In this document: positions 1 to 62,740 of the stretch, piece by piece
Position numbering within the stretch: position 1 is the stretch's first letter
Layout of the letters: every line of letters starts with the position of its first letter
Assembly: GCA_012271165.1 (NCBI GenBank)
Contig: JAAXGX010000142.1
Location: 33,398-96,137 of the forward strand
Source of the DNA: Vicinamibacteraceae bacterium
Lineage (GTDB): Bacteria > Acidobacteriota > Vicinamibacteria > Vicinamibacterales > UBA8438
Direction: 5' to 3'
DNA length: 62,740 nt
Program-made: the position numbers and the translations under genes
The notes under the pieces: model-generated
What the model was told of the DNA's origin: nothing
Seen by the model: the letters and a program-made list of their open reading frames with translations, nothing else
The model's database searches: none

Positions 1-46
1 TCCCCGCAAGCGGACGCCGGGGGGTCAGGACGCAGGCCCGTCTGAT
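1..46 (-). repeat. Edge-truncated copy (A) of a ~94-97 nt GC-rich intergenic repeat element
   Basis: Reverse complement of 1-46 (ATCAGACGGGCCTGCGTCCTGACCCCCCGGCGTCCGCTTGCGGGGA) matches 12222-12267 with 3 mismatches counted by eye. Confidence 0.8.
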
Positions 47-161
47 TGATGCCCATCCGGACGATTGAATCGACTCTTCAACAATTTGGTCGCGACGGAT
101 CCCGGCTGCCCGCTGAGCGGGGTGGATCTCAGTACGTTTCGGTGTTTTCGCGGAACGTTCT

Positions 162-3095
162 TTGCAAGCGTCTAGCCGTACCCGGTCCATGAAGGATTCG
201 ATGCCGTCGATTCGGCGGGACGCCTATCGCCGGCGTCGCTCGCTCGGCTGGAGCCGCGCACTGCTGGCGGTGGGTGTCGTTGCCGTCCTGTTGTGCCTGG
301 CGGCGGCCAACGTGCTGCGGGCAGGCTGGACCGAGGCCGAGGACGGCGTGTTGTGGGTCGAGCGGCCGGCGGGGCTCGTTGCGGCCGAAATCGCACCGGG
401 ATCCCCGGCGGTCCGCGCCGGTCTCTCGCCCGGGGACGTCCTGCTCGCGGTCGACGGCGTGCCGATCGAGTCGCGGGCCGCACTTCTCGACATCTTCCAT
501 GCCGGCGGCGACGGGGCGGCGCGTGCCTACACCGTGCTCCGGCTGGGCCGCCAGGAGCTGCACGAGCTCTCGCTGGACATCCTCCCGGACGGCAGGCCCC
601 GCCTGTACCTCGTGCTGGTCGCCATCGGCGTCTTCACCCTGCTCATCGGCACCTCGGTGCGTCTGCGGCGTCCCGACGAGCAGGCGACGCTGCACTTCTT
701 CTGGCTGACCGTCGCGTTCTTCGGCGTATTCGCCTTCTCGTTCAGCGGACGCCTGGATCGCCTCGACTGGGTGTTCTACTGGGCGGACGCGGTATCGATG
801 CTGCTGCTCGCGCCGCTGTTCGTGCACTTCGCCCTGGTCTTTCCCGCACGTGCGCCCGGATCCGTGCCGCGCCGGCTGGGCAGGTCGGTGCTCGCCTCCG
901 TCTACTTCCCGGCCCTCGGGCTCGCGGCGGCCGAGATCGCCGTGCTCGGCGCGCCGGGCGCGGGCCCGCGGTTCGCCGGCGCCGTGGAGCTCATCTGGCA
1001 GCTGGAGGTCGCCTACCTGGCGGTCTGCGCGGTCGGCGGCCTCGCCATCATGATCCGCGCTCTGCGGCAGGCGCCGTCGGTCACCGCGCGGCTGCAGCTG
1101 CGGTGGGTCGTGTCGGGAGCCGTGCTGGGCGGCCTGCCGTTCACCCTGGGCTATGCCGTGCCATGGGCGCTGGGCTTCGACTCCGACTGGCTGCACCTGA
1201 CGGCGGTGACGCTGGTTCTGATCCCGCTCGCGTTCGCGGCGGCCATCGTCCGCTACCGTCTTGGCGACGTCGAGGTGATCGTCAAGCGCGGTCTCGTCTA
1301 CGCGGGCGCAGTCGCGGCGATGGCGGCGATCTATCTGCTTCTCGAGGGACTCGCGACGGCGGTCTTTCTCAACGAGTCGGATCAGCACAACTCGCTCATC
1401 GCGCTCCTGGCGACGCTCGTGGTGGTCTTGCTGGCCAGGCCGGTCAAGGACGCGATCGAGACGATGCTCGATCGCGTCTACTATCGGGACCGGTACGACT
1501 ATCGCCGGGCGCTGGTCGACTTCGCCCGGGATCTCAACAGCGATCTGGACCTCGACCGACTGGCCGAGCGGCTCGTGACACGCGTCGCCGAGACGCTGGT
1601 CGTCGACAGGATGGTCCTGTTGCAGGGCGCGGCCGGCGGGGGTCCGTCCGATGGCGCCTTCCGCCCGGTGCGGTGGACCGGCTTCGAGACGCCGCCGCCG
1701 CCGCTGGGCGCCGATGCCGGCGTCGCCGGCCTGCTGCAGGAGTGCCGCACCATCGCCCTCGACGACCCGGCGCTCGCGCAGCGGCTGGCCGCGGGCGATG
1801 CCGCGTTCTGGAGAGAGCGCGGGCTCTACTACTTCGCGCCCTGCATCGCCGAAGGCGCGACGATTGCCGTGATGGCGCTGGGCCGGAAGAGCAGCGGGGA
1901 GCCGCTGAGCAGCGAGGACATGGCGCTGCTGGCCGCCGTTGCGGGTCAGGTCGCGACGGCACTCGAGAACGGCCGGCTGTACGGACAGCTGCGTCAGAAG
2001 GCGGCCGAGCTCGATCGGATGCACCAGTTCAGCCAGAACATCATCGAGTCGCTGAGTGACGGGCTCGTGGCTGTCGACCTCGCCGGACAGGTCATCCTGT
2101 GGAACGCGGAGCTCGAACGGATCTACGGCGTCGCACGGGCGGCGGCCGTCGGGAGCACCCTCGACACCCTCTTCGATCCGCCGGTGGTCGCGCGGCTGCG
2201 GTCCGACGGCGGCGAGACCCCCGGGGTTCGCCGTCGAGTGCCGTTGCGGTCGCGGCACGCGGGCGATCCGCGCCGGCTGCTGGTCAACCTCGCGACCGCT
2301 CCACTGCTGACGCCCGACGGCGAGACCAGTGGCATGATCGTCATCGTCGAGGACATCACGCGGCGCGTTCAGCTCGAGGAGCAGCTGCAGATATCGGAGA
2401 AGATGGCGTCGGTCGGACTGCTGGCCGCCGGCGTGGCCCACGAGGTGAACACGCCCCTGACCGGCATCTCGAGCTTCACCCAGATGCTGCTCGACGAAGC
2501 CGACCCCGACGACCCTCGGCGGCCCGTCCTGAAGAAGATCGAGAAACAGACCTTCCGCGCCGCGAAGATCGTCAACGGGCTGCTCAACCTGGCGCGTCCG
2601 GGACGCTCGGAGGCGGCCGGCCCGGTCGACATCAACGGCGTCGTCAACGAGGTGCTGGCGTTGCTCGAGCCCCAGCTCGCCGCCGGCAGCGTCAAGGTGC
2701 GGCGCGAGCTGGCCGGGTCGCCGCTCGTCGTGCAGGGCGTGGACTTCAAGCTGCAGCAGGTCTTCCTGAATCTCTTCCTGAACGCCCGCGACGCCATGCC
2801 GGGCGGCGGATGGCTCACCATCCGCACCCGTGTCGAGGGCCGGCAGGCGGTCGTCGAGGTGGCGGACACCGGCTCCGGGATTCCCCCGGAGCTGCTCTCC
2901 CGGATCTACGATCCGTTCTTGACCACGAAGGCGACCGGCAAGGGTACCGGCCTCGGCCTCTCGGTGATCTACGGGGTCATGCAGGAGCATCATGGCATGA
3001 TCGAATGCGCGAGCGAGCCCGATCGGGGCACGCGGTTCACGCTGAGGCTGCCGCTGGCGGCCGCGCGGGAGCGGACGGCCGGCGCCGCCCGCTGA
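162..3095 (+). CDS. Membrane sensor histidine kinase with N-terminal PDZ-like domain, multi-TM block, GAF/PAS-like region, HisKA and HATPase_c
   Basis: 977-aa ORF. PDZ-like GSPAVRAGLSPGDVLLAVDGVPI, H-box VAHEVNTPLTGI, ATPase boxes DTGSGIP and GKGTGLGLSV. The start may be a downstream ATG (189 or 201). Confidence 0.85.
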   Translation: MQASSRTRSMKDSMPSIRRDAYRRRRSLGWSRALLAVGVVAVLLCLAAANVLRAGWTEAEDGVLWVERPAGLVAAEIAPGSPAVRAGLSPGDVLLAVDGVPIESRAALLDIFHAGGDGAARAYTVLRLGRQELHELSLDILPDGRPRLYLVLVAIGVFTLLIGTSVRLRRPDEQATLHFFWLTVAFFGVFAFSFSGRLDRLDWVFYWADAVSMLLLAPLFVHFALVFPARAPGSVPRRLGRSVLASVYFPALGLAAAEIAVLGAPGAGPRFAGAVELIWQLEVAYLAVCAVGGLAIMIRALRQAPSVTARLQLRWVVSGAVLGGLPFTLGYAVPWALGFDSDWLHLTAVTLVLIPLAFAAAIVRYRLGDVEVIVKRGLVYAGAVAAMAAIYLLLEGLATAVFLNESDQHNSLIALLATLVVVLLARPVKDAIETMLDRVYYRDRYDYRRALVDFARDLNSDLDLDRLAERLVTRVAETLVVDRMVLLQGAAGGGPSDGAFRPVRWTGFETPPPPLGADAGVAGLLQECRTIALDDPALAQRLAAGDAAFWRERGLYYFAPCIAEGATIAVMALGRKSSGEPLSSEDMALLAAVAGQVATALENGRLYGQLRQKAAELDRMHQFSQNIIESLSDGLVAVDLAGQVILWNAELERIYGVARAAAVGSTLDTLFDPPVVARLRSDGGETPGVRRRVPLRSRHAGDPRRLLVNLATAPLLTPDGETSGMIVIVEDITRRVQLEEQLQISEKMASVGLLAAGVAHEVNTPLTGISSFTQMLLDEADPDDPRRPVLKKIEKQTFRAAKIVNGLLNLARPGRSEAAGPVDINGVVNEVLALLEPQLAAGSVKVRRELAGSPLVVQGVDFKLQQVFLNLFLNARDAMPGGGWLTIRTRVEGRQAVVEVADTGSGIPPELLSRIYDPFLTTKATGKGTGLGLSVIYGVMQEHHGMIECASEPDRGTRFTLRLPLAAARERTAGAAR

Positions 3096-3111
3096 TCCCA
3101 TCCATCCGCAC

Positions 3112-4623
3112 ATGCTGCGCAACGCCTCGATCCTGGTCGTGGACGACGAAGAGATCATGCGCGAGATCCTCGAGTCGCTGCTGTCCCGCCAGGGGTGTCG
3201 GGTGCGCCTCGCCGGCTCGGGCGAGGAAGCGGTCGAGATGGCGAAGGCCGACCCGTTCGACGCCGCCGTCGTCGACGTGATGATGCCGGGCATCGACGGG
3301 CTCGAGACGCTCGAGCAGCTGCAGCGGATCGACGCGGACCTGCCCGTCGTCATGATCACCGCCTTCGGAACCGCCGCCAACACCCGTGAAGCGTTCAAGC
3401 GGGGTGCGTTCGACTTCATCGAGAAGCCGTTCAAGAACGATGACGTGCTGGTCGTGCTGCGCAACGCGGTGGCCCAACGGCGCCTCGTCACCGAGAACCG
3501 GACGCTGCGTCAGAGCCTGCAGCTGCAGAGCCATCGCCTCAGCGATCTGATAGGGCGCAGCCCCCGCATGCGGCGGGTCTTCGACCTCATCACCCAGGCG
3601 GCGCCGAGCCGGACGACCATCCTCGTGCAGGGCGAGAGCGGGACCGGGAAGGAGCTGGTCGCCCGCGCGGTCCACGCCAACTCGGCGCGCAGCGACCGGC
3701 CCTTCATCACGGTGAACTCCGGAAGCCTCCCGCCCGACCTCCTCGAGTCGAACCTGTTCGGCCATGTCAAGGGCGCATTCACGGGCGCGGTATCGCTGAA
3801 GAAGGGCCTGTTCGAGCTCGCGGATCGGGGCAGCATCTTCTTCGACGAAATCGGGACCGTGCCGCTCGAGACGCAGGCCAAGCTGCTGCGCGTCATTCAG
3901 GAGCGCGAGTTCATGCGCCTGGGCGGCGTGGACACGCTCAAGGTGGACGTTCGCATCATCGCCGCGACGAACGTCGACCTGAAGCAGCTGGTCGACAACG
4001 GGGAGTTCCGGGAGGACCTGTACTACCGCCTCCACGTCATCAGCATCGAGCTCCCGGGCCTCCGCGAGCGGCGGGAGGACATTCCGCTGCTCGCGCAGCA
4101 CTTCCTGGCCAAGTACGGGAAGGAGAACCGGAAGCCCGGACTCGAGCTCGCCCCGGAGGCGCTCCGGCTCCTGGAGGAGTACGACTGGCCGGGCAACGTG
4201 CGGGAGCTCGAGAACGTGATCGAGAGGGCCGTCGTGCTCACGTCGGGAACGACCATCGGCACCAGCCTGATGCCGGATTCGATCCGGACTCCGCAGCGGT
4301 TCCAGTTGCCGAGCTTCGAGATGCCGCCCGACGGGATCCCGTTCCGGAAGGTGATCGAAGAGATGGAGACGATGCTGATCACGCGGTCGCTCGACGCGGC
4401 CGGCGGCATCCAGAAGCGCGCGGCGGAGCTGCTGCAGATCAAGCCGACGACGCTCAACGAGATGATCAAGCGCTACGGCATCCGCCCGCGGGGGAAGCGC
4501 GGCGCAGCCGCGGAGCGGAAGAGCGAGTCGGCCCTTGCCGGCGCCCGCCAGCCGCGCCCGCGGGACCTGCCGGATTCGGTCGCCGCCAACCTGATCGACA
4601 AGCGCCTGTCGTCACGCGGTTGA
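3112..4623 (+). CDS. Sigma-54-dependent response regulator (NtrC family: REC + AAA+ + Fis-type HTH)
   Basis: ILVVDDE and VDVMMPGIDG receiver motifs; Walker A GESGTGKE; GAFTGA sigma-54 contact loop; C-terminal HTH (AAELLQIKPTTLNEMIKRYGI). Lies 16 nt after the kinase gene. Confidence 0.92.
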   Translation: MLRNASILVVDDEEIMREILESLLSRQGCRVRLAGSGEEAVEMAKADPFDAAVVDVMMPGIDGLETLEQLQRIDADLPVVMITAFGTAANTREAFKRGAFDFIEKPFKNDDVLVVLRNAVAQRRLVTENRTLRQSLQLQSHRLSDLIGRSPRMRRVFDLITQAAPSRTTILVQGESGTGKELVARAVHANSARSDRPFITVNSGSLPPDLLESNLFGHVKGAFTGAVSLKKGLFELADRGSIFFDEIGTVPLETQAKLLRVIQEREFMRLGGVDTLKVDVRIIAATNVDLKQLVDNGEFREDLYYRLHVISIELPGLRERREDIPLLAQHFLAKYGKENRKPGLELAPEALRLLEEYDWPGNVRELENVIERAVVLTSGTTIGTSLMPDSIRTPQRFQLPSFEMPPDGIPFRKVIEEMETMLITRSLDAAGGIQKRAAELLQIKPTTLNEMIKRYGIRPRGKRGAAAERKSESALAGARQPRPRDLPDSVAANLIDKRLSSRG

Positions 4624-5931
4624 CTGCTGCCCGCGCGACCTGCGCCGCCGGCGGGGAGCCGCTCGCCGGCGGCTCCTGCGCCCGACGGCGGCAATCAACC
4701 GCTCGTACTTGTCCAGGATGGCCGGCCAACTGTAGTGGTCCCGGACGTAGCGTCGCCCGTTGCGGCCCATTGCCGCCCGCAGCTCGTCGTCGCCGACCAG
4801 CAGCTGCAGGCACTCGGCGAACTCGGCGCTGTCGACGTAGTACAACCCGGCGTTGCTCCGCTGGCAGTGGTCCGTCAGCACGTCGCTCCGGGCGTTGGCG
4901 ATGATCGGCGTCCCGACGGCGAGCGCTTCGAGCGCGGGCAGCGACAGGCTCTCGCGAGGCGACGGCGCGACGACGACCGTCGCGGCTTCCAGCGCTTCGA
5001 GCCGCTCGCTCTCCGTCAGCATGCCGGCGAATCGAATGAACGGCTCCTCGGGAATGCGCATGAGCTTGGCGCCCATGAGGACCAGCGTCGCCTCGCCGCG
5101 TTGCGCCGCATAGCTGCCGAAGTACTCGATGAGCTCCTCGCACCCCGTGCCAGCCTCGACGCGCTCGCCGTAGAGCGCGAGGGGTCCGTACAGCCGGTGG
5201 CGGCGCCTGAATACGGCGCCGCGCATCCGCGGCTGCCCGTCGGCGCCGCCCGCCGTCGGGGTCGCGCCGCTCGTCTCCGCGTCGGCCTCCGCTGGTGCGA
5301 GCTGCTCCGCATCGAGGTGCGGCGGCAGCTCCACGCCGCAACCCACGATCTCCTCGGCGTGCGCCTCGATCGAGAAGCGGCTGCGCAGGAAGCCGCGTTC
5401 GACGCCGGTGTCGTAGGCGATTCCCGCCGGCAGGGAGAACATCGGGCGGTAGGTGTCCAGACGGATCGCCGGCTCGTCCTGCGCCGTCGGCACCAGGATG
5501 CTGCGCCGCGGATCGACACGCAGACCGAGCACCGTGGGCGCGTACCGATAGCCGAAGAAGATGAGGGCGTCGTACGACTCGTGACGCTGCTCCAGGTACT
5601 CGATGAGCGCCGGGCACCACGGACCCTGCTGCTGCAGCCAGCTTTCCTCGTCCTGCGCGGTGTGGGGATTGGCGAAGATCCAGTCGGAGTACTCCTCGAA
5701 GGCCCCGGGGTCGCGGATCTGCGCGTTGGCGAATCGCCGCACGGTCACGCCGCGCACCCGGTCCGGTCCCGCGGGGTATGCGTTGTCCCAGGTCGCGGCG
5801 TCCCGGGCGCAGGTGGTCAGCACGTCGACGTCGTGGCGCTGCGACAGGTGCTCGGCTATCAACCGGCAGTGGTGCTCGGGGCCGGCTGCCAGCTCGGCGC
5901 CGTAGCGCTGAACGATGAGAGCGATTGTCAC
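4612..5931 (-). CDS. Glycosyltransferase, GT-B fold (family 1/4-like)
   Basis: C-terminal SPRESLSLPALEALAVGTPIIAN (E-x7-E-type region). Start placed at GTG 5931 (VTIALIVQRYG) because the 67 upstream codons of the ORF are Arg/Pro low-complexity. Its 3' end overlaps the regulator gene by 12 nt (convergent). Confidence 0.8.
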   Translation of the reverse strand: MTIALIVQRYGAELAAGPEHHCRLIAEHLSQRHDVDVLTTCARDAATWDNAYPAGPDRVRGVTVRRFANAQIRDPGAFEEYSDWIFANPHTAQDEESWLQQQGPWCPALIEYLEQRHESYDALIFFGYRYAPTVLGLRVDPRRSILVPTAQDEPAIRLDTYRPMFSLPAGIAYDTGVERGFLRSRFSIEAHAEEIVGCGVELPPHLDAEQLAPAEADAETSGATPTAGGADGQPRMRGAVFRRRHRLYGPLALYGERVEAGTGCEELIEYFGSYAAQRGEATLVLMGAKLMRIPEEPFIRFAGMLTESERLEALEAATVVVAPSPRESLSLPALEALAVGTPIIANARSDVLTDHCQRSNAGLYYVDSAEFAECLQLLVGDDELRAAMGRNGRRYVRDHYSWPAILDKYERLIAAVGRRSRRRAAPRRRRRSRGQQSTA

Positions 5932-6034
5932 GGCATCGAGACCGGCGCGCGGCGCGCGGCGGCAACGCGGCACCGCCGGAGCTGCGAGGCGGGTACGATC
6001 GGACGGCGTGGCACGCGCTGGGGCACCGCCGCCT

Positions 6035-6952
6035 TCACTGGCTCGGTGAGTCCGGCTCGCCGGACGGCTGCGCGGACGGCGGCGACTCGCTCTCGCTCGG
6101 GGGCTCGGAAGCCGGTTCCGGAGGCGCCGCATCGTCGGCGGGCTGATCGCCCGCGGCGGACTGCGCCCCGGCCGCGGACGTGCCCTCGGCGTCCGTGGCG
6201 GTGCGGGCGGATCGCCGCCTGCCCCGGCGTCGTCGTCGTCGCTTGGGCTCCGCGCCCTCGGCCTGCCCGTCGCCGCTGTCCGCGCCAGCCGCGGCCTGCA
6301 CCGCGTCCCGTCGCTGCGCGACGCCCTCCACGGCGCGGGCCTGCCGCTCGCTGAAGTCCAGTCGTCCGGCGACCGACTCGACGCGCGCCCGGTGGTTCTT
6401 CATGTCGACGGAGAGGCGGGTCATCTCGAGGACGAGATTGTTCATGACCTCGTAGTTCAGGGCGTCGATCTCCTCGCGGGCGGCGAGCCGCGAGTTGCTG
6501 AGCGCGAGGAGCCTGGCCACCCTGTCGACGAACTGCGCGTGCTGCGCGTTGATCTCGCGCTGGACCTGCAGGGCCTGCACGATCGGGTCGACGTCGAAGA
6601 AGAGCTTGAGGATCGGGCTGAGCAGCCTGCGGACGGGGTAGAGCAGCCACCCCAGGAACCCGCGCGAGGCGTAGATGCTCTGGGGACCGAACTCGAACGA
6701 CTCGGGCGCGGACGGCGCCGGCGCCGTATCCTGCTCCCGCCGCCGCTGCCGCGAGCGATCGACGAGTTCCGGGCGGGCCTTGGCCGGCTCCAGCAGCCCC
6801 TCGAGCTTCACGTTCGCCTGCTCCCGGACCTGCTGCTCGGTGTAGTCCTCGCCGTGCTTCTCCTTGATGCGGTCACGGACCTGCTCCATGATCCGCACCA
6901 CGTCGACGCCGTCTGACTGGGTGGAGAACTCGGACATGAGTTGCCCTGGCAA
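6035..6952 (-). CDS. Hypothetical protein: coiled-coil-like core, poly-Arg tract and Pro/Ser/Glu-rich tail
   Basis: 305-aa ORF with high third-position GC. Ordered N-terminal two-thirds (IMEQVRDRIKEKHGEDYTEQQVREQ..., NYEVMNNLVLEMTRLSVDMKNHRARVESV), then KRRRRRRGRRR and a PEPASEPPSESESPP tail. No family recognised. Alternative start MSEFS at 6937. Confidence 0.6.
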   Translation of the reverse strand: MPGQLMSEFSTQSDGVDVVRIMEQVRDRIKEKHGEDYTEQQVREQANVKLEGLLEPAKARPELVDRSRQRRREQDTAPAPSAPESFEFGPQSIYASRGFLGWLLYPVRRLLSPILKLFFDVDPIVQALQVQREINAQHAQFVDRVARLLALSNSRLAAREEIDALNYEVMNNLVLEMTRLSVDMKNHRARVESVAGRLDFSERQARAVEGVAQRRDAVQAAAGADSGDGQAEGAEPKRRRRRRGRRRSARTATDAEGTSAAGAQSAAGDQPADDAAPPEPASEPPSESESPPSAQPSGEPDSPSQ

Positions 6953-7028
6953 CCTTGCCTCCGTCCCGCCGGTTCGCCAGGACTGGCGGAGTCCGCGGCG
7001 CGGCAGCGGACTCCCGGGCCGGCAACAC

Positions 7029-7367
7029 TCAACTGAAGCTGGCCAGCGCCTCCGATTCCGACTCGTAGGTGTCGAAGACCGTGAGCAGCTTGGTGATGGT
7101 CAGCACTTCCCTGATGCGCGCGGTCAGATTCAGCAACCGCAGGGTCCCGCCGCTGCGGGTCACCGTCCGGTAGCTCGATACCATCTGCCCCAGGCCCGCG
7201 CTGTCGACGTACGGCACGTCTCCCAGATTCAGCACGATCTTCGTGTGGCCCTGCTGTACCAGGCTGTTGATCTTGTCCTTCAAGAGCTCGTCGCCGTCGC
7301 CGATCGTGAGCTTGCCATGCAGATCCAGGACCTTGACGTCGCCGCTCGAGCGTTCCGCGATCTCCAT
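7029..7367 (-). CDS. STAS-domain anti-sigma-factor antagonist (SpoIIAA-like)
   Basis: 112 aa; VLDLHGKLTIG ... LNLGDVPYVDSAGLG (conserved phosphorylatable Ser context DSAGLG) ... LLNLTARIREVLTITKL. Confidence 0.85.
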   Translation of the reverse strand: MEIAERSSGDVKVLDLHGKLTIGDGDELLKDKINSLVQQGHTKIVLNLGDVPYVDSAGLGQMVSSYRTVTRSGGTLRLLNLTARIREVLTITKLLTVFDTYESESEALASFS

Positions 7368-7490
7368 CGTTCCTCCGTCACGGTGCGGTGCGGTCGCACC
7401 CGGACCTGGCCCGCCAATCGTCGCCTGACGGCTCCGCTTGGCGCCCCAACCAACCCTGCAGGAGTCCGCGCCGTTCCACGGCGCAGGCTC

Positions 7491-7700
7491 CTAGTCGGCT
7501 TCGCGCCGCATCTTCTTGCGGCTGCGCTTGCGTGCCAACGCCTGCTTGGCGCGGCGCTTGTCACCCGGTTTCAGATAGTAGGAATGCTTCTTGATATCCT
7601 TGATGATATCTTCCTGCTGAACTTTCCGCTTGAAACGGCGAAGCGCACTCTCGATCGACTCGCTTTCCTGGATTCTGACCTCTGCCAAATCGCCTGTCAC
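7491..7700 (-). CDS. rpsU: 30S ribosomal protein S21
   Basis: EVRIQESESIESALRRFKRKVQQEDIIKDIKKHSYYLKPGDKRRAK is a typical S21 sequence. Listed start is GTG 7700; TTG 7688 is an alternative. Confidence 0.93.
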   Translation of the reverse strand: MTGDLAEVRIQESESIESALRRFKRKVQQEDIIKDIKKHSYYLKPGDKRRAKQALARKRSRKKMRREAD

Positions 7701-7751
7701 CCCCCTCGGGCGGCTCCCTGATTCCCGCTCCCTGCGGGCGCCGAACCTGGA

Positions 7752-7781
7752 ATGTTAGGCTGAAATCTCAAGCCATTGCAA
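7752..7781 (-). promoter_or_regulatory. Candidate sigma-70-type promoter for rpsU (TTGCAA-N18-TAACAT on minus strand)
   Basis: TTGCAA at 7776-7781 and the reverse complement of TAACAT at 7752-7757, about 50 nt upstream of the rpsU start. Pattern match only. Confidence 0.3.
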
Positions 7782-7792
7782 GAGCGTAGGAT

Positions 7793-9094
7793 ATGCCGAT
7801 GAAACTGCTGCTGGTGGGAGGCGGGGCGCGCGAGCACGCCCTGGCCTGGAAGCTGTGCCGGGAGCGGACGGTGCGCGAGCTGGTGTGCGCGCCCGGCAAC
7901 GCCGGCATCGCCCGCCTGGCGCGGTGCGTGCCGCTGGACGTCGCGGATCCCGGGGCGATTCTCGACGCCGCGGCGCGCGAGCAGGTCGACTTCACGGTGG
8001 TCGGTCCGGAACTGCCCCTGGCCAGGGGCGTGGCGGACGTCTTTGCCGCCGCGGGCCGGCCGCTGTTCGGACCCCGCAAGGCCGCGGCGCGCCTAGAGAG
8101 CAGCAAGGTCTTCGCCAAGCGGTTCATGGAGCGGCACCGCATTCCGACCGCCCGGTTCCGCGTGTGCGAGACGCCCGCGGACGCCCTGGCCGCCGTCGGC
8201 GGCGGCGAGTTCGGCTTTCCGGTGGTCGTCAAGGCAGACGGGCTGGCCGCCGGCAAGGGGGTGACCGTTGCGCCGGATCGGGAGACGGCGGAGGCGGCGG
8301 TGCGCGCGGCGATGGTCGACGGCCGGTTCGGCGCCGCCGGCGCGAGTCTGGTGATCGAGGAGTGTCTGACCGGAGACGAGGCGTCGTTCTTCGTGCTGTG
8401 CGACGGCCGCCGCGGGGTCGCGCTGCCCTCCGCGCAGGATCACAAGCGGGCGCTCGACGGCGACCGGGGGCCCAACACAGGCGGCATGGGAGCCTTCGCG
8501 CCGAGCCCGCTCGTCTCGCCGGCGTTGGCGGGGCGGGTGATGGCGGATATCGTGCAGCCGGTGCTCGACGGGTTGCGCTCGGAAGGCCAGGAGTACCGCG
8601 GCGTGCTCTACGTCGGACTGATGCTGACGCGCGACGGCCCGCAGGTGATCGAGTTCAACGTCCGCTTCGGCGATCCGGAGGCGCAGGTGGTGCTGCCCAT
8701 GATCGAGACGGACCTGGCGCCGGTCCTGTTCTCGGCGGCGACCGGGGACCTCGGCGCGGCCGAGTCGCGGACCGCGGGCGATCCGCACGTGGGCGTGGTG
8801 GTGGCGTCGGGCGGCTATCCGGGCGCCTTCGAGACCGGCTACGAGATCGACGGCCTGGACGCGGCGGAGGCGCTGCCCGGCGTCGTGGTCTTCCACGCCG
8901 GATCCGGCTTGCGGGACGGCCGCATCGTGACGAGCGGCGGCCGGGTGCTGACGGTCGTGGGCCGGGGAGGCACGTTCGCGGAGGCCCGCGTCCGCGCGTA
9001 CGAGGCGGCTGCGTGCATCTCGTTTCCGCACAAGCACGTGCGGACCGATATCGGCATGAAGGCCTTGGCGGCGGTAGACGACGGCGCAGCGTGA
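7793..9094 (+). CDS. purD: Phosphoribosylamine-glycine ligase
   Basis: MKLLLVGGGAREHALAWKL N-terminus, ATP-grasp core (VVVKADGLAAGKGV), NTGGMGAF, EFNVRFGDPE. Confidence 0.95.
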   Translation: MPMKLLLVGGGAREHALAWKLCRERTVRELVCAPGNAGIARLARCVPLDVADPGAILDAAAREQVDFTVVGPELPLARGVADVFAAAGRPLFGPRKAAARLESSKVFAKRFMERHRIPTARFRVCETPADALAAVGGGEFGFPVVVKADGLAAGKGVTVAPDRETAEAAVRAAMVDGRFGAAGASLVIEECLTGDEASFFVLCDGRRGVALPSAQDHKRALDGDRGPNTGGMGAFAPSPLVSPALAGRVMADIVQPVLDGLRSEGQEYRGVLYVGLMLTRDGPQVIEFNVRFGDPEAQVVLPMIETDLAPVLFSAATGDLGAAESRTAGDPHVGVVVASGGYPGAFETGYEIDGLDAAEALPGVVVFHAGSGLRDGRIVTSGGRVLTVVGRGGTFAEARVRAYEAAACISFPHKHVRTDIGMKALAAVDDGAA

Positions 9095-9100
9095 GGTGAC

Positions 9101-9607
9101 GTGATGGCGAAGCGACAGGTGCAGATTCTGATGGGTTCCGACTCCGACGCGCCGGTCATGCAGCGGGCGGTCGACCAGTTGCGGGCGTTCGGCATCGAGT
9201 GCGGCATGACGGTGGCCTCGGCGCACCGCTCCCCCGACCGCGTCCACCGCCTGGTCCGGCAGGCACGCGAGGACGGCGTGGGGGTGTTCATCGTCGGTGC
9301 CGGCGCCGCGGCGCATCTGGCCGGGGTCGTGGCGGCCCACGCGACGCAGCCGGTCATCGGCGTGCCGATCGACTCGTCCCCGCTCAAGGGGTGGGACGCG
9401 TTGCTGGCCACGGTGCAGATGCCGCCCGGGGTGCCGGTGGCCACCGTTTCCGTGGGTGCGGCCGGCGCCACCAACGCAGCCGTCCTGGCCGCCCAGATCC
9501 TGGCTGTCGGCGACGCGCGAATCGCCGCGGCGCTCGACGAGTACAAGCAGCAGCTCGCCCGCAAGGTCGAGGCCGCGGCGGCCCGCGTGGAGGGCGACGG
9601 CGCCTGA
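9101..9607 (+). CDS. purE: 5-(carboxyamino)imidazole ribonucleotide mutase
   Basis: [35 protein letters not shown] motifs; 6 nt after purD. Confidence 0.95.
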
Positions 9608-9613
9608 CGAATT

Positions 9614-9650
9614 CCTGAACGCGGACTTCAGGTTCTCTTCAGTTTTTCTT
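9614..9650 (+). terminator. Candidate intrinsic terminator after purE
   Basis: CCTGAA (9614-9619) / 7-nt loop / TTCAGG (9627-9632), followed by T-rich TTCTCTTCAGTTTTTCTT. Confidence 0.5.
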
Positions 9651-9774
9651 AAGGTGCGCCGGCACCGGCGCCCAGCTATCCTCCTGCACGCAACACACAC
9701 CCCCTTGGACCCCAGCGGGTCGGCCTGCGTGCGCAGGCCGGTCCGCGTCGGGGCCTCACGCGAGGAGGATCACA

Positions 9775-12213
9775 TTGCACGAAAGGCGGCGGAGCTCCGG
9801 CCCGAGGGCCGGACGGGTCATGTTCACCATCGGCCTGGTTCTTCTGACCTCGGCGCACCGGGCCGCGGCGGGCGCCCAGGCGACCGGCACGATTGCCGGG
9901 ACAGTGGTTGCCGGCGAGACAGGCCGGCCGGTTCCGAATGCCGTGGTGGTGGTCGACGGCGAGAGTCTCGCGGCGGTCAGCAACGGGGTCGGCCGCTTCG
10001 AGATCGCCGGCGCGCCGGCCGGCGCGGTTGCGCTCGCCGTGCAGGCTGCCGGGTACCTCGAGCTGCGGGTTCCCGACGTGCAGGTGGTGGCGGGAACGGC
10101 GACGTCGGTGACGATCGAGCTGGTCGCGACGCCCAACTACCTCGAGCGCGTGCAGGTCACGGCCAGCAAGGCGCCGCTCAGCATCGGCGAGATCGCGGCC
10201 CAGGCCGACGTCGTCGAGCGCGCGGAGATCGACGAGCGCGGAGACCAGCGGCTGACGCAGGCCATCGCCCATGTGCCGGGCGTGATCGTGAGCACGCAGG
10301 CCGGCTCGTTCGAGTCCGTCATGCTGCGGGGGCTCCCGCGGGACGGCAACGAGTTCACGAGCACGCTGCTGCTCATCGACGGCGTGCCGCAGACCGATTC
10401 GCGGAACAGCTCGCGCGTCATCAACCTGCCCGTCCACGATGCGAGCAGCATCGAGGTGGTGCGCGGCCCGAACTCGGCGCTCTACGGGCGGACGGCCATC
10501 GGGGGCGCGGTGAACGTCCGCACGGGCGAGCCCACCGCGGAGCACGAGTCCGACTTCGACCTCGGCGCTGGCGGCTTCGGGTTCTTCAAGGGCGCCGCGC
10601 GGGCGTCGGGACCGGTCGCGGACTGGGGCGGCTACTTCGTGTCCGCGTCGAGCGAGCGCAACAGCGGCTTCTACACCGGGCCGTCCGAATTCAACGTGGA
10701 CCAGACCTCGGTCTTCGCCAAGCTCACCTTCGTGCCCGATTCGAAGTCGTTCGGCATGGTGAGCGCGAACCGCGTCGTCTCGGCGCAGAGCCTGCCGACC
10801 AACGAGCCGATCATCGGCGGCCGACTGCTGAGCGACATCGACCCGCGCTTCGACCGGCTGAGCGATCTGAATTTCGCCGGCGTCAACTACCGGCAGAACG
10901 AGGGGCGGTTCACGGCCAACTACACGCGGCAGTTCACCGACGAGGTCAGGCTGGTCAACGTGTTCGGCTACCGCCAGATCCAGTACAAGTTCATCGACTC
11001 GGGCGACATCACCGGCGCGCCCTTCGATCTGGCGAGCACGACGTTGACCCAGTATCCGTTCGACCTGCAGACCGACGAGGACATCTTCTACGGGGAATCG
11101 CGTCTGGAGAGCGACTTCTCGGCGGGATCGGTCGAGATGTCGTTCATGGCCGGCGGCTCGTACGAGTGGACCAGCGGCTACGGCGCCGGCAACCTGATCT
11201 ACACCGACGCCGACACGTTCGGCTGGCCGCTCGACTACCTCGCTCCCGTCCATCCGCCCAAGGCGGACTGGGAGTTCTGGCGGTTCGGCGGCAACGACTA
11301 CAACGTCGGCGTCACGGGCGTCTTCGGCCAGTTCAGCATCGAGCCGACGAGCCGCCTGATCCTGACGGCGGGCGGGCGCTACGACCGCCTGGACCTCGAG
11401 AACACGCTGACGTTTCGGACCGGGATGCCGGTCGTCGCCGACACGTTCGACGCGTTCAGCCCGAAGCTGAGCGCGACCGTCAAGCTGCTGCCGGACGAGA
11501 CGAGCGCGGCCGTCAATCTGTACGCGCAGTACTCGCAGGCGTTCCTGCCGCCGCGGCGCCCGAGCGGACTGCGTCCCGGCGACGACGAGGTCAACCTGAA
11601 CCCCGAGGACATCGACAACTACGAGGTCGGCGTGAAGAGCAGCCTGCTCGACGGGCGGGTCTCGTTCGAGGGGACCTGGTTCCAGATGAAGCGCGACGGC
11701 ATCGTGCACAGCGTCCGCCAGGGACCGTTCTTCATCCCGACCAACGCGGGGGAGCACGACTACAAGGGCGTGGAGCTGGGCTTCCGCGTGGCCCCGGCGT
11801 CGCAGTTGTCGCTCTACGCCAACGCGGCCCTGTACCGCAACCGCTTCGGCGACTTCGTGATCGAGCGGGCGGGCGGCGACACGGTCCTCACCGGCAACCG
11901 CCTGCCGATCTCCCCCGACCGGATCATCAATGGCGGGGTGGTCATCACGCCGGCCTCCGCGGTCAACATCCGCTTCGACGTCAAGCACGTGGGCTCGGTC
12001 ATGGTCGATCGGGGCAACACGTTCACCCTCGACCCATACACGCTGCTGGACGCGGCCGTGTCGTGGTATCTGGGCCCCACGCGCATCACGCTCTCGGCCC
12101 ACAACCTGCTGAACGAGGAGTACTACTGGAACGGAGACACCTCGCGCGCCGAGTCCGCGGACCCGGGCGCCCCCCGGCAGGTGCTCCTGACGACGTCGTT
12201 CTCGTTCCGCTGA
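9775..12213 (+). CDS. TonB-dependent outer-membrane receptor with N-terminal carboxypeptidase-regulatory-like domain
   Basis: Signal peptide, [25 protein letters not shown] (CarboxypepD_reg-like), plug motif [23 protein letters not shown], long beta-barrel. TTG start preceded by GAGGAGGA; ATG at about 9820 is an alternative. Confidence 0.88.
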
Positions 12214-12221
12214 GGGCTTCC

Positions 12222-12318
12222 ATCAGACGGGGCTGCGTCCCGAGCCCCCGGCGTCCGCTTGCGGGGACCCCTTCGCCCCGCGCCGCTCCCGCCGAGGCGC
12301 GCCGTGCGCGCCTTGTGG
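12222..12318 (+). repeat. Copy B of the GC-rich intergenic repeat element
   Basis: 12225-12318 aligns without gaps to 29974-30067 with 9 mismatches in 94 nt, counted by eye. Contains hairpins GGGGACCCC and GGCGCGC-CGT-GCGCGCC (12296-12312). Starts 9 nt after the TonB-receptor stop. Confidence 0.85.
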
Positions 12319-12404
12319 AGTCGTGCACGCTGGCTTGTCTGACGGGGTCGCCCGGACGGGCGGCCGATCGTGCTACATTCGCGCTAGCACGGGAGGCTGC
12401 GTAC

Positions 12405-14075
12405 ATGGCCGCTTCCGAGACGGCCGACGTTCTCATCATCGGCAGCGGCGCCGCGGGCGGCGCCTGCGCCTGGTCGCTCAGCCGGGTGCCGGGGATCCGC
12501 GTCGTCTGCCTGGAGCAGGGCGACTGGGTGGACCCGCCGCCGAGCGTCCCGCGCCCGGAGGCCGACGGGGAGCGGGAGCGGCTCGTCGCGCCCCCGCCGC
12601 GCGCCGGCGTGCGGCACTTCGCCAACGGCTATCCCTACGATCACTCGGCCTCCTACTGGCAGCCGATACTGGGCAACGCGGTCGGCGGCGGCACCGTCCA
12701 CTACGGCGCCGTGTGGGCCAGATTGCGCCCGTCGGACTTCGTGGCCGGCAGCCTGTCGGGCGTGGGCGCGGACTGGCCGATCCGCTACTGGGACCTGGCG
12801 CCCTACTACGATTTCAACGACCGGATGGTGGGCATCTCGGGCGTTCCCGGCAACCCGGCCTATCCGCCCAAGCCGGTCGACCTGCAGCCGCCCCACCGGC
12901 TGACCCGGGCCGGCGAGATCCTGAGCCGGGGCTTCGACCGGCTCGGCTGGCACTGGTGGCCGGCCGAGCGGGCGGTGCTGACCGTTCCTCACGGGGGGCG
13001 CGAGCCATGCCCGCAGGACTGCGAGTCGTGCCACCAGGGCTGCCCCCGCGAAGCCAAGAACAGCACAGACGTGGTCCACTGGCCGCAGGCGGTCCGGAAC
13101 GGCGTCGTCCTGCGGACGCGGGCCAGGGTGCGCGAGATCACGGTCGGCGGCAACGGCCTGGCGGACGGCGCGCTGTACCACGCTGCCGACGGCGCCGTGC
13201 ACCGCCAGAAGGCGCGCGTCGTGGTGCTGGCCTGCAACGGGATCGGCACGCCGCGGCTGCTCCTCAACTCCACGTCCGGACGGTTCCCGCAGGGCCTGGC
13301 CAACGGCAGCGGCCTGGTGGGCAGGGGCCTGATGGGGCACCCGTTCGCCACGGTCGTCGCGGCGTTCGAAGACGAGGACGTCTCCACCAGGGCGCGCGCG
13401 GGCGCCTTCCTGACGAGCGACGAGTTCTCCGACGCCGCCGACGGACGCGGCTACGCGCGTGGCTTCTCGATCCTGTCGGGCACCTACCGGGGGCCGATCG
13501 AGGCGGCGCTGGGGGGACCGCCGGATTCGCTCGCCTCGGCGCGGCCTGCGGAGTGGCGCGGCGCCCCGGTCCGCGGCCGAGCGCTGCCGTGGGGCAGGGT
13601 CCATCACGCGGCATTCCAGGAGCGCGTGCGGCGGACCGCCGGCCTGATGGTGTTCTGCGACGAGCTGCCCGACGACCACAACCGCGTCGAGCTCGATCCC
13701 GCGCTCACGGACGAGGCGGGCATCCCCGCCCCGAAGCTGTTCTACCGGCGCGGCGACAACACGGAGCGGATGCTCGCCTACGGCATGGAGCGCTGCCAGG
13801 AGGTGATGGAGGCCGCCGGCACGGCGCGCATCGTGTCGGCCGAGAAGCTGCAGGCGGCCCCGGGCCACTACCTGGGCACGGCGCGCATGGGCGCCGACCC
13901 GGGGCGCTCGGTCGTGGACGCGTGGGGCCGGGCGCACGACGTGCGCAACCTGTTCATCATCGACGGCAGCGTGTTCACCAGCGCCGGCTCGACCGTGCCG
14001 ACGTCCACCATCCAGGCGCTCGCGCTCCGGACGGCGGACTACGTCAGGGATAACGCGCGGGAGTTCACCGGCTAG
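12405..14075 (+). CDS. GMC-family FAD-dependent oxidoreductase
   Basis: [16 protein letters not shown] Rossmann motif at the N-terminus, GMC C-terminal region ([22 protein letters not shown]). The real gene is only the last 556 codons of the 1592-aa track ORF. Confidence 0.88.
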
Positions 14076-14105
14076 ATAGCGGCGCGTGCGACGGGACGAG
14101 CGACC

Positions 14106-14723
14106 ATGGCAACGAAGCAGGACGAGGAAGGCCGACGGCAACCCGACGCGCCAATCTCCAGGCGAACGTTCATCGAGGGCGTCGTGGCCGCGTCGACGGC
14201 GGCCGGCGCGCTGGCCGCGACGGCGCGGCCCGCGGCCGGCGGGGCCCCCGCGGCGACCGCCGACGCCGGCGATGGAGCACGGGTTGCGGGTGACGCGGCG
14301 GTGTTCGAGGTCCTGACCCCGGCGCAGGGGCGCTTGTTGGCCGCGGTCCTGAACCGCCTCATTCCCGTGGGCGACGTCATGCCCGGGGCGGGTGACGCGG
14401 GCGTGGCCGGCTATATCGATCAGGCTCTCCTGGATGCGCCGCACCTGAGGCGGCCGGTCAGCGATCTCCTCGACGAGTTGCGCGGGTGCGGGTTCGCCCG
14501 CCTGCCGGGCCCCGAACAGGACGAACGATTGCGCCGGCTCGCGGCCGACCGTCCGGCGTCGTTCGATGTCCTGCTGCACGCTGCCTACGCGGGCTACTAC
14601 AGTGCCCCGAGCGTCCTGACAGCCGCCGGCTGGCTGCCGGCGGGCAGCGCCCCATCGGAACCGTTCGACCGGGCGCTGCTCGACGCGGTTCGCAGGCGCG
14701 GGCCGATCTACCGGGACGTGTAG
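14106..14723 (+). CDS. Gluconate 2-dehydrogenase subunit 3-like small subunit with Tat signal
   Basis: Twin-arginine motif SRRTFIEGVVAAS followed by a hydrophobic stretch. Immediately downstream of the GMC oxidoreductase, the usual pairing for this family. Confidence 0.7.
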   Translation: MATKQDEEGRRQPDAPISRRTFIEGVVAASTAAGALAATARPAAGGAPAATADAGDGARVAGDAAVFEVLTPAQGRLLAAVLNRLIPVGDVMPGAGDAGVAGYIDQALLDAPHLRRPVSDLLDELRGCGFARLPGPEQDERLRRLAADRPASFDVLLHAAYAGYYSAPSVLTAAGWLPAGSAPSEPFDRALLDAVRRRGPIYRDV

Positions 14724-14783
14724 TGGCGCGGGCCGGGCGATTGTGGTATATATCATGAGATAGCGCATGCTGGATGAGCGGCC

Positions 14784-15029
14784 GTGATGGACAAGACGGT
14801 GCAGTACCGCGGGATCGCCAAGGTGTTCTGGAGCGGCCGGAGCCAGGCGGTTCGTCTGCCCGCGCCGTGTCGCTTCGATGCGTCCGAGGTCGAGGTGATC
14901 AAGCAGGGCGACAGCCTCATGCTGCGTCCGCGCGGTAAGAACTGGCGCGAGTACTTCGACTCGCGCACGCGCGGGTTCCTGCCCGAGCGGCGCCAGCCGC
15001 CCCTCGATGAACGGGACGGCATCGGCTGA
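14784..15029 (+). CDS. vapB: VapB-type antitoxin (AbrB/SpoVT fold)
   Basis: 81 aa; AKVFWSGRSQAVRLPAPCRFDASEVEVIKQGDSLMLRP is a typical SpoVT/AbrB swapped-hairpin sequence. The stop overlaps the vapC start by 1 nt (TGATG). Confidence 0.85.
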   Translation: MMDKTVQYRGIAKVFWSGRSQAVRLPAPCRFDASEVEVIKQGDSLMLRPRGKNWREYFDSRTRGFLPERRQPPLDERDGIG

Positions 15030-15436
15030 TGTTCATGCTCGACACGAACATCTGCATCTACCTCATCAACCACCGCGACGGCGTCCTGCGGGAGCGTTTC
15101 GAAGCGAACGCTGCCCGCATATGCATCTCCTCGATCACCTATGCGGAGCTGTGCTATGGCGTCGCACACTCGGCCCGGACGGCGGCGAACGCGCGGGAGC
15201 TGGAGGCGTTCAGGCTCGATCTCGATATCCTACCGTTCGACCCGGATGCGGCCGCACACTACGGCGAGATCCGCCATGCCCTGGCGACGAGCGGCCAGCC
15301 GATCGGCGCCAACGACCTTCTGATTGCGGCCCACGCGCGCAGCGCGAAGGCGACGCTGGTGACGAACAACGCCCGCGAGTTCGAACGCGTGCCGAAGCTG
15401 CGAGTGGAGAATTGGATGCGACGACTTGGGGGGTGA
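15029..15436 (+). CDS. vapC: VapC PIN-domain ribonuclease toxin
   Basis: MLDTNICIYL (first acidic residue), SSITYAEL, ANDLLIAAHA, VTNNAREF: the four conserved PIN acidic positions are in context. Confidence 0.9.
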   Translation: MFMLDTNICIYLINHRDGVLRERFEANAARICISSITYAELCYGVAHSARTAANARELEAFRLDLDILPFDPDAAAHYGEIRHALATSGQPIGANDLLIAAHARSAKATLVTNNAREFERVPKLRVENWMRRLGG

Positions 15437-15686
15437 CCGAGGCACCGGCAGCACAGGCGAACAAGACGCGTGTCCACGGCGGAAGGTCGTTGAGGTTCTC
15501 TGGGCTGGCGGCTTCCCAAACAAGGCGTTGGCACCAACATATGGCCGCCCCATACGAGCCGGCGACATCGGCTACCGCTCCAATGATATCAATACGATAT
15601 CAGCACGGCGGTTCCCGCGCGTGTCGACAATCGGGCGTCGCCGGGGCGTCAGGGAGCTTGGTTGGACTGGGTGCAGTTATCGCGGG

Positions 15687-17000
15687 CTACGACCGGCGGA
15701 GGTGACGCCGCGGACGTGCGCATTGCGCGGTCAGCCGCCGGAGACGTTGCGCCGCCGCGCCGAGGGTCTCGTGGCTGCGGCAGAAGGCGAAGCGCAGGTA
15801 GCGGGCGCCGTCGGCGCTGCGGGCGTAGAAGTTGTCGCCGGGCACGGCCGCCACGCCGGCGTGCTCGACAAGGTGCAGCGCGGCCACCAGCGGGTCGAGA
15901 TCGCCGAGGCCGGGTACGGCGCGGTAGTCGGCGAAGAAATAGTAGGCGCCGCGCGGCTCGCTGGTCCGAAAGCCCGCCCCCCGCAGAGCGTCTCCGAGGA
16001 GGGCGCGCTTGCCGGCGTAGGCGCTGGAGAGATCGCGGAAGAAATCCTCGTCCAGCCCCAGCAGCGCGACTGCCGCCTTCTGCAGCGGCGTGGGCGCCTG
16101 TATCACGAGCGTGTCGTGCACGGCGCGGATGCGCGGCGTCAGGTGCGGCGGCGAGAGCACCCAGCCGACCCGCCAGCCGGTCGCGTTGGCGGTCTTCGAG
16201 ATCGAGTTGACGACGACGGTCCGCTCCCGCATGCCGTCGAGCGTGGCGAGCGAGTGGTGGCGCGCGCCGTCGAAGACGATGTGCTCGTAGATCTCGTCCG
16301 TGACGACGACGAGGTCCTCGGCGCGCGCGATCTCGGCGATCGCCGCCAGCTCGCTGCTGTCGAACACCTTGCCGGTCGGGTTGTGCGGCGTGTTCAGGAC
16401 GAGCAGGCGGGCGCCGGCGGCGGCGCGGCGGAGCTCGTCCGGGTCGAGCCGCCAGGCGCCGTCGGCGGCCGACTCCCGCAGCGTCACGAAGCGGGGTGTC
16501 AGATCGAAGACGGCCGCCTGCGACGGATACATCTCGTGGAACGGCTCGATCACGACCACGCCGTCCCCGCTGCGCGCCAGGGCGGCCAGCACGGCCGCGA
16601 GCCCCTCGGTGGCGCCGAGCACGACGGTCGTCTCGGTTTCCGGATCGGGCTCGAACCCGCTCCAGCGCGCGGTGTACGCGGCAATGGCCTGCCGCAGCTC
16701 GGGCAGACCGAAGGGGTAGGAGTACTGGTTCAGCTCGTCGCGGCCGCCCTGCAGACTCCGGAGCACGTCCCGCAGCGACGCCGGCGAGCCGCCGTCGTGA
16801 GCCGGCGCAGCGAGCGGGCCGGCGGCCGCCCGCTCGAGCCGCTCGATGCCGGCGTCGCTGCCGCCGAGCAGCGCGCCGATCGCCCCCCAGACGAGCGGGA
16901 AGGGGGGCGGCTCGTCGGTGAAGCCCTGCGCGAGATTGATCGCGCCGTGCCGGTGTGCGAGCCGCGTCATTCGTCGAATGACCGATTCGCTCGCGGGCAT
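15687..17000 (-). CDS. Class I/II PLP-dependent aminotransferase
   Basis: INLAQGF, NQYSYPFGLPELR, NTPHNPTG, SISKTANATGWRVGW (PLP-lysine context). Starts 5 nt after the argF stop, so probably the last gene of the arg operon. Confidence 0.85.
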   Translation of the reverse strand: MPASESVIRRMTRLAHRHGAINLAQGFTDEPPPFPLVWGAIGALLGGSDAGIERLERAAAGPLAAPAHDGGSPASLRDVLRSLQGGRDELNQYSYPFGLPELRQAIAAYTARWSGFEPDPETETTVVLGATEGLAAVLAALARSGDGVVVIEPFHEMYPSQAAVFDLTPRFVTLRESAADGAWRLDPDELRRAAAGARLLVLNTPHNPTGKVFDSSELAAIAEIARAEDLVVVTDEIYEHIVFDGARHHSLATLDGMRERTVVVNSISKTANATGWRVGWVLSPPHLTPRIRAVHDTLVIQAPTPLQKAAVALLGLDEDFFRDLSSAYAGKRALLGDALRGAGFRTSEPRGAYYFFADYRAVPGLGDLDPLVAALHLVEHAGVAAVPGDNFYARSADGARYLRFAFCRSHETLGAAAQRLRRLTAQCARPRRHLRRS

Positions 17001-17005
17001 CGGGG

Positions 17006-17998
17006 TCAGTCCTCGAAGAGCATCACCAGGAGGGCCTTCTCGGTGTGCAGCCGGTTCTCGGCCTGCTCGAAGACGACCGACGCGGGTCCGTCGATCACCG
17101 CGTCGGTGACCTCCTCGCCGCGGTGCGCCGGCAGGCAGTGCAGGAAGCAGGCGTCGGGCCCGGCATGCGCCATGAGCCGGTCATTGACCTGATACGGGGC
17201 GAACACCCGGTTGCGGTCCGCCTGCTCCGTCTCGCGTCCCATCGACGTCCAGACATCGGTGTAGACGGCGTCGACGCCGCGGACGGCGGCCACCGGGTCG
17301 GTGAACTGCACCAGCTCCGCGCCGTGCCGGGCGATGCGCGCGACGCCGGCGACGACCGGCGCGGGCAGCGCGAAGCCGTCCGGCGTGGCGACGTGCACGG
17401 TGATGCCGAGCATGGTCGCGGCCTGCGCGAACGACGTCGCGACGTTGTTGCCGTCGCCGACGAAGGCGACCCGGCGCCCCCGGACCGTGCCCCACCGTTC
17501 CTGCAGCGTGAGGCAGTCGGCGAGCGCCTGACAGGGATGCTCGTCGTTGCTGAGCGCGTTGATCACCCGCAGCTCGCGCGTGGCCCTGGCGAGGTCTACG
17601 ATGCGCGCCTGGTCGAAGGTCCGCACGACCGCGCCCTCCACCCACCGCTCGAGGCTGCGGCCGACGTCCGCGAGCGACTCGCGGGTGCCCAGGGCCACGT
17701 CGGCGGACGGGTCGATGAAGTCGCCCCCGAGCTCGCGAATCGCAATCTCGAAGGTCGAGCGCGTGCGCAGCGACGGCTTCTCGAACAGGATGGCGATGTA
17801 GGTTCCCTGGAGCGCGGCGGAGGTCGCGGCCTCGCGTCCCAGGCGCCGGTCGCGCTTGAGCGTGGCCGCCAGCACCAGGTGGTGCTCGAGGTCGTCCGGG
17901 TCGAAGTCGAGCACCGAGAGGAAGCAGCGCCCGGTCAACACGCTCGAGCCGGCCGCATCTCGCGGCGCCGAATGACGGGCGGGGGGCGTGCGCGGCAT
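17006..17998 (-). CDS. argF: Ornithine carbamoyltransferase
   Basis: FEKPSLRTRSTFE, HPCQALAD, HCLPAHRGEEV motifs. The true start may be an internal GTG/TTG near SVLTGRCFL. Confidence 0.92.
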   Translation of the reverse strand: MPRTPPARHSAPRDAAGSSVLTGRCFLSVLDFDPDDLEHHLVLAATLKRDRRLGREAATSAALQGTYIAILFEKPSLRTRSTFEIAIRELGGDFIDPSADVALGTRESLADVGRSLERWVEGAVVRTFDQARIVDLARATRELRVINALSNDEHPCQALADCLTLQERWGTVRGRRVAFVGDGNNVATSFAQAATMLGITVHVATPDGFALPAPVVAGVARIARHGAELVQFTDPVAAVRGVDAVYTDVWTSMGRETEQADRNRVFAPYQVNDRLMAHAGPDACFLHCLPAHRGEEVTDAVIDGPASVVFEQAENRLHTEKALLVMLFED

Positions 17999-18007
17999 CG
18001 CTGGTCG

Positions 18008-19210
18008 TCAGGTGCGGTAGTCGGCGTTGATGCGCACATACTGCGCGCTCAGGTCGCAGGTCCAGACCGTGGCGCCGTGCCCGCCGCCGGTCCCGAGGTC
18101 CACCTCCAGCTCGACCTCGTCGCCCGCCAGATGCGCGGCGGCGGCCGGTTCCCGCTCGGCAAACACCGTGTCGTCCGCGAACAGCGTCGCCGGGCCGATG
18201 CGCACGCGCCCCCGGGACGGCTCGAACGCCACGCCGGCGCGGCCGGCCACCGCGACCAGCCGCCCCCAGTTCGGGTCGCCGCCGTTGAGCGCCGTCTTCA
18301 CGAGCAGCGAGTTGGCGATGGCCTTGGCGGCCCGCCTGGCGTCCTCCGCCGTCCGGCCGCCGCTCACCCTGACCGCGACGAGCTTCGTCGCGCCCTCGCC
18401 GCCGCGCACGATGGCGCGCGCGAGCGTGCCGCACACGGACCGCAGCCCCTCGACGAAATGCGGGTAGGCCGCCTCGTCGATCCGCGCGCCGCTCGCGCCG
18501 CTGGCCAGCAGGAAGACGGAGTCGTTCGTCGAGCACTCGCCGTCGACGGTAATCGCGTTGAAGGTGTCGCCCACGGCGGCAGACAGGGCGCGGCGGAGAA
18601 GGGGTGGCTCGACCGCCGCGTCGGTGGTCAGGAAGCCGAGCATCGTGGCCATGTTGGGCTCGATCATGCCGGCGCCCTTGACCATCCCGCCGATGACGAA
18701 CGCGCCGGCCCGCCCGGCGACCCGCACGGCCGCCTCCTTGGGCCCGCGGTCGGTCGTCATGATCGCGCGGGCTGCCGCCGCATGGGCGTCGCGCGCCAGG
18801 GCAGGCGCCGCCGCCTCGATGCCGCGGGCGACCCGCGTGGCATCCAGGAGCAGGCCGATGACGCCGGTGGACGCCACGAGGACGTGCTCGAGCGGGCAGC
18901 CCACGGCGGCGGCAGCCGAAGCCGCCATGGTCTCCGCGGCGGTCATGCCGGCGTCGCCCGTGCACGCGTTCGCGCAGCCGCTGTTGACCGCAATCGCCCG
19001 GGCCTTCCCGCCCGATTGCTCCAGATGCCGCTTCGAGACCACCACCGGCGCGGCCACCGTCAGATTGGTCGTGAACACCGCCGCCGCGCTCGTCGCCCGG
19101 TCGGCGACCAGCAGGGCCAGATCGGGTCCCTCCGCCTTGATGCCGCAGGAGACGGCGGCCGCCTGGAAGCCCTCCGCCGCCGTGATGCCGCCGCCGGTCG
19201 CTTCGATCAT
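18008..19210 (-). CDS. argJ: Bifunctional ornithine acetyltransferase / N-acetylglutamate synthase
   Basis: ArgJ family; self-cleavage site context PNMATMLGFLTTDA; full-length 400 aa. Confidence 0.93.
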   Translation of the reverse strand: MIEATGGGITAAEGFQAAAVSCGIKAEGPDLALLVADRATSAAAVFTTNLTVAAPVVVSKRHLEQSGGKARAIAVNSGCANACTGDAGMTAAETMAASAAAAVGCPLEHVLVASTGVIGLLLDATRVARGIEAAAPALARDAHAAAARAIMTTDRGPKEAAVRVAGRAGAFVIGGMVKGAGMIEPNMATMLGFLTTDAAVEPPLLRRALSAAVGDTFNAITVDGECSTNDSVFLLASGASGARIDEAAYPHFVEGLRSVCGTLARAIVRGGEGATKLVAVRVSGGRTAEDARRAAKAIANSLLVKTALNGGDPNWGRLVAVAGRAGVAFEPSRGRVRIGPATLFADDTVFAEREPAAAAHLAGDEVELEVDLGTGGGHGATVWTCDLSAQYVRINADYRT

Positions 19211-19737
19211 CGTCGCGGTCTCCCCTGCAGGTCGAGCACGACGGCGTACTGCCGGCAGCGCCTGAACCAGACGCAGGAGCGGCAGTCGGTCGAGATCTTC
19301 TCCGGCACCCAGTGGTGGGGGACGATGGAGAATCCCAGGCGCAGGAAGGGGCGCGGATCGTGCGTGAACGCGCAGAGCAGCGGATACCCGTGCTCCCGGG
19401 CGGTCGCGACGAGCGCGGCCAGCAGCCGGGTGCCGACGCCCCGGCCGCGTTGCGACGGCGCGACGACCAGCGAACGGACCTCCGCCACGCGTCCGCCCAG
19501 CTCCGCGAGCTCGCCGCAGGCAATCACGCGCGCCGCCGCCGCCGCCACCAGGAACCGCGGCGCATGGCGCTCGACCTCGTCCAGCGTGCGCGGCAGCAGG
19601 TGTCCGGTCTCCAGGTTGTCGGCGATCAGCCGGAACAGGGCTGTCGCCTCGCCCGCGGCCGCCGCCCGGATCACGACGTCGTGATCGACGGTGACGGCTT
19701 CCCCGGTGGACGCCGGTCCGGGCGCGGTCTCGATCAC
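19207..19737 (-). CDS. Short GNAT-family amino-acid N-acetyltransferase (stand-alone N-acetylglutamate-synthase-like) with Cys-rich tail
   Basis: GNAT motif A: VVAPSQRGRGVGTRLL. C-terminal HHWVPEKISTDCRSCVWFRRCRQYAVV. GTG start gives a 4-nt overlap with the argD stop, and its stop overlaps the argJ start (ATGA). Confidence 0.75.
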   Translation of the reverse strand: MIETAPGPASTGEAVTVDHDVVIRAAAAGEATALFRLIADNLETGHLLPRTLDEVERHAPRFLVAAAAARVIACGELAELGGRVAEVRSLVVAPSQRGRGVGTRLLAALVATAREHGYPLLCAFTHDPRPFLRLGFSIVPHHWVPEKISTDCRSCVWFRRCRQYAVVLDLQGRPRR

Positions 19738-20933
19738 GTCACGTCCTCGAGCGCCGCCGCGAGCCGCGCGAGGCCCTCGTCGATGTCGGCGTCGGCAATC
19801 GTCAGCGGCGGGAGCAGTCGGACGACCGTTCCGGCGGTGCGGTTGACGATCACGCCCCGCTCCAGCGCGGCGCCGACGATCCGCTCGGCGGCCGCGGACT
19901 CGAGCTCCAGGCCCCGCATCAGGCCGGCGCCCCGGATCTCGCCGGTCGCGGGCCTGGTTGCAGCCAGCTTCGACAGCCCCGCCTCGAGACGTGCGCCCGC
20001 CGCGGCCACGCGCGCCGGCAGTCCGCCGTCGAGGGCGTCGAGAAACACGAGGGCGGCGCGGCAGGCGAGCAGGTTCCCCCCGTAGGTGGTGCCGTGGTCG
20101 CCGAAGGCGACCGCGCCGGCGACCTGCTCGCTGAGCAGGGCGGCGCCGACCGGGAAGCCCGCGCCGAGCGCCTTGCCGAGCGCCATCAGATCGGGCCGCA
20201 ACCCGAGGACGGCCGAGTAGAACGGGTGGCCCGTCCGCCCCAGCCCGCACTGGATCTCGTCTGCGATGAGGAGCGTGCCGGTCTGCGCGCAGACCGACGA
20301 GACCGCGTCGGCCATCGTGCGGGACAGCGGCCACACGCCGCCCTCGCCCTGGATGGGCTCGACGATGACGGCGGCGGTGGCCGGCGACACGGCCCGCCGC
20401 AGCGCCTCGGGGTCGTCGGGCGGGACGAACCGCACGCCCGGCACCAGCGGCGCGAACGGCTCGCGGTAGGGCGTCCCCGAGGTCACGGACAGCGACCCGA
20501 ACGTGCGCCCGTGGAAGGAGCGCTCGAAGGCCACGATCTCCGTGCGCGCGGGAGAGCCTGCCGCGTGCCAGTAGCGCCGCGCGAACTTCAGGCAGGCCTC
20601 GACGGCCTCCGTGCCGCTGTTGCAGAAGAACGCGCGGGGCAGTCCCGACAGCCTGGCGAGCCGGGCGGCCACCTGTCCCTGCAGCGGATGGAAGAACAGG
20701 TTGGACGTATGCACGAGCTCGCGCGCCTGGGCGGCGATCGCCTCCGCCAGTCCGGCGTGGGCATGGCCGAGCGAGGCCACGCCGATGCCGGACAGGAAAT
20801 CGATGTACTCGCGGCCGTCGGTGTCGACGATCCGCGAGTCTTCGCCCCGCACCAGGACCAGGGGCAGGCGCTTGTAGACCTGCAGGACATGCCTGGCCTC
20901 GATGCCGCGCACCTGCTCAGCTACCGTAGTCAT
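19734..20933 (-). CDS. argD: Acetylornithine aminotransferase
   Basis: Class III aminotransferase: FFCNSGTEAVEACLKFAR, LLIADEIQCGLGRTG, ALGKALGAGFPVGA (PLP Lys). Only the last 399 codons of the 953-aa track ORF are real. Confidence 0.93.
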   Translation of the reverse strand: MTTVAEQVRGIEARHVLQVYKRLPLVLVRGEDSRIVDTDGREYIDFLSGIGVASLGHAHAGLAEAIAAQARELVHTSNLFFHPLQGQVAARLARLSGLPRAFFCNSGTEAVEACLKFARRYWHAAGSPARTEIVAFERSFHGRTFGSLSVTSGTPYREPFAPLVPGVRFVPPDDPEALRRAVSPATAAVIVEPIQGEGGVWPLSRTMADAVSSVCAQTGTLLIADEIQCGLGRTGHPFYSAVLGLRPDLMALGKALGAGFPVGAALLSEQVAGAVAFGDHGTTYGGNLLACRAALVFLDALDGGLPARVAAAGARLEAGLSKLAATRPATGEIRGAGLMRGLELESAAAERIVGAALERGVIVNRTAGTVVRLLPPLTIADADIDEGLARLAAALEDVT

Positions 20934-21760
20934 CGTTCGGCTGCCGTCCGTTTCGTTCCGCTCGCGGTTACCATCGTCGTATCGGCGCCGTCGCCGTTCT
21001 CCAGCATGCCCGGCCGCCGGCCGTCGACGATCCGCACCTGTGGGACCCCGCCCCCCCGCGCGGCGCGGCAGGCGAGGAGCTTGGCGATCATGCCGGCGCT
21101 CGCGTGGCCGTCGCGGATCAGCCGGGCGAGTCGCCGGCCGTCCACGACCGGGATTGTCCGGCCGTCGGCGTCGAGCACCCCGCGGGTGGAGCCCGCGATG
21201 GTCAGCCGGTCCGCGCCGAGACGGACGGCGAGGTCGGCCGCCAGCGTATCGGCGTTCACGTTGTAGAGCCGGCCCCGCCCGTCGCTGCCGATGCTGGCGA
21301 CGACGGGGACGTGGCCGGCCCGCAGCAGGTCGAGCAGCAGCCGCGGAGGCGCCGCGGCGCGCCGCGGCTGGCCGACGAAGCCCAGATCGACCTGCCGGCC
21401 GTCGGTTGCCCGATAGCGCCGCGCCGCCGCCACGCGGACGAGCCCGGCGTCCGCACCCGTGAGGCCCACCGCGCTGCCGCCGGCGGCCCCGATGGCCGCG
21501 ACCACGCGCGTGTTCACCCGGCCGGCCAGCACGCCGAGCACGACGTCCAGCGTGTCGGCATCCGTGATTCGAAGCCCGTCGACGGCGCGCTTGGGGATGC
21601 CCAGCCGGACCATCTCGGCGTCCACCTCGCGGCCGCCCCCGTGCACCACGAGCACGCGGCGCCACGTGGCGGCCTCGCATACCCTGCGGGCGAGTCGTCG
21701 CAGCCGGCGCGGCTCCTCGAGCAGCTCGCCGCCGAACTTGATGACGTGCGGGCGCGCCAT
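20930..21760 (-). CDS. argB: Acetylglutamate kinase
   Basis: VIKFGGE, VLVVHGGG, NVNADT motifs. ATGA overlap with argD. Confidence 0.93.
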   Translation of the reverse strand: MARPHVIKFGGELLEEPRRLRRLARRVCEAATWRRVLVVHGGGREVDAEMVRLGIPKRAVDGLRITDADTLDVVLGVLAGRVNTRVVAAIGAAGGSAVGLTGADAGLVRVAAARRYRATDGRQVDLGFVGQPRRAAAPPRLLLDLLRAGHVPVVASIGSDGRGRLYNVNADTLAADLAVRLGADRLTIAGSTRGVLDADGRTIPVVDGRRLARLIRDGHASAGMIAKLLACRAARGGGVPQVRIVDGRRPGMLENGDGADTTMVTASGTKRTAAER

Positions 21761-22750
21761 TCAGACCAGCCCTGCCCGCTCGTCGAAGCCGCAGGCGATG
21801 TTGAAGTTCTGAACCGCCTGGCCCGCGGCGCCCTTCACGAGGTTGTCCAGGCACGAGACGAGCACCAGGCGGCCGCTGTCCGTGTCCAGCTTCCAGCCGA
21901 TGTCGCAGAAGTTGGTATGCGCGACGTGCTTGATCTCCGGCAGCGCCCCCTCCCGGAGTCGCACGAAAGGCGCGCCGCCGTACGCCTGCTCGAAGAGCTC
22001 GGCGACAGCCGCCGCGGTGGTCCCCGCGCGGACGCGGGCGTAGATCGTGGTCAGGATGCCGCGGTCGAGCGGGACCAGGTGGGGCACGAAGGTGACCGGC
22101 CGCCCCAGCTCCTGCTCGATCTCGGCCGTATGGCGGTGGCCGAACACTCCGTACGCGGCGACGCTGCCGTGGCGCTCCGAGAAATGGGTCCGCTCGCTCG
22201 GCGTCTTGCCGGCGCCCGAGATGCCCGACTTGGCGTCGATCACGATGTCGCCCTCGAGCAGCCCGGCCGCCGCCAGGGGCTCCAGCGGCAGGAGCGCCGA
22301 CGTGGGATAGCAGCCCGGACAGGCGACCACGCGCGCCTCCCTGAGGGCGTCCCGCCGCCGCTCGGTCAGCCCGTAGGCTACCGGCAGCGCCAGCTCGGGC
22401 GTCTGCGGATACCAGCGCGCCCGGGCCGCGGCGTCCCGCAGGCGGAACGCCCCGGACAGGTCCAGCACCCGCGGGCCGCGCTCGACCAGGTTCGGGACGA
22501 GCGCGGCGCTGGCGGACTCGGGCAGCGCGAGGAACACCAGGTCCGCGGCGGCGGTCAGCTCGTCGATGGCGAACGGCGTGATCGTTCCCGACCATACGCC
22601 GGTCAGCGCCGGGAGCGAGCGCACGCGGTCACTCGTGCTCGACGCCATGGCGACCGTTACGTCGGCGTGCGGATGCCGCGCCAGGAGGCGCAACAGCTCC
22701 TGTCCGCCGTACCCCGTTGCGCCCGCGATGCCGACCCGCACGCCCGACAT
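21761..22750 (-). CDS. argC: N-acetyl-gamma-glutamyl-phosphate reductase
   Basis: VGIAGATGYGGQELLRLL NAD motif, catalytic Cys context ACPGCYPTS. Confidence 0.94.
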   Translation of the reverse strand: MSGVRVGIAGATGYGGQELLRLLARHPHADVTVAMASSTSDRVRSLPALTGVWSGTITPFAIDELTAAADLVFLALPESASAALVPNLVERGPRVLDLSGAFRLRDAAARARWYPQTPELALPVAYGLTERRRDALREARVVACPGCYPTSALLPLEPLAAAGLLEGDIVIDAKSGISGAGKTPSERTHFSERHGSVAAYGVFGHRHTAEIEQELGRPVTFVPHLVPLDRGILTTIYARVRAGTTAAAVAELFEQAYGGAPFVRLREGALPEIKHVAHTNFCDIGWKLDTDSGRLVLVSCLDNLVKGAAGQAVQNFNIACGFDERAGLV

Positions 22751-22910
22751 GATTGAATATGCTATCAGAAGAATAGTTATACCGCCAGCGCAGGGGCGGA
22801 CGGTGCGCGTGATCCTGCCGAGGCCAGCCGGATGCCGGCATTCAGGACGACGAACGGAATTGATCCGCGCGCTGCTGGTTTCGTATAATCATGCAGTTCA
22901 AGGGATATTC
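22751..22910. promoter_or_regulatory. Divergent argC / argR control region with AT-rich ARG-box-like sequences and an argR promoter
   Basis: AT-rich island GATTGAATATGCTATCAGAAGAATAGTTATAC (22751-22782) directly upstream of argC. TTGATC (22860-22865)-N18-TATAAT (22884-22889) lies upstream of the argR ATG, followed by CATGCAGTTCAAGGGATATTCA. Confidence 0.45.
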
Positions 22911-23375
22911 ATGAAGCGATACCGGCAGTCGGCCATTCTCGATCTGGTGACCCAGGAGTCGGTCTGCAGCCAGGACGAGCTGTGCCGGCGGCTCCGCGCG
23001 CGCGGGTTTCACGCGACGCAGGCGACCATCTCCCGGGACGTCAAGGAGTTGAGGCTGGTCAAGCGCGCCGCCGACGGCGCGTACCAGAGGCCGGGCGTGC
23101 CGCCGGGCGGGCGCGGCGACGAGAGCCGGGGCGTGGAGAACGGCGTCCGGCGGGCGGTGGGAGAGTATCTGCGGCGGCTCGATCAGGTCCAGCAACTGCT
23201 CGTGCTGCGGACCGATCCGGGTCAGGCGCAGTCGCTGGCGATAGCGATCGATCGCGCGGATCTGCCGGAGGTCGTGGGTACCGTCGCGGGCGACGACACG
23301 ATTCTGGTCATCACGCGCCACGCCCGGGCGGGGCGCGAGGTGACGCGGCTGCTGGAGGGCTGGGCGCGGGGCTGA
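22911..23375 (+). CDS. argR: Arginine repressor
   Basis: RQSAILDLV..QDELCRRLRARGFHATQATISRDVKEL winged HTH; C-terminal GTVAGDDTILVI oligomerisation/arginine-binding motif. Confidence 0.92.
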   Translation: MKRYRQSAILDLVTQESVCSQDELCRRLRARGFHATQATISRDVKELRLVKRAADGAYQRPGVPPGGRGDESRGVENGVRRAVGEYLRRLDQVQQLLVLRTDPGQAQSLAIAIDRADLPEVVGTVAGDDTILVITRHARAGREVTRLLEGWARG

Positions 23376-23427
23376 CGCGGCGGGTTCGGGGTGCAGTCCC
23401 GTCTGACTGAAGCGGAAAGGAACTGGC

Positions 23428-24657
23428 ATGGAACGCATAGTGTTGGCGTACTCGGGCGGCCTGGACACGTCGGTGGCTGTCCGCTGGCTCGCCGACAAGT
23501 ACGACGCCGAGATCGTTGCCGTGACGATGGATCTCGGGCAGGGCAAGGAGCTCGACGACGTTCGCGAGCGCGCCCTCGCCGTGGGTGCCGCACGGGCCCA
23601 CGTCGTGGACGTGCGCGAGGAGTTCGCCCGCGAGTACGTGCTGCCGGCGCTGCAGGCGGGGGCGGTCTACGAAGGCAAGTATCCGCTTGCCACCGCCCTG
23701 GGGCGGCCGCTGATCGCCAGGAAGCTGGTCGAGATTGCCGAGCTCGAGAACGCGGGCATCATCGCGCACGGGTGCACCGGGAAAGGGAACGATCAGGTGC
23801 GGATGGACGTGTCGGCCCGGGCGCTCAACCCCGCCATCCGCGTCGTGGCGCCGGCCCGCGAGTGGGGCATGACCCGCCCGGACGAAATCGAGTATGCGCG
23901 CGCCCACGACATCCCGATTCCCGCCTCCGTCGACAATCCGTACAGCACGGACACCAACCTGTGGGGGCGCTCCATCGAGTGCGGCGTGCTCGAGGACCCC
24001 TGGGCCGAGCCGCCCGAGGACATCTACGCGCTGACCAAGTCCCCGGCCGAGTGCCCGGACGCGCCGGCCTACGTCGAGGTGGAGTTCGAGGCGGGCGTCC
24101 CGACGAAGGTGAACGGCGTCGCGATGCCGCTGAGCGAGCTGATCAACTCGCTCGATACCATTGCCGGCGTGCACGGCGTCGGGCGCATCGACATGGTGGA
24201 GAACCGGCTGGTCGGCATCAAGTCGCGCGAGATCTACGAGGCGCCGGCCGCGACGCTGCTCCACACGGCCCACCGCGAGCTCGAAGCGCTGGTCATTCCC
24301 AGGGACGTCGAGCGCCTCAAGCACGACATGGGCCGGACGTACGCCGATCTCGTCTACAACGGCCTGTGGTTCACGCCCGCCCGCGAAGCGATCGACGCGT
24401 TCGTCGCCAAGGTCCAGGAGCTGGTCAACGGGACGACCCGCCTGAAGCTCTACCGCGGCGACTGCCGCATCGTGGGCCGGCGGTCCGCGAACGCGCTGTA
24501 CGAGACGGGGCTCGCGACGTACGACGCGGGGGACGAGTTCGACCATTCGGCGGCCGAGGGGTTCATCAAGATCTGGGGACTCCCGGTGGAGACATCCGCG
24601 CGCAAGGCGCCGCGCGCCGCGGCGCCCGACGCGGCGCCCGGCGGGGTGTCGCGGTGA
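23428..24657 (+). CDS. argG: Argininosuccinate synthase
   Basis: VLAYSGGLDTS, HGCTGKGNDQVR, ENRLVGIKSREIYE. Confidence 0.95.
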   Translation: MERIVLAYSGGLDTSVAVRWLADKYDAEIVAVTMDLGQGKELDDVRERALAVGAARAHVVDVREEFAREYVLPALQAGAVYEGKYPLATALGRPLIARKLVEIAELENAGIIAHGCTGKGNDQVRMDVSARALNPAIRVVAPAREWGMTRPDEIEYARAHDIPIPASVDNPYSTDTNLWGRSIECGVLEDPWAEPPEDIYALTKSPAECPDAPAYVEVEFEAGVPTKVNGVAMPLSELINSLDTIAGVHGVGRIDMVENRLVGIKSREIYEAPAATLLHTAHRELEALVIPRDVERLKHDMGRTYADLVYNGLWFTPAREAIDAFVAKVQELVNGTTRLKLYRGDCRIVGRRSANALYETGLATYDAGDEFDHSAAEGFIKIWGLPVETSARKAPRAAAPDAAPGGVSR

Positions 24658-24661
24658 CGGG

Positions 24662-26050
<1,389 letters not shown>

Positions 26051-26099
26051 GCGGCCGGGACTTCCGGGTTGCGTCGTCTCGACGCGGTCTGCTATGTTA

Positions 26100-26116
26100 T
26101 GAATTCTACGAATTCA
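26100..26116. promoter_or_regulatory. Perfect 7-bp-arm palindrome TGAATTC-TAC-GAATTCA (TGAAT/ATTCA half-sites)
   Basis: Read directly from the sequence, in a local AT-rich patch 50 nt after the argH stop and 125 nt before the next ORF. Confidence 0.3.
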
Positions 26117-26241
26117 CGTTCCCATTCCCGCCTCAGGCCTTCGGGAAGTTCGTCAGCGCCGAGTTCGCGTGGGTGTGAGCGAGTCCCACTTCAGTCTCGT
26201 GTCACGGAGTTCCGCTCCGTCGCAGGGGACGGGTCGATCCT

Positions 26242-26637
26242 ATGAGCGAGCACGACCGCCCGAGTGAAGTCGATCCCGCGGTGGACCCTTCCGACGAGTC
26301 GGCCGTCGCCGACGCGGCGGCCGGGCGCGGCGCCGGCGAGTCCGTACGCCGGGCGCTGATTCGCGCAACGCTGAAGCCGCAGGAGGGTGTCCCGCCGACG
26401 CCTCGGCAGCCGCCGGTGTTCACGATGCACCAGCAGCCGCGGGGCGGCGCGGCGGGTGCCGGCCGCGGCAACTTCAGGGCCCGCGGCGTCCGCCCCGACC
26501 GGGCCGGCGGACAGCCCGACCAGGTCAACGGCAACAAGGCGCGGCCGGCCCGGCGCAACGAGCGCGACGGGCAGCAACGCTTCAACTCGACCTCGCGGTC
26601 CGCCTCCTCGCGCCGGGGAAAGGGACGCTCCCGCTGA
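26242..26637 (+). CDS. Hypothetical Arg/Gly-rich, probably disordered, basic protein
   Basis: 131-aa ORF with consistently high third-position GC; 22 Arg counted by eye; RGG/RG-rich (GRGNFRARGVRPDRAGG). No family recognised. Confidence 0.45.
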   Translation: MSEHDRPSEVDPAVDPSDESAVADAAAGRGAGESVRRALIRATLKPQEGVPPTPRQPPVFTMHQQPRGGAAGAGRGNFRARGVRPDRAGGQPDQVNGNKARPARRNERDGQQRFNSTSRSASSRRGKGRSR

Positions 26638-26659
26638 GGGTCGGCCACCCGGCAGGCGG

Positions 26660-27436
26660 ATGGGCGATCTGGACGGACTCAACGGGCTCGTTGTCGGGGT
26701 GGCGAACCGGCGCTCGCTCGCCTGGTCGATCGCCAGGGCCGCCGACGCGGCGGGGGCCCGCCTCACGCTCAGCTACGCCAACGATCGCTTCGGCGAGAAG
26801 ACGCGCGCACTGGCCGCCACCCTGAGCCGGCCCGCCCAACTGCTGGCGTGCGACGTCACCCGCGACGACGAGATCGAGGCGCTCTGCCGCGCGGTCGACG
26901 CCGAGCACGGCGGCCTGGACTTTCTCGTGCACGGCGTCGCGTTCGCCTCGCGGGAGGCGATCTCCGAGCCGTTCGTGGAGACGACGCGCGACGACTTCCG
27001 GCAAGCGCTCGACGTCAGCGCCTACTCGCTGATCGCGCTGGCCCGCGGCGCCGCACCGCTGATGGAGCGGCGCGGCGGGGGGAGCATCCTGACGCTCACC
27101 TACCTGGGCAGTGGCCGGGTGTTTCCGAACTACAACGTCATGGGTGTGGCCAAGGCCGCGCTCGAGGCGTCGGTCAGATACCTCGCCAGCGATCTCGGCC
27201 CGCGCAACATCCGCGCGAACGCCATCTCCGCGGGTCCGATCAAGACGCTGGCGGCGTCCGGCATCGCCGGCTTCACCCACATCCTGCAACACTATCGCGA
27301 GCGGGCGCCGCTGCGCAGGACGGCGGAGAGCACGGAGGTCGCCGACGCCGCGGTGTTCCTGCTGGGGCCGCGCAGCGGCGCCGTGACCGGCGAGGTCCTG
27401 ATGGTCGATGCCGGATACCACGTCACCGGCATGTAG
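26660..27436 (+). CDS. fabI: Enoyl-[acyl-carrier-protein] reductase (NADH), FabI type
   Basis: GLVVGVANRRSLAW, SDR Tyr-x6-Lys (YNVMGVAKAALE), NAISAGPIKTLAASGI. Start ATG 26660 lies inside the longer track ORF. Confidence 0.92.
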   Translation: MGDLDGLNGLVVGVANRRSLAWSIARAADAAGARLTLSYANDRFGEKTRALAATLSRPAQLLACDVTRDDEIEALCRAVDAEHGGLDFLVHGVAFASREAISEPFVETTRDDFRQALDVSAYSLIALARGAAPLMERRGGGSILTLTYLGSGRVFPNYNVMGVAKAALEASVRYLASDLGPRNIRANAISAGPIKTLAASGIAGFTHILQHYRERAPLRRTAESTEVADAAVFLLGPRSGAVTGEVLMVDAGYHVTGM

Positions 27437-27455
27437 ACGGCCCGGGTATCCGGGG

Positions 27456-27701
27456 TTGCGTCGCGCGCGCGGCCTGCTCCTGCGCCTGGCGTTCGAGCGC
27501 CGCGCCGCCGCCCTCGCCGGGGGTGTCCTGACGGCCGCCTGCGCCGGCCTGCGCGCCTTCGACTTCGGCTGGGAGTCGCGATTGTCCGATGGTCTCGGCT
27601 GGCTCCTGGGCGCGACCGGCGTGGCGCTCCTGCTCGCCGCGGCCGGGGGGCGCCGGCCCGACTGGATCGATCCCGCCGACCGCCGCGCGGACGGCGAGTA
27701 G
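27456..27701 (+). CDS. Possible small membrane protein
   Basis: Two hydrophobic stretches (AALAGGVLTAACAGL; LGWLLGATGVALLLAAAG). TTG start chosen to avoid overlap with fabI. Weak support. Confidence 0.3.
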   Translation: MRRARGLLLRLAFERRAAALAGGVLTAACAGLRAFDFGWESRLSDGLGWLLGATGVALLLAAAGGRRPDWIDPADRRADGE

Positions 27702-27710
27702 ACTACCGCC

Positions 27711-28859
27711 GTGCCCCATCGCCGGCCAGGCGCTCCCACCGCCGACCAGCAGCCCTACCTCGGCGGCAAGCCGATCCGCTACTACCGGCCGCGCGGCAGC
27801 CGGGAGCTGCGGCGGCTCGTCGACGAGGGATTCCAGGCCTTCAACGCCGGGCGGTTGTCGGAGGCGTGTCACGTCTTCACCGATCGGATGCTCGATCCGG
27901 CCCACGACACGACGATCGGGTTGACCATGGCGGGGGCGTTGACGCCGGCCGGGCTCGGCGGCTGCGTCATCGAGCTGATGGACCGGGGGCTGGTGGACTT
28001 TCTCGTCAGCACCGGCGCAAACCTGTACCACGATCTCCACCATGCCCTGAACTTCACGCTGCACCGCGGCTCGCCGTTCCTCGACGACGTCGAGCTGTAC
28101 GAGCACGGGATCATCCGGATCTACGACGTCCTGTTCCCCGCGGACGTCCTGCTCGAGACCGACGCCTACCTGCGCGACTTCCTCTCGCGCCAGGCGTTCG
28201 ACGCGCCCGTCTCGTCGGCCGAGCTGCACTACCGGCTCGGCCGCGACCTGCTGGAGCGGAACCCGGGCTGCGACGAGCACTCGCTGGTGGCCAGGGCGGC
28301 CTCGGCCGGCGTGCCCATCTACACCTCGTCGCCCGGAGACAGCTCGATAGGCATGAACCTCGCCTACCATGCGCTGCTCAACGACGGCCGCTGCATGGTC
28401 GACCCCAACCGGGACGTCAACGAGGTATGCGCCATCATTCTCGCGGGCGACAAGAACGGCTGCGTGATCCTGGGCGGCGGCTCGCCCAAGAACTTCTACC
28501 TCCAGGGCCAGCCGACCCTCTGGGAGATCTACGGCATTCCCAAGGGGGGCAACGAGTTCTTCATCCAGTTGACGACCGATCAGGCGGTCTGGGGCGGGCT
28601 GTCGGGCGCCACGCCGGCCGAGGCCGTGAGCTGGGGCAAGGTGAATCCCGGGCAGCTCCCCGACACGGTCGTGGCCTACTGCGACTCGACCATCGCGTTT
28701 CCGCTGTTCTGCGAGTACGCCGTCGGTTCGCCGCGCGGCCGGCGTCCCCGCAAGGCGCTCTTTCATCGCCTCGACGAGCTGCTGGCGGACCTCAAGCGGC
28801 AGGCGGCCCTTGCGGCACGTCAGCGGCCGGTCGACACGTCCGCGGGCCGAAAGGCGTAG
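27711..28859 (+). CDS. Deoxyhypusine synthase family protein (homospermidine-synthase-like)
   Basis: GLTMAGALTPAGLGG, VSTGANLYHD, ILGGGSPKNF, DSTIAFPL are characteristic of the DHS/NAD-binding family. GTG start. Confidence 0.8.
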   Translation: MPHRRPGAPTADQQPYLGGKPIRYYRPRGSRELRRLVDEGFQAFNAGRLSEACHVFTDRMLDPAHDTTIGLTMAGALTPAGLGGCVIELMDRGLVDFLVSTGANLYHDLHHALNFTLHRGSPFLDDVELYEHGIIRIYDVLFPADVLLETDAYLRDFLSRQAFDAPVSSAELHYRLGRDLLERNPGCDEHSLVARAASAGVPIYTSSPGDSSIGMNLAYHALLNDGRCMVDPNRDVNEVCAIILAGDKNGCVILGGGSPKNFYLQGQPTLWEIYGIPKGGNEFFIQLTTDQAVWGGLSGATPAEAVSWGKVNPGQLPDTVVAYCDSTIAFPLFCEYAVGSPRGRRPRKALFHRLDELLADLKRQAALAARQRPVDTSAGRKA

Positions 28860-29533
28860 GGCGCCGGGTCGTGAATGCCCGCCGCGTCGAATGCCTGCAG
28901 CCGCTCGCGGCACTTGCTGCAGCGGCCGCAGTGGGCCGTCTCCACCGGATTCATGCACGACACCGTGAGCTCCCACGGCACGCCGAGCGTCGCGCCCAGC
29001 AGGATGACGTCCGGCTTCCCCAGACTCGCGAAGGGCGCCACGATATCCAGCGGGTGGTCCAGACCCAGCGACAGGGCGTGCGCCATGGCCGCGAAGAATT
29101 CGGGCGTCGCGTCGGGGAAGGGGTTGCCGGCCAGCGGACCGACGGCAATGCGCGCGATGCCGTGCAGCGCGCAGTAGACGGCCGCCTTGGAGAGCAGCAC
29201 CGCGTTCCGTCCGACGAGGTAGACATCGCTGTCGGGCGTGCCGTAGGCGGGGGGCGTTCCGCGGAGCGCCCAGTGGGACGGCGGGTAGAGGTCCGCCAGC
29301 GGCGCCGCGAGCCGCGCGAGCGGGCGTACGGACGCGGCGAAGGTCGGTGCGGCCAGCAGCCGCTCGACGACCGCCAGCTCCGACTGCTCCCACGCGAGGC
29401 CGCCGCTCACGTAGAGGGGCTGCACGACGCCGGCCGCGGCCTCGCGCGCCACCAGCACGGCGCTGTCGAGGCCGCCGGAGCAGAGGACCGCCGCCAGCGG
29501 TTCTTGACCGTCGTTCGAGCGCTCGACTACCAT
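28820..29533 (-). CDS. queC: 7-cyano-7-deazaguanine synthase
   Basis: PP-loop LCSGGLDS; C-terminal Zn cluster CGRCSKCRER. Start placed at internal ATG 29533 (MVVERS) so it does not overlap queD. The 3' end overlaps the DHS-like gene by 40 nt (convergent). Confidence 0.85.
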   Translation of the reverse strand: MVVERSNDGQEPLAAVLCSGGLDSAVLVAREAAAGVVQPLYVSGGLAWEQSELAVVERLLAAPTFAASVRPLARLAAPLADLYPPSHWALRGTPPAYGTPDSDVYLVGRNAVLLSKAAVYCALHGIARIAVGPLAGNPFPDATPEFFAAMAHALSLGLDHPLDIVAPFASLGKPDVILLGATLGVPWELTVSCMNPVETAHCGRCSKCRERLQAFDAAGIHDPAPYAFRPADVSTGR

Positions 29534-29561
29534 CGCCCCTGCTTCACGCCAGCGACCTCCG

Positions 29562-29969
29562 ATGTATTCCGTCACGAAGCGGATCGACTTCTGCTACGGC
29601 CACCGGCTGCTGGAGTACGAAGGCGTCTGCCAGCATCCTCACGGGCACAACGCGGTCGCCGAGATCGAGGTGCGCACCGAGTCGCTCGATCCGCGCGGCA
29701 TGGTCTGCGACTTCGGTGACATCAAGCGCATCATCAAGGGCTGGATCGACCGCGAGCTGGATCACAAGATGATTCTGCGGCGGGACGATCCGCTGCTCGA
29801 GCCGCTCCGCCGGCTGGGCGAGCCCGTGTTCGTCGTCGATCACAATCCGACGGTGGAGCATATCGCGAAGGTGATCTTCGATCAGGTTCGCGAACGAGGA
29901 TTCCCGGTCATACGCGTGACGGTGTGGGAGACTCCCACCTCGTTCGCGACATACGCGGCATCAATCTGA
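29562..29969 (+). CDS. queD: 6-carboxy-5,6,7,8-tetrahydropterin synthase
   Basis: FCYGHRL...HPHGHN Zn-binding His set, VCDFGDIK, VWETPTS. Confidence 0.9.
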   Translation: MYSVTKRIDFCYGHRLLEYEGVCQHPHGHNAVAEIEVRTESLDPRGMVCDFGDIKRIIKGWIDRELDHKMILRRDDPLLEPLRRLGEPVFVVDHNPTVEHIAKVIFDQVRERGFPVIRVTVWETPTSFATYAASI

Positions 29970-29973
29970 CTTT

Positions 29974-30067
29974 AGATGGGGCTGCGCCCCAAGCCCCCGG
30001 CGTCCGTTCGCGGGGACCCCTGCGCCCCGCGCCACTCCCGCCGAGGCGCGCTGTGCGCGCCTTGCGG
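29974..30067 (+). repeat. Copy C of the GC-rich intergenic repeat element
   Basis: Gap-free alignment to 12225-12318 (about 90 % identity by eye). The hairpin GGCGCGC-TGT-GCGCGCC is retained with a changed loop. Starts 5 nt after the queD stop. Confidence 0.85.
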
Positions 30068-30076
30068 CGGGGCGGT

Positions 30077-30126
30077 CATTTATTTTGAGCATTCAAAAGA
30101 TAAAGATGCTAGAGTCAAAATAAATG
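30077..30126. promoter_or_regulatory. Nested AT-rich palindromes: candidate metal-regulator (DtxR-family) operator upstream of the porin operon
   Basis: TTTTGA-GCAT-TCAAAA at 30083-30098. The outer inverted repeat is CATTTATTTTGA (30077-30088) with TCAAAATAAATG (30115-30126). The core recurs at 33775-33792. Confidence 0.5.
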
Positions 30127-31479
30127 CTTTCAATGCACCAAATTTCGGCCGGCCGCGCGGCTGGGCGCGTCGTGTGCGCGCTGGTGCTGTGCGCGTTCCT
30201 GACGCCGTCCGCCGCGAGCGCCGGGCCGGCGGACCGCGGCGCGGCGCCGGGCTGGCACGGCGCGCTGGCGAGCTACCTCACGGTCGGCGCGGCGGCCGCC
30301 GACACGCTGCGCCGCAACGTCCGGAGCATACTGCAGGCGTGGGCCCGCACGCCGGCCGCGCCGCCGGGCGCGCGCGGCACGGCGGTGGCGACGTACGGCG
30401 CCGGCCAGTCGCCCCCGCCCTCGGAAGGCACGTCGTCCCAACCGGTGACCGGGCCCCTCTCCGGGTACATGGACTTCCACTACAACAATCGGCAGAACGA
30501 GGACGCCGTTCTCGACTTCCACCGCTTCGTGCTGCTCTTCTCCCACGGCTTCTCGGATCGCATTCGATTCGTCGCCGAGCTCGAGCTCGAGCACGCGGTG
30601 GTCTCGAACGAGACCGAGGGCGAGCTGGAGCTCGAGCAGGCGTACGTCGACTTCCTCATCACGCGCGGCTTCAACGTGCGCGCCGGCATGCTGCTCACGC
30701 CGGTCGGCATCATCAACGAGCGCCACGAGCCGCCCGTCTTCCACGGCGTCGAGCGGCCGTTCGTCGACACGGTCATCATCCCGACCACCTGGTTCGACGC
30801 CGGCGTCGGCGTGCACGGCGAGGTGGGCCCGGGCGTGCGGTATCGCGTCTACGCGATGGCGACCCTGGACGCGTTCGGGTTCAGCGCCGAGGAGGGACTG
30901 CGCGGCGGACGGCAGAAGGGCGCAGAATCCAACGCGCGGAGCCTCGCGGGCACCGGCCGCATCGAGTACGTCGGCACGCCCGGGCTCGTGCTGGGCGCCA
31001 GCCTGTGGAGCGGCGAGACCGGCTTCAACACGTTGCGCTTCGACACCAGCCTGACGCTGGTCGAGTTCGACGGCCGCTACCGGCTCGGCGAGCTCGAGGC
31101 GCGGGGTCAGTACGCGCACGGCTTTCTGGACGGGATGGATCGGCTGAACCGGGCGGTCCAGCGGACCACCGGCGTCAGCCCGAACGTGGCCGAGGAGATC
31201 CGCGGCTTCTACCTGGAGGCTTCGTACTTCATCCTGCCGCACCCGGCGCCGAAGGAGCTGGCCGCCTTTCTGCGCTACGAGAACTTCGACACGCAGTTCG
31301 ACATGCCGGCCGGGTTCCGGCCGCTCAGGGAGTTCGACCGCGACGCGTGGGTGTTCGGCCTGACGTACTTCCCGGATCCCGACGTGGCCGTGAAGCTCGA
31401 CTACACGGTGCTGCGCAACCAGAGCGCGGTGATCGACGCGCCCGATTCCCTGAACCTGGGGCTGGGGTGGTGGTTCTGA
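30124..31479 (+). CDS. Outer-membrane porin-like beta-barrel protein
   Basis: Signal peptide (ALVLCAFLTPSAASA), alternating beta-strand pattern, C-terminal LNLGLGWWF aromatic terminus typical of OMPs. Resembles phosphate-selective porin O/P-like families (by recall). Confidence 0.75.
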   Translation: MLSMHQISAGRAAGRVVCALVLCAFLTPSAASAGPADRGAAPGWHGALASYLTVGAAAADTLRRNVRSILQAWARTPAAPPGARGTAVATYGAGQSPPPSEGTSSQPVTGPLSGYMDFHYNNRQNEDAVLDFHRFVLLFSHGFSDRIRFVAELELEHAVVSNETEGELELEQAYVDFLITRGFNVRAGMLLTPVGIINERHEPPVFHGVERPFVDTVIIPTTWFDAGVGVHGEVGPGVRYRVYAMATLDAFGFSAEEGLRGGRQKGAESNARSLAGTGRIEYVGTPGLVLGASLWSGETGFNTLRFDTSLTLVEFDGRYRLGELEARGQYAHGFLDGMDRLNRAVQRTTGVSPNVAEEIRGFYLEASYFILPHPAPKELAAFLRYENFDTQFDMPAGFRPLREFDRDAWVFGLTYFPDPDVAVKLDYTVLRNQSAVIDAPDSLNLGLGWWF

Positions 31480-31859
31480 GACGTCTCGGGTGGCGTGTGG
31501 TGCTGGCCGGGGTCGTGCTCGCGGGCGCCGGACCGGCCGGCTCGCGCGCGCTCGAGCCGCAGCCGGTGGTGGTGCCGGTGGTGGCCGAGCGCTTCTCGTT
31601 CACCCCGTCCGAGATTCGGGTGCCGGCCCGCGTGCCGGTCGAGCTGCGCATTCGCAGCGCCGACACCATGCACGGCTTCCGAATCGTCGGCCGCCAGGTG
31701 AACGTGGCGGTCCCGAAGCGGCGGCAGGGCGAGGCCGTGGTGCGGCTCGAGGCGCTGGCGCCCGGACGTTACCGCTTCGAGTGCTCGCGGCTGTGCGGCG
31801 CCGGACACCACTTCATGCGCGGCGAGATCGTGGTGGTCGCTTCCGACGGCAACCCATGA
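31470..31859 (+). CDS. Small membrane-anchored cupredoxin with a CuA-type (COX2-like) ligand set
   Basis: N-terminal hydrophobic anchor (WRVVLAGVVLAGAG). ADTMHGF then C-SRL-C-GAG-H-HF-M matches the H...C-x3-C-x3-H-x2-M CuA pattern. GTG start overlaps the porin stop by 10 nt. Confidence 0.7.
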   Translation: MVLRRLGWRVVLAGVVLAGAGPAGSRALEPQPVVVPVVAERFSFTPSEIRVPARVPVELRIRSADTMHGFRIVGRQVNVAVPKRRQGEAVVRLEALAPGRYRFECSRLCGAGHHFMRGEIVVVASDGNP

Positions 31860-33052
31860 GAACGCTCGCCAGCGCGGCGGTCGCGGGCCGCACGGCAATT
31901 CTGACGGCGCTTACGGCGTTCGCCGCCCCCGCGGCCGGCCAGCATCCCGTGGCGCCGGGCGACCCGCTGCCCGGCATCACGCCGGCCGAGTTCGAGGAGT
32001 TCCGGCTCGGCCTGGAGGACTTCCTGGAGGTCGAGACGGCGGAAGAGGGGCTCGGACCAGCCTACAACGCGACGAGCTGCGCCGCCTGCCACAGCGTGCC
32101 CGCCATAGGCGGCATCGCCCCGGTGGCCACCGTCCGCGCCGGCATCCGCGACGCCGACGGCACCTTCCGCGACTTCGACCCGGCGCGCGGGTCGCTGTTC
32201 CAGCTCTTCTCGATTCCGACGCACGGCTGCCAGTCGGTGATTCCGGCCGAGGCGAACGTCATCGCGCACCGGGTGCCGATTCCCCTGTTCGGCGCAGGCC
32301 TCGTCGAAGCGATAGCGGACGCGGACATACTCCGGCTCGATGACCCGCACGATTTGGACGGCGACGGCGTCAGCGGCCGGGCGGCGCTCGTCACCGACCG
32401 GGCAACCGGCGAGCTGCGCGTCGGGCGGTTCGGCTGGAAGGCCCAGGTCGCGACGCTGCTCGAATTCGGCGGCGACGCCTACCGGAACGAGATGGGCATC
32501 ACGAACGACCTGTTTCCCGCCGAGCTCACGTTCAACCTGACCGAGCTCCAGCTCCGCCTGTGCGATCCGCTCCCGGAGCCCGAGGACGTGCCGGAGCCGG
32601 GCACCGGCCGGCGGGGCATCGACAACTTCGAGTCGTTCATGCGGCTGCTCGCGCCGCCGGCGCGCGGCGACGTGACGGGGCCGGTCGCGCGCGGCCGGCA
32701 GGTCTTCGAGTCGATTGGCTGCGCCGCCTGCCATGTCCCGGCGCTGGCTACCGGTCCGAGCCTGAATCCCGTCTTCGACCGCCGCCCGGTGCCGCTCTTC
32801 TCCGACCTGCTGCTGCACGACGTGGGTACGGGCGACGGGATCGCGCAGGCGGCGGCCATGCCGAACGAGATCCGCACGCCGGCACTCTGGGGGCTGCGCC
32901 ACCGGCGGCCGCTGCTGCACGACGGCAGCGCGGCCACCATTCTCGAAGCGGTGGTCCGGCACGCGGGCGAGGCGCGGGCGGCCAGGGACAGGCTGCCCGA
33001 GCTGTCCGCCGCCGACCTCGCCGCCCTGATGGCCTTCCTCGAGTCGCTCTGA
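31856..33052 (+). CDS. Di-haem c-type oxidoreductase (DUF1111 / putative peroxidase family)
   Basis: Signal peptide, two CxxCH motifs (CAACHSV, CAACHVP), GRFGWKAQ and LWGLRHRRPLLHDG family hallmarks. ATGA overlap with the cupredoxin stop. Confidence 0.82.
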   Translation: MRTLASAAVAGRTAILTALTAFAAPAAGQHPVAPGDPLPGITPAEFEEFRLGLEDFLEVETAEEGLGPAYNATSCAACHSVPAIGGIAPVATVRAGIRDADGTFRDFDPARGSLFQLFSIPTHGCQSVIPAEANVIAHRVPIPLFGAGLVEAIADADILRLDDPHDLDGDGVSGRAALVTDRATGELRVGRFGWKAQVATLLEFGGDAYRNEMGITNDLFPAELTFNLTELQLRLCDPLPEPEDVPEPGTGRRGIDNFESFMRLLAPPARGDVTGPVARGRQVFESIGCAACHVPALATGPSLNPVFDRRPVPLFSDLLLHDVGTGDGIAQAAAMPNEIRTPALWGLRHRRPLLHDGSAATILEAVVRHAGEARAARDRLPELSAADLAALMAFLESL

Positions 33053-33067
33053 GGAAGGCGTCCGCAC

Positions 33068-33763
33068 TCAAGCCGTCTGCTCGGTCGGCGCTACCTGCAG
33101 CTTGGCGGCAGCCCGCATCCCGATCATGATCTGACGTTCGCGCTTGCCGCGGACGACGACGTGGTCGGCCGCGGCGTCGCGGGACTCGACCCGAATGGCC
33201 TGGCCGGGCTTGAGGCCGCTGCTCTCGAGGAAGCGCAGGAACGCCGAATCCTGGTCAGTGACGCGGGTCAGGACCACCGGCGATCCGAGCGGGCAGGTCA
33301 GCAGCGTCTGGTACTCCGGCGTCACCATCGAGCCGCTCGAGTCGGGAATGGGGTCGCCGTGCGGGTCGGCGGCCGGGCGTCCGAGCATCGCATCGATCCG
33401 ATCGATGAGGCGGTCCGACGCCGCGTGCTCCAGGCGTTCGGCCTCGTCGTGCACTTCCGCCCAGCTCATCCCGAGCACCTTGACGAGAAACAGCTCGATG
33501 AGCCGGTGGCGCCGGAGCACGAGCGCGGCGAGCTTCTCGCCCGCGGGCGTCAACCGCACGCCCGCGTACGGCTCGTAGTCGACCAGTCCCGACTCGGCCA
33601 GCGTCTTGACCATGGTGGTCGCGGTGCCCGGCACCACGCCCAGCGCGCCGGCCAGACGCCCCATGGGGACGAGGCGATGCTCGGGACCCTGGGCGGACTG
33701 GGCCTGATAGATCGCCTTCAGGTAGTTTTCGACCGTGCTGGAGGGGAGCGCCATGACTGACAC
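33068..33763 (-). CDS. DtxR/IdeR/MntR-family metal-dependent transcriptional regulator with C-terminal FeoA/SH3-like domain
   Basis: ENYLKAIY, GVVPGTATTMVKTL HTH, metal-site region RRHRLIELFL...HDEAERLEHA...DPHGDPIP, C-terminal FeoA-like domain. Confidence 0.9.
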   Translation of the reverse strand: MSVMALPSSTVENYLKAIYQAQSAQGPEHRLVPMGRLAGALGVVPGTATTMVKTLAESGLVDYEPYAGVRLTPAGEKLAALVLRRHRLIELFLVKVLGMSWAEVHDEAERLEHAASDRLIDRIDAMLGRPAADPHGDPIPDSSGSMVTPEYQTLLTCPLGSPVVLTRVTDQDSAFLRFLESSGLKPGQAIRVESRDAAADHVVVRGKRERQIMIGMRAAAKLQVAPTEQTA

Positions 33764-33774
33764 TATGCTATAGT

Positions 33775-33792
33775 ATTTTGAGTTATCAAAAT
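33775..33792. promoter_or_regulatory. Palindrome ATTTTGA-GTTA-TCAAAAT: candidate DtxR-family operator in the divergent regulator / feo promoter region
   Basis: Perfect 7-bp arms read directly, in the AT-rich 80-nt gap between 33763 and 33844. Same core as 30083-30098. Confidence 0.5.
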
Positions 33793-33843
33793 TTCAATTG
33801 TCATGCGTCAAAGTGCGCGTGCCTGACTGCACGCGCGTCGAGA

Positions 33844-34887
33844 ATGCCCGATCCGCGTTTCGCACTCCTCGTCTTCGCCGCGCTCAGCCTGATACTGGCG
33901 GCGCTGCTGTGGCCCGAGCGCGGTGTGCTCCCCCGCTTGCTGCGCCTCTGGAGGCTGGGCGAGCGCGTGCGGCTCGAGGATGCCCTGAAGCACGTGCTCA
34001 CCTGCCGGCAGAGCGGTCAGGCGTGCTCGCTCGACAGCCTGGCCGGTCGCCTGGAGGTGTCCACCGCGCGGGCCGCCGCGCTGCTCTCCCGGCTCGCCGC
34101 GATGGGGCTTGTCCGGATGGCGCCGGACGGACCGGTGCTGACGAGCGAGGGGGCGCAATCGGCCGTCCGCATCGTGCGCACGCACCGCCTCTGGGAGCGC
34201 TATCTGGCTGACCGCACCGGCATTCCGCCGGCGGAGTGGCACGAGCGGGCCGAGCGGATGGAGCATGCCCTCTCCGCCGAGCAGACCGACGCGCTCGAGC
34301 TGCGCCTGGGCTACCCGAGCTGGGACCCGCCCGGCGATCCGATCCCGGACGCCTCGGGGGAGATCCCGCCGGCTCCCGGCATCGAGCTGACGACGGTCGA
34401 ACCCGGCCGGACGGTCGAGATCGTGCATCTGGAGGACGAGCCGCGGGAGATCTACGACGCCCTGCTCGGGGAAGGGCTCGTCCTCGGCGGGCGACTCGAC
34501 GTCGTCGCGCGGGCCGACCGCGGCATTCGCGTGCGGGGAGCCGGCGGGCGCGAGTGGACGCTCGACGCCGTGGCGGCGCGCAACGTCAGTGTCCGTCCGC
34601 TGCCGGCGGGCGAGCGCGCCGCGGCGAGCTGGACGACGCTGCGGGACGCGCGGCCCGGGGAGACGGTGCGGGTCGTGGAGATCTCGCGCGCCTGCCAGGC
34701 CACGCAACGCCGCCGGCTGCTCGACCTCGGCGTGGTCCGCGGCACGCGCATCACGCCCGAGCTGGTGAGCGCGACGGGCGATCCGGTGGCCTATCTCATT
34801 CGCGGCGCGCTCATCGCGCTGCGGCGCCAGCAGGCGTCCTGGATCCGGGTGGAGCGCACCGGCGAATCGGTGGAGGCCGCCCGATGA
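33844..34887 (+). CDS. Membrane-anchored DtxR-like protein with two FeoA domains
   Basis: N-terminal TM helix (FALLVFAALSLILAALLW), DtxR-like HTH and dimerisation region (RTHRLWERYL...HERAERMEHA...DPPGDPIP). Two FeoA/SH3-like repeats follow (GRTVEIVHLED...; GETVRVVEISRACQATQRRRLLDLGVVRGTRI). ATGA overlap with feoB. Confidence 0.75.
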   Translation: MPDPRFALLVFAALSLILAALLWPERGVLPRLLRLWRLGERVRLEDALKHVLTCRQSGQACSLDSLAGRLEVSTARAAALLSRLAAMGLVRMAPDGPVLTSEGAQSAVRIVRTHRLWERYLADRTGIPPAEWHERAERMEHALSAEQTDALELRLGYPSWDPPGDPIPDASGEIPPAPGIELTTVEPGRTVEIVHLEDEPREIYDALLGEGLVLGGRLDVVARADRGIRVRGAGGREWTLDAVAARNVSVRPLPAGERAAASWTTLRDARPGETVRVVEISRACQATQRRRLLDLGVVRGTRITPELVSATGDPVAYLIRGALIALRRQQASWIRVERTGESVEAAR

Positions 34888-37091
34888 GCGCGGCGGCGGG
34901 CGCCTGCGGCGGCTGCTCGCAGCACCGCGCCGACAACCTGCTGCGACTGGGGCTGAACCCCGACAAGTGGGACATTCTGGTCGCGCTCGCGGGCAATCCG
35001 AACGTCGGCAAGAGCACGGTCTTCAACGCCCTCACCGGGCTCCGGCAGCACACCGGCAACTGGCCGGGCAAGACGATCGTGCGGGCGGAGGGCGCGTTCG
35101 CCTACGAGGGCCAGCGGCTCAAGATCGTCGACCTGCCCGGGACCTACTCACTGCAGGCGGAGAGCGCGGACGAGGAGGTGGCGCGCGACTTCATCCTGTT
35201 CGGCCGCCCGGACGTGACCGTCGTCGTGGTCGACGCGACGCGCCTGGAACGGAACCTCCACCTCGTGCTGCAGATACTGGACATCACGGATCGCGTCGTC
35301 GTCTATCTCAACCTCGTCGACGAAGCCCGGCGCCACGGCATCGCCGTGGACGCGGCGCGCCTGGAGCAGCAGCTCGGCGTGCCGGTGGTGAGCGGGGTCG
35401 CCCGCTCGAAGGTCGGCATCGACGACCTGCTCGCGGCGGCCTACCGCGTCGCCAGCGGCGAGATGGCCACCACGCCCTGCCGGGTGGCACGCCTGGACGA
35501 CCGCGTCGAGGAGACCGTCGCCGAGGTGACCCGGGTCGTGCGGGACGCGTTCCCCCGGGTGCCCAACGCCCGCTGGGTGGCGCTGCGCCTGCTCAACGGC
35601 GACGACGCCGTCGGCGAGGCCGTGCGCTCCGGCGAGCTCGGGCAGCTCGGCGACGCGGCCGACGCCCCGCCGGTCCCGGAGGCCGCCCGGGAGCACGTCC
35701 TGCGAACGGCCCGCCGCCGGCGGTGGGACCTGCCCGCCGATTTCCAGGACACGATCACGGAGCGGCTCTACGCCGCGGCCCAGGAGGTGGCCGACGGCAC
35801 GCAGATGCGCGGGCTGAAGCGGGCCGGCTTCGACTTCGACCGGACCCTCGACCGGCTGCTCACGAGCCGCTGGCTGGGATTCCCCCTGATGCTGGCGATC
35901 CTCGCGGCGGTCTTCTGGATCACGATCGAGGGCGCCAACGTCCCGTCCGGGATGCTGGCCGCGCTGCTCCTCGACACCGTGCACCCGTGGCTCAAGGGCC
36001 TCGGCGACGCGGCCGGGCTGCCCTGGTGGCTGGGCGGCTTCCTGTTCGACGGGGTGTACCTGGCGACGGCCTGGGTGGTGGCCGTCATGCTGCCCCCCAT
36101 GGCCATCTTCTTCCCGCTGTTCACGCTGCTGGAGGACTTCGGCTATCTGCCCCGGGTGGCCTTCAACCTCGACGCGCTCTTCCGGTCGGCCGGCGCGCAC
36201 GGCAAGCAGGCGCTCACCATGTGCATGGGCTTCGGCTGCAACGCGGCCGGCGTCGTCTCCACGCGCGTCATCGACAGTCCCCGCGAGCGTCTGATCGCCA
36301 TCATCACCAACAACTTCTCGCTGTGCAACGGCCGCTGGCCGACCCAGATCCTCATCGCCACGATCTTCATCGGCGCCCTGGCGCCGGTGCACCTCGGAGG
36401 CGTCGTCTCGGCCGCCGCGGTCGTCGGGATTGCCGTGCTCGGCATCATCACCATGTTCGGCAGCTCGTGGCTGCTGTCGCGCACGGTCCTCCGCGGCGAG
36501 GCGACGCGCTTCAGCCTCGAGCTGCCGCCCTACCGCCCGCCGCGCATCCTGCAGACGCTGTACACGTCGGTCATCGATCGGACGCTCATCGTGCTGGGGC
36601 GGGCCGTCGTCTTCGCGGCGCCCGCCGGCGCGGTCATCTGGCTCGTGTCGAACATCGACCTGGGCGGCGCCAGCCTGGCGGAGCACGGCGTCGCGTGGCT
36701 GGACCCGTTCGGGCTCCTCATCGGCCTCAACGGCGTCATCCTGCTCGCCTACGTGGTGGCGATTCCCGCCAACGAGATCGTCATCCCCACCGTGCTGATG
36801 CTGACCGTGCTCACGGCCGGCGGCGCCGGGGCAGGGGCGGGCGTGATGTTCGAGCTCGACGACATCGGCGCCACCGCCGATCTGCTGCGCGCCGGCGGCT
36901 GGACCCTGTTGACCGGCGTGAACCTGATGCTGTTCAGCCTCCTGCACAACCCGTGCTCCACGACCATCTACACGATCTATCGGGAAACGCGGAGCGCGGG
37001 ATGGACGACGCTGGCCACCCTGCTGCCGGTCGCCGTGGGCGTCACCGTCTGCTTCCTCGTGACGCAGGTGTGGCGGCTGGTCGCGACCTGA
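34884..37091 (+). CDS. feoB: Ferrous iron transporter FeoB
   Basis: G-domain LAGNPNVGKSTVFNALTG, DLPGTYSL, followed by a polytopic membrane domain with gate motifs. Confidence 0.93.
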   Translation: MSAAAGACGGCSQHRADNLLRLGLNPDKWDILVALAGNPNVGKSTVFNALTGLRQHTGNWPGKTIVRAEGAFAYEGQRLKIVDLPGTYSLQAESADEEVARDFILFGRPDVTVVVVDATRLERNLHLVLQILDITDRVVVYLNLVDEARRHGIAVDAARLEQQLGVPVVSGVARSKVGIDDLLAAAYRVASGEMATTPCRVARLDDRVEETVAEVTRVVRDAFPRVPNARWVALRLLNGDDAVGEAVRSGELGQLGDAADAPPVPEAAREHVLRTARRRRWDLPADFQDTITERLYAAAQEVADGTQMRGLKRAGFDFDRTLDRLLTSRWLGFPLMLAILAAVFWITIEGANVPSGMLAALLLDTVHPWLKGLGDAAGLPWWLGGFLFDGVYLATAWVVAVMLPPMAIFFPLFTLLEDFGYLPRVAFNLDALFRSAGAHGKQALTMCMGFGCNAAGVVSTRVIDSPRERLIAIITNNFSLCNGRWPTQILIATIFIGALAPVHLGGVVSAAAVVGIAVLGIITMFGSSWLLSRTVLRGEATRFSLELPPYRPPRILQTLYTSVIDRTLIVLGRAVVFAAPAGAVIWLVSNIDLGGASLAEHGVAWLDPFGLLIGLNGVILLAYVVAIPANEIVIPTVLMLTVLTAGGAGAGAGVMFELDDIGATADLLRAGGWTLLTGVNLMLFSLLHNPCSTTIYTIYRETRSAGWTTLATLLPVAVGVTVCFLVTQVWRLVAT

Positions 37092-37144
37092 TGCGCCCCG
37101 CGCGTGGCCAGCGGCGGTGAGCCGCAGTAGGATCGCACGGGCCG

Positions 37145-37579
37145 ATGTCCGCGGAGCTGGATTCCTCCAACTGGTCGGGTGAGGGCGACTTCACGCGCAG
37201 GCTTATCGACTGGTGCGCCAGCCAGCCGGCGGTGGCGTTCGTGCGCGTCGAGGACGCGCCGTCCAGCCGCGCGGACGTCGAGTACAACTTCATCAGCAAC
37301 GAGATCTTCCTGCGGTTTCACACCCGGAGCCGCAGCGAGCGGCGGCGGCTGCTCGGGGTCGTGCCGCTGCGGCGCACGGTGACCGAGAAGGTCATGACGC
37401 TGGACCAGCTCGAGTCGCAGCTCTCGGGCACGGAAGACCTGGGGGAGCCGGACTACGCGGACGAGGGCATGATCCAGTACCTCCACACCGAGCGCGTCGT
37501 GCCCCCGTATCAGACCCGGGGCTACAAGCTGATCGAGCTGGTGCGGATCTACGAGGTCGGCACGCCGTCGCGGGCATGA
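37145..37579 (+). CDS. Hypothetical protein
   Basis: 144-aa ORF with strong third-position GC bias; no recognised motif; translationally coupled (ATGA) to the next ORF. Confidence 0.6.
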   Translation: MSAELDSSNWSGEGDFTRRLIDWCASQPAVAFVRVEDAPSSRADVEYNFISNEIFLRFHTRSRSERRRLLGVVPLRRTVTEKVMTLDQLESQLSGTEDLGEPDYADEGMIQYLHTERVVPPYQTRGYKLIELVRIYEVGTPSRA

Positions 37580-38034
37580 GGCCGTCTGGAGCCGGAACGA
37601 TGCCCATGCTTGCCCCCGCCGACGTTCGGCAGCGCGTGCTGCAGACGATCCAGGCCGCCCGCCGGGCCGCCGAGGCGCGCCGGGCGCGCGCCGCGGAGGC
37701 CGAGCGCGACGGCAGCGCGGTGCTGGCCGAAGTCGTGGCCCCGGCCTGCAGGGCCGTGGCGGCGGTGCTAAAGGCGGAGGGGTACGGATTCCGCGTGCTC
37801 ACCCCGGCTGGATCCGTGCGGCTGGCGAGGGACGCGGCGACCGAGGACTTCATCGAGATCGCCCTCGACACGACGCGCGATCCGCCGGCGCTCGTCGGCC
37901 GCGTCAGCCGCGCCTGGGGCCGGCGCGTCCTGGTCGACGAGCAGGTCGTGCGCGAGGCGCCGATCGGCGGGCTGACCGAGGACGAGGCCATCGCGATGGT
38001 GCTGGAGCGGCTCGGTCCGTTCGTCGAGCGGTAG
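37576..38034 (+). CDS. Hypothetical protein
   Basis: 152-aa reading frame starting at the ATG overlapping the previous stop (alternative MPMLAP start at about 37600). N-terminal Arg/Ala helix, no recognised family. Confidence 0.55.
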   Translation: MRPSGAGTMPMLAPADVRQRVLQTIQAARRAAEARRARAAEAERDGSAVLAEVVAPACRAVAAVLKAEGYGFRVLTPAGSVRLARDAATEDFIEIALDTTRDPPALVGRVSRAWGRRVLVDEQVVREAPIGGLTEDEAIAMVLERLGPFVER

Positions 38035-38098
38035 CAGCCGCCGTTCCGCCAGGACGAGCGTTTGTGCCTGACCCGTTCAGACGCGGGAGACCAGGCCA

Positions 38099-39436
38099 CT
38101 ACGGCGCCGCCAGCGACGCGGCGATGATCTCTTCGTCGTTGCGGGCGTAGATGCGGCGGTTGGCGTAGGCAGGGTGCGACCAGTTGACGGTCTCGAGCTC
38201 GCGCCGGTTGCCGGGCTCGGAGGTCGGCGCGATCAGGTGCGTGCGGCTGATCTCCTCGTAGCCCGCCGGCGTCATGCGCGCGATGATCAGGTCGCCGCGG
38301 TCGTTGTTGATGAAGAAGCGGTCTTCGTGGCGCACGATGAAGGCGCTGGCCCACCGGGCGCGCTCGACGGTCACCGCCTGCGTCTCCCAGATGCGTTCGC
38401 CGGTCGCGGCGTCGAGGCAGCGCAACTGGCCATAGCTGCCCACGCCGTAGATGTAGCCGTCGATGATGACCGGCGTCGCGAGCACGGAATGCAGCCCCTG
38501 GGTCAGGATCTCGCTGTTGCTGTCGCCCCGCCAGCGCACCGCGGCGTCCGGCCGGTCGGCGTCCAGGGTCATCATCAGCGGGCCGTTGTAGAAGGTCGTC
38601 ACGAACAGCTCGCGGCCGTACTGCACGGGGACGGCGACGGTCATGTCGAAGTCGACCCGGAACGGCTGCTCCCAGAACACCTCGCCGGTCTCCGGGTCCA
38701 GCGAGGAGAGCGCGACGGGGTGCCAGACGATGAGCTGCCGGACACCGCTCGCCTCGATGATGACCGGCTGACCCACGCCCGGACTGGATTCCTCGGAGGA
38801 GAGCGCCCGCCAGATCTCCTCGCCCGTCCGCTTGTCGAAGGCCACGACCTTGGCGTCCGGCACGCCCCCGGCCAGCACGATCAGGCGCTCGCCGTCCACC
38901 AGCGGAGAGCTGCTGAAGCCGAAGATCGGCATGTCGGCGCCGTATTCCTCGCGGTAGTGCCGGGACCAGAGCGGCTCGCCCGTCTCGACGTCGAGCGCCA
39001 CCAGCGTGCCCGCCGCGCCCTGCACGTACACCCGGTCGCCGTCCACGGTCGGCGTGGCGCGCGGCCCCTCGTCCCACGAGATGCCGGCGTAGTTCGCTTC
39101 CCACTCGTGCGTCCACAGAATCTCGCCGGTCCGCTCGTCGAGGCAGACGGCGCGCTCGATGCCAGCCAGCGCACTCGTCCGCGCGAAGTCGCTGACGAAC
39201 ACGCGGCCGTCCGCCACCGCGGGTCCCGAGTAGCCGCGATTGATCGGCGTGCGCCACACGACGTTCAACCCGTCGTCCGGGAACCGGTCCAGGATGCCGG
39301 TCTCGCGCCAGACGCCGAGCCGGCCCTTGCCGCGGAACTCCGGCCAGTCCTCGGCCTGCGCGCCCGGCGCGGCGATCAGCAGGCAGGCGACGAGAAGGAC
39401 GCGGGCGCGCCAGGCGCATCGAGTGACCAGCGGCAT
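38099..39436 (-). CDS. Secreted PQQ-like beta-propeller repeat protein (BamB-like fold)
   Basis: Signal peptide (VLLVACLLIAAPGAQA), DWPEFRG start and repeated ...G.V(Y/F)V......L.ALD..TGE..W motifs typical of PQQ-like propellers. Only the last 445 codons of the 856-aa track ORF. Confidence 0.8.
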   Translation of the reverse strand: MPLVTRCAWRARVLLVACLLIAAPGAQAEDWPEFRGKGRLGVWRETGILDRFPDDGLNVVWRTPINRGYSGPAVADGRVFVSDFARTSALAGIERAVCLDERTGEILWTHEWEANYAGISWDEGPRATPTVDGDRVYVQGAAGTLVALDVETGEPLWSRHYREEYGADMPIFGFSSSPLVDGERLIVLAGGVPDAKVVAFDKRTGEEIWRALSSEESSPGVGQPVIIEASGVRQLIVWHPVALSSLDPETGEVFWEQPFRVDFDMTVAVPVQYGRELFVTTFYNGPLMMTLDADRPDAAVRWRGDSNSEILTQGLHSVLATPVIIDGYIYGVGSYGQLRCLDAATGERIWETQAVTVERARWASAFIVRHEDRFFINNDRGDLIIARMTPAGYEEISRTHLIAPTSEPGNRRELETVNWSHPAYANRRIYARNDEEIIAASLAAP

Positions 39437-39547
39437 GACACCCAGTCTACCCGCACGGCGCCCTGGCACATGGGGTTTCCCCTTGGGGGATACAATGCGA
39501 CCCGACTCGCGCGCTCGCCTAGCGTGTGCTTTGCCGGGAGGGTACCG

Positions 39548-40558
39548 ATGGGACGTCGACTCGCCGCGTTCGTTGTGCTGGCGGGGCTGCTCGCCGCCGC
39601 GCCGCCGCCGCTGGAGGTGCACGCCGCCCAGGGTCCATCCTCGGGGCCGCTGCCGCGGACCCCCTGGGGCGACCCGGACCTGCAGGGCGTCTGGAACAAC
39701 AACACCGTGGTGCCGCTGCAGCGTCCCGCCGACCTGGCCGGCAGGGAAGCGCTGACCGCCGAGGAGGTGGCCGAGCGGTTCCAGCGCACGTCGTCGGGCC
39801 TGTTCCCGCAGGACCATTCCGATAGCGCGCCGCCGCGCGGCGGCGCCAGCTACAACGAATTCTGGTTCGAATGGGGCGAGGATACGAACCGCACCTCGCT
39901 GATCGTGGATCCGCCGGACGGCCGGCTGCCGCCGCTCACGGCGGAAGCCGCGGCGCGCCTCGCCGAGAACCCGTTCCCGTACGGCGGGCGCAGCGGTCTC
40001 GATTCGTGGGAGGGCCTCTCGCTGTTCGAGCGCTGCATCACGCGCGGGATGCCGGGCGGGATGCTGCCGGGCTTCTACAACCACAACCACCACATCCTGC
40101 AAACGCCCGGGCTCGTCGTCATCGTCCATGAGATGCTCCACGACGCCCGCGTCATTCCGCTCGACGATGGGGCCGATGCGCGCCGCCGCGTGCCGCAGTG
40201 GCTGGGCACGCCGCGCGGGCGCTGGGAGGGGGACACGCTCGTGGTCGAAACCACCGGCTTCAACGCGCGGGCGAACCAGCGCGGACCGGGCGGCGGCTCC
40301 GGCGCGGCGATGATCTTCACCGACTTCTCCGGCAGCCGGGGGGCGCGCCTGGTGGAGCGCTTCAGGCGCGTGGCCGACGACGTCATCGACTACCGGTTCA
40401 CGCTCGACGATCCCGCGGAGTTCGAGCATCCGTTCACCGTCGCGATCCCGATGCGCAAGACGGACGGCGTGCTGTTCGAGTACGCCTGCCACGAAGGCAA
40501 CTACGGGCTCGTGAACGCCCTGCGCTCGGCGCGCTACGCGGAGCGGGCCGAGCGGTGA
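39548..40558 (+). CDS. Secreted hypothetical protein
   Basis: Signal peptide (AAFVVLAGLLAAAPPPLEVHAA), globular non-repetitive sequence ending ...EYACHEGNYGLVNALRSARYAE. No family recognised. Confidence 0.65.
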   Translation: MGRRLAAFVVLAGLLAAAPPPLEVHAAQGPSSGPLPRTPWGDPDLQGVWNNNTVVPLQRPADLAGREALTAEEVAERFQRTSSGLFPQDHSDSAPPRGGASYNEFWFEWGEDTNRTSLIVDPPDGRLPPLTAEAAARLAENPFPYGGRSGLDSWEGLSLFERCITRGMPGGMLPGFYNHNHHILQTPGLVVIVHEMLHDARVIPLDDGADARRRVPQWLGTPRGRWEGDTLVVETTGFNARANQRGPGGGSGAAMIFTDFSGSRGARLVERFRRVADDVIDYRFTLDDPAEFEHPFTVAIPMRKTDGVLFEYACHEGNYGLVNALRSARYAERAER

Positions 40559-40629
40559 CCGCGGGCGCCGGTATCCAGTGCAGCAGCGAGGCCCGCGGCG
40601 GCGGCGCACGCGGCGCGCAACGCCAGGAG

Positions 40630-41238
40630 ATGCGGGCAACCGGAGACCGATCGCGCGAGAACGGTTCAAGGCGCACGCTGATCCTGGAAGCCGCGCTCGA
40701 AGTCCTCCGCCGGGACGGGCCGGCGAAGGCGTCGATGACGGAGATTGCGCGCCGGGCCGGTCTCTCGCGGCAGGGCCTGTACCTTCATTTCAGCAGCAAG
40801 GACGAGCTGACGTATCAGGCCGCGCGCCACGCGTTCGAGGTCGCACACGCCGATGCTCGAGCGGCGCTGGAGAGCGGGTGGCCGGTCTTGGACCGTCTGG
40901 CCGGCGCGCTGGCGGCGAAGCATGCTCCTCGGCACGGCGGGACCGCCAGCCGCGCCGCCCGCTTCTGGCAGGGCTACGAGGCCCCGGTGATCGACCGCAT
41001 CATTGAAATGAGCGACGGCTTCGACAAGTCGTTCATCGAGCTGCTGGCGGGCGCGCTGGAGTCGGACGGCGGCCCCTCGCGGACGGAAGACACGAGCGGC
41101 GCCTCGTTGGTTGCGCTGGCCACGGTGCTCGATGCGACAGCCAGGGGGCTGGCGCTGGCGGCACACCGCATCTCGAGGAAGGACCATGTCGAGCTGGTCC
41201 GGCTCGCGGTAGCGCGGCTGTGCGCGCCGTGCCGGTGA
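40630..41238 (+). CDS. TetR/AcrR-family transcriptional regulator
   Basis: N-terminal HTH ILEAALEVLRRDGPAKASMTEIARRAGLSRQGLYLHFSSKDEL. Confidence 0.88.
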   Translation: MRATGDRSRENGSRRTLILEAALEVLRRDGPAKASMTEIARRAGLSRQGLYLHFSSKDELTYQAARHAFEVAHADARAALESGWPVLDRLAGALAAKHAPRHGGTASRAARFWQGYEAPVIDRIIEMSDGFDKSFIELLAGALESDGGPSRTEDTSGASLVALATVLDATARGLALAAHRISRKDHVELVRLAVARLCAPCR

Positions 41239-41317
41239 TGAGTTCGCGCGCGCTCGAGCCCTCGACCGCGCGCGGCGGGCTGGCGCGTCGCCGGCCGGCC
41301 GCACCGCAAGCCGGTGC

Positions 41318-42970
41318 TCAGCGCCCCTGCAGCTCCCGGCGCCGCGCCTGTTCGTCGATCGCGCTTTCCAGGGTGACGGCGCCTACCGAGACCGCACCCA
41401 GGCCGCGCAAGGCGGCCGCGGAGGCGGGTTGGCTCCCGATGAACTGGGCGAGGTGCTGTCCTTCGGCGACGCCCAGCGGCGACTGGCCGTTCTTCGCCAC
41501 GTGGTTTAGGTCTGCCCCCGCGTCGGCGAGGTACTGGATGACGGTCACCAACCCCGCGTAGGCCGCGCAGTGCACGGCGTTGAACCCACGCCGATCGGTC
41601 GTGTTGACGTCGTTGCCCAGCGCGTGGGCCAACTTCACCGCGGCCAGCCGATCCGGCTCGGGGACGAGGCTCTCGTTGATCACCCAGCCAGCGCCGGCCG
41701 CCATCATCAGCGGCGTCATGCCGCCGTCCGCCGCCACGTGCGGGTCGGCGCCGTGATCGACGAGCATCCGCATCGTCCCGGCGTCGCCCGCCGCGGCCGC
41801 CAGGAGAAAGGGCGTGGAGCCGACCATGGTGTTCGCCGGGAGGATGAGGAAGTAGAGCGAGAAGCCGTAGCGCGGCATGACCTTGGCAAGTTGCGCGTTG
41901 ACGTCCGCGCCCTGGTCGAGGAGCGCCTCGATCAGCGCCAACTGCTGGCGCCGGTCGGGAATGCCGGCCAGCGCCGCCCATTCGCCGGGTGCGGCGGGAT
42001 AGTCGTGGGAGGTCAGCGCTTCGGATCGGTTCACGGCCCAGTGCAGGGGCGTGTAACCCGCTCTCTCCGCCGCGCCGTCCGGCGCCGCGCCGCGTTCCAG
42101 CAGCAGGAGGGCCAGCGGCACGTGTCCGCGGACCGTGGCCACCAGCAGCGGCGTGCTGCCGTCGGCGGCCACGTCGTCGATCGCGGCGCCGTGTTCCAGC
42201 AGCAGCCGGGCCATGGCCAGGTCGCCGCGGCGCGCGGAGAACATGAGCGGGGTGAATCCCCCGGCGCCGCGCGCCACGGCCACACGGACGGTACTGTCCT
42301 CGATGGCGGCTGCCCCGGTAGCGGCATCTCGTGTGTCGCGCGCGGGGGCTGGTTCGGGCGGCGACTGCGGTTCACGCTGGCCGCTCCACCGATCCATCTG
42401 GACCACGGTGCGCGTGCGTGCATGCACGTCCGCGCCGCGCTCCAGCAGCAGGCGCGCCGCCTCGAGGCGGTTCTCGGCCACGGCCCACATCAGCGCCGTC
42501 TGTCCCCGGGAGGTCTGCGCGGCCTCGATGTCGGCGCCCGCGTCCAGCAGCGCCGCGATCGCCGCGGGCGTCCCGGTGCGCGCGGCGGCCATCAGCACGG
42601 TTTCGCCGGACTCCAGGGCGGCGTTCGGGTCGGCGCCGGCGTCGAGCAGCGCCGCGACGACGGCGGCATTGCCGTTGGTTGCCGCCAGCCAGACCGGTGT
42701 GGCGCCGTAATCGTTGGCTGCGCGGGCGTCGGCCCCGGCCGCGAGCAGCCGCTGTACCGTCGCCAGGTCGTCGTTGTGGACGGCCCAGTGGAGCGCGGTC
42801 GCGCCGTCGGGCTGCCGCGCATTGACATCCGCGCCCTGCGCCAGTAGTTTCGCGACGGCAGCATGGTCACGGCCGCGGACGGCCTCGAGCAGATCCGCCG
42901 CTTCGGCGGCGGTACCTGCGGTGACGACCAGCGCCGCAGTGGCGGCCCCCAACCGCACGGCGATCCGCAT
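41318..42970 (-). CDS. Secreted ankyrin-repeat protein
   Basis: Signal peptide MRIAVRLGAATAALVVTAGTAAEA, then more than 10 repeats of the pattern G.TALHWAV...(L/A)..LL..GAD.NA. The ORF extends to 43018, so the start is uncertain (42970, 42994 or 43018). Confidence 0.85.
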   Translation of the reverse strand: MRIAVRLGAATAALVVTAGTAAEAADLLEAVRGRDHAAVAKLLAQGADVNARQPDGATALHWAVHNDDLATVQRLLAAGADARAANDYGATPVWLAATNGNAAVVAALLDAGADPNAALESGETVLMAAARTGTPAAIAALLDAGADIEAAQTSRGQTALMWAVAENRLEAARLLLERGADVHARTRTVVQMDRWSGQREPQSPPEPAPARDTRDAATGAAAIEDSTVRVAVARGAGGFTPLMFSARRGDLAMARLLLEHGAAIDDVAADGSTPLLVATVRGHVPLALLLLERGAAPDGAAERAGYTPLHWAVNRSEALTSHDYPAAPGEWAALAGIPDRRQQLALIEALLDQGADVNAQLAKVMPRYGFSLYFLILPANTMVGSTPFLLAAAAGDAGTMRMLVDHGADPHVAADGGMTPLMMAAGAGWVINESLVPEPDRLAAVKLAHALGNDVNTTDRRGFNAVHCAAYAGLVTVIQYLADAGADLNHVAKNGQSPLGVAEGQHLAQFIGSQPASAAALRGLGAVSVGAVTLESAIDEQARRRELQGR

Positions 42971-43010
42971 GCAAGTCGTCTGATGCTGGCGCATTGCGAT
43001 TCCTCCTGCT

Positions 43011-44357
43011 TCACACACCGGTGACGAGCCGCAGCTCGCCCGTGCTGTCGCCGAAGTGCTCCACGTCGACGCCCAGCTTGTCGAGCAGCGTCAACTGCAG
43101 GTTGGCCAGCGGCGTCCCCTCCGGCGCGTGCAGGTGCCGGTTGCCCTTGATCCCGTACTGCGATCCATGCACCAGCAGGGTCGGCACGTTCGTGGCCACG
43201 TGCAGGTGCGAGTCGCTCATCCCCGACCCGTAGAGCAGCAGCGTGGAGTCGAGCAGCGTGCCGTCGCCGTCGGACGTCGCCGCCAGTTTCCCGACGAACT
43301 GCTGCAGCAGTTGCATCTGGTAGGCGTTGAGCCGCGCCTGCTTGGCCAATTGCTCGGGCGCGTTGGAGTGATGCGAGAGCGAATGGTGCGCCTCGCGGAT
43401 GTCGATCTCGGGATAGGTGCGAACCGACGCTTCACGCCCCATGAGGAACGTGAACACGCGCGTCAGGTCGGTCTGGAACGCCAGCGTCTGCAGGTCGAAC
43501 ATCAGTTCGACGTGCTTGCCGTACGTGTCGGGGATGCCGATGGGGCGGTCGACGACCGGCAGCTCCCGGTCGACCTGCTGCTCGGCCATCGTGACGCGCC
43601 GCTCGACGTCGCGCACGGCGTCCAGGTACTCGGTCAGCTTGGCCCGGTCGCCGGCGCCCAGGCTCGCGCGCACCGCCGACACCGAACCGGTCACCGAGTC
43701 GAGCACGCTGCGGTCGGTCCGGATGTCCCGCAGCCGGACTTCCCGCTCGGTGCTGTCGCTCGCGCCGAACAGCCGCTCGAATACGTTGCGCGGGTTGTTC
43801 TCCATCGGTAGCGGGGTGGTCGGCGTGCGCCAGACGATCGTGTTGTTGTAGGCGCAGCTATAGCCGAGGGCGCAGGCGCCGGCCAGGTGGGTCGGCTCGA
43901 TCGCCAGCTCGAGCGAGGCGAGCTGCGTCTCGGTCTCCCACCGGCGCGCGATGATCTGGTCGAGCGACGTGCCGGCGCGCAGGTCGCCGCCCTCCGAGCG
44001 GTTGGCGCGGCAGCCGGTCATCCAGAAGGTCTGAACGCGCGGATGCGCCCCGCCGTCGAGCCCTTCGCCGCGCTCGTTGTGGCACCCGCTGACGACGAGC
44101 AGGCGGTCCTTGAGCGGTGCCATCGACGCCAGGATGGGATTGAGCTCCAGCGCCCTGGCCGGCTGATGCCAGACCGGCATGTTCATGCCCATGCCGACGT
44201 AGACCGCCCCGAACCGCCGCACCGGGGCGGCGGCCGAGGCGCGTGCGGCGGACAGTGCCGGGACCATGCTGTCCAGCAGCGGAAGCGCGACAGCGGCGCC
44301 GAGGCCGCGCAGGACGGTGCGCCGGGGCAGATGCCTTCCCGTGTTGATGTTGCTCAT
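43011..44357 (-). CDS. DUF1552-family protein with Tat signal
   Basis: RRTVLRGLGAAVALPLL twin-arginine signal; HHSLSHH and LLLYGSGMSDSHLH motifs recalled from DUF1552 proteins. ATGA overlap with the upstream gene. Confidence 0.75.
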   Translation of the reverse strand: MSNINTGRHLPRRTVLRGLGAAVALPLLDSMVPALSAARASAAAPVRRFGAVYVGMGMNMPVWHQPARALELNPILASMAPLKDRLLVVSGCHNERGEGLDGGAHPRVQTFWMTGCRANRSEGGDLRAGTSLDQIIARRWETETQLASLELAIEPTHLAGACALGYSCAYNNTIVWRTPTTPLPMENNPRNVFERLFGASDSTEREVRLRDIRTDRSVLDSVTGSVSAVRASLGAGDRAKLTEYLDAVRDVERRVTMAEQQVDRELPVVDRPIGIPDTYGKHVELMFDLQTLAFQTDLTRVFTFLMGREASVRTYPEIDIREAHHSLSHHSNAPEQLAKQARLNAYQMQLLQQFVGKLAATSDGDGTLLDSTLLLYGSGMSDSHLHVATNVPTLLVHGSQYGIKGNRHLHAPEGTPLANLQLTLLDKLGVDVEHFGDSTGELRLVTGV

Positions 44358-46735
44358 GATGCGGCCATCCTCATGCGGAACGGAAGCGAACGGGTGACGT
44401 TGCGAATCAGGGCGCGCCAGGTGTCGCCCTCGGCGGCCGTCCGGCGCAGGATCTCCCTCACCGCCGGCATGTCGGCGGGCGACAGGGTGCGGCCGAGCGC
44501 ATAGGTGAGCAGGCGCTCGGCCAGCGTCGCCCGGTAGGCGGCGACCCGGCCCAGTAGCGCGCCGCGGAAGGTGGCCGGCCCGTCGAACGAGGTCCCGTCG
44601 GGCAGCGCACCCGACGCGTCGACCGCCACGCCGCCGTCCTCCGCGCGCCACTTGCCGATCCCATCGAAGTTCTCCAGGGCGAAGCCCAGCGGGTCGATCT
44701 GCGCGTGGCAGGTCGCGCAGACCGGGTTCGCCCGATGCTGCTCCATGCGCTGCCGCAGCGAGCCGTGGACTGCCGTGGCTTCGAGCGGCGGCACCTCGGC
44801 GGGCGGCGCGGGTGGCGGCGTGCCCAGGATGTTCTCCAGGACGAACTTGCCGCGCAGGACGACGGATGTGCGGTCGGGGTACGACGTGACCGTCAGCAGG
44901 CTGCCGTGTCCCAGCAACCCGGCGCGGCCGCTGTCGGCGGTCAGCGGCACGCGGCGGAAGTGGTTGCCGACCACGCCGGGGATGCCGTAGTGGCGGGCGA
45001 GGCGCTGGTTGACGAACGTGTAGTCGGCGGTCAGCAGCTCGGTGAGCGGCCGGTCCGCGCGGAGCTGGTGCTGCAGCAGCAGCCGCGACTCGCGCTCGAA
45101 CGCGGCCCGCAGGTTCTCGTCGAATTCCGGGAACGCCTGCGGGTCCGGCTGCGCGGTCGCCATGTTCCGCAGCAGCAGCCACTGGCCGAAGAAATTGTCG
45201 ATCAGCGCGTCCGACCGCGGATCGTTCAGCATGCGGTCGACCTGGGCGTCGACCGCGGCCGGGTCGTCGAGCTCGCCCGCCGCCGCGGCGTCGATCAGCG
45301 CATCGTCCGGCAGACTGCTCCACAGGAAGAACGACAGCCGGGACGCCAGGTCGAGCCCGCCGAGACGGTACGGCGCGCCGGGCGCGGCGCCGGCCGGGTC
45401 GTGCTCCACGCGAAACAGGAAGGCCGGGTCGGTCAGCACGCGTACCAGGCCCAGCTCGATCCCGTCGTCGAACGCGCCGGCCTGTTCACGCCCCGCGCGG
45501 AAGAAGCCGAGCAGCATGTCGAGCTCGTCCGCCGCCACCGGGCGCCGCCAGGCGCGGCGCGCCACCGTGCGCAGGATCTCGGCCGCGCACGCTTCGTCGC
45601 CGGGACTGCTCGGCCGGCAGGTGAACAGCCGTTCGCGGGACGCCGTGGCGCTCGGCCGCGCGGCGTTGAACGGGCCGGTGATCTCGATGCGGTCGAGGCC
45701 GGAGTCGATGCGGCCGAAGTTGACGTTGGTCTGCGTGCCGGCGCCGTAGCCGTCGCTGGCCGGCGGCAGCACCGACATGCCGACCCCTTCGACGTACCAG
45801 TGGTCGCGGTTGAACGCCACGCCGAGCGTGTGCTCGCCGGCCGTCGTCGTGACCCGCAGCCGCAGTTGCTCGTCCGTGCTGTCGACCGGGTAGCCGCCGC
45901 GCCCGATCTCGCCCACGTCGGGCCGCACGTCGAACCGCTCCAGGCGCCGGCCGTCCAGCCGCAGGTCCAGCAGGTTGCGGGCATCGAGTCCGCGCACCGC
46001 GTAGCCGACGTTGAGCGCGTTGCGCTGCAGGAACAGCCGGATCTCGTATTCACCGTCCACCGGAAAGTGGTGGCGCACCGCGGCGCCGCCGCGGGAGCCG
46101 AACGGCAGGTCCTCGCTCATCCGCACGTTCTGCACCAGCGTGAGGTACGGCAGGCTGTACACGGTGGTCTCAGGCCGGATCGCGGGGTCGCCGAGCGCCA
46201 GACGGCTGATCTTCTTTGCCGCCAGGAGGTAGCGCTCGAGCAGCCCGGGCGACATCGTCAGCACCTCGGCGATGTTGTCGAACCCCTCCAGCGAGTTGTC
46301 GCCCGGCAACAGCGCCTCGCCGTCGATGTCGAGCGCCAGCAGGTCGCGGATGGCGTTCGTGTACTCGGTCCGGTTCAGACGGTGGACCGACGTCCGGCCC
46401 GGGTTCGGCGCCGTTGCGGCATGGGCGTCCAGCGCCCGCTCGAGCTCGGCGATCATCCGCCCGTAGGTGGCGCTGTCGGGACGCGGCGCGCCGGCGGGCG
46501 GCATGACGCCTGCCCGCAGCTTGCGGACGACCTGCTCCCAGACGTCGATGTGCGCGCCGGGCTCGGCGGGATCGAGCGTTTCGAGCACCAGCCCGCCAGT
46601 CTGCAGCCGTGCGTTGTGGCACCGGATGCAGTAGCGTTCGATTTCCTCGGCGACCGACGCGGCCTGCGCCGTTTGGGCTGTGCCGCCGAGGGCCAGCCCG
46701 GCGAGGATGGCCACGCTCCAGAACGGCTTCGCCAT
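44354..46735 (-). CDS. DUF1592/DUF1588/DUF1585-type multidomain protein with N-terminal c-type haem motif
   Basis: Signal peptide, CIRCHN (CxxCH), C-terminal CATCHAQIDPLGFALENFDGIGKWR typical of this family. AGGAGG Shine-Dalgarno 6 nt upstream of the ATG at 46735. Confidence 0.78.
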   Translation of the reverse strand: MAKPFWSVAILAGLALGGTAQTAQAASVAEEIERYCIRCHNARLQTGGLVLETLDPAEPGAHIDVWEQVVRKLRAGVMPPAGAPRPDSATYGRMIAELERALDAHAATAPNPGRTSVHRLNRTEYTNAIRDLLALDIDGEALLPGDNSLEGFDNIAEVLTMSPGLLERYLLAAKKISRLALGDPAIRPETTVYSLPYLTLVQNVRMSEDLPFGSRGGAAVRHHFPVDGEYEIRLFLQRNALNVGYAVRGLDARNLLDLRLDGRRLERFDVRPDVGEIGRGGYPVDSTDEQLRLRVTTTAGEHTLGVAFNRDHWYVEGVGMSVLPPASDGYGAGTQTNVNFGRIDSGLDRIEITGPFNAARPSATASRERLFTCRPSSPGDEACAAEILRTVARRAWRRPVAADELDMLLGFFRAGREQAGAFDDGIELGLVRVLTDPAFLFRVEHDPAGAAPGAPYRLGGLDLASRLSFFLWSSLPDDALIDAAAAGELDDPAAVDAQVDRMLNDPRSDALIDNFFGQWLLLRNMATAQPDPQAFPEFDENLRAAFERESRLLLQHQLRADRPLTELLTADYTFVNQRLARHYGIPGVVGNHFRRVPLTADSGRAGLLGHGSLLTVTSYPDRTSVVLRGKFVLENILGTPPPAPPAEVPPLEATAVHGSLRQRMEQHRANPVCATCHAQIDPLGFALENFDGIGKWRAEDGGVAVDASGALPDGTSFDGPATFRGALLGRVAAYRATLAERLLTYALGRTLSPADMPAVREILRRTAAEGDTWRALIRNVTRSLPFRMRMAAS

Positions 46736-46755
46736 GTAACCTCCTGTGGCTCCAA

Positions 46756-46783
46756 CTTGACAGCAAGGGCATGAGTTGTCAAG
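46756..46783. promoter_or_regulatory. Inverted repeat CTTGACA-N14-TGTCAAG upstream of the DUF1592 operon (contains a perfect TTGACA -35 on the minus strand)
   Basis: Read directly. Located between the Fic stop (46833) and the DUF1592 start (46735). Confidence 0.35.
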
Positions 46784-46832
46784 CGAAAGTGCGGCATCGC
46801 CCGCGCCGCCAGCGGCGCACAGCCGGGCGGTC

Positions 46833-48017
46833 TCAGGCGTTTCCGCCGGGGATCGCGAGCCCTTGCTCCAGGGCGGTGAACGCCTCGATGAGCTCGGGCA
46901 CCTCGAACGTGCGATTACGCCGGCCCGTGTTGACTTGAGCGAGCACACCAGCGCCCGCGAGGCGGTCTATCGCCTGGCTTGCTGCCTGGAACGACCGGTC
47001 GATGAGGGCTGCCGCGGTGGAGGTTGTGAGCATCGGCGAGGCCGGCAACGCCTCGATCAGCAGCCACGCTGCCGAATCGCGTCTGGGGCGGCCGGCTCGT
47101 GCGATCCAGGACGATTGCAGGGCGCGCACCCGAGCCTCGAAGCGGGCGGCGTCGTCCGCCGCGCGGCGGCACGCCGAGGCGAAGAGCGCAATCCAGCGAT
47201 TGGCGCCGGCGTGGGCCTCGGCGGAGTCCGGTGAACCGACGTGGCGCGTGCCGATCAGGCCGCCGACGTAGTCCCGCGACCAGGTCGCCAGGATGAGCGA
47301 CACCGGCGGCAGAACGCGCAGCCCGAGCCCGCGCCGCCGCAGCACCAGGTGGATCAGCACGCGTCCGGTGCGCCCATTGCCGTCCACGAACGGGTGAATC
47401 GTCTCGAACTGTGCGTGCGCAATCGCCGCCTGGGCCAGCGCCGGGAGCGAGTCGTCGTTGCAGAAGGCGAGCAGGTCGTCCAGCAGGTCGGGCACCAGCT
47501 CGGGCGGCGGCGGCACGAAGTCGGCGGAGCAGGGGTGGAAGCTGCTGCCCCCAATCCAGTTCTGTACGGTGCGGATGCAGCCGCCATGCCGCTCCGGGCG
47601 CGGCCCGGCCAGCAGTCGTCGATGCGCCTCCAGCAAGGCGTGGAGGGTAATCGATCCGGCGGGCTCGACGTCCTCCACGCCCCAGACCATGGCATCGACG
47701 TTGCCGAGCACCCCTGACGCCGTTGCATCCTGGGGGGCTTCGCCGCGCTGGCGCGCCGCGACGGCGCGGAGGAGCCTCCGGCCGCTGACCTCCAGGCCTT
47801 CGATGCGGGACGAGGCAATGGACTCGGCTCGGAGCAGCAGGCGGGCGACAGCTTCTGTACCGGCGAGGGAGGCCGCCGGGGCAGCGAGCGTGACGAGCGC
47901 GGCCTCGGCGTCGGCGATGTCGGCGGCGACGTCGCCGTCCAGGACGAACCGGCGGCCAGCCAGGAGGTCGGGCAGATAGACCGCGTAGTCGCACGGCCGT
48001 CGATCTCGCCGTGTCAA
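46833..48017 (-). CDS. Fic/DOC-family protein (AMPylase-type) with C-terminal winged-helix-like region
   Basis: Canonical Fic motif HPFVDGNGRTGR; N-terminal Fic_N-like ESIASSRIEG. Confidence 0.9.
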   Translation of the reverse strand: MTRRDRRPCDYAVYLPDLLAGRRFVLDGDVAADIADAEAALVTLAAPAASLAGTEAVARLLLRAESIASSRIEGLEVSGRRLLRAVAARQRGEAPQDATASGVLGNVDAMVWGVEDVEPAGSITLHALLEAHRRLLAGPRPERHGGCIRTVQNWIGGSSFHPCSADFVPPPPELVPDLLDDLLAFCNDDSLPALAQAAIAHAQFETIHPFVDGNGRTGRVLIHLVLRRRGLGLRVLPPVSLILATWSRDYVGGLIGTRHVGSPDSAEAHAGANRWIALFASACRRAADDAARFEARVRALQSSWIARAGRPRRDSAAWLLIEALPASPMLTTSTAAALIDRSFQAASQAIDRLAGAGVLAQVNTGRRNRTFEVPELIEAFTALEQGLAIPGGNA

Positions 48018-48277
48018 TCCAGCGGGGTCGCCCTCCCAGCGGCGCTTCTCCCAACTCGCTACGAGCGCCTCCCTTTATTCAAGAATACCAATATATACCT
48101 GAGTTAATCACGTTCTTGTTCAAGTTTATTGCGCCGCATTGTGGGAGGCCGCGCCGCGCGGCGCAACCCGGGTGCTGGCGGCCGAAACGGTCTGGCTCGG
48201 CGGCCAGCGCGCGCATTGCCCGGCGAGCACACCAGCCGGCCGCGCGGAGCGGGCTGCCGCACCGGATCGTCCGTGGG

Positions 48278-49501
48278 TCAGACCGCGCCGGCCGCGTGCA
48301 GCCGGGCGATCTCGGCCGCGTCGAAGCCGAGGTCGTCGCGCAGGATGGCGTCGGTGTGCTGGCCCAGGGTGGGCGGGGGCGTACGCACGGCGCCCGGCGT
48401 CCCGCCGAGCTTGACCGGCACGCCGAGCTGGCGGATGGCGCCGGCAATCGGGTGGTCGAGCGCGACGACCATGGCCCGCTCGAGGATCTGCGGGTCCGTG
48501 AACACCTGGTCGAGATCGCGCACGGCGCCGCACGGAATGCCGGCGGCCTTCAGCCGGGCCAGCCAGTCGGCGGCGGGCCGCGTCCGCAGCCGCTCGACGA
48601 GCACCTGCCTGAGCGCCGCCCGCGCGTTCACGCGGTCCTTGTTCGTCCGGAAGCGGGGGTCGTCGGCCAGGTCGTCCATTTCGAGCACGCCGCAGAACGT
48701 GCGCCAGAGCTGATCGTTCCCGACGGCAACGACCAGCTCGCCGTCCGCCGCCTCCAGCGATTCGTACGGCGTGATCGACGGATGCCGGTTGCCGAGCCGG
48801 CCCGGCGCCTCGCCGGTCGCGAAGTACGTCCCGGCCTGGTAGGTCAGCACCGCCGCCACGGCATCGAGCATCCCGACGTCGACGAGCTGCCCGCGGCCGG
48901 TGCGCTCCCGCGCCAGGAGCGCGACGGCGATGCCGTAGGCCGAGAACATGCCGGAGACGATGTCCACGATGGCCACGCCGAGCCGGTACGCCGGCCCGTC
49001 GGGCGGGCCGGTGATGCTCATCAGTCCGCCCTCGCCCTGCATCACCGCGTCGTAGCCGGGCTCGTTGCGCCGCGGACCGTTCTGTCCGAACGCGGAGATC
49101 GAGCAGTAGACGAGGTCCGGGCGCTGCGGAGCGAGATCCGCGTAGCCGAGGCCCATGCGCCCCAGCGTGTCCGGACGAAAGTTCTCCACGACGACGTCCG
49201 CCCGCGCAATGAGGGCATCGAGCACCCGGCGGCCGTCGGGGTGCTTCATGTTCAGCGTCACGCTCTCCTTGTTGCGGTTGACGCTGAGGAAGTACGCGCT
49301 CTCCCCCTGCTGAAACGGCGGCCCCCAGCCCCGGGTGTCGTCGCCCTTGCCGGGCCGCTCCACCTTGATCACGCGCGCGCCCATGTCGGCCAGCATCATC
49401 GTGCAGTACGGGCCGGCGAGGACGCGCGTCAGGTCGAGCACGGTCAGGCCGGCGAGTGCGCCGGCGGTGTCGGTCTGCGTTCTGTCGCTGTCGGTCATCA
49501 T
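48278..49501 (-). CDS. CoA-transferase family III (CaiB/BaiF-like)
   Basis: LAGLTVLDLTRVLAGPYCTMMLADMGARVIKVERPGKGDDTRGWGPPF is the family N-terminal signature. Start ATG 49501 (the ORF continues to GTG 49525). Confidence 0.88.
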   Translation of the reverse strand: MMTDSDRTQTDTAGALAGLTVLDLTRVLAGPYCTMMLADMGARVIKVERPGKGDDTRGWGPPFQQGESAYFLSVNRNKESVTLNMKHPDGRRVLDALIARADVVVENFRPDTLGRMGLGYADLAPQRPDLVYCSISAFGQNGPRRNEPGYDAVMQGEGGLMSITGPPDGPAYRLGVAIVDIVSGMFSAYGIAVALLARERTGRGQLVDVGMLDAVAAVLTYQAGTYFATGEAPGRLGNRHPSITPYESLEAADGELVVAVGNDQLWRTFCGVLEMDDLADDPRFRTNKDRVNARAALRQVLVERLRTRPAADWLARLKAAGIPCGAVRDLDQVFTDPQILERAMVVALDHPIAGAIRQLGVPVKLGGTPGAVRTPPPTLGQHTDAILRDDLGFDAAEIARLHAAGAV

Positions 49502-49563
49502 CGGTATTCCGACGCCGCCGCGCACCCAACCGCCACCGCGGGATGCGGTAGGATCGGAGGAGC

Positions 49564-50901
49564 ATGGACGATCATGGGCGGCGCGTCTACGACTCCATTC
49601 TCGGCCTGCTTTCCAGCGCCGACAACCCCACCCCGCTGGTGCGCCTGAACCACGTGACGCCGTTCCGCGACACGCAGGTGTACGCCAAGCTCGAGTGGTA
49701 CAACCCGTTCGGCGCCGTCAAGGACCGCGTGGCGGCCAACCTCGTCGACGACGGCGAGGCGCGCCGCACGGTGCAGGCGGACCAGAAGCTGGTGGAACCG
49801 ACCTCCGGGAACACCGGCATGGCGCTGGCCATGATCGCGAACGCGAAAGGCTACACGCTCACCACGCCGTTGTCGAGCGAGATCCCGCTCGAGAAGCGCA
49901 CCATGCTGCGCTTCTTCGGCGCGGACGTCATGGAGCTCGAGGACACGCTGTGCCCGGCTCCGGGGGCGCCCGAGGGCGCCATCGCAAAGGCGATGGAGAT
50001 CGCCGACCGGCCCGACTTCCACATGCTGAACCAGTACGCCAACGAAGCGAATCCGGAGGCGCACTACAAGACGACGGGACCGGAGATCTGGCGCCAGACC
50101 GACGGCCGGGTGACGCACTTCGTGGCCGGTCTCGGCACCTGCGGCACCATCACCGGCACCGGGCGCTTCCTCAAGGCGCAGCGCCCCTCCGTCCAGGTGC
50201 TGGGCGTGCACCCGACCGAGGGCCATGACATTCCCGGGGTCCGCAGTCTCCGCCAGCTGCAGCAGACGAAGCTCTTCTTCCCCGACGAGTACGACGGGCT
50301 GGTCGAGGTGCAGAACCAGACGGCCTTCGACCTCTGCCTCCGCCTGAACCGGGAGGAAAGCATCGTCGCCGGGCCCAGCTCGGCCATGGCCCTGCAGGGC
50401 GCCTTCGAGCTCGTGCCCGATGCGCCCGGCAACGTCGTGGTCGTGATCTTTCCCGACAACGCCTTCAAGTACGCGTCGTCGGTGGTCAGGCATCTGCCGG
50501 GGCTCGCGGCGCGGCCGGCCAGGCCCGCGGGCCGCGACCCGCTGCTCGAGGCAATGCGGGAGAACGTGCGCGGCAACGCCGATCTGACGGTCGACGTCGA
50601 GGCCGCGCACGCGCAGCTGCAGAACGGCAGGCCGTTCGTCATGGACGTGCGGCCGCGCGAGCAGTACCTGGAGGCGCACATTCCCGGCGCCGTCAGCATG
50701 CCGCTCGCCGAGCTCGGCGCCGATCATGCGGCGCTGCCGGCGGATCGCGACGCGCCGATTCTCAGTGTCTGCCAGCGCGGGAACGCCTCGCTCTCGGGCC
50801 TGCTGTTTCTCAAGTCGCTGGGCTATCGCAACGTCCGCAGCATCACGGGGGGCACGCTGGCCTGGCGCGAGAAGGGGTTCGCCACCGACTCGGGTGCGTA
50901 G
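49564..50901 (+). CDS. cysM: CysM-type PLP-dependent cysteine synthase fused to a C-terminal rhodanese domain
   Basis: PLP-Lys context NPFGAVKDRVA, TSGNTGMALA, GLGTCGTITG. The C-terminal about 110 aa is rhodanese with active-site loop CQRGNAS. Confidence 0.85.
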   Translation: MDDHGRRVYDSILGLLSSADNPTPLVRLNHVTPFRDTQVYAKLEWYNPFGAVKDRVAANLVDDGEARRTVQADQKLVEPTSGNTGMALAMIANAKGYTLTTPLSSEIPLEKRTMLRFFGADVMELEDTLCPAPGAPEGAIAKAMEIADRPDFHMLNQYANEANPEAHYKTTGPEIWRQTDGRVTHFVAGLGTCGTITGTGRFLKAQRPSVQVLGVHPTEGHDIPGVRSLRQLQQTKLFFPDEYDGLVEVQNQTAFDLCLRLNREESIVAGPSSAMALQGAFELVPDAPGNVVVVIFPDNAFKYASSVVRHLPGLAARPARPAGRDPLLEAMRENVRGNADLTVDVEAAHAQLQNGRPFVMDVRPREQYLEAHIPGAVSMPLAELGADHAALPADRDAPILSVCQRGNASLSGLLFLKSLGYRNVRSITGGTLAWREKGFATDSGA

Positions 50902-50904
50902 GCG

Positions 50905-51378
50905 ATGGCGCAGCCGACGCTCACGCTGCGGGCCGCGGCCGACAGCGGCATTCGCCGGCACGGCCGCGAGACGTACCCCCACGAGTGCTGCGGGGCGCTC
51001 ATCGGCCGCGGCCGGCAGGTAATGGAGGCGCTGGCCCTGCCCAACGTCACCGAGGAGAGCTCCCGGCGGCGGTTTCGGGTCCGGCCGTCCGACTATCTGG
51101 CGGCCGAGCGCCGCGCGAGCGAGCTGGGCGCGGAGCTGCTGGGGTTCTATCACTCGCATCCGGACCACCCTGCACGTCCGTCGCAGTACGATCTGGACCA
51201 CGCGTGGCCCGTGTTCGCCTACGTGATCGTGGCGGTCGAGGAGGGGCAGCCGGGGACGATGACCTCGTGGCGCTTGCGAGAGGATCGGTCGGCGTTCGAC
51301 GAGGAGCGAATCGCGGTGGAGCCGGGCGGCCCCCCGCGGAGCGAGACAGGCGAGAGACCATGCCAACCAGGATTCTGA
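50905..51378 (+). CDS. mec: JAMM/MPN+ metalloprotease (Mec-like)
   Basis: HECCGALIG (Glu) and FYHSHPDHPARPSQYD (H-x-H-x7-S-x2-D) JAMM motif. Confidence 0.88.
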   Translation: MAQPTLTLRAAADSGIRRHGRETYPHECCGALIGRGRQVMEALALPNVTEESSRRRFRVRPSDYLAAERRASELGAELLGFYHSHPDHPARPSQYDLDHAWPVFAYVIVAVEEGQPGTMTSWRLREDRSAFDEERIAVEPGGPPRSETGERPCQPGF

Positions 51379-51644
51379 TTCCGACGCCGTTGCGCGTCTA
51401 CACCGGCAAGCAGGACGTCGTCGAGGCCGAGGGCGGCACGGTCGGCGAGCTGCTGGCGAACATGACCGATACCTACACGGACCTGCGCAAGCACCTGTAC
51501 ACGGATGACGGCCGGCTGCGCAGCTTCGTGGCGATCTACGTCAACGACGACGACATCCGCTTCCTCGACAAGGAGGCGACGCCGGTCAAGGAAGGCGATA
51601 CCGTCAGCATCATCCCGTCGGTGGCGGGCGGGAGGGCGTCGTGA
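51360..51644 (+). CDS. cysO: ThiS/MoaD-fold sulfur-carrier protein (CysO-like) with a three-residue extension after the Gly-Gly
   Basis: 94 aa, beta-grasp pattern (VNDDDIRFLDKEATPVKEGDTVSIIPSVAGG-RAS). The start overlaps the JAMM gene by 19 nt and the stop overlaps the moeZ GTG. Confidence 0.8.
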   Translation: MPTRILIPTPLRVYTGKQDVVEAEGGTVGELLANMTDTYTDLRKHLYTDDGRLRSFVAIYVNDDDIRFLDKEATPVKEGDTVSIIPSVAGGRAS

Positions 51645-52813
51645 CGGTCGCCGCCGCGCCGCCGGCGCTGAGCAACGCGGAGGTCGCCCGCTACAGCCGG
51701 CATCTGATCATGCCGGAGGTCGGCATGGACGGGCAGCTCAAGCTGAAGGCGGCCAGCGTGCTCTGCATCGGGGCCGGCGGGCTGGGCTCGCCCGTGGCGA
51801 TGTATCTGGCCGCGGCCGGCGTCGGCCGGCTCGGCATCGTCGACTTCGACGTGGTCGACTACAGCAATCTGCAGCGGCAGGTGATTCACGGGACGCCGGA
51901 CGTCGGGCGGCCGAAGCTCGAGTCGGCGCGCGACAGCCTGCAGGCGATCAATCCCGAGGTGCACGTCGAGACCCACGAGGTCGCGCTCTCGTCGGGCAAC
52001 GCGCTTGAGGTGCTGGGCGGCTACGACGTCATCGTCGACGGCACCGACAACTTCCCGACGCGGTATCTCGTCAACGACGCCTGCGTGCTGCTCGGCAAGC
52101 CGAACGCCTACGGCAGCATCTTCCGCTTCGAGGGGCAGGCCTCGGTGTTCGCCGCCAAGGACGGGCCGTGCTACCGCTGCCTCTATCCCGAGCCCCCGCC
52201 GCCGGGGCTCGTGCCGAGCTGCGCCGAGGGGGGCGTGCTCGGGATACTGCCCGGCGTGGTCGGCACCATCCAGGCGACCGAGGCGGTCAAGCTCATCATG
52301 GGCGTCGGCGAGCCGCTCGTCGGCCGCTTCCTCGTCTACGACGCGCTCCGCATGCGCTTCCGCGAGCTGAAGCTCCGCAGGGACCCCGACTGCCCCGTCT
52401 GCGGCGACAACCCGAGCGTCACGGCGTTGATCGACTACGAGCAGTTCTGCGGCGTGACGCCCGCGGCCCCGGCTGCCGACTCGTCCGCGGGGGCGGACGA
52501 CGACGCGACCGTCGAGCAGCTCAAGGCGAGCATCGACCGCCAGGACGGCGTCTTCATCCTCGACGTCCGCGAGCCGCAGGAGTACCAGATCTGCGCCATT
52601 CCCGGCTCGACGCTCATTCCGCTCGGCGACCTCCCCGGCCGCCTCCACGAGCTGGCGGGACGCGGCGAGATGATCGTCCACTGCAAGTCGGGCGCCCGCA
52701 GCGCCAAGGCGGTCAAGCTGCTCCGCGACGCCGGCTTCGCCCAGGCGAAGAACCTGCGCGGCGGCATCCTGCGCTGGATCGACGCCGTCGACCCGTCGCT
52801 GCCGAAGTACTGA
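51641..52813 (+). CDS. moeZ: MoeB/ThiF-type E1-like adenylyltransferase fused to rhodanese (MoeZ-like)
   Basis: RYSRHL, GAGGLGSP nucleotide loop, CxxC pairs (CYRCLYP, CPVCG), C-terminal rhodanese with HCKSGARS loop. Confidence 0.9.
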   Translation: MTVAAAPPALSNAEVARYSRHLIMPEVGMDGQLKLKAASVLCIGAGGLGSPVAMYLAAAGVGRLGIVDFDVVDYSNLQRQVIHGTPDVGRPKLESARDSLQAINPEVHVETHEVALSSGNALEVLGGYDVIVDGTDNFPTRYLVNDACVLLGKPNAYGSIFRFEGQASVFAAKDGPCYRCLYPEPPPPGLVPSCAEGGVLGILPGVVGTIQATEAVKLIMGVGEPLVGRFLVYDALRMRFRELKLRRDPDCPVCGDNPSVTALIDYEQFCGVTPAAPAADSSAGADDDATVEQLKASIDRQDGVFILDVREPQEYQICAIPGSTLIPLGDLPGRLHELAGRGEMIVHCKSGARSAKAVKLLRDAGFAQAKNLRGGILRWIDAVDPSLPKY

Positions 52814-52814
52814 T

Positions 52815-54026
52815 TCAGAAGTCGACCGTGCCGGGCTCGACGTAGACCATCTCCATCCGCAGGCCCGCGCGGTCCACTTGCGGCTGTGACGGGAGGGTTC
52901 TCAGCGCTGCTGCGGGCGCCGACGCGGTCAGCGCTGCGGCCAGCGCATCGACCGCGTCGTCGCGGGCGACTTCCCTGCGCCTGAATTGCCGCAGCATTTC
53001 CTCTATCTCCCGCTCGGCTGACGGCCGGATTCGCTCGAGCAACCCGATCCGTTCCCGGAAGCCTTCCTCCTGCTTCTTGTTGTGCTCCATCGGGCGACGC
53101 CCGGCGAACGCCCAGAAGCAGACTTCCGGGTGGATCTCGCGAACGATCCGCCGCACCTTGGCGTCGTCGCGCAGCAACCGATCCACCTCTCGGCACCTGG
53201 GAAGGATGGCGAACGCCTGCCTGCTCAGCGCTTTGCCGGTCGACTCGCGGCTGAGGCGCTTGGCGTCCTCGTAGTCGACTGCGTCCAGCACCGGCCGCGC
53301 CGGCGCCGGGAAGACGCTGCTCGCGCGGCGGCCGCCGAGTGCCCGGCGGGCCATCTGGTCGCACTCGCGAGGTCCAGGTCCGTCCGGCAGTCCGATTGGG
53401 ATGTCGACGAAGACGCGAGCGGGCTCGCTCGTTTCGGCTACCAGGTCGGCGAGCGTGCGAACGATGCCCCAACGGGATCGACCGGACGGCTCCAGGGCGA
53501 CGAAGAACCAGCCCGCGGGACAGCCGTCGACGCCGATCGTGATGGCTGGCGTGTCGGCGGCAGCGGACGGACGCGGGTTCGTCGGTTCCGGCTCGACCGC
53601 TGCGGCGACCCACCGCTCGACGTGCCCGGCGAACTCGTCGAAGTCGTCGAGCGGGGCGCCGAGCGTGGCGGCTACGCGGTCGACATCGATGTCGAGATAC
53701 CCGTGCACCAGCACGTTGCGGAAGCCGGCGATGCCGCGGAACCGCCTGCCGAAGGCGGGCGGCAAGACGTTCGCCTCGACCAGGCAGTCGATGGAGGAGC
53801 CGTAGTTGGCCGGGTCGAGCCCTGCGGCGGAGCTGAGATGGCTCGCGATGTCGAGGGCATTCTGCGCGCAAAGCTGAAGGCCGCGTTCCATGGCCCACAG
53901 CCGGTCGGAATCGACGCGGAGCGCCTCGGGCGACACCCCGGCGTGCCTGCGCAGGCCGGCGACAGCCCTGCGCAGGGCGGCGAGGTGCCGGTCCACCACG
54001 CGCCGATCGGGCCGGCCCGGCGTCAA
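52815..54026 (-). CDS. HepT (DUF86) toxin domain fused to a C-terminal DUF429-like domain
   Basis: Residues about 1-135 carry the R-x4-H-x-Y HepT motif (GFRNVLVHGY). Residues about 150-403 start ITIGVDGCPAGWFFVAL, the DUF429-type N-terminus (by recall). No in-frame start codon lies in the linker. The TTG start overlaps the MNT stop (TTGA). Confidence 0.7.
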   Translation of the reverse strand: MTPGRPDRRVVDRHLAALRRAVAGLRRHAGVSPEALRVDSDRLWAMERGLQLCAQNALDIASHLSSAAGLDPANYGSSIDCLVEANVLPPAFGRRFRGIAGFRNVLVHGYLDIDVDRVAATLGAPLDDFDEFAGHVERWVAAAVEPEPTNPRPSAAADTPAITIGVDGCPAGWFFVALEPSGRSRWGIVRTLADLVAETSEPARVFVDIPIGLPDGPGPRECDQMARRALGGRRASSVFPAPARPVLDAVDYEDAKRLSRESTGKALSRQAFAILPRCREVDRLLRDDAKVRRIVREIHPEVCFWAFAGRRPMEHNKKQEEGFRERIGLLERIRPSAEREIEEMLRQFRRREVARDDAVDALAAALTASAPAAALRTLPSQPQVDRAGLRMEMVYVEPGTVDF

Positions 54027-54490
54027 GACCGCCGGTCCTCTCCGGCCGCGAAGCGGCGGGCGGCGTCCATCTTGTCGAGTTGCGGCAGGAAATCGAAGTA
54101 GCGCGAGAGCGCGTAGCCGGCGCGCGTCGTCGTTGCCTGCAGGTCCCGGGTGACGAGCCGGACGCCGTCGCGCAGGACCCGGTGGTAGAGCAGCGGCGGC
54201 GCCTCGTTCAGCACGACGACGTCGACGTCGCTAGCGCCGAGCGCGTCCATCAGGACGGTCGTCAGCTCCGCGCGATAGCCCCAATGGCCCTCGTCGGCGA
54301 GCGACTTGTCGATGTAGACGGCCACGTCGACGTCGCTCTGGCCGTGGGCATCGCCGCGCGCTTGCGACCCGAACAGATAGGCCTCGAGGATCTCCCCCCG
54401 CGGTTCGAGCGCACGGGTCAGGCGTGCGACGAGCTTCGCCGAGTCGCGGCTCGTGCAACCCATCCCGCTCATCATGCCATCATGTGGCAT
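54023..54490 (-). CDS. MNT-type minimal nucleotidyltransferase (antitoxin partner of HepT)
   Basis: GSQARGDAHGQSDVDVAVYI (G-S-x9-11-D-x-D) nucleotidyltransferase motif; 155 aa; several alternative Met starts within the first 10 codons. Confidence 0.85.
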   Translation of the reverse strand: MPHDGMMSGMGCTSRDSAKLVARLTRALEPRGEILEAYLFGSQARGDAHGQSDVDVAVYIDKSLADEGHWGYRAELTTVLMDALGASDVDVVVLNEAPPLLYHRVLRDGVRLVTRDLQATTTRAGYALSRYFDFLPQLDKMDAARRFAAGEDRRS

Positions 54491-54582
54491 TGGGCGGCCG
54501 CGGGCAACAATCGCGATGGGGCCACGAATCGTAGAGGCGGCTGCCGCGCATCTCGGGCGCGCCCCGGCGGCGCTTCCCGCGC

Positions 54583-54611
54583 TTGGATGCGTCCGGCTGG
54601 CGGGCTAAAAT
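54583..54611 (+). promoter_or_regulatory. Candidate sigma-70-type promoter for iscR-iscS-iscA (TTGGAT-N17-TAAAAT)
   Basis: TTGGAT 54583-54588, 17-nt spacer, TAAAAT 54606-54611, 37 nt upstream of the iscR ATG. Confidence 0.5.
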
Positions 54612-54647
54612 GTGGCTTGGCGAACTCCTTCCACCGTGAGGGGGCGG

Positions 54648-55121
54648 ATGCTGCGACTGTCGAAGAAGGCCGACTACGCCCTGATTGCACTGAAGGACCT
54701 GGCGTCCAGTCCGCACGGCACGTCGTCGAGTGCGCGGGAGATCGCTGCGCGCTACAAGATTCCGGTGGAGTTGATGGCCAAGGTCCTGCAACGGCTCGCC
54801 AAGCGCGGGCTGCTTGCCTCCCACCAGGGGACGCGCGGCGGCTACCACCTCGCACGCCCGGCGGCCCGCATTTCGGTGGCGGATGTCGTGCAGGCCATCG
54901 ACGGGCCGGTCATGGTGACCGCCTGCTCCGACATCGACGAGAGCTGCGAGCAGTACCTGACGTGCAACGTGCGGGATCCGCTGTGGCGTCTGAAGGAGCG
55001 CATCGTGCACACGCTGGCGGAGTTCACCATCGACGAGCTCGCGCGTGACGACCTGCGGGCGCAGCTCCCGCTCGGTGCGCCCGCGGCGCCGGTGGCCTGG
55101 AGCACGCCGCCCGATCACTAG
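54648..55121 (+). CDS. iscR: Rrf2-family transcriptional regulator (IscR-like)
   Basis: MLRLSKKADYALIAL, wHTH, three-Cys cluster region (CSDIDESCEQYLTC). Start at ATG 54648 within the longer ORF. Confidence 0.85.
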   Translation: MLRLSKKADYALIALKDLASSPHGTSSSAREIAARYKIPVELMAKVLQRLAKRGLLASHQGTRGGYHLARPAARISVADVVQAIDGPVMVTACSDIDESCEQYLTCNVRDPLWRLKERIVHTLAEFTIDELARDDLRAQLPLGAPAAPVAWSTPPDH

Positions 55122-55166
55122 GGGCGGCCGTTCCGGTCCGCCCTCGCGCCCGACGGCGCGCTGGCC

Positions 55167-56342
55167 ATGCCCGAGTTGCCGATCTATCTCGACTACCACG
55201 CCACCACGCCGGTGGACCCGCGCGTGGTCGACGCGATGGTCCCGTACTTCACGGAGCGCTTCGGCAACGCCTCGAGTCGGCACCACTCGTTCGGGTGGGC
55301 GGCGCGCGACGCCGTGTCGGCCGCGCGGCGCCGGATCGCCGAGCTGATCGGCGCCGATTCCCGCGAGATCTGCCTCACCAGCGGCGCCACGGAGTCGAAC
55401 AACCTGGCCGTCCGAGGGATCGTCAACGCCGACCCGCGCCGGCCGCTGCACGTCGTGACGATGACGACCGAGCACCACGCCGTGCTCGATCCCTGCCGCC
55501 GGCTCGAGCGCGAGGGCGTCGAGGTGACGTACGTGGCGCCGCGTCCGGACGGGATCTGCGACGTGGCGGACGTCGAGCGCGCCCTGTTGCCGCACACCCG
55601 CCTCGTCTCGGTCATGGCGGCCAACAACGAGATTGGCGTCCTGCAGCCGATTGCACGCATCGCCGAGCTGACGCGCCCGCGCGGCATCGTCCTGCACACG
55701 GATGCCGCGCAGGCGGTCGGCAAGGTGCCCGTCGACGTCGGGGAGCTCGGCGTCGACCTGCTGTCGGCCACGGCGCACAAGCTCTACGGCCCGAAGGGCA
55801 TCGGCGTGCTGTACGTGCGGCGGCGCCGGCCGCGGCTGGCGATCGAGCCGCTGCTGGACGGCGGAGGCCACGAGCAGGGCCTCCGCTCCGGCACCTTGAA
55901 CGTTCCCGGAATCGTAGGGTTCGGCGCGGCGGCCGAGATCTGTCGGACCGAGCTGCAGGCCGAGGCGGAGCGGGTCGGTGCGCTGCGCGACCGCCTGCTC
56001 GCGGGTCTCTCCGAGGGCGCTGGCGGCGTGACCGTCAACGGCTCGACGACGGCGCGTCTGCCGCACAACCTGAACGTGAGCTTCGACCGAGTGGAGGGCG
56101 AGTCGCTGCTCGTCGGGCTCGACGACATCGCCGTCTCGTCGGGCGCCGCGTGCACCTCGGTGAACCCCGAGCCGTCGCACGTGCTGCGGGCCATCGGCGT
56201 GCCGGACGATCTCGCGCGGGCATCGCTCCGCTTCGGACTGGGACGGTGGACGACCGCCGAGGAGATCGACTACGCCGTCGAGAAGGTGCGCAGTCTGGTG
56301 AATCGCCTGCGCCAGTTGTCGGCGGTCGGCCACGCGTCCTGA
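55167..56342 (+). CDS. iscS: Cysteine desulfurase (IscS/NifS class)
   Basis: IYLDYHATTP, TSGATESNN, SATAHKLYGPKGIG (PLP Lys), SSGAACTS (catalytic Cys). Confidence 0.93.
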   Translation: MPELPIYLDYHATTPVDPRVVDAMVPYFTERFGNASSRHHSFGWAARDAVSAARRRIAELIGADSREICLTSGATESNNLAVRGIVNADPRRPLHVVTMTTEHHAVLDPCRRLEREGVEVTYVAPRPDGICDVADVERALLPHTRLVSVMAANNEIGVLQPIARIAELTRPRGIVLHTDAAQAVGKVPVDVGELGVDLLSATAHKLYGPKGIGVLYVRRRRPRLAIEPLLDGGGHEQGLRSGTLNVPGIVGFGAAAEICRTELQAEAERVGALRDRLLAGLSEGAGGVTVNGSTTARLPHNLNVSFDRVEGESLLVGLDDIAVSSGAACTSVNPEPSHVLRAIGVPDDLARASLRFGLGRWTTAEEIDYAVEKVRSLVNRLRQLSAVGHAS

Positions 56343-56389
56343 CAGGGCCCGCGGCGATCGGGTACACTGGCTGTCGAGCAACCGTACCG

Positions 56390-56716
56390 ATGATCGAAAT
56401 CACCGCGGCGGCGTCCCGGAGAATCCGGACCGCGATGGTCGACGAGGGGATGGCCGACGGCGGCCTCCGCGTCGGCGTGAAGGCCGGCGGCTGCTCGGGC
56501 CTCAGCTACGTCTTCCGGTGGGAGGCGGCGCCGAGGCCCGGCGACGAGGTATTCGCGAGTCCCGACGGCACGCGCATCTTCGTGGACGGCAAGAGCTACA
56601 AGTATCTCGACGGCACGGTTCTCGACTGCGACGCCAACATGCTTGGCCAGTCGCTGATTTTTCGCAATCCCAACGCAAAGAGCGAGTGCGGTTGCGGCCT
56701 GTCGTTCCAGGTCTAG
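56390..56716 (+). CDS. iscA: A-type iron-sulfur cluster carrier (IscA/HesB family)
   Basis: GLRVGVKAGGCSGLSY and C-terminal CGCGLSF Cys ligands. Confidence 0.9.
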   Translation: MIEITAAASRRIRTAMVDEGMADGGLRVGVKAGGCSGLSYVFRWEAAPRPGDEVFASPDGTRIFVDGKSYKYLDGTVLDCDANMLGQSLIFRNPNAKSECGCGLSFQV

Positions 56717-56814
56717 CGGCCCGTGGTCAAACCCCGCGGCGGGGTCGCGGCCGGGGCCTGTCCGCGCGCGCTTGCCGCCGGGCAGCAGAGTCCGCGCGTG
56801 TTGCCCACTGAACG

Positions 56815-58350
56815 ATGGCATCCATCTACCCAGACTCGCCTGCCGACCGGCCGGTGGTCATCGTGTCCAATCGGGAGCCGTACCAGCACTTTCGGAAGGA
56901 CGACGGAACCGTCGGCTGGTCGCCGACGACCGGCGGGGTCGCGGTAGCCCTCGACGCCCTGATGCGCGAGCGGGGCGGCGTCTGGATCGCGCATGGATCG
57001 GGCAACGCCGACCGCGCCGTCGTCGACGCCAACGACCGGGTGCGCGTTCCGCCGGACAGCCCGGCGTACCCGCTGCGTCGCCTCTGGCTCTCGCCGGAAG
57101 AGGAGAGTCACTACTACGAAGGGTTCGCCAACGAAGGACTCTGGCCCCTGTGCCACGAGGCGCACGTCCGGCCGGTGTTCCGCGCGGTCGACTGGGAGCA
57201 CTACCAGCGCGTGAACGAGCGCTTTGCCGCGGTCATCGAGCAGGAGCTTCCCGATCATTCCGCCCCCGTCTTCATCCAGGACTATCACCTGGCGCTGGTG
57301 GCGCCGGCCCTGCGCGCCCGTTGCCCGCACGCCAGGACCGCCCTGTTCTGGCACATTCCCTGGCCGCACCAGGACCGACTCCGCATCTGTCCCTGGCGCA
57401 AGGAGCTGCTGGCCGGGCTGCTGGCCAACGATCTGCTCGCATTCCAACTGGCGCGCGACCGCCGCAACTTCATCGCGGCAGCGCGCGACGAGCTCGGCGC
57501 GGACGTGGCGCGCGGGACCGTGCGCCTGGCGGGCCACGTCACGACCGTCGAGGCCGTGCCCATCGGCATCGACTACGACCGTATCCAGCAGATCGCACGC
57601 GATTCCGCGCTGCCGGACGACATGCACCGCCTTGCCGCGGAGCTCCGGATCAGGACGCCGGTCGTGGGCGTCGGCGTCGACCGCCTGGACTACACGAAGG
57701 GCATACCGGAGCGGCTCGACGCGCTGGACCTGCTGCTGTCGCGGCGCCCCGACCTGCGGGGCCGGCTCACTTTCGTGCAGATCGGCGTGCCGTCCCGTTC
57801 GACCATCGACAGCTACGCGGCGGTGGAGGCCGCCATCGACCGCAAGGTCGAAGAGCTCAATCGCCGTTACCCGCAGGCGGGCGGACCGATTCGGTACCGG
57901 AAGTCGGCGCTCAAGATCAAGCGCCTGGTCGCGCTGTTCCGACTCGCCAACTTCTGCGTCGTGAGCTCGCTCCACGACGGGATGAATCTGGTGGCGAAGG
58001 AGTTCGTGGCCGCGCGCGAGGACCTCGACGGCGTCCTGGTTCTGAGCGAGCTGGCGGGGGCCGCCCAGGAGCTCCACGATGCGCTCGCCATCAACCCCTA
58101 TGACGTCGAGGGGTTCGCCCGGGCCCTGGAGCATGCCGTCGACATGCCGGCCGACGAGCGCCAGCGGCGCATGCGGGCCCTGCGGCGCGTCGTGGCCGGC
58201 CGGGACGTCTTCCGCTGGGCATCCGACATTCTCGAAGGACTGGACAGTCTGGACCCGTCCGCGCGGCCCCCGGCGCCCGGCCGTGCGCTGCCGCCGCGGC
58301 GCCGCGCATCGGCGTTCCGGGCGTCGCCCGGCGTCTTCGAGCCGTCCTGA
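56815..58350 (+). CDS. otsA: Trehalose-6-phosphate synthase (GT20)
   Basis: VIVSNREPY, GGVAVAL, YYEGFANEGLWPLCH, IQDYHL, GVDRLDYTKGI, SLHDGMNLVAKEF. Confidence 0.92.
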   Translation: MASIYPDSPADRPVVIVSNREPYQHFRKDDGTVGWSPTTGGVAVALDALMRERGGVWIAHGSGNADRAVVDANDRVRVPPDSPAYPLRRLWLSPEEESHYYEGFANEGLWPLCHEAHVRPVFRAVDWEHYQRVNERFAAVIEQELPDHSAPVFIQDYHLALVAPALRARCPHARTALFWHIPWPHQDRLRICPWRKELLAGLLANDLLAFQLARDRRNFIAAARDELGADVARGTVRLAGHVTTVEAVPIGIDYDRIQQIARDSALPDDMHRLAAELRIRTPVVGVGVDRLDYTKGIPERLDALDLLLSRRPDLRGRLTFVQIGVPSRSTIDSYAAVEAAIDRKVEELNRRYPQAGGPIRYRKSALKIKRLVALFRLANFCVVSSLHDGMNLVAKEFVAAREDLDGVLVLSELAGAAQELHDALAINPYDVEGFARALEHAVDMPADERQRRMRALRRVVAGRDVFRWASDILEGLDSLDPSARPPAPGRALPPRRRASAFRASPGVFEPS

Positions 58351-58355
58351 CCGGC

Positions 58356-58877
58356 GTGCTAGACTGCCTCCCCATGCCGTTGCGCGAAGCCGTGAGCGGC
58401 GCCCTGCGGCACAGCATGCGGGCGTACTACCTGCCGCTGGCGGCGGGCGTGGTGCTCGCGGCGAGTGCCTTCATGCCCTGGATGCTGATGGGCGACCTGC
58501 GCTTCCGCGGCGTGCCCGGCCTGGCCGGCCTGTGGGTGCTCGGGCTGGGGTTGCTGGCGGTGGCCCTCGCCGTGCTCAGCTTCATCACCCGCAAGAACTC
58601 GCGGCACCCGCTGCTGCTGGTGGGCCTGGCCGCGTTCGCCATCCTGCTGGTATCCGAGCGGCTGATGGAACGGCGCGTGTCCGAGCAGGCGTGGGCCCGT
58701 TCGCAGGCGCGCGCCATCGTGGCCGGCGGGCCGCCGGACGCGGTGCCGGATCCGGCCATGGCCCCCGGCGCCTATCTCGGCCTGTCGGCGGCCGCCGTGA
58801 TCGCGATGTTCGGCCTGACCATCGTCGTGCGGCGGGCGGTGCAGCCGTACGCCGAGCCGGAAGACGACGATGTCTGA
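58356..58877 (+). CDS. Hypothetical integral membrane protein (about 4 TM segments)
   Basis: Hydrophobic segments LPLAAGVVLAASAF, LAGLWVLGLGLLAVALAVL, LLLVGLAAFAILLV, YLGLSAAAVIAMFGLTIVV. Overlaps the next gene by 8 nt. Confidence 0.6.
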   Translation: MLDCLPMPLREAVSGALRHSMRAYYLPLAAGVVLAASAFMPWMLMGDLRFRGVPGLAGLWVLGLGLLAVALAVLSFITRKNSRHPLLLVGLAAFAILLVSERLMERRVSEQAWARSQARAIVAGGPPDAVPDPAMAPGAYLGLSAAAVIAMFGLTIVVRRAVQPYAEPEDDDV

Positions 58878-59742
58878 CACCCCGACCGCGCCGATTCGCA
58901 TCACCGTGGCGCACAGTCCCGATTCCGACGATGCGTTCATGTTCTACGGCTTCGCCTGCGGGGCCGTGGCGGCCGAGCGGTTCGCGATCGACCAGGTCCT
59001 GGCCGACATCGAGAGCCTCAACCGCGCCGCGTTCGAGGGCCGCTACGAGGTGACCGCGGTGTCGTTCCACGCCTACGCGCACCTCCACGAGCGGTACGCG
59101 CTGCTGCCGCACGGCGCGAGCATGGGCGACCGCTACGGGCCGATTGTCGTGACCCGGTCCGGCGGGCCGACCTCGCTGGTCGACGTGACCGTGGCCATTC
59201 CCGGCGAGCTGACGACCGCGTACCTCGCGCTGCAGCTGTTTCATCCGGGCGTGGCCTACCGGGTCATGCCGTTCGACGCGATTCAGCCGGCCGTCGTCGA
59301 CGGCACCGTGGAAGCGGGCCTGCTGATCCACGAAGGGCAGCTGACGTACGGCGACGAGGGGCTGCGGTGCCTGGTCGACCTGGGCGTCTGGTGGGCCGAG
59401 CGGACCGCCGGCCTGCCGCTGCCGCTCGGGTGCAACGTCATTCGCCGCGACCTCGGCGGCGAGACGATGCTGGAGGTGTCGCGCCTGCTCCACGCGAGCA
59501 TCGCGCACGCCCTCGACCACCGCAAGGACGCCATTGCCTACGCGCTGGACTTCGGCCGTGGCCTCGACGTCGACCGCACGGACCGCTTCGTGGGCATGTA
59601 CGTCAACGAGCTGACGCTCGACTACGGCGACCGCGGGCGCGCCGCGGTGGAGCGGCTGTTCGCCGACGCCTACGACCGGCGGCTCATCCCGGCGCCCGTG
59701 CCCGTCGAGTTCGTCGGCCAGGGCTTCAATCAGATGCGCTGA
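58870..59742 (+). CDS. MqnA/MqnD-family menaquinone (futalosine pathway) protein, MqnD-like
   Basis: ITVAHSPDSDDAFMFYG resembles the MqnD GHSPCPNDTF N-terminus; periplasmic-binding-protein-like fold pattern; adjacent to a radical-SAM mqn gene. Confidence 0.7.
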   Translation: MSDTPTAPIRITVAHSPDSDDAFMFYGFACGAVAAERFAIDQVLADIESLNRAAFEGRYEVTAVSFHAYAHLHERYALLPHGASMGDRYGPIVVTRSGGPTSLVDVTVAIPGELTTAYLALQLFHPGVAYRVMPFDAIQPAVVDGTVEAGLLIHEGQLTYGDEGLRCLVDLGVWWAERTAGLPLPLGCNVIRRDLGGETMLEVSRLLHASIAHALDHRKDAIAYALDFGRGLDVDRTDRFVGMYVNELTLDYGDRGRAAVERLFADAYDRRLIPAPVPVEFVGQGFNQMR

Positions 59743-59762
59743 GGGGATCGAGGGTTCGACCG

Positions 59763-60863
59763 ATGTACGGACGACTTGCCGCGGGAGGCCTGCGCGACGT
59801 GGCCGACAAGGTCGATGCGGGCGTCCGCCTCGAGCTCGACGACGGCGTGCGCCTGTTCGAGTGTCCCGATCTGCTCGCCATCGGGTGGCTCGCGAACCGC
59901 GAGCGCGAACGGCGTCACGGCCCGCAGGCGTTCTTCAACCACAACATCCGCCTCGAGGCGACGAACGTCTGCGTCGCGAGCTGCCTGTTCTGCGCCTTCG
60001 CCCGCCTGCAGCCGGGCGACGACGGCGCCTACACGATGACGCTTGAGCAGGCGTGGGACAAGCTGCGGGTCCGGGCCGACCAGCCGCTCACGGAGGTGCA
60101 CGTCGTCAACGGCCTGCACCCCGACCTGCCCTGGGACTACTACCTGGAGCTGCTGCGCGGCTTCAAGCGCATCAAGCCGGACATTCACCTGAAGTGCTTC
60201 ACCGCCGTCGAGATTGCCTTCTTCGCGGATCTGTACGGGAAGACCGACGAGCAGGTGCTCCGCGAGCTGATGGAGGCCGGGCTCGACTCGCTGCCGGGCG
60301 GCGGCGCCGAGGTGTTCGCCGAGCGCGTCCGCCGCAAGATCTGCCACGACAAGTGCGACGGGACGCGCTGGCTCGAGATCCATCGCATTGCCCACCGGCT
60401 GGGTCTGCGGACGAACGTCACGATGCTCTACGGCCACATCGAGACGCACGCCGAGCGCGTCGACCACATGCTGCGGGCCAGGGCGCTGCAGGACGACACC
60501 GGCGGCTTCCAGGCCTTCATCCCGCTCGCGTTCCACCCCGACAACAACCGGATGGAGAAGCTGCCCGCGCCGAGCGCCGCCGACACGCTGCGCGTCCACG
60601 CGGTCGCGCGGCTGATGCTCGACAACATCCCGCACGTCAAGGCGTTCTGGATCGCCACCGGCGTCGAGGTGGCCCAGACCGCGCTGTGGTTCGGCGTGGA
60701 CGACCTCGACGGCACGGTGCAGGAGGAGCGCATCTACCACATGGCGGGCGCCCCGACGCCCGAGGCGATGACGCCGGCCGAGATCAGCCGTCTCATCCGC
60801 GGCGCCGGCCGCACCCCGGTCGAGCGCGATACGCTGTACAACGTCGTGTCGCTGCCGGCCTGA
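59763..60863 (+). CDS. Radical SAM futalosine-pathway enzyme (MqnE/MqnC family)
   Basis: NVCVASCLFCAF (CxxxCxxC), family-typical GLHPDLPWDYY, LPGGGAE, MLYGHIE. MqnE and MqnC cannot be told apart by eye. Confidence 0.85.
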   Translation: MYGRLAAGGLRDVADKVDAGVRLELDDGVRLFECPDLLAIGWLANRERERRHGPQAFFNHNIRLEATNVCVASCLFCAFARLQPGDDGAYTMTLEQAWDKLRVRADQPLTEVHVVNGLHPDLPWDYYLELLRGFKRIKPDIHLKCFTAVEIAFFADLYGKTDEQVLRELMEAGLDSLPGGGAEVFAERVRRKICHDKCDGTRWLEIHRIAHRLGLRTNVTMLYGHIETHAERVDHMLRARALQDDTGGFQAFIPLAFHPDNNRMEKLPAPSAADTLRVHAVARLMLDNIPHVKAFWIATGVEVAQTALWFGVDDLDGTVQEERIYHMAGAPTPEAMTPAEISRLIRGAGRTPVERDTLYNVVSLPA

Positions 60864-60880
60864 CGGGTGTGGTAGAATCA

Positions 60881-60920
60881 AGCCAGAGTCAGGTTCTCCC
60901 GCGCGGGGCCTGGCTTTTTT
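60881..60920 (+). terminator. Candidate intrinsic terminator after the mqn genes
   Basis: AGCCAG (60881-60886) pairs with CTGGCT (60910-60915), followed by a T6 run. The 23-nt loop is large, so the structure is uncertain. Confidence 0.4.
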
Positions 60921-60951
60921 AATGTCCGGGGCTTGGGAAGTTTTTCACAAG

Positions 60952-60983
60952 GCGCGGACCCGGGTGTCGGGTCCGCGCTTTTT
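60952..60983 (+). terminator. Strong intrinsic-terminator hairpin (11-bp perfect stem + T5)
   Basis: GCGCGGACCCG-GGTGT-CGGGTCCGCGC followed by TTTTT. Plus-strand specific (no T-run on the other strand). Confidence 0.7.
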
Positions 60984-61048
60984 CTTGTCGCTAGATTGAG
61001 AAAAGTTTCACAGGTGATGCGCCCGGGCGCGCGCAAAGGAGAGGACGA

Positions 61049-62179
61049 ATGGACGTCGAGCTCCTGACCCGCTTCGAGAGCGAGCAGATCGGTCAGCGGC
61101 AGCCGTTGCCGGATCGCTACCTCGGCCTGCCGGACGAGGAGATGGAGGAGCGCATCGCCCGCGCCCGCGCCGACCTGGGCTCGCGGCTGCTCATCCTGGG
61201 CCACCACTACCAGCGGGACGAGGTCATCCGGTTCGCGGACTGCACGGGCGATTCGTTCAAGCTCGCGTGGCACGCGGCCGAGCGCGGCGACGCCGACTAC
61301 ATCGTGTTCTGCGGCGTCCACTTCATGGCCGAGAGCGCGGACGTCCTGAGCGGGCCGCACCAGCAGGTGGTGCTGCCCGACCTGGCCGCCGGGTGCTCGA
61401 TGGCCGACATGGCCGAGGCTGATCAGCTCGAGGTCTGCTGGGACGAGCTGCAGGCGCTGGGCGCGACGGACGTCGTGCCGGTCACGTACATGAATTCGGC
61501 GGCGGCCATCAAGGCGTTCTGCGGCGAGCGCGGCGGGGTGGTCTGCACGTCGAGCAACGCGGGGCCCACGCTCGAGTGGGCGTGGAAGCGCGGGCGGCGG
61601 ATCCTGTTCCTCCCGGATCAGCATCTGGGCCGCAACACCGCCTACAAGATGGGCGTGCCGCTCGACGAGATGGTGGTCTGGGATCCGGATCTCGCGTACG
61701 GCGGCGTGGCGCCCGATCGCCTGCAGGCCGCCCGGATGCTGCTCTGGAAGGGTCATTGCTCCGTCCACACGCGCTTCAACGTGAAGCAGGTCGAGCATCT
61801 GCGGCGCGCGCATCCGGGCATCAAGGTCATCGTCCACCCCGAGTGCACGTGGGACGTGGTGCAGGCGGCCGACGACAGCGGCTCCACCGAGTACATCATC
61901 CGGGCGGTCGAGCGCAGCCCGGCCGGTTCCACGTGGGCGATCGGCACCGAGATACACCTCGTCAACCGGCTGGCGCAGGAGCTCGCGCCCGAGCGGACGG
62001 TGATGACGCTCGACCCCATCGGGTGCCTCTGCTCGACCATGTTCCGGGTGTCGCCCAACCACCTGCTGTGGGTGCTCGAGGGGCTGCGCGACGGGGTCGT
62101 GCACAACCGCATCGTGGTGCCGGACCGCGAGAAGCACTGGACGCGCGTGGCCCTCGACCGGATGTTGGAGATCCACTAG
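61049..62179 (+). CDS. nadA: Quinolinate synthase
   Basis: ILGHHYQ, FCGVHFMAESA, VCTSSNA, CSVH, HPEC, CSTM family motifs; AAGGAGAGG Shine-Dalgarno upstream. Confidence 0.93.
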   Translation: MDVELLTRFESEQIGQRQPLPDRYLGLPDEEMEERIARARADLGSRLLILGHHYQRDEVIRFADCTGDSFKLAWHAAERGDADYIVFCGVHFMAESADVLSGPHQQVVLPDLAAGCSMADMAEADQLEVCWDELQALGATDVVPVTYMNSAAAIKAFCGERGGVVCTSSNAGPTLEWAWKRGRRILFLPDQHLGRNTAYKMGVPLDEMVVWDPDLAYGGVAPDRLQAARMLLWKGHCSVHTRFNVKQVEHLRRAHPGIKVIVHPECTWDVVQAADDSGSTEYIIRAVERSPAGSTWAIGTEIHLVNRLAQELAPERTVMTLDPIGCLCSTMFRVSPNHLLWVLEGLRDGVVHNRIVVPDREKHWTRVALDRMLEIH

Positions 62180-62225
62180 ACTTCCTTGACTTTCTTGCTG
62201 TATTCGATTCGAAGGAGAGGCGCCG

Positions 62226-62740
62226 ATGGCCCATGAACTGCCCCCGCTCCCGTACGACTACAACGCGCTCGAGCCGCACATCGACGAGCAGACGATGCGG
62301 ATTCACCACACGAAGCATCACCAGACGTACGTCACCAAGCTCAACGGCGCGCTCGAGAAGCATCCGGAGCTGGCCGGCAAGAGCGTCGACGAGCTCATCG
62401 CCGATCTCGCGAGCGTGCCGGACGGCATCCGGACGGCCGTGCGGAACAACGGCGGGGGGCACGCCAACCACACGCTCTTCTGGCAGGTGATGAAGCCGAA
62501 CGGCGGCGGCGCGCCGAGCGGCAAGGTGGCTGCGGCAATCGACACCGCGTTCGGCTCGTTCGACGCCTTCAAGGAGCAGTTCGCCGCGGCCGGCGCCGGC
62601 CGCTTCGGCAGCGGCTGGGTCTGGCTGGTCAGCACGGGCGGCGTGCTCAGCATCGAGAGCTCGCCCAACCAGGACAGCCCGATGATGAACGGCAAGACGG
62701 CCATCCTCGGCCTCGACGTCTGGGAGCACGCCTACTACCT
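62226..62740 (+). CDS. Fe/Mn superoxide dismutase (3' end truncated by the window)
   Basis: [62 protein letters not shown]. Not in the ORF track because no stop codon is reached. GAAGGAGAGG Shine-Dalgarno upstream. Confidence 0.93.

Follow-up and report, generated by a model that had tools for sequence, protein, structure and literature searches.

A porin, a CuA-type mini-cupredoxin and a DUF1111 dihaem protein encoded in a candidate metal-regulated operon of Acidobacteriota

Why would an outer-membrane porin, a small copper protein and a dihaem protein be encoded together next to a FeoB-type importer? This is the question raised by the window, i.e., the whole stretch of 62,740 nucleotides analyzed here, in which an initial annotation had recognized three overlapping genes and proposed that their products set the redox state of iron ahead of FeoB uptake. 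According to our analysis, the observation is confirmed, with all the features described for the three co-directional genes being present, and the interpretation as a whole is supported, while the redox setting of iron is kept here as a hypothesis. The answer to which we give about an even chance is that the genes may form a self-contained envelope module, induced by metal starvation and co-regulated with the FeoB-type importer, which it would most likely serve.

An operon of three translationally coupled genes

The triplet forms a single translationally coupled operon. The porin gene (positions 30124 to 31479, forward strand) encodes a protein of 451 aa ending in GLGWWF; the cupredoxin gene, on the same strand, extends to position 31859 from either GTG 31467 (130 aa) or GTG 31470 (129 aa), and the gene of the DUF1111/DHOR dihaem protein (31856 to 33052, forward strand, 398 aa) begins with the ATG at 31856. 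Porin and cupredoxin genes overlap by 10 nt, as initially annotated, if translation starts at 31470 and by 13 nt if it starts at the neighboring GTG 31467, which sits inside the terminal GWWF-stop codons of the porin and fits the start, MVVL, of many cupredoxin homologues. The overlap between cupredoxin and DHOR genes is 4 nt (ATGA). Upstream lies queD (29562 to 29969; PF01242), which ends in a terminator-like hairpin with a T-run (30058 to 30074, forward strand); according to the terminator scan, this hairpin abuts the first operator described below, and it marks the 5' boundary of the ~50-nt control region of the porin operon. The porin ATG has no visible Shine-Dalgarno sequence, and a −10-like hexamer, TAGAGT, is located 7 nt upstream of it.

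The first gene encodes an outer-membrane beta-barrel porin that is a distant member of the Porin_O_P family (PF07396), with a Pfam score of 28.4 bits (cut-off, 20.9) over profile positions 11 to 173 only of 370. A signal peptide is followed by a poorly conserved Ala/Pro-rich linker up to about residue 110 and then by the conserved barrel, which carries the acidic ladders ELELEH/ELELEQ and, across 87 orthologues, the invariant C terminus GLGWWF. In the alignment of these orthologues, the conserved columns comprise 32 acidic versus 22 basic positions, counted irrespective of their placement in the lumen. In the OprP/OprO family, a basic Arg/Lys ladder confers anion (phosphate) selectivity. The translated reading frame contains no CxxCH motif, and its sole Cys residues lie within the signal peptide.

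The reading frame of the second protein, MHGF ... CSRLCGAGHHFM, is as initially reported, and so is its CuA-like ligand pattern: the side-chain ligands predicted for copper (H68, C105, C109, H113, and M116, numbered from 31470) form a complete set, all five are invariant in 30 homologues, and the fold is that of a CuA domain. The best sequence match is the CuA domain of the Thermus ba3 oxidase (E 2e-15), with the ligands aligned residue for residue, and the best fold matches found by Foldseek are Thermus CuA domains (probability 1.00; 38 to 40% identity over ~90 residues). In the AlphaFold2 (AF2) model, block-mean pLDDT values are 91 to 94 for the core (residues 31 to 100), ~75 to 77 for the C-terminal region that holds the ligand loop, and below 50 for residues 1 to 22; the short hydrophobic stretch at the N terminus could be a cleaved signal peptide instead of a membrane anchor. 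Judged by homology and model, the protein is a true CuA-domain homologue, and its ligand set predicts a binuclear copper centre. It is not CoxB proper, given its TIGR02866 score of 48.5 bits, which falls far short of the required 147.7, and a role as oxidase subunit II was also rejected, its neighbors being porin and DHOR in 66 of 71 loci, with no gene for subunit I. Paralogous mini-CuA cupredoxins in other Acidobacteriota adjoin another barrel family, DUF5777.

The third protein has a signal peptide and matches PF06537 with 151.9 bits (gathering threshold, 22) over profile positions 211 to 499. Its two CAACH haem motifs, noted from the start, comprise C75-C78-H79 and C289-C292-H293 and are shared by 26 homologues without exception; further invariant residues include H123, C125, M213, C236, H321, H355, and H369. 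In profile comparisons, the C-terminal haem domain aligns with dihaem peroxidases, MauG, and hydrazine synthase gamma (E 1e-4 to 8e-3), and the Met of the AVNTMAD motif in 3o5c, which we take to be a haem ligand, aligns with the invariant H369. This His in the Met column led us to reject a CCP/MauG-type protein with a His/Met electron-entry haem; the C-terminal haem is instead predicted to be His/His ligated, which would lower its potential and make electron flow from CuA to haem less obvious. The AF2 model (pLDDT, 45.6) is unusable for judging whether the catalytic site is open. To our knowledge, no reaction has been assigned to DUF1111 proteins, and we know of no peroxidase activity for any of them.

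Conservation, operators, and neighboring regulators

The reading of the triplet as a functional unit had been made to depend on the co-occurrence of its genes, which neighborhood counts show to be strongly conserved. The same gene order is found in 66 of 71 loci of public genomes (genome_contigs), while 20 relatives comprise 16 full triplets and a truncated one. Among 301 genomes sampled across the phylum Acidobacteriota, 27 (~9%) contain a strong cupredoxin match, and the triplet was confirmed in all ten of these that were checked from other classes. In all ten of these strong matches, at GC contents of 44 to 69%, the order is kept, persisting at phylum-level divergence while all the other neighbors change; within ~6 kb of the triplet, none of these ten loci has the regulator or feoB genes of the window. 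Within the genus, the triplet has been lost as a unit. It is missing in 5 of 13 same-genus genomes and is therefore dispensable for Feo; in these five, neither the cupredoxin nor an intact DHOR is left, and one of them (G002) retains a 52-aa 3' remnant of the DHOR gene between queD and dtxR1. All the carriers found are metagenome-assembled genomes. The source genome is 72% complete, and five near-complete carriers were also searched for iron-uptake families: a profile search found no imelysin (PF09375) in this genome or in the five carriers, while FTR1 (PF03239) is absent from this genome and from three of the five, and never adjacent to the triplet.

Two DtxR-family genes and feoB adjoin the triplet, as had been noted, and the palindrome said to be common to both sides is indeed there. 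The first operator, the 16-bp palindrome TTTTGAGCATTCAAAA (30083 to 30098), is located 26 to 41 nt before the porin ATG. The second, TTTTGAGTTATCAAAA (33776 to 33791), occupies the control region of the divergent dtxR1 and dtxR2-feoB genes, where it overlaps promoter-like hexamers for dtxR1 at a position kept in same-genus genomes. TTTTGAG-NNN-TCAAAA occurs twice in the window, against an expectation of 0 from shuffles; across the 3.7 Mb of the assembly, TTTTGA-N4-TCAAAA has no perfect site besides these two, and complete genomes have one or two perfect sites each (0 in the reversed control). The operator has the form TTTTGA-N4-TCAAAA in this window and an IdeR-box-like form, TTTAGnnTAnnCTAAA, in other classes; of 90 loci, 65 have type A ahead of the porin, and 9 without type A have type B there, 8 of these being from other classes.

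DtxR1 (33068 to 33763, reverse strand) is a soluble regulator of the DtxR/MntR family whose C-terminal domain is of the FeoA/SH3 type; it probably binds both palindromes, and an orthologue is found at most 6 kb from the triplet in 51 of the 66 triplet loci. DtxR2 (33844 to 34887, forward strand) is a DtxR-like protein with a TM-like hydrophobic N-terminal helix and two FeoA domains; its gene is translationally coupled to feoB (34884 to 37091, forward strand), which encodes a FeoB-type divalent-metal importer, and belongs to the co-regulon, outside the triplet operon. The link between FeoB and the triplet lies in the common operator, feoB being not always adjacent: a box of the same class stands before the DtxR-FeoA/feoB operon in each of three lineages, those of this window, G170, and G092, the boxes of the latter two standing before DtxR2 orthologues, whereas no boxed feoB was found in G222 or G182. 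The hallmark of a DtxR/MntR-type regulon, an adjoining DtxR-family gene with a conserved palindrome in the promoter region, is present, and metal-type regulation of the triplet is supported by operator footprinting and by the predicted feoB co-regulon in three lineages. Beyond feoB, two coupled genes (37145 to 38034, forward strand) encode small proteins of 144 and 152 aa of unknown family; 44 of the 66 loci with the triplet, some of them lacking feoB, encode at least one of the two. Both genes and queD are likewise syntenic, with no obvious functional link.

Proposed role and competing readings

In the mechanism that we propose, a repressor of the DtxR/MntR family, with Fe2+ or Mn2+ bound, would sit on the palindrome filling the ~50-nt promoter region, so that the operon would turn on when metal is scarce. 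The acidic-leaning porin would let a divalent cation, or else a small complex of the metal, through the outer membrane, admission of metal being suggested by the mainly acidic nature of its conserved charged positions. In the periplasm, the DUF1111 dihaem protein may be the catalytic redox enzyme and the CuA protein its dedicated electron-transfer partner; by analogy with cytochrome oxidase and N2O reductase, where CuA is the electron entry port, it might tie DHOR to the respiratory cytochrome c pool. The pair would keep or make the metal importable, either through reduction of Fe(III)/Mn(III) complexes or, alternatively, through removal of H2O2, sparing Fe2+ from oxidation and Fenton chemistry, and FeoB would import the reduced ion last. 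Outer-membrane entry, periplasmic reduction, and then FeoAB are also reported to succeed one another in Bradyrhizobium (PMC10760861). As for the metal, iron is roughly the slightly favored candidate, manganese a serious second, and any other one improbable.

A manganese module altogether is possible though doubtful: DtxR1 would be an MntR-type Mn(II) sensor, the porin an Mn2+ channel similar in function to MnoP of Bradyrhizobium, and the FeoB homologue an Mn2+ importer, with CuA/DHOR reducing Mn(III) complexes or acting as a haem/copper peroxidase backup for failed Mn-dependent antioxidant defences. Evidence in its favor comes from the regulator. The closest solved relatives of DtxR1 include ScaR and SloR, which we take to be Mn-dependent regulators, well ahead of IdeR/DtxR; the two top solved entries are 5zr4 and 8pvt, presumably MntR of M. 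tuberculosis and an Mn-dependent regulator of D. radiodurans, and among NCBIfam models that of Thermus MntR fits best. The metal site is of the O/N type, ENYL ... HDEAERLEH (EDYL in other classes), with Glu where DtxR has Cys102, and soluble DtxR homologues of other classes contain the Asp/Glu set EDYL ... EAExLEH; by its residues, the site looks more Mn-type than Fe-type, though the transporter is Feo-type. Every genome of the genus also has Fur-family genes, which would serve iron, and the mainly acidic conserved charges of the porin would suit an Mn2+ channel; MnoP, a metal-starvation-induced channel of the outer membrane, is likened to our porin in function. However, the regulator of the window has Asn where Mn sensors typically have an Asp ligand, and the type-B operator is similar to the iron box of IdeR (13 to 15 of 19 positions, as read by eye). 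All 14 genomes of the genus encode an NRAMP/MntH homologue, whose upstream region in this genome, the sole one checked, lacks the box; this is unexpected for an Mn regulon and points to a regulon of local extent, which does not by itself identify the metal. Moreover, Mn2+ is stable in air, which leaves less reason for a redox pair, and Mn import by a FeoB homologue rests on a single precedent, reportedly Porphyromonas FeoB2.

It is unlikely that the association is loose, with DHOR a periplasmic peroxidase, the cupredoxin its donor, the porin a general channel, and the metal link mere synteny within one order. Donation by azurin/pseudoazurin to dihaem peroxidases is established (Paracoccus and Pseudomonas CCP), the C-terminal domain of DHOR is homologous to CCP, and queD and two genes of unknown family are syntenic too; but the order of the triplet outlasts phylum-level divergence, the three genes are retained or lost together, and two operator variants each tie the operon to feoB.

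Quite unlikely, in our view, is a copper-based conduit across the outer membrane, formed by a porin-CuA complex comparable to the barrel and redox domain of Cyc2 or MtrAB. In starved cells, the dihaem protein of the periplasm would feed electrons into this complex, which would hand them on to Fe(III)/Mn(III,IV) outside the cell, and the freed cation would re-enter via the pore to FeoB. The conserved coupling, with the cupredoxin start codon inside the last codons of the porin, would fit such a complex, as would the DUF5777 barrels adjoining the paralogous mini-CuA proteins in other Acidobacteriota and the co-regulon with a ferrous importer. Against it, the porin lacks any motif for a redox cofactor, a Porin_O_P barrel may be too narrow for a domain of ~95 aa, and the gap between porin and cupredoxin genes reaches ~300 nt in distant members; in G020, where porin and DHOR genes are still adjacent, the cupredoxin gene is ~14 kb away.

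The analogy with Fe(II) oxidation drawn initially, here taken as serving either energy supply or uptake by an oxidase-permease of the Efe/Ftr type, is the least credible reading: the parts formally resemble the Acidithiobacillus rus chain (porin-cytochrome, cupredoxin, and dihaem cytochrome), CuA takes electrons from c-type haems in all the enzymes known to us, a predicted low-potential His/His haem would favor flow from DHOR to CuA, and a Tat multicopper oxidase gene of G222 has the same box upstream, but the reading is disfavored by the search results for FTR1/EfeU and imelysin/EfeO given above, by a co-regulated transporter that carries the reduced ion, by DtxR-type repression, which implies expression at metal scarcity, the opposite of lithotrophy, and by a porin without a haem motif.

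Relation to known systems

The initial annotation knew of no system with this composition, and the literature that we searched contains no description of a porin, CuA, and DUF1111 module. Across many phyla, DUF1111 recurs in iron-linked operons, and in the imelysin/DUF1111/imelysin/DUF1513 operons of Proteobacteria, such as the Fur-regulated operon of this type PA4370 to PA4373 in P. aeruginosa, it likewise stands at the centre of a small envelope operon that is linked to metal and includes a partner associated with the outer membrane (PMC3143127; bioRxiv 10.1101/072470). The present triplet differs in having neither imelysin nor DUF1513, a stand-alone CuA protein with the full ligand set as partner, a Porin_O_P-like barrel, a DtxR-type palindrome instead of a Fur site, and FeoB as the linked importer. 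A looser likeness is offered by EfeUOB, since EfeO also has a Cupredoxin_1-type domain and is among the fold matches of our cupredoxin.

Subunit II of the Thermus thermophilus ba3 oxidase (PDB 2CUA and 1EHK) has the same H...CX3CX3HX2M pattern and likewise begins with one hydrophobic segment, which leads into a minimal cupredoxin. Unlike it, the protein described here is encoded between porin and dihaem genes, without oxidase subunit I, and contains an invariant KRRQ loop that is an insertion relative to Thermus CuA. The resemblance of DHOR to CCPs with cupredoxin donors, MauG, and hydrazine synthase gamma is weak and limited to the C-terminal haem domain; the pairing of a small copper protein with a dihaem enzyme is established for CCP, whereas DHOR has an invariant His in the Met ligand column and extra invariant Cys/His residues (PTHGCQS and C236). 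In the Cyc2 and MtoAB/PioAB conduits, haem is in or fused to the barrel or held by a multihaem partner, while here the porin has no haem motif and its partner has two haems. With B. japonicum FsrB/FeoAB (PMC10760861), the module would have in common the logic of outer-membrane entry, a periplasmic redox step, and Feo import; the proteins are unrelated, FsrB being an inner-membrane ferric reductase and entry proceeding via TonB-dependent receptors.

Pairing with one small, spectroscopically tractable redox partner makes this DUF1111 protein a direct biochemical handle on the direction of electron transfer and on the substrate that is reduced or oxidized. A natural stand-alone CuA of ~95 folded residues would rank among the smallest CuA scaffolds and would be a rare use of this centre outside an oxidase or N2O/NO reductase. 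A copper conduit, if true, would be a new type of bacterial reductive metal assimilation, the copper counterpart of Cyc2/MtrAB. Acidobacteriota are among the most abundant and least cultured groups in soil, so the module, placed by its strong cupredoxin matches in ~9% of the sample, may help its carriers to obtain Fe or Mn in oxic soil.

Three coupled genes conserved and lost together

The DNA comes from a metagenome-assembled genome, 72% complete, of an acidobacterium of the Vicinamibacterales type, and the G+C content of the window is 70%. According to our ORF reading, three genes lie on the same strand between queD and the DtxR-family gene dtxR1 (33068-33763, - strand), which encodes a soluble DtxR/MntR-family regulator. 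The porin gene (30124-31479, + strand) encodes 451 aa with the C-terminal sequence GLGWWF, while the cupredoxin gene occupies 31470-31859 (+ strand; alternative GTG start at 31467) and 31856-33052 (+ strand) encodes a DUF1111/DHOR protein with two CAACH motifs. The tetranucleotide ATGA is common to the cupredoxin stop and the DHOR start, and the cupredoxin start lies inside the final porin codons: GGG TGG TGG TTC TGA is read in the +1 frame as GTG GTG GTT CTG A. Many cupredoxin homologues have the N-terminus MVVL because their start sits within the porin's last codons, and therefore the porin/cupredoxin coupling is itself conserved. The ORFs, the ATGA overlap and the nested start show one coupled operon predicted to encode three exported proteins of these families, and confirm the initial annotation, which had described three overlapping genes in one operon, a 451-aa porin ending in WWF and a dihaem DUF1111-type protein with two CAACH motifs. 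No Shine-Dalgarno sequence is visible before the porin gene (30099-30126), and a TAGAGT hexamer is located 7 nt before its ATG; the operon mRNA may therefore be leaderless.

When relatives were inspected, the full triplet was found in the same order in 16 of 20 loci, one more being cut by a contig end, and a scan of one genome per species, in which almost all loci are labelled Vicinamibacteria or Acidobacteriota, returned it in 66 of 71 loci. The evidence is thus comparative throughout, and every carrier is a metagenome-assembled genome. Strong cupredoxin matches (E below 1e-30) occur in 27 genomes of an even sample of 301 Acidobacteriota, and in the ten of these 27 that were fetched from other classes (G+C 44 to 69%) the order is always porin-cupredoxin-DHOR, with the other neighbours mutually unrelated. 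Within the genus, a cupredoxin orthologue is carried by 8 of 13 genomes, with the full triplet in all eight loci fetched, and the five genomes missing the cupredoxin are also missing an intact DHOR gene. In G003 and G010, queD directly abuts dtxR1, and in G002 a 52-residue 3' DHOR remnant, 90% identical, lies between these two genes (L134:3505-3660, contig G002:C11); this is the scar of one deletion in which the three genes were lost together.

Five scan loci appeared to hold the cupredoxin alone, and the one checked (G020) is not a real exception: its porin and DHOR genes are neighbours with a 12-nt gap, beside the two DtxR genes, and the cupredoxin gene is found ~14 kb off (G020:C1:363885-364256), adjoining a ThiF-rhodanese gene. 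In one Vicinamibacterales lineage (L028-L032, about 4700-6400) the cupredoxin gene has left the operon, and in the loci read (L028, L030 and L032) it is placed between a ThiF-rhodanese (MoeB-like) gene and what is, by eye, an IscR/IscS/IscA-like cluster; porin-DHOR adjacency in this lineage was checked in G020 only. The gene neighbourhoods, in the scan as in the other classes, bear out the grouping put forward in the initial annotation: the genomes compared show a triplet that is co-conserved phylum-wide and co-lost, and the evidence that it is a unit is strong. Our literature search found no published description of a porin/CuA/DUF1111 operon, in line with the initial annotation. Of the systems described, the imelysin/DUF1111/DUF1513 operons come nearest, with the DUF1111 core and a metal link in common with the triplet; here, however, both partners and the regulator type are replaced and a stand-alone CuA protein is added.

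Predicted properties of the three proteins

The cupredoxin matches the Pfam families Cupredoxin_1 and COX2, and its matches to several CuA-bearing models are all far under the full-length cut-offs. Among solved structures it is matched best by subunit II of Thermus ba3 oxidase, in its CuA domain, and by engineered variants of that domain (E 2e-15 to 1e-13), with whose CuA ligands residues H68, C105, C109, H113 and M116 align. None of these five residues varies among 30 homologues, nor does the KRRQ loop, an insertion relative to the Thermus CuA domain. The AlphaFold2 model is confident in its core and has the same Thermus domains as top fold matches. Because of the ligand alignment, the ligand invariance and the fold matches, we deem the cupredoxin a CuA-type domain and not a type 1 blue copper protein; the full CuA-like ligand pattern noticed initially thus holds, and on the choice then left between a binuclear and a type 1 site the prediction favours a CuA-type site. 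Its identification as CoxB is ruled out since no oxidase gene accompanies it, and its N-terminal hydrophobic stretch would be either an anchor or a cleaved signal. We considered whether stronger conservation of the cupredoxin than of the other two proteins marks a tight complex and dropped the idea, given the identities at phylum distance (cupredoxin 40-61%, DHOR 52-64%, porin 50-62%).

Distant mini-CuA paralogues (35-41% identity) were identified in other Acidobacteriota (L103:5998-7797 and L104:5902-7781), directly 3' of sigma-54 response-regulator genes and 5' of DUF5777 "membrane bound beta barrel" genes; a second family of outer-membrane barrels is thus also paired with a small cupredoxin of CuA type. 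In locus L109, the gene after a mini-CuA paralogue encodes a monohaem cytochrome c.

The DHOR protein has a signal peptide, two invariant haem motifs and the further invariant residues H123, C125, C236, M213, H321, H355 and H369. The matches of its family profile to bacterial dihaem peroxidases and hydrazine synthase gamma are confined to the C-terminal domain of these proteins. In the profile alignment, His369 occupies the peroxidase column whose Met we take to be a haem ligand, from which we infer a probable His/His ligation of the second DHOR haem. The AlphaFold2 model of this protein, built on a 26-sequence alignment, had a mean pLDDT of 45.6 and was left out of all readings. An invariant DPxDxDGDGVSGR motif (residues about 160-175; window 32330-32380) resembles DxDxDG calcium-binding loops; bacterial dihaem peroxidases require Ca2+.

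The porin gives a weak match, above threshold, to Porin_O_P, and comparison of its sequence with solved structures returned no meaningful match. Its N-terminal Ala/Pro-rich stretch is variable and its barrel is conserved, with 32 acidic versus 22 basic positions among the conserved charges. This acidic excess, together with two strands reading ELELEH and ELELEQ, points to a porin that may be selective for cations rather than phosphate. The phosphate porin suggested by the Pfam name finds no support in the conserved charge pattern, and no Pho-type element was noticed. The porin orthologue at L093:6620-7527 (G092:C10) is broken into two frames that overlap, by a frameshift or an assembly error.

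An operator common to the triplet and the Feo operon

The palindrome TTTTGA-N4-TCAAAA (type A box) is located at 30083-30098, 26-41 nt upstream of the porin ATG, and again at 33776-33791, between dtxR1 and the divergent dtxR2-feoB genes, dtxR2 encoding a DtxR-FeoA fusion. The assembly has no other perfect copy. Five genomes of the genus, complete or nearly so, have 1 or 2 copies each, always at this locus, and 0 copies of a reversed control pattern. The end of the queD terminator is nine bases upstream of the porin operator, and therefore any promoter must overlap the operator. With two mismatches allowed, 65 of 90 loci have the palindrome upstream of the porin. The type B box TTTAGnnTAnnCTAAA takes its place in another nine, eight of which come from other classes. 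The mycobacterial IdeR iron box is TTAGGTTAGGCTAACCTAA, and the type B core TAGGCTAA with its flanks is like it at 13-15 of 19 positions. In G170, the second-best genomic type B match lies ~75 nt before a DtxR-FeoA fusion gene that is orthologous to dtxR2 and precedes feoB, and G092 has a hybrid box, TTTTGAGTATACTAAA, ~70 nt before a gene of this kind. The comparison thus shows a predicted operator common to the triplet and the Feo operon in three lineages and in three box versions, which we consider the main new result: it extends the palindromic operator noted initially, present here in two perfect copies, and is a firmer link between the module and metal uptake than adjacency.

A global Mn or Fe regulator is rejected, as the genome has only three sites, two at this locus and a weak one on contig C71, and its NRAMP gene has no box. 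The weak site, CTTTGAGAGATCAAAA (G000:C71:12249-12264, outside the window), is the only other near-match in the genome and may be due to chance. It lies between a PQQ-type dehydrogenase gene and that of a small secreted protein, and the N-terminal region encoded by the next gene resembles, by eye, the secreted protein at about 39500-40558 of the window. In G222, from another class (L119:485-1477; G222:C1, about 5.155 Mb), a second type B copy with 1 mismatch, TTTAGTCTTGGCTAAA, is found ~25 nt upstream of the gene of a multicopper oxidase whose N-terminus is, by eye, Tat-like; the gene of an unassigned hydrophobic protein comes next.

Candidate metal and function

The metal of the module may be iron, as DUF1111 recurs in iron-linked operons elsewhere (PMC3143127; bioRxiv 10.1101/072470). 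Furthermore, the co-regulated importer is FeoB, the type B box looks like an iron box, and a redox pair is easier to account for with iron than with Mn2+, which is stable in air. It may also be manganese: the Mn-dependent regulators ScaR and SloR are among the closest solved relatives of DtxR1, whose top structure entries, 5zr4 and 8pvt, are presumably M. tuberculosis MntR and a Deinococcus Mn-dependent regulator. DtxR1 has Glu at the position of DtxR Cys102, the soluble DtxR homologues of other classes bear the Asp/Glu set typical of Mn sensors, and all genomes of the genus have Fur-family genes. An NRAMP gene is likewise present in each of them, however, and the absence of the box from it in this genome speaks against a general Mn regulon.

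We propose that a metal-loaded DtxR-family repressor would shut the operon off, which would therefore be made under starvation. The porin would bring the metal into the periplasm, and the dihaem protein would be the catalyst, with the CuA protein as its electron partner. To our knowledge, CuA is an electron-transfer centre in every known enzyme and never catalytic, for which reason we read the pair as a putative periplasmic oxidoreductase of two subunits, connected to the cytochrome c pool. Reduction of ferric (or Mn(III)) chelates and removal of H2O2 would both be compatible with the feeding of a ferrous importer, and a report on Bradyrhizobium offers a precedent for the former, with periplasmic reduction preceding FeoAB (PMC10760861). 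The predicted His/His haem may also permit the reverse direction of electron flow.

A MauG/MbnH-like modification may concern the porin and is judged unlikely for the cupredoxin, since the mature protein has no conserved Trp. An Efe/Ftr-type oxidase-permease is unlikely as well because no imelysin gene was found in six carrier genomes and an FTR1 gene was found neither in this genome nor in three of five other carriers. The initial annotation had seen a likeness to Fe(II)-oxidation chains; Fe(II) lithotrophy is disfavoured since the operon is probably starvation-induced.

Downstream of feoB, the window encodes at 37145-38034 two coupled proteins with no Pfam match. At least one of them is found close to the triplet in 44 of 66 loci, some of which have no feoB; there the two directly follow dtxR1.

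Follow-up and report, generated by a model that had tools for sequence, protein, structure and literature searches.

Two adjoining reverse-strand genes were analysed in contig JAAXGX010000142.1 of a Vicinamibacteraceae bacterium, an acidobacterium from soil; by the window we mean the whole analysed stretch of 62,740 nt. The upstream gene encodes a minimal nucleotidyltransferase (MNT) of the MntA type, and the downstream gene encodes a single polypeptide in which a HepT/DUF86 HEPN RNase domain is followed by a linker and a DUF429 domain (Table 1). A preceding sequence-only reading of this DNA had given the coordinates of both ORFs, their TTGA overlap and a 1-nt gap to a convergent moeZ gene, all of which we recovered exactly. 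The 4-nt overlap recurs in the relatives examined, with either TTG or GTG as start codon, and may translationally couple mntA to the fusion ORF. The Shine-Dalgarno-like run within the end of mntA is likewise kept in a DNA alignment of relatives, and is a putative ribosome-binding run for the fusion ORF. A gene of the Rrf2 (iscR-like) family adjoins the fusion module in every locus examined, and the moeZ-like neighbour is found in relatives at the same or a nearby position. A sigma-70 promoter scan returned no promoter-like site and a terminator scan returned one terminator-like site at chance level, both with programs not designed for Acidobacteria.

Table 1 Features of the mntA/fusion module and its immediate flanks, in window coordinates
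Feature	Coordinates	Strand	Basis or remark
mntA antitoxin gene, 155 aa	54023..54490	(-)	NCBIfam and Pfam matches
MNT catalytic motif G41-S42...D53-V-D55 (GSQARGDAHGQSDVDVAV; also GSQARGDAHGQSDVDV)	54317..54370	(-)	read off translation
Shine-Dalgarno-like GGAGAGGA inside mntA end, 9 nt upstream of fusion TTG	54036..54043	(-)	
TTGA overlap of fusion TTG start and mntA TGA stop	54023..54026	(-)	sequence
Fusion ORF HepT-linker-DUF429, 403 aa plus stop	52815..54026	(-)	Pfam, NCBIfam, homologue clusters
HepT/DUF86 HEPN RNase domain, residues 1-143	53598..54026	(-)	PF01934, NF047751, structure matches
R103-N-V-L-V-H108-G-Y110 (Rx4HxY, in GFRNVLVHGY)	53697..53720	(-)	read off sequence
Pro/Ala-rich interdomain linker, residues 144-162	53541..53597	(-)	no in-frame start codon
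DUF429 RNase H-like domain, residues 163-403	52818..53540	(-)	PF04250, 9.4e-57
moeZ-like ThiF+Rhodanese gene (context)	51641..52813	(+)	convergent to fusion ORF, 1-nt gap
Rrf2/IscR-family regulator (context)	54612..55121	(+)	divergent from mntA, about 120-160 bp apart

The assignments of MNT, HepT and DUF429 proposed by the sequence-only reading hold in HMM scans against Pfam and, for the first two, against NCBIfam. The 155-aa ORF matches the NCBIfam MntA_antitoxin equivalog NF047752 with 80.7 bits (cutoff 60) and, in Pfam, Polbeta (2.9e-18) and NTP_transf_2 (1.3e-10). Its GS...DxD motif shows little or no variation among 15 orthologues, those of four HepT-less loci among them, and mntA is kept at 70-94% identity across all syntenic loci. 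The fusion protein scores 85.9 bits against the NCBIfam HepT_toxin equivalog NF047751 (cutoff 60) and matches the Pfam HepT-like family PF01934 at residues 20-134 (E 4.7e-22). In the PDB, the HepT half matches the AMPylated HepT toxins 6m6u, 5yep and 7ae9 by sequence, and Foldseek aligns it with the same three at TM-scores, normalised to the target, of 0.73-0.82. The Rx4HxY motif is nearly invariant in the fusions, and no aligned fusion protein with this region preserved lacks it; it lies in a flexible loop with pLDDT below 50 in the AlphaFold2 model. RNVLVHGY aligns with RNIAVHDY of the Shewanella HepT SO_3166, and by this analogy Y110 would be the counterpart of the acceptor Tyr on which MntA places AMP in the systems characterised so far.

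With both partners above the NCBIfam equivalog cutoffs and with their motifs intact, the earlier proposal of a type VII MntA/HepT module is borne out. The closest characterised systems are SO_3165/SO_3166 of Shewanella oneidensis and the MNT/HEPN pair of Aphanizomenon flos-aquae (5yep, 6m6u, 7bxo, 7ae2-7ae9). The module shares with them a co-oriented and overlapping upstream minimal nucleotidyltransferase with GS...DxD, and a downstream DUF86/HepT HEPN domain in which Rx4H is followed by an acceptor Tyr. It departs from them in the size and composition of the toxin: type VII toxins are small single-domain proteins of about 130-157 aa, whereas the putative toxin described here has 403 aa and carries a DUF429 domain of 240 residues behind a disordered linker.

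Pfam places DUF429 (PF04250) at residues 165-382 with 192.6 bits (cutoff 23), covering profile positions 1-212 of 214. A published classification (PMC3985635) assigns the family to the RuvC/YqgF clade and predicts it to be active; its class is clade D of the RNase H-like superfamily. D167, D208, E297/H299/E301 and D357/D360 show no or almost no variation in alignments of 68-104 sequences. A model of the DUF429 part by itself (pLDDT 96.9, pTM 0.93) has a beta-beta-beta-alpha-beta core, and in the predicted models D167 lies on strand 1 and D208 at the end of strand 4, with others of the conserved acidic residues at strand-helix and C-terminal helix positions; this arrangement would fit an RNase H-like active site. 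The PDB returned nothing for the DUF429 half by sequence, and Foldseek searches of the PDB and BFVD gave nothing significant: the best E value was 0.018, and no match reached E 0.001. The weak matches are all RNase H-like folds, namely the RuvC domain of IS621/ISCro4 (prob 0.8), RuvC, YqgF, TEFM, the RNase H of reverse transcriptase, PIWI and ASKHA proteins. Since there is no significant neighbour among solved structures, the active-site assignment rests on conservation and topology; DUF429 is here probably an active nuclease.

The sequence-only reading had taken the two domains for a genuine fusion and not for two genes, and this is confirmed. From residue 108 to residue 175 the ORF is free of in-frame ATG, GTG and TTG codons, and its reading frame runs without a stop up to codon 404. 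The identical fusion protein is on record from four contigs, and about 32 clusters of proteins of roughly 400 aa, at 63-100% identity, share both Pfam domains and the N-terminus MTPGRPDR; a sequencing or assembly artefact is thereby ruled out. The whole-fusion AlphaFold2 model has a mean pLDDT of 87.7, which falls below 50 at linker residues 146-157. Among fusion homologues with dS of up to about 1.2, omega is 0.24 for the HepT half and 0.20 for the DUF429 half, and purifying selection thus acts on both alike. The linker is relaxed (omega 0.48) and differs in length among relatives.

Judged from the sequences on record, a single lineage of the Vicinamibacterales has the fusion. Only one 50%-identity cluster spans HepT and DUF429 among the best 150 representatives from a search of 1.84 billion representative proteins, and no independent fusion from another lineage is found among these 150. 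The fusion occurs in seven GTDB species representatives, all of them Vicinamibacterales MAGs. Five long, N-terminally extended DUF429 proteins contain no HepT domain by Pfam. The two halves have their nearest relatives in different settings: for HepT, this is a canonical two-gene pair (L049), whose 146-aa HepT (P0144) is 69% identical and which has the same gene order and the same 4-nt overlap as the mntA/fusion arrangement; for DUF429, these are stand-alone genes. The most closely related of these stand-alone genes have mobile or nuclease-rich surroundings, next to HNH genes and Tn5-like transposases. An HNH-DUF429 operon was considered and rejected: HNH genes precede the two nearest stand-alone DUF429 genes, but they belong to unrelated families, and two loci are too few to define such an operon. 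Within 3 kb of stand-alone DUF429 genes at 32 loci, no partner or antitoxin gene recurs beyond within-lineage synteny, and within 6 kb of stand-alone DUF429 genes in other phyla no MNT or HepT gene resembles the pair. Other DUF429 proteins carry fused MqsA, PIN, AAA_21 or Schlafen domains, and close relatives of the present domain are fused to RlaP, another Pol-beta-type nucleotidyltransferase.

Each of the two domains has been lost in some relatives. At least five are without HepT through in-frame deletions, each a different one, and keep MNT and DUF429, in a sample that is biased toward in-frame events because the search for variants recovered only DUF429-encoding forms. The DUF429 domains of these relatives are 65-89% identical to the present one. 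The four HepT-deleted loci that were examined all have an intact mntA, with GS...DxD and a 4-nt overlap with the DUF429 ORF. The five HepT deletions and the stand-alone DUF429 genes without a partner indicate that DUF429 is separable from HepT, and evidently autonomous and harmless alone. DUF429 has in turn disappeared or acquired a frameshift in some relatives (L042, P0039), and is therefore not essential. No re-splitting of the fusion into two genes was found in any lineage among the fusion clusters and representative proteins.

The earlier suggestion that the pair had been inserted into a housekeeping locus goes too far. In relatives, the slot is a variable islet with DNA methylase, GmrSD and PIN genes, and the module's own neighbours in the window are housekeeping genes. 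A recent insertion was rejected on composition, the module showing no anomaly relative to its flanks. GC content equal to that of the flanks, together with synteny across species at dS of up to about 1.2, indicates that the fusion module is old and vertically inherited. No fusion copy was found on plasmid or phage records; DUF429 alone occurs on non-mobilisable megaplasmids, with one weak phage match. In PADLOC-DB 2.0, the best match of the fusion is PDC-S44 (E 0.0082, 13.4 bits), and no stretch of the protein passes; MNT matches the models of candidate PDC-S09 only, with E values down to 1e-10. A PHROGs search with both proteins gave no match.

A literature search returned no paper that describes the HepT-DUF429 architecture, in agreement with the sequence-only reading, which had not seen it described. 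Its stronger wording of a possible new effector architecture has to be narrowed, both because the fusion is known from one Vicinamibacterales lineage only and because the idea behind it dates from 2013, when 'two-headed RNases' with a HEPN domain and a second nuclease were described, among them the RNase LS/RnlA family with an N-terminal RNase H fold and HEPN+RNase III proteins (Anantharaman et al. 2013, PMC3710099). The present protein likewise combines an intact Rx4-6H HEPN domain with a second, predicted active RNase H-like nuclease on one polypeptide in a conflict-system context. It differs from RNase LS (i) in its HEPN family, which is DUF86/HepT, (ii) in its nuclease, a DUF429 domain of the RuvC/YqgF clade instead of a caulimovirus-type RNase H, (iii) in the opposite order of domains, and (iv) in its regulator, by homology an AMPylating-type MNT in place of RnlB. 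The DUF86 fusions listed in that survey are only those to MNT, to a Holliday-junction-resolvase-like REase and to methylases (PMC3710099). The two-headed concept is thus known for other HEPN families, and the combination of HepT with DUF429, for which no description was found, is a variant of it.

Two further systems delimit the comparison. FhepTA is a single-chain toxin-antitoxin protein in which MNT and HEPN are fused and which is controlled by oligoAMPylation (NAR 2026, PMC13000451). A HepT-family toxin has been remodelled by gene fusion in both cases, but FhepTA joins the antitoxin to the toxin, whereas here the antitoxin is separate and the toxin is joined to an unrelated nuclease. RelZ of Mycobacterium smegmatis (MS_RHII-RSD, MSMEG_5849) is a two-domain protein with DUF429 fused to a RelA/SpoT (p)ppGpp synthetase, the shared family membership being that of Pfam assignments in the literature. 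Its DUF429 hydrolyses RNA-DNA hybrids and R-loops (PMC4429107, PMC7591505). In RelZ, DUF429 is N-terminal and its partner an alarmone synthetase; here it is C-terminal and its partner a toxin RNase. Whether the activity carries over to the present domain is uncertain, because the RelZ domain is reported to be inactive once separated from its partner domain (PMC7591505).

We consider a chromosomal type VII MntA/HepT module with a two-headed nuclease toxin to be the most likely reading, at a probability of roughly 0.6. The toxin gene would have been joined in frame to a DUF429 gene in an ancestor of the lineage, and mntA and the fusion gene would share one transcript and be coupled in translation by the TTGA overlap. 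MntA would place AMP on Tyr110, beside the R103-x4-H108 site, and thereby keep the HepT RNase silent; upon failure of AMPylation, the dimeric HepT domain would cut cellular RNA. DUF429 would form a second, metal-dependent RNase H-like head, which by analogy to RelZ would probably act on RNA-DNA hybrids or other structured nucleic acid. It would fold and work autonomously and be non-toxic alone, and the fusion would tether it to a dimeric, switchable RNase. The sequence-only reading had already suggested a two-nuclease effector; both domains with their conserved motifs speak for it, and the HepT deletions that leave DUF429 intact mean that it is not the sole reading.

These deletions bear on a rival that we regard as doubtful but as the most serious of the alternatives, namely that the fusion is incidental. 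The gene of a housekeeping or repair nuclease of this lineage, for instance one that removes R-loops or RNA-DNA hybrids, would by chance have followed a selfish MntA/HepT pair and been joined to it when the HepT stop codon was lost; the domains would act independently, and several lineages would now be shedding the toxin-antitoxin part as an addictive passenger. That HepT has gone repeatedly while DUF429 stayed is equally compatible with two unrelated functions joined by accident. The long, disordered and fast-evolving linker points the same way, as do the ordinary stand-alone toxin that is the nearest relative of HepT and the report that DUF429 is mostly a single-domain protein in a lineage-conserved, non-mobile context (PMC3985635). 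Against it, HepT remains under purifying selection with its motif intact across about 32 clusters, no lineage is found in which the fusion has been re-split, DUF429 has itself been lost or frameshifted, and the closest stand-alone DUF429 genes are those in mobile or nuclease-rich surroundings. The intact mntA of the HepT-deleted loci, with its motif and overlap, would be explained if MNT also acted on DUF429 or on its nucleic-acid substrate or product, with HepT as one of two clients or as an adaptor and with MNT and DUF429 as a two-gene system; the RlaP fusions of close DUF429 relatives are in keeping with such a partnership. The sequence-only reading had likewise suggested that MNT-mediated modification may gate DUF429. 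We nevertheless consider the partnership improbable: mntA may not have had time to decay since the deletions, the recovered variants are biased as described above, no AMPylation-type motif is known in DUF429, and in other phyla stand-alone DUF429 genes have neither a pair-like MNT or HepT gene nor a recurrent neighbour within the distances given. A wider form of the same proposal, equally improbable, is that MntA and DUF429 function independently of HepT, MNT either nucleotidylylating DUF429 or tailing or capping the nucleic-acid ends that it produces; the HepT-deleted loci and the DUF429-RlaP fusions would then represent one undescribed system, with the HepT-DUF429 fusion as its evolutionary link.

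Abortive infection or phage defence would place a biological role on top of the two-headed toxin and would not change the mechanism: phage infection would free the nuclease from MntA, and phage transcripts and replication intermediates (RNA-DNA hybrids) would be destroyed. The variable islet with restriction and toxin-antitoxin genes in relatives, the match of MNT to the PDC-S09 models and the fusion of DUF429 to defence-associated domains elsewhere would agree with such a role. We judge it very unlikely, given that the fusion has no significant match to a known defence family, that neither protein is represented in PHROGs, and that its neighbours in the window are housekeeping genes.

The reach of the putative two-headed toxin is limited to one uncultured acidobacterial lineage. 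DUF429, however, is a large family (more than 4,000 representative clusters at E < 1e-10) with no solved structure and with RelZ as its only biochemically studied member, and the fusion series offers a handle on it: the full fusion, the HepT-deleted, the frameshifted-DUF429 and the stand-alone forms constitute a natural set of genetic controls. Cooperation of the two heads would make this the first type VII toxin with a demonstrated combination of an AMPylation-switched RNase and an RNase H-like nuclease, and the range of molecules held in check by MntA-type antitoxins would be wider.

Both genes of the module lie where the sequence-only reading had placed them, with the TGA stop of mntA, the minimal nucleotidyltransferase (MNT) gene, overlapping the TTG start of the HepT–DUF429 fusion and a GGAGAGGA run lying 9 nt 5′ of this TTG. 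Its domain assignments were borne out by Pfam and NCBIfam scans: (i) the mntA product is a Polbeta/NTP_transf_2 protein that passes the MntA_antitoxin equivalog model (80.7 bits), (ii) fusion residues 20–134 are HepT-like (PF01934, E 4.7e-22), the fusion passing the HepT_toxin equivalog model (85.9 bits; the curated cutoff of both type VII pair models is 60 bits), and (iii) residues 165–382 are DUF429 (PF04250, E 9.4e-57). The claim of a single fused gene also held, with no in-frame ATG, GTG or TTG between residues 108 and 175, no stop ahead of codon 404, and both domains in the clusters of related sequences.

Features of the module, its surroundings and its relatives (L, loci of relatives; P, proteins of relatives)
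Feature	Location	Strand	Basis
mntA, 155 aa	window 54023-54490	(-)	ORF list and reverse-strand sequence
Fusion ORF, 403 aa	window 52815-54026	(-)	ORF list and reverse-strand sequence
R103-NVLV-H108-G-Y110 motif of the HepT half	window 53697-53720	(-)	sequence
Rx4HxY loop with pLDDT <50, residues 103-111	window 53694-53720		AlphaFold2
CysO-type cluster: PALP+Rhodanese, JAB/Mec-like, ThiS-like ending in GG, MoeZ-like ThiF+Rhodanese	window 49564-52813		
694-aa PALP, Rhodanese and ThiS protein	L001 8398-10482		
Slot contents: N6/N4 DNA methylase, unannotated small ORFs, GmrSD_N restriction nuclease, PIN toxin, AAA_16 ATPase	L002 7470-9032, L004 6914-8534, L042 3518-9393		
Interrupted HepT frame	L042 6001-6422		
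Closest stand-alone DUF429 genes and their HNH neighbours	L006 4429-5813, L054 4356-5804		
MNT–HepT pair and 1976-aa protein	L049 1-5441		
HepT deletion in P0033	residues 2-103		
HepT deletion in P0035	residues about 10-135		
HepT deletion in P0034	residues about 21-147		
HepT deletion in P0037	residues about 25-157		
HepT deletion in P0040	residues about 44-150		

By sequence, the fusion matches only characterised HepT toxins in the PDB (6m6u, 5yep, 7ae9), its RNVLVHGY aligning to RNIAVHDY of the Shewanella toxin, and Rx4HxY is nearly invariant in the alignment of fusions. Structure prediction, proposed as a check, agreed: in the AlphaFold2 model (pLDDT 87.7) the N-terminal half superimposes on solved HepT toxins, AMPylated forms included, with TM-scores of 0.73–0.82 normalised to target length. 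The poorly modelled Rx4HxY loop is flanked by confident helices, which is consistent with a mobile loop for catalysis and AMPylation.

No solved structure in the PDB matches the DUF429 half by sequence. For a domain-only model from 104 sequences (pLDDT 96.9, pTM 0.93), Foldseek returned no significant neighbour, and its weak matches are all RNase H-like folds (IS621/ISCro4 RuvC domain, RuvC, YqgF, TEFM, RT RNase H, PIWI and ASKHA kinases). D167, D208, E297/H299/E301 and D357/D360 show little or no variation in the family sample, and the models place them on strand 1, the end of strand 4, a later strand–helix junction and the C-terminal helix. These positions fit the assignment of DUF429 to the RuvC/YqgF clade with predicted nuclease activity by Majorek et al. 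2014 (PMC3985635). The sole DUF429 biochemistry concerns mycobacterial RelZ/MS_RHII-RSD, whose DUF429 domain hydrolyses RNA–DNA hybrids and R-loops (PMC4429107; PMC7591505).

Among 5.8 billion proteins searched, the identical fusion occurs on 4 contigs, and another ~32 clusters (built at 90% identity) of about 400 aa have both Pfam domains (63–95% identity). The architecture is already in public databases, unremarked, as "DUF429 domain-containing protein" in an Acidobacteriota MAG and elsewhere as "predicted RNase H-like nuclease/YutE". Full fusions are encoded by seven species representatives of GTDB, each a Vicinamibacterales or Vicinamibacteraceae MAG (69–90% identity). Other HepT–DUF429 fusions, for which the sequence-only reading had suggested a search, did not emerge: an exhaustive HMMER scan covered 1.84 billion representatives, and of its best 150 matches a single 50%-identity cluster covers residues 1–401, the rest matching the DUF429 or the HepT part alone; Pfam scans found HepT in 0/10 N-terminal extensions of long DUF429 relatives, five of which carry other domains and five no recognisable one. 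Closest to the HepT half is P0144 (146 aa, 69% identity), a toxin encoded in a conventional MNT–HepT two-gene pair with other surroundings. Pairwise Nei–Gojobori comparison of nine fusions gave median omega values of 0.24 (HepT), 0.48 (linker) and 0.20 (DUF429) and dS of up to about 1.2, and the module has the GC content of its flanks. The fusion is real, old and limited to one lineage. When the window's fusion (52818-54026) is compared with those of L001, L002, L008 and L010-L014, most pairs have a dS about twofold lower in the HepT half than in the DUF429 half (e.g. 0.20 vs 0.39, 0.60 vs 1.19); candidate causes are codon bias, an overlapping constraint and gene conversion involving paralogous MNT–HepT pairs.

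The moeZ-like ThiF+Rhodanese gene ending 1 nt from the stop of the fusion and the divergent Rrf2-family (iscR) neighbour were found as described. In the gene tables of three loci with intact fusions (L001, L002, L003), MNT and fusion are followed by ThiF-rhodanese, in some cases separated from it by a DNA methylase and small ORFs; upstream lies Rrf2 in L001 and a large Ig-domain protein instead in L002 and L003. HepT-deleted loci sit at this position too, with the Rrf2 gene upstream in 4/4. The slot between Rrf2 and moeZ behaves as a variable islet, occupied in relatives by genes for N6/N4 methylase, GmrSD, PIN and AAA ATPase. The proposed insertion into a housekeeping locus stands to that extent, but not as a recent event: given the omega values, the dS and the GC content, it is at best ancient. 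A CysO-type sulfur-carrier cysteine pathway cluster lies upstream of the module; in L001 a single called protein comprises its PALP, Rhodanese and ThiS parts, and the JAB gene is absent from the gene table. The canonical MNT–HepT pair most similar to the window's adjoins a protein with DEAD, Helicase_C, MZB (DUF1998) and Peptidase_S24 matches.

HepT and DUF429 are separable in nature. Different in-frame deletions in five relatives remove the HepT catalytic motif and keep the whole DUF429 domain; the original N-terminus, or at least its start codon, is kept in 5/5, and DNA alignment gives clean junctions in two. At the four of these loci examined, mntA is intact, with its GS...DxD motif and the 4-nt overlap with the downstream ORF. 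In L042, two frameshifts split the HepT frame into three segments and other genes have replaced the DUF429 part, with mntA intact (71% identity). P0039 (328 aa; 4 contigs, one of 2.1 Mb) diverges completely past about residue 270 and ends early, which looks like a frameshift within the DUF429 half with HepT intact. Stand-alone DUF429 genes of other phyla, which were to be searched for adjacent MNT genes, have no MNT or HepT resembling the window's pair within 6 kb, and within 3 kb no neighbour recurs. Together, these patterns argue that the module is accessory, HepT its expendable part, and DUF429 autonomous and not intrinsically toxic. Because the searches recover only variants still encoding DUF429, ascertainment accounts in part for the predominance of in-frame deletions.

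We favour, at a probability of about 0.6, a two-headed toxin within a type VII toxin–antitoxin system. Here a HepT RNase would be silenced through AMPylation of Y110 by MntA; DUF429 would serve as another, metal-dependent RNase H-like head, joined to the HEPN dimer via the disordered linker. What the sequences establish is domain identity, motifs, conservation and separability; a toxic HepT, its AMPylation, the substrate of DUF429 and any cooperation of the heads are inferred. A resident nuclease gene incidentally fused to a selfish toxin–antitoxin module is a less likely alternative. A genuine MNT–DUF429 partnership, hinted at by the MNT kept in HepT-deleted loci and by DUF429 fused elsewhere to another Pol-beta nucleotidyltransferase, RlaP, appears improbable. 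As a distinct claim, a role in defence or abortive infection is very improbable; the only points in its favour are the locus context and the fact that DUF429 elsewhere has partners of conflict type (MqsA, PIN, AAA_21, Schlafen).

Fusion partners of close DUF429 relatives (P0108, P0119, P0127, P0174, P0131, P0136, P0185, P0153, P0165, P0217, P0208, P0151, P0063) comprise RlaP, MqsA antitoxin, PIN, AAA_21/AAA_15 ATPase, Schlafen AlbA_2 with HATPase_c_4, NUDIX, HD_4, the MGMT DNA-binding domain, HTH_32 and an SMP-30 lactonase-like domain. Several of these partners are of a kind usual in conflict systems, and several are DNA binders. P0052 and P0057 (about 60% identity) have an N-terminal extension of ~100 residues without Pfam match that by eye resembles an MGMT/ATL-type winged-helix DNA-binding domain (…YRAVGAVIGRPARSVG…); in P0208 the C-terminal domain is a genuine MGMT DNA_binding_1. 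An HNH endonuclease gene directly precedes each of the two stand-alone DUF429 genes nearest to the window's domain (68–69% identity), and the HNH proteins are from unrelated families (PF13391 vs PF01844); Tn5-like transposases flank the one in L006, and a PF05168 HEPN gene lies near that in L054.

The module agrees with MntA/HepT systems in every sequence-level criterion but one; the toxin there is small and single-domain, whereas the window's is not. The suggestion of a new effector architecture survives in part: none of the four papers in the searched literature with DUF429 as a whole word mentions a HepT fusion, but a 2013 survey described, as "two-headed RNases", HEPN RNases that carry another nuclease, such as RNase LS-family HEPN combined with an RNase H-fold domain (PMC3710099). 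That survey gives MNT, resolvase-like REase and methylases as the only DUF86 fusions (PMC3710099); single-chain MNT–HEPN fusions were described in 2026 (PMC13000451). Within its reach of one uncultured lineage, the HepT–DUF429 architecture with its natural deletion series makes a neat and testable system.
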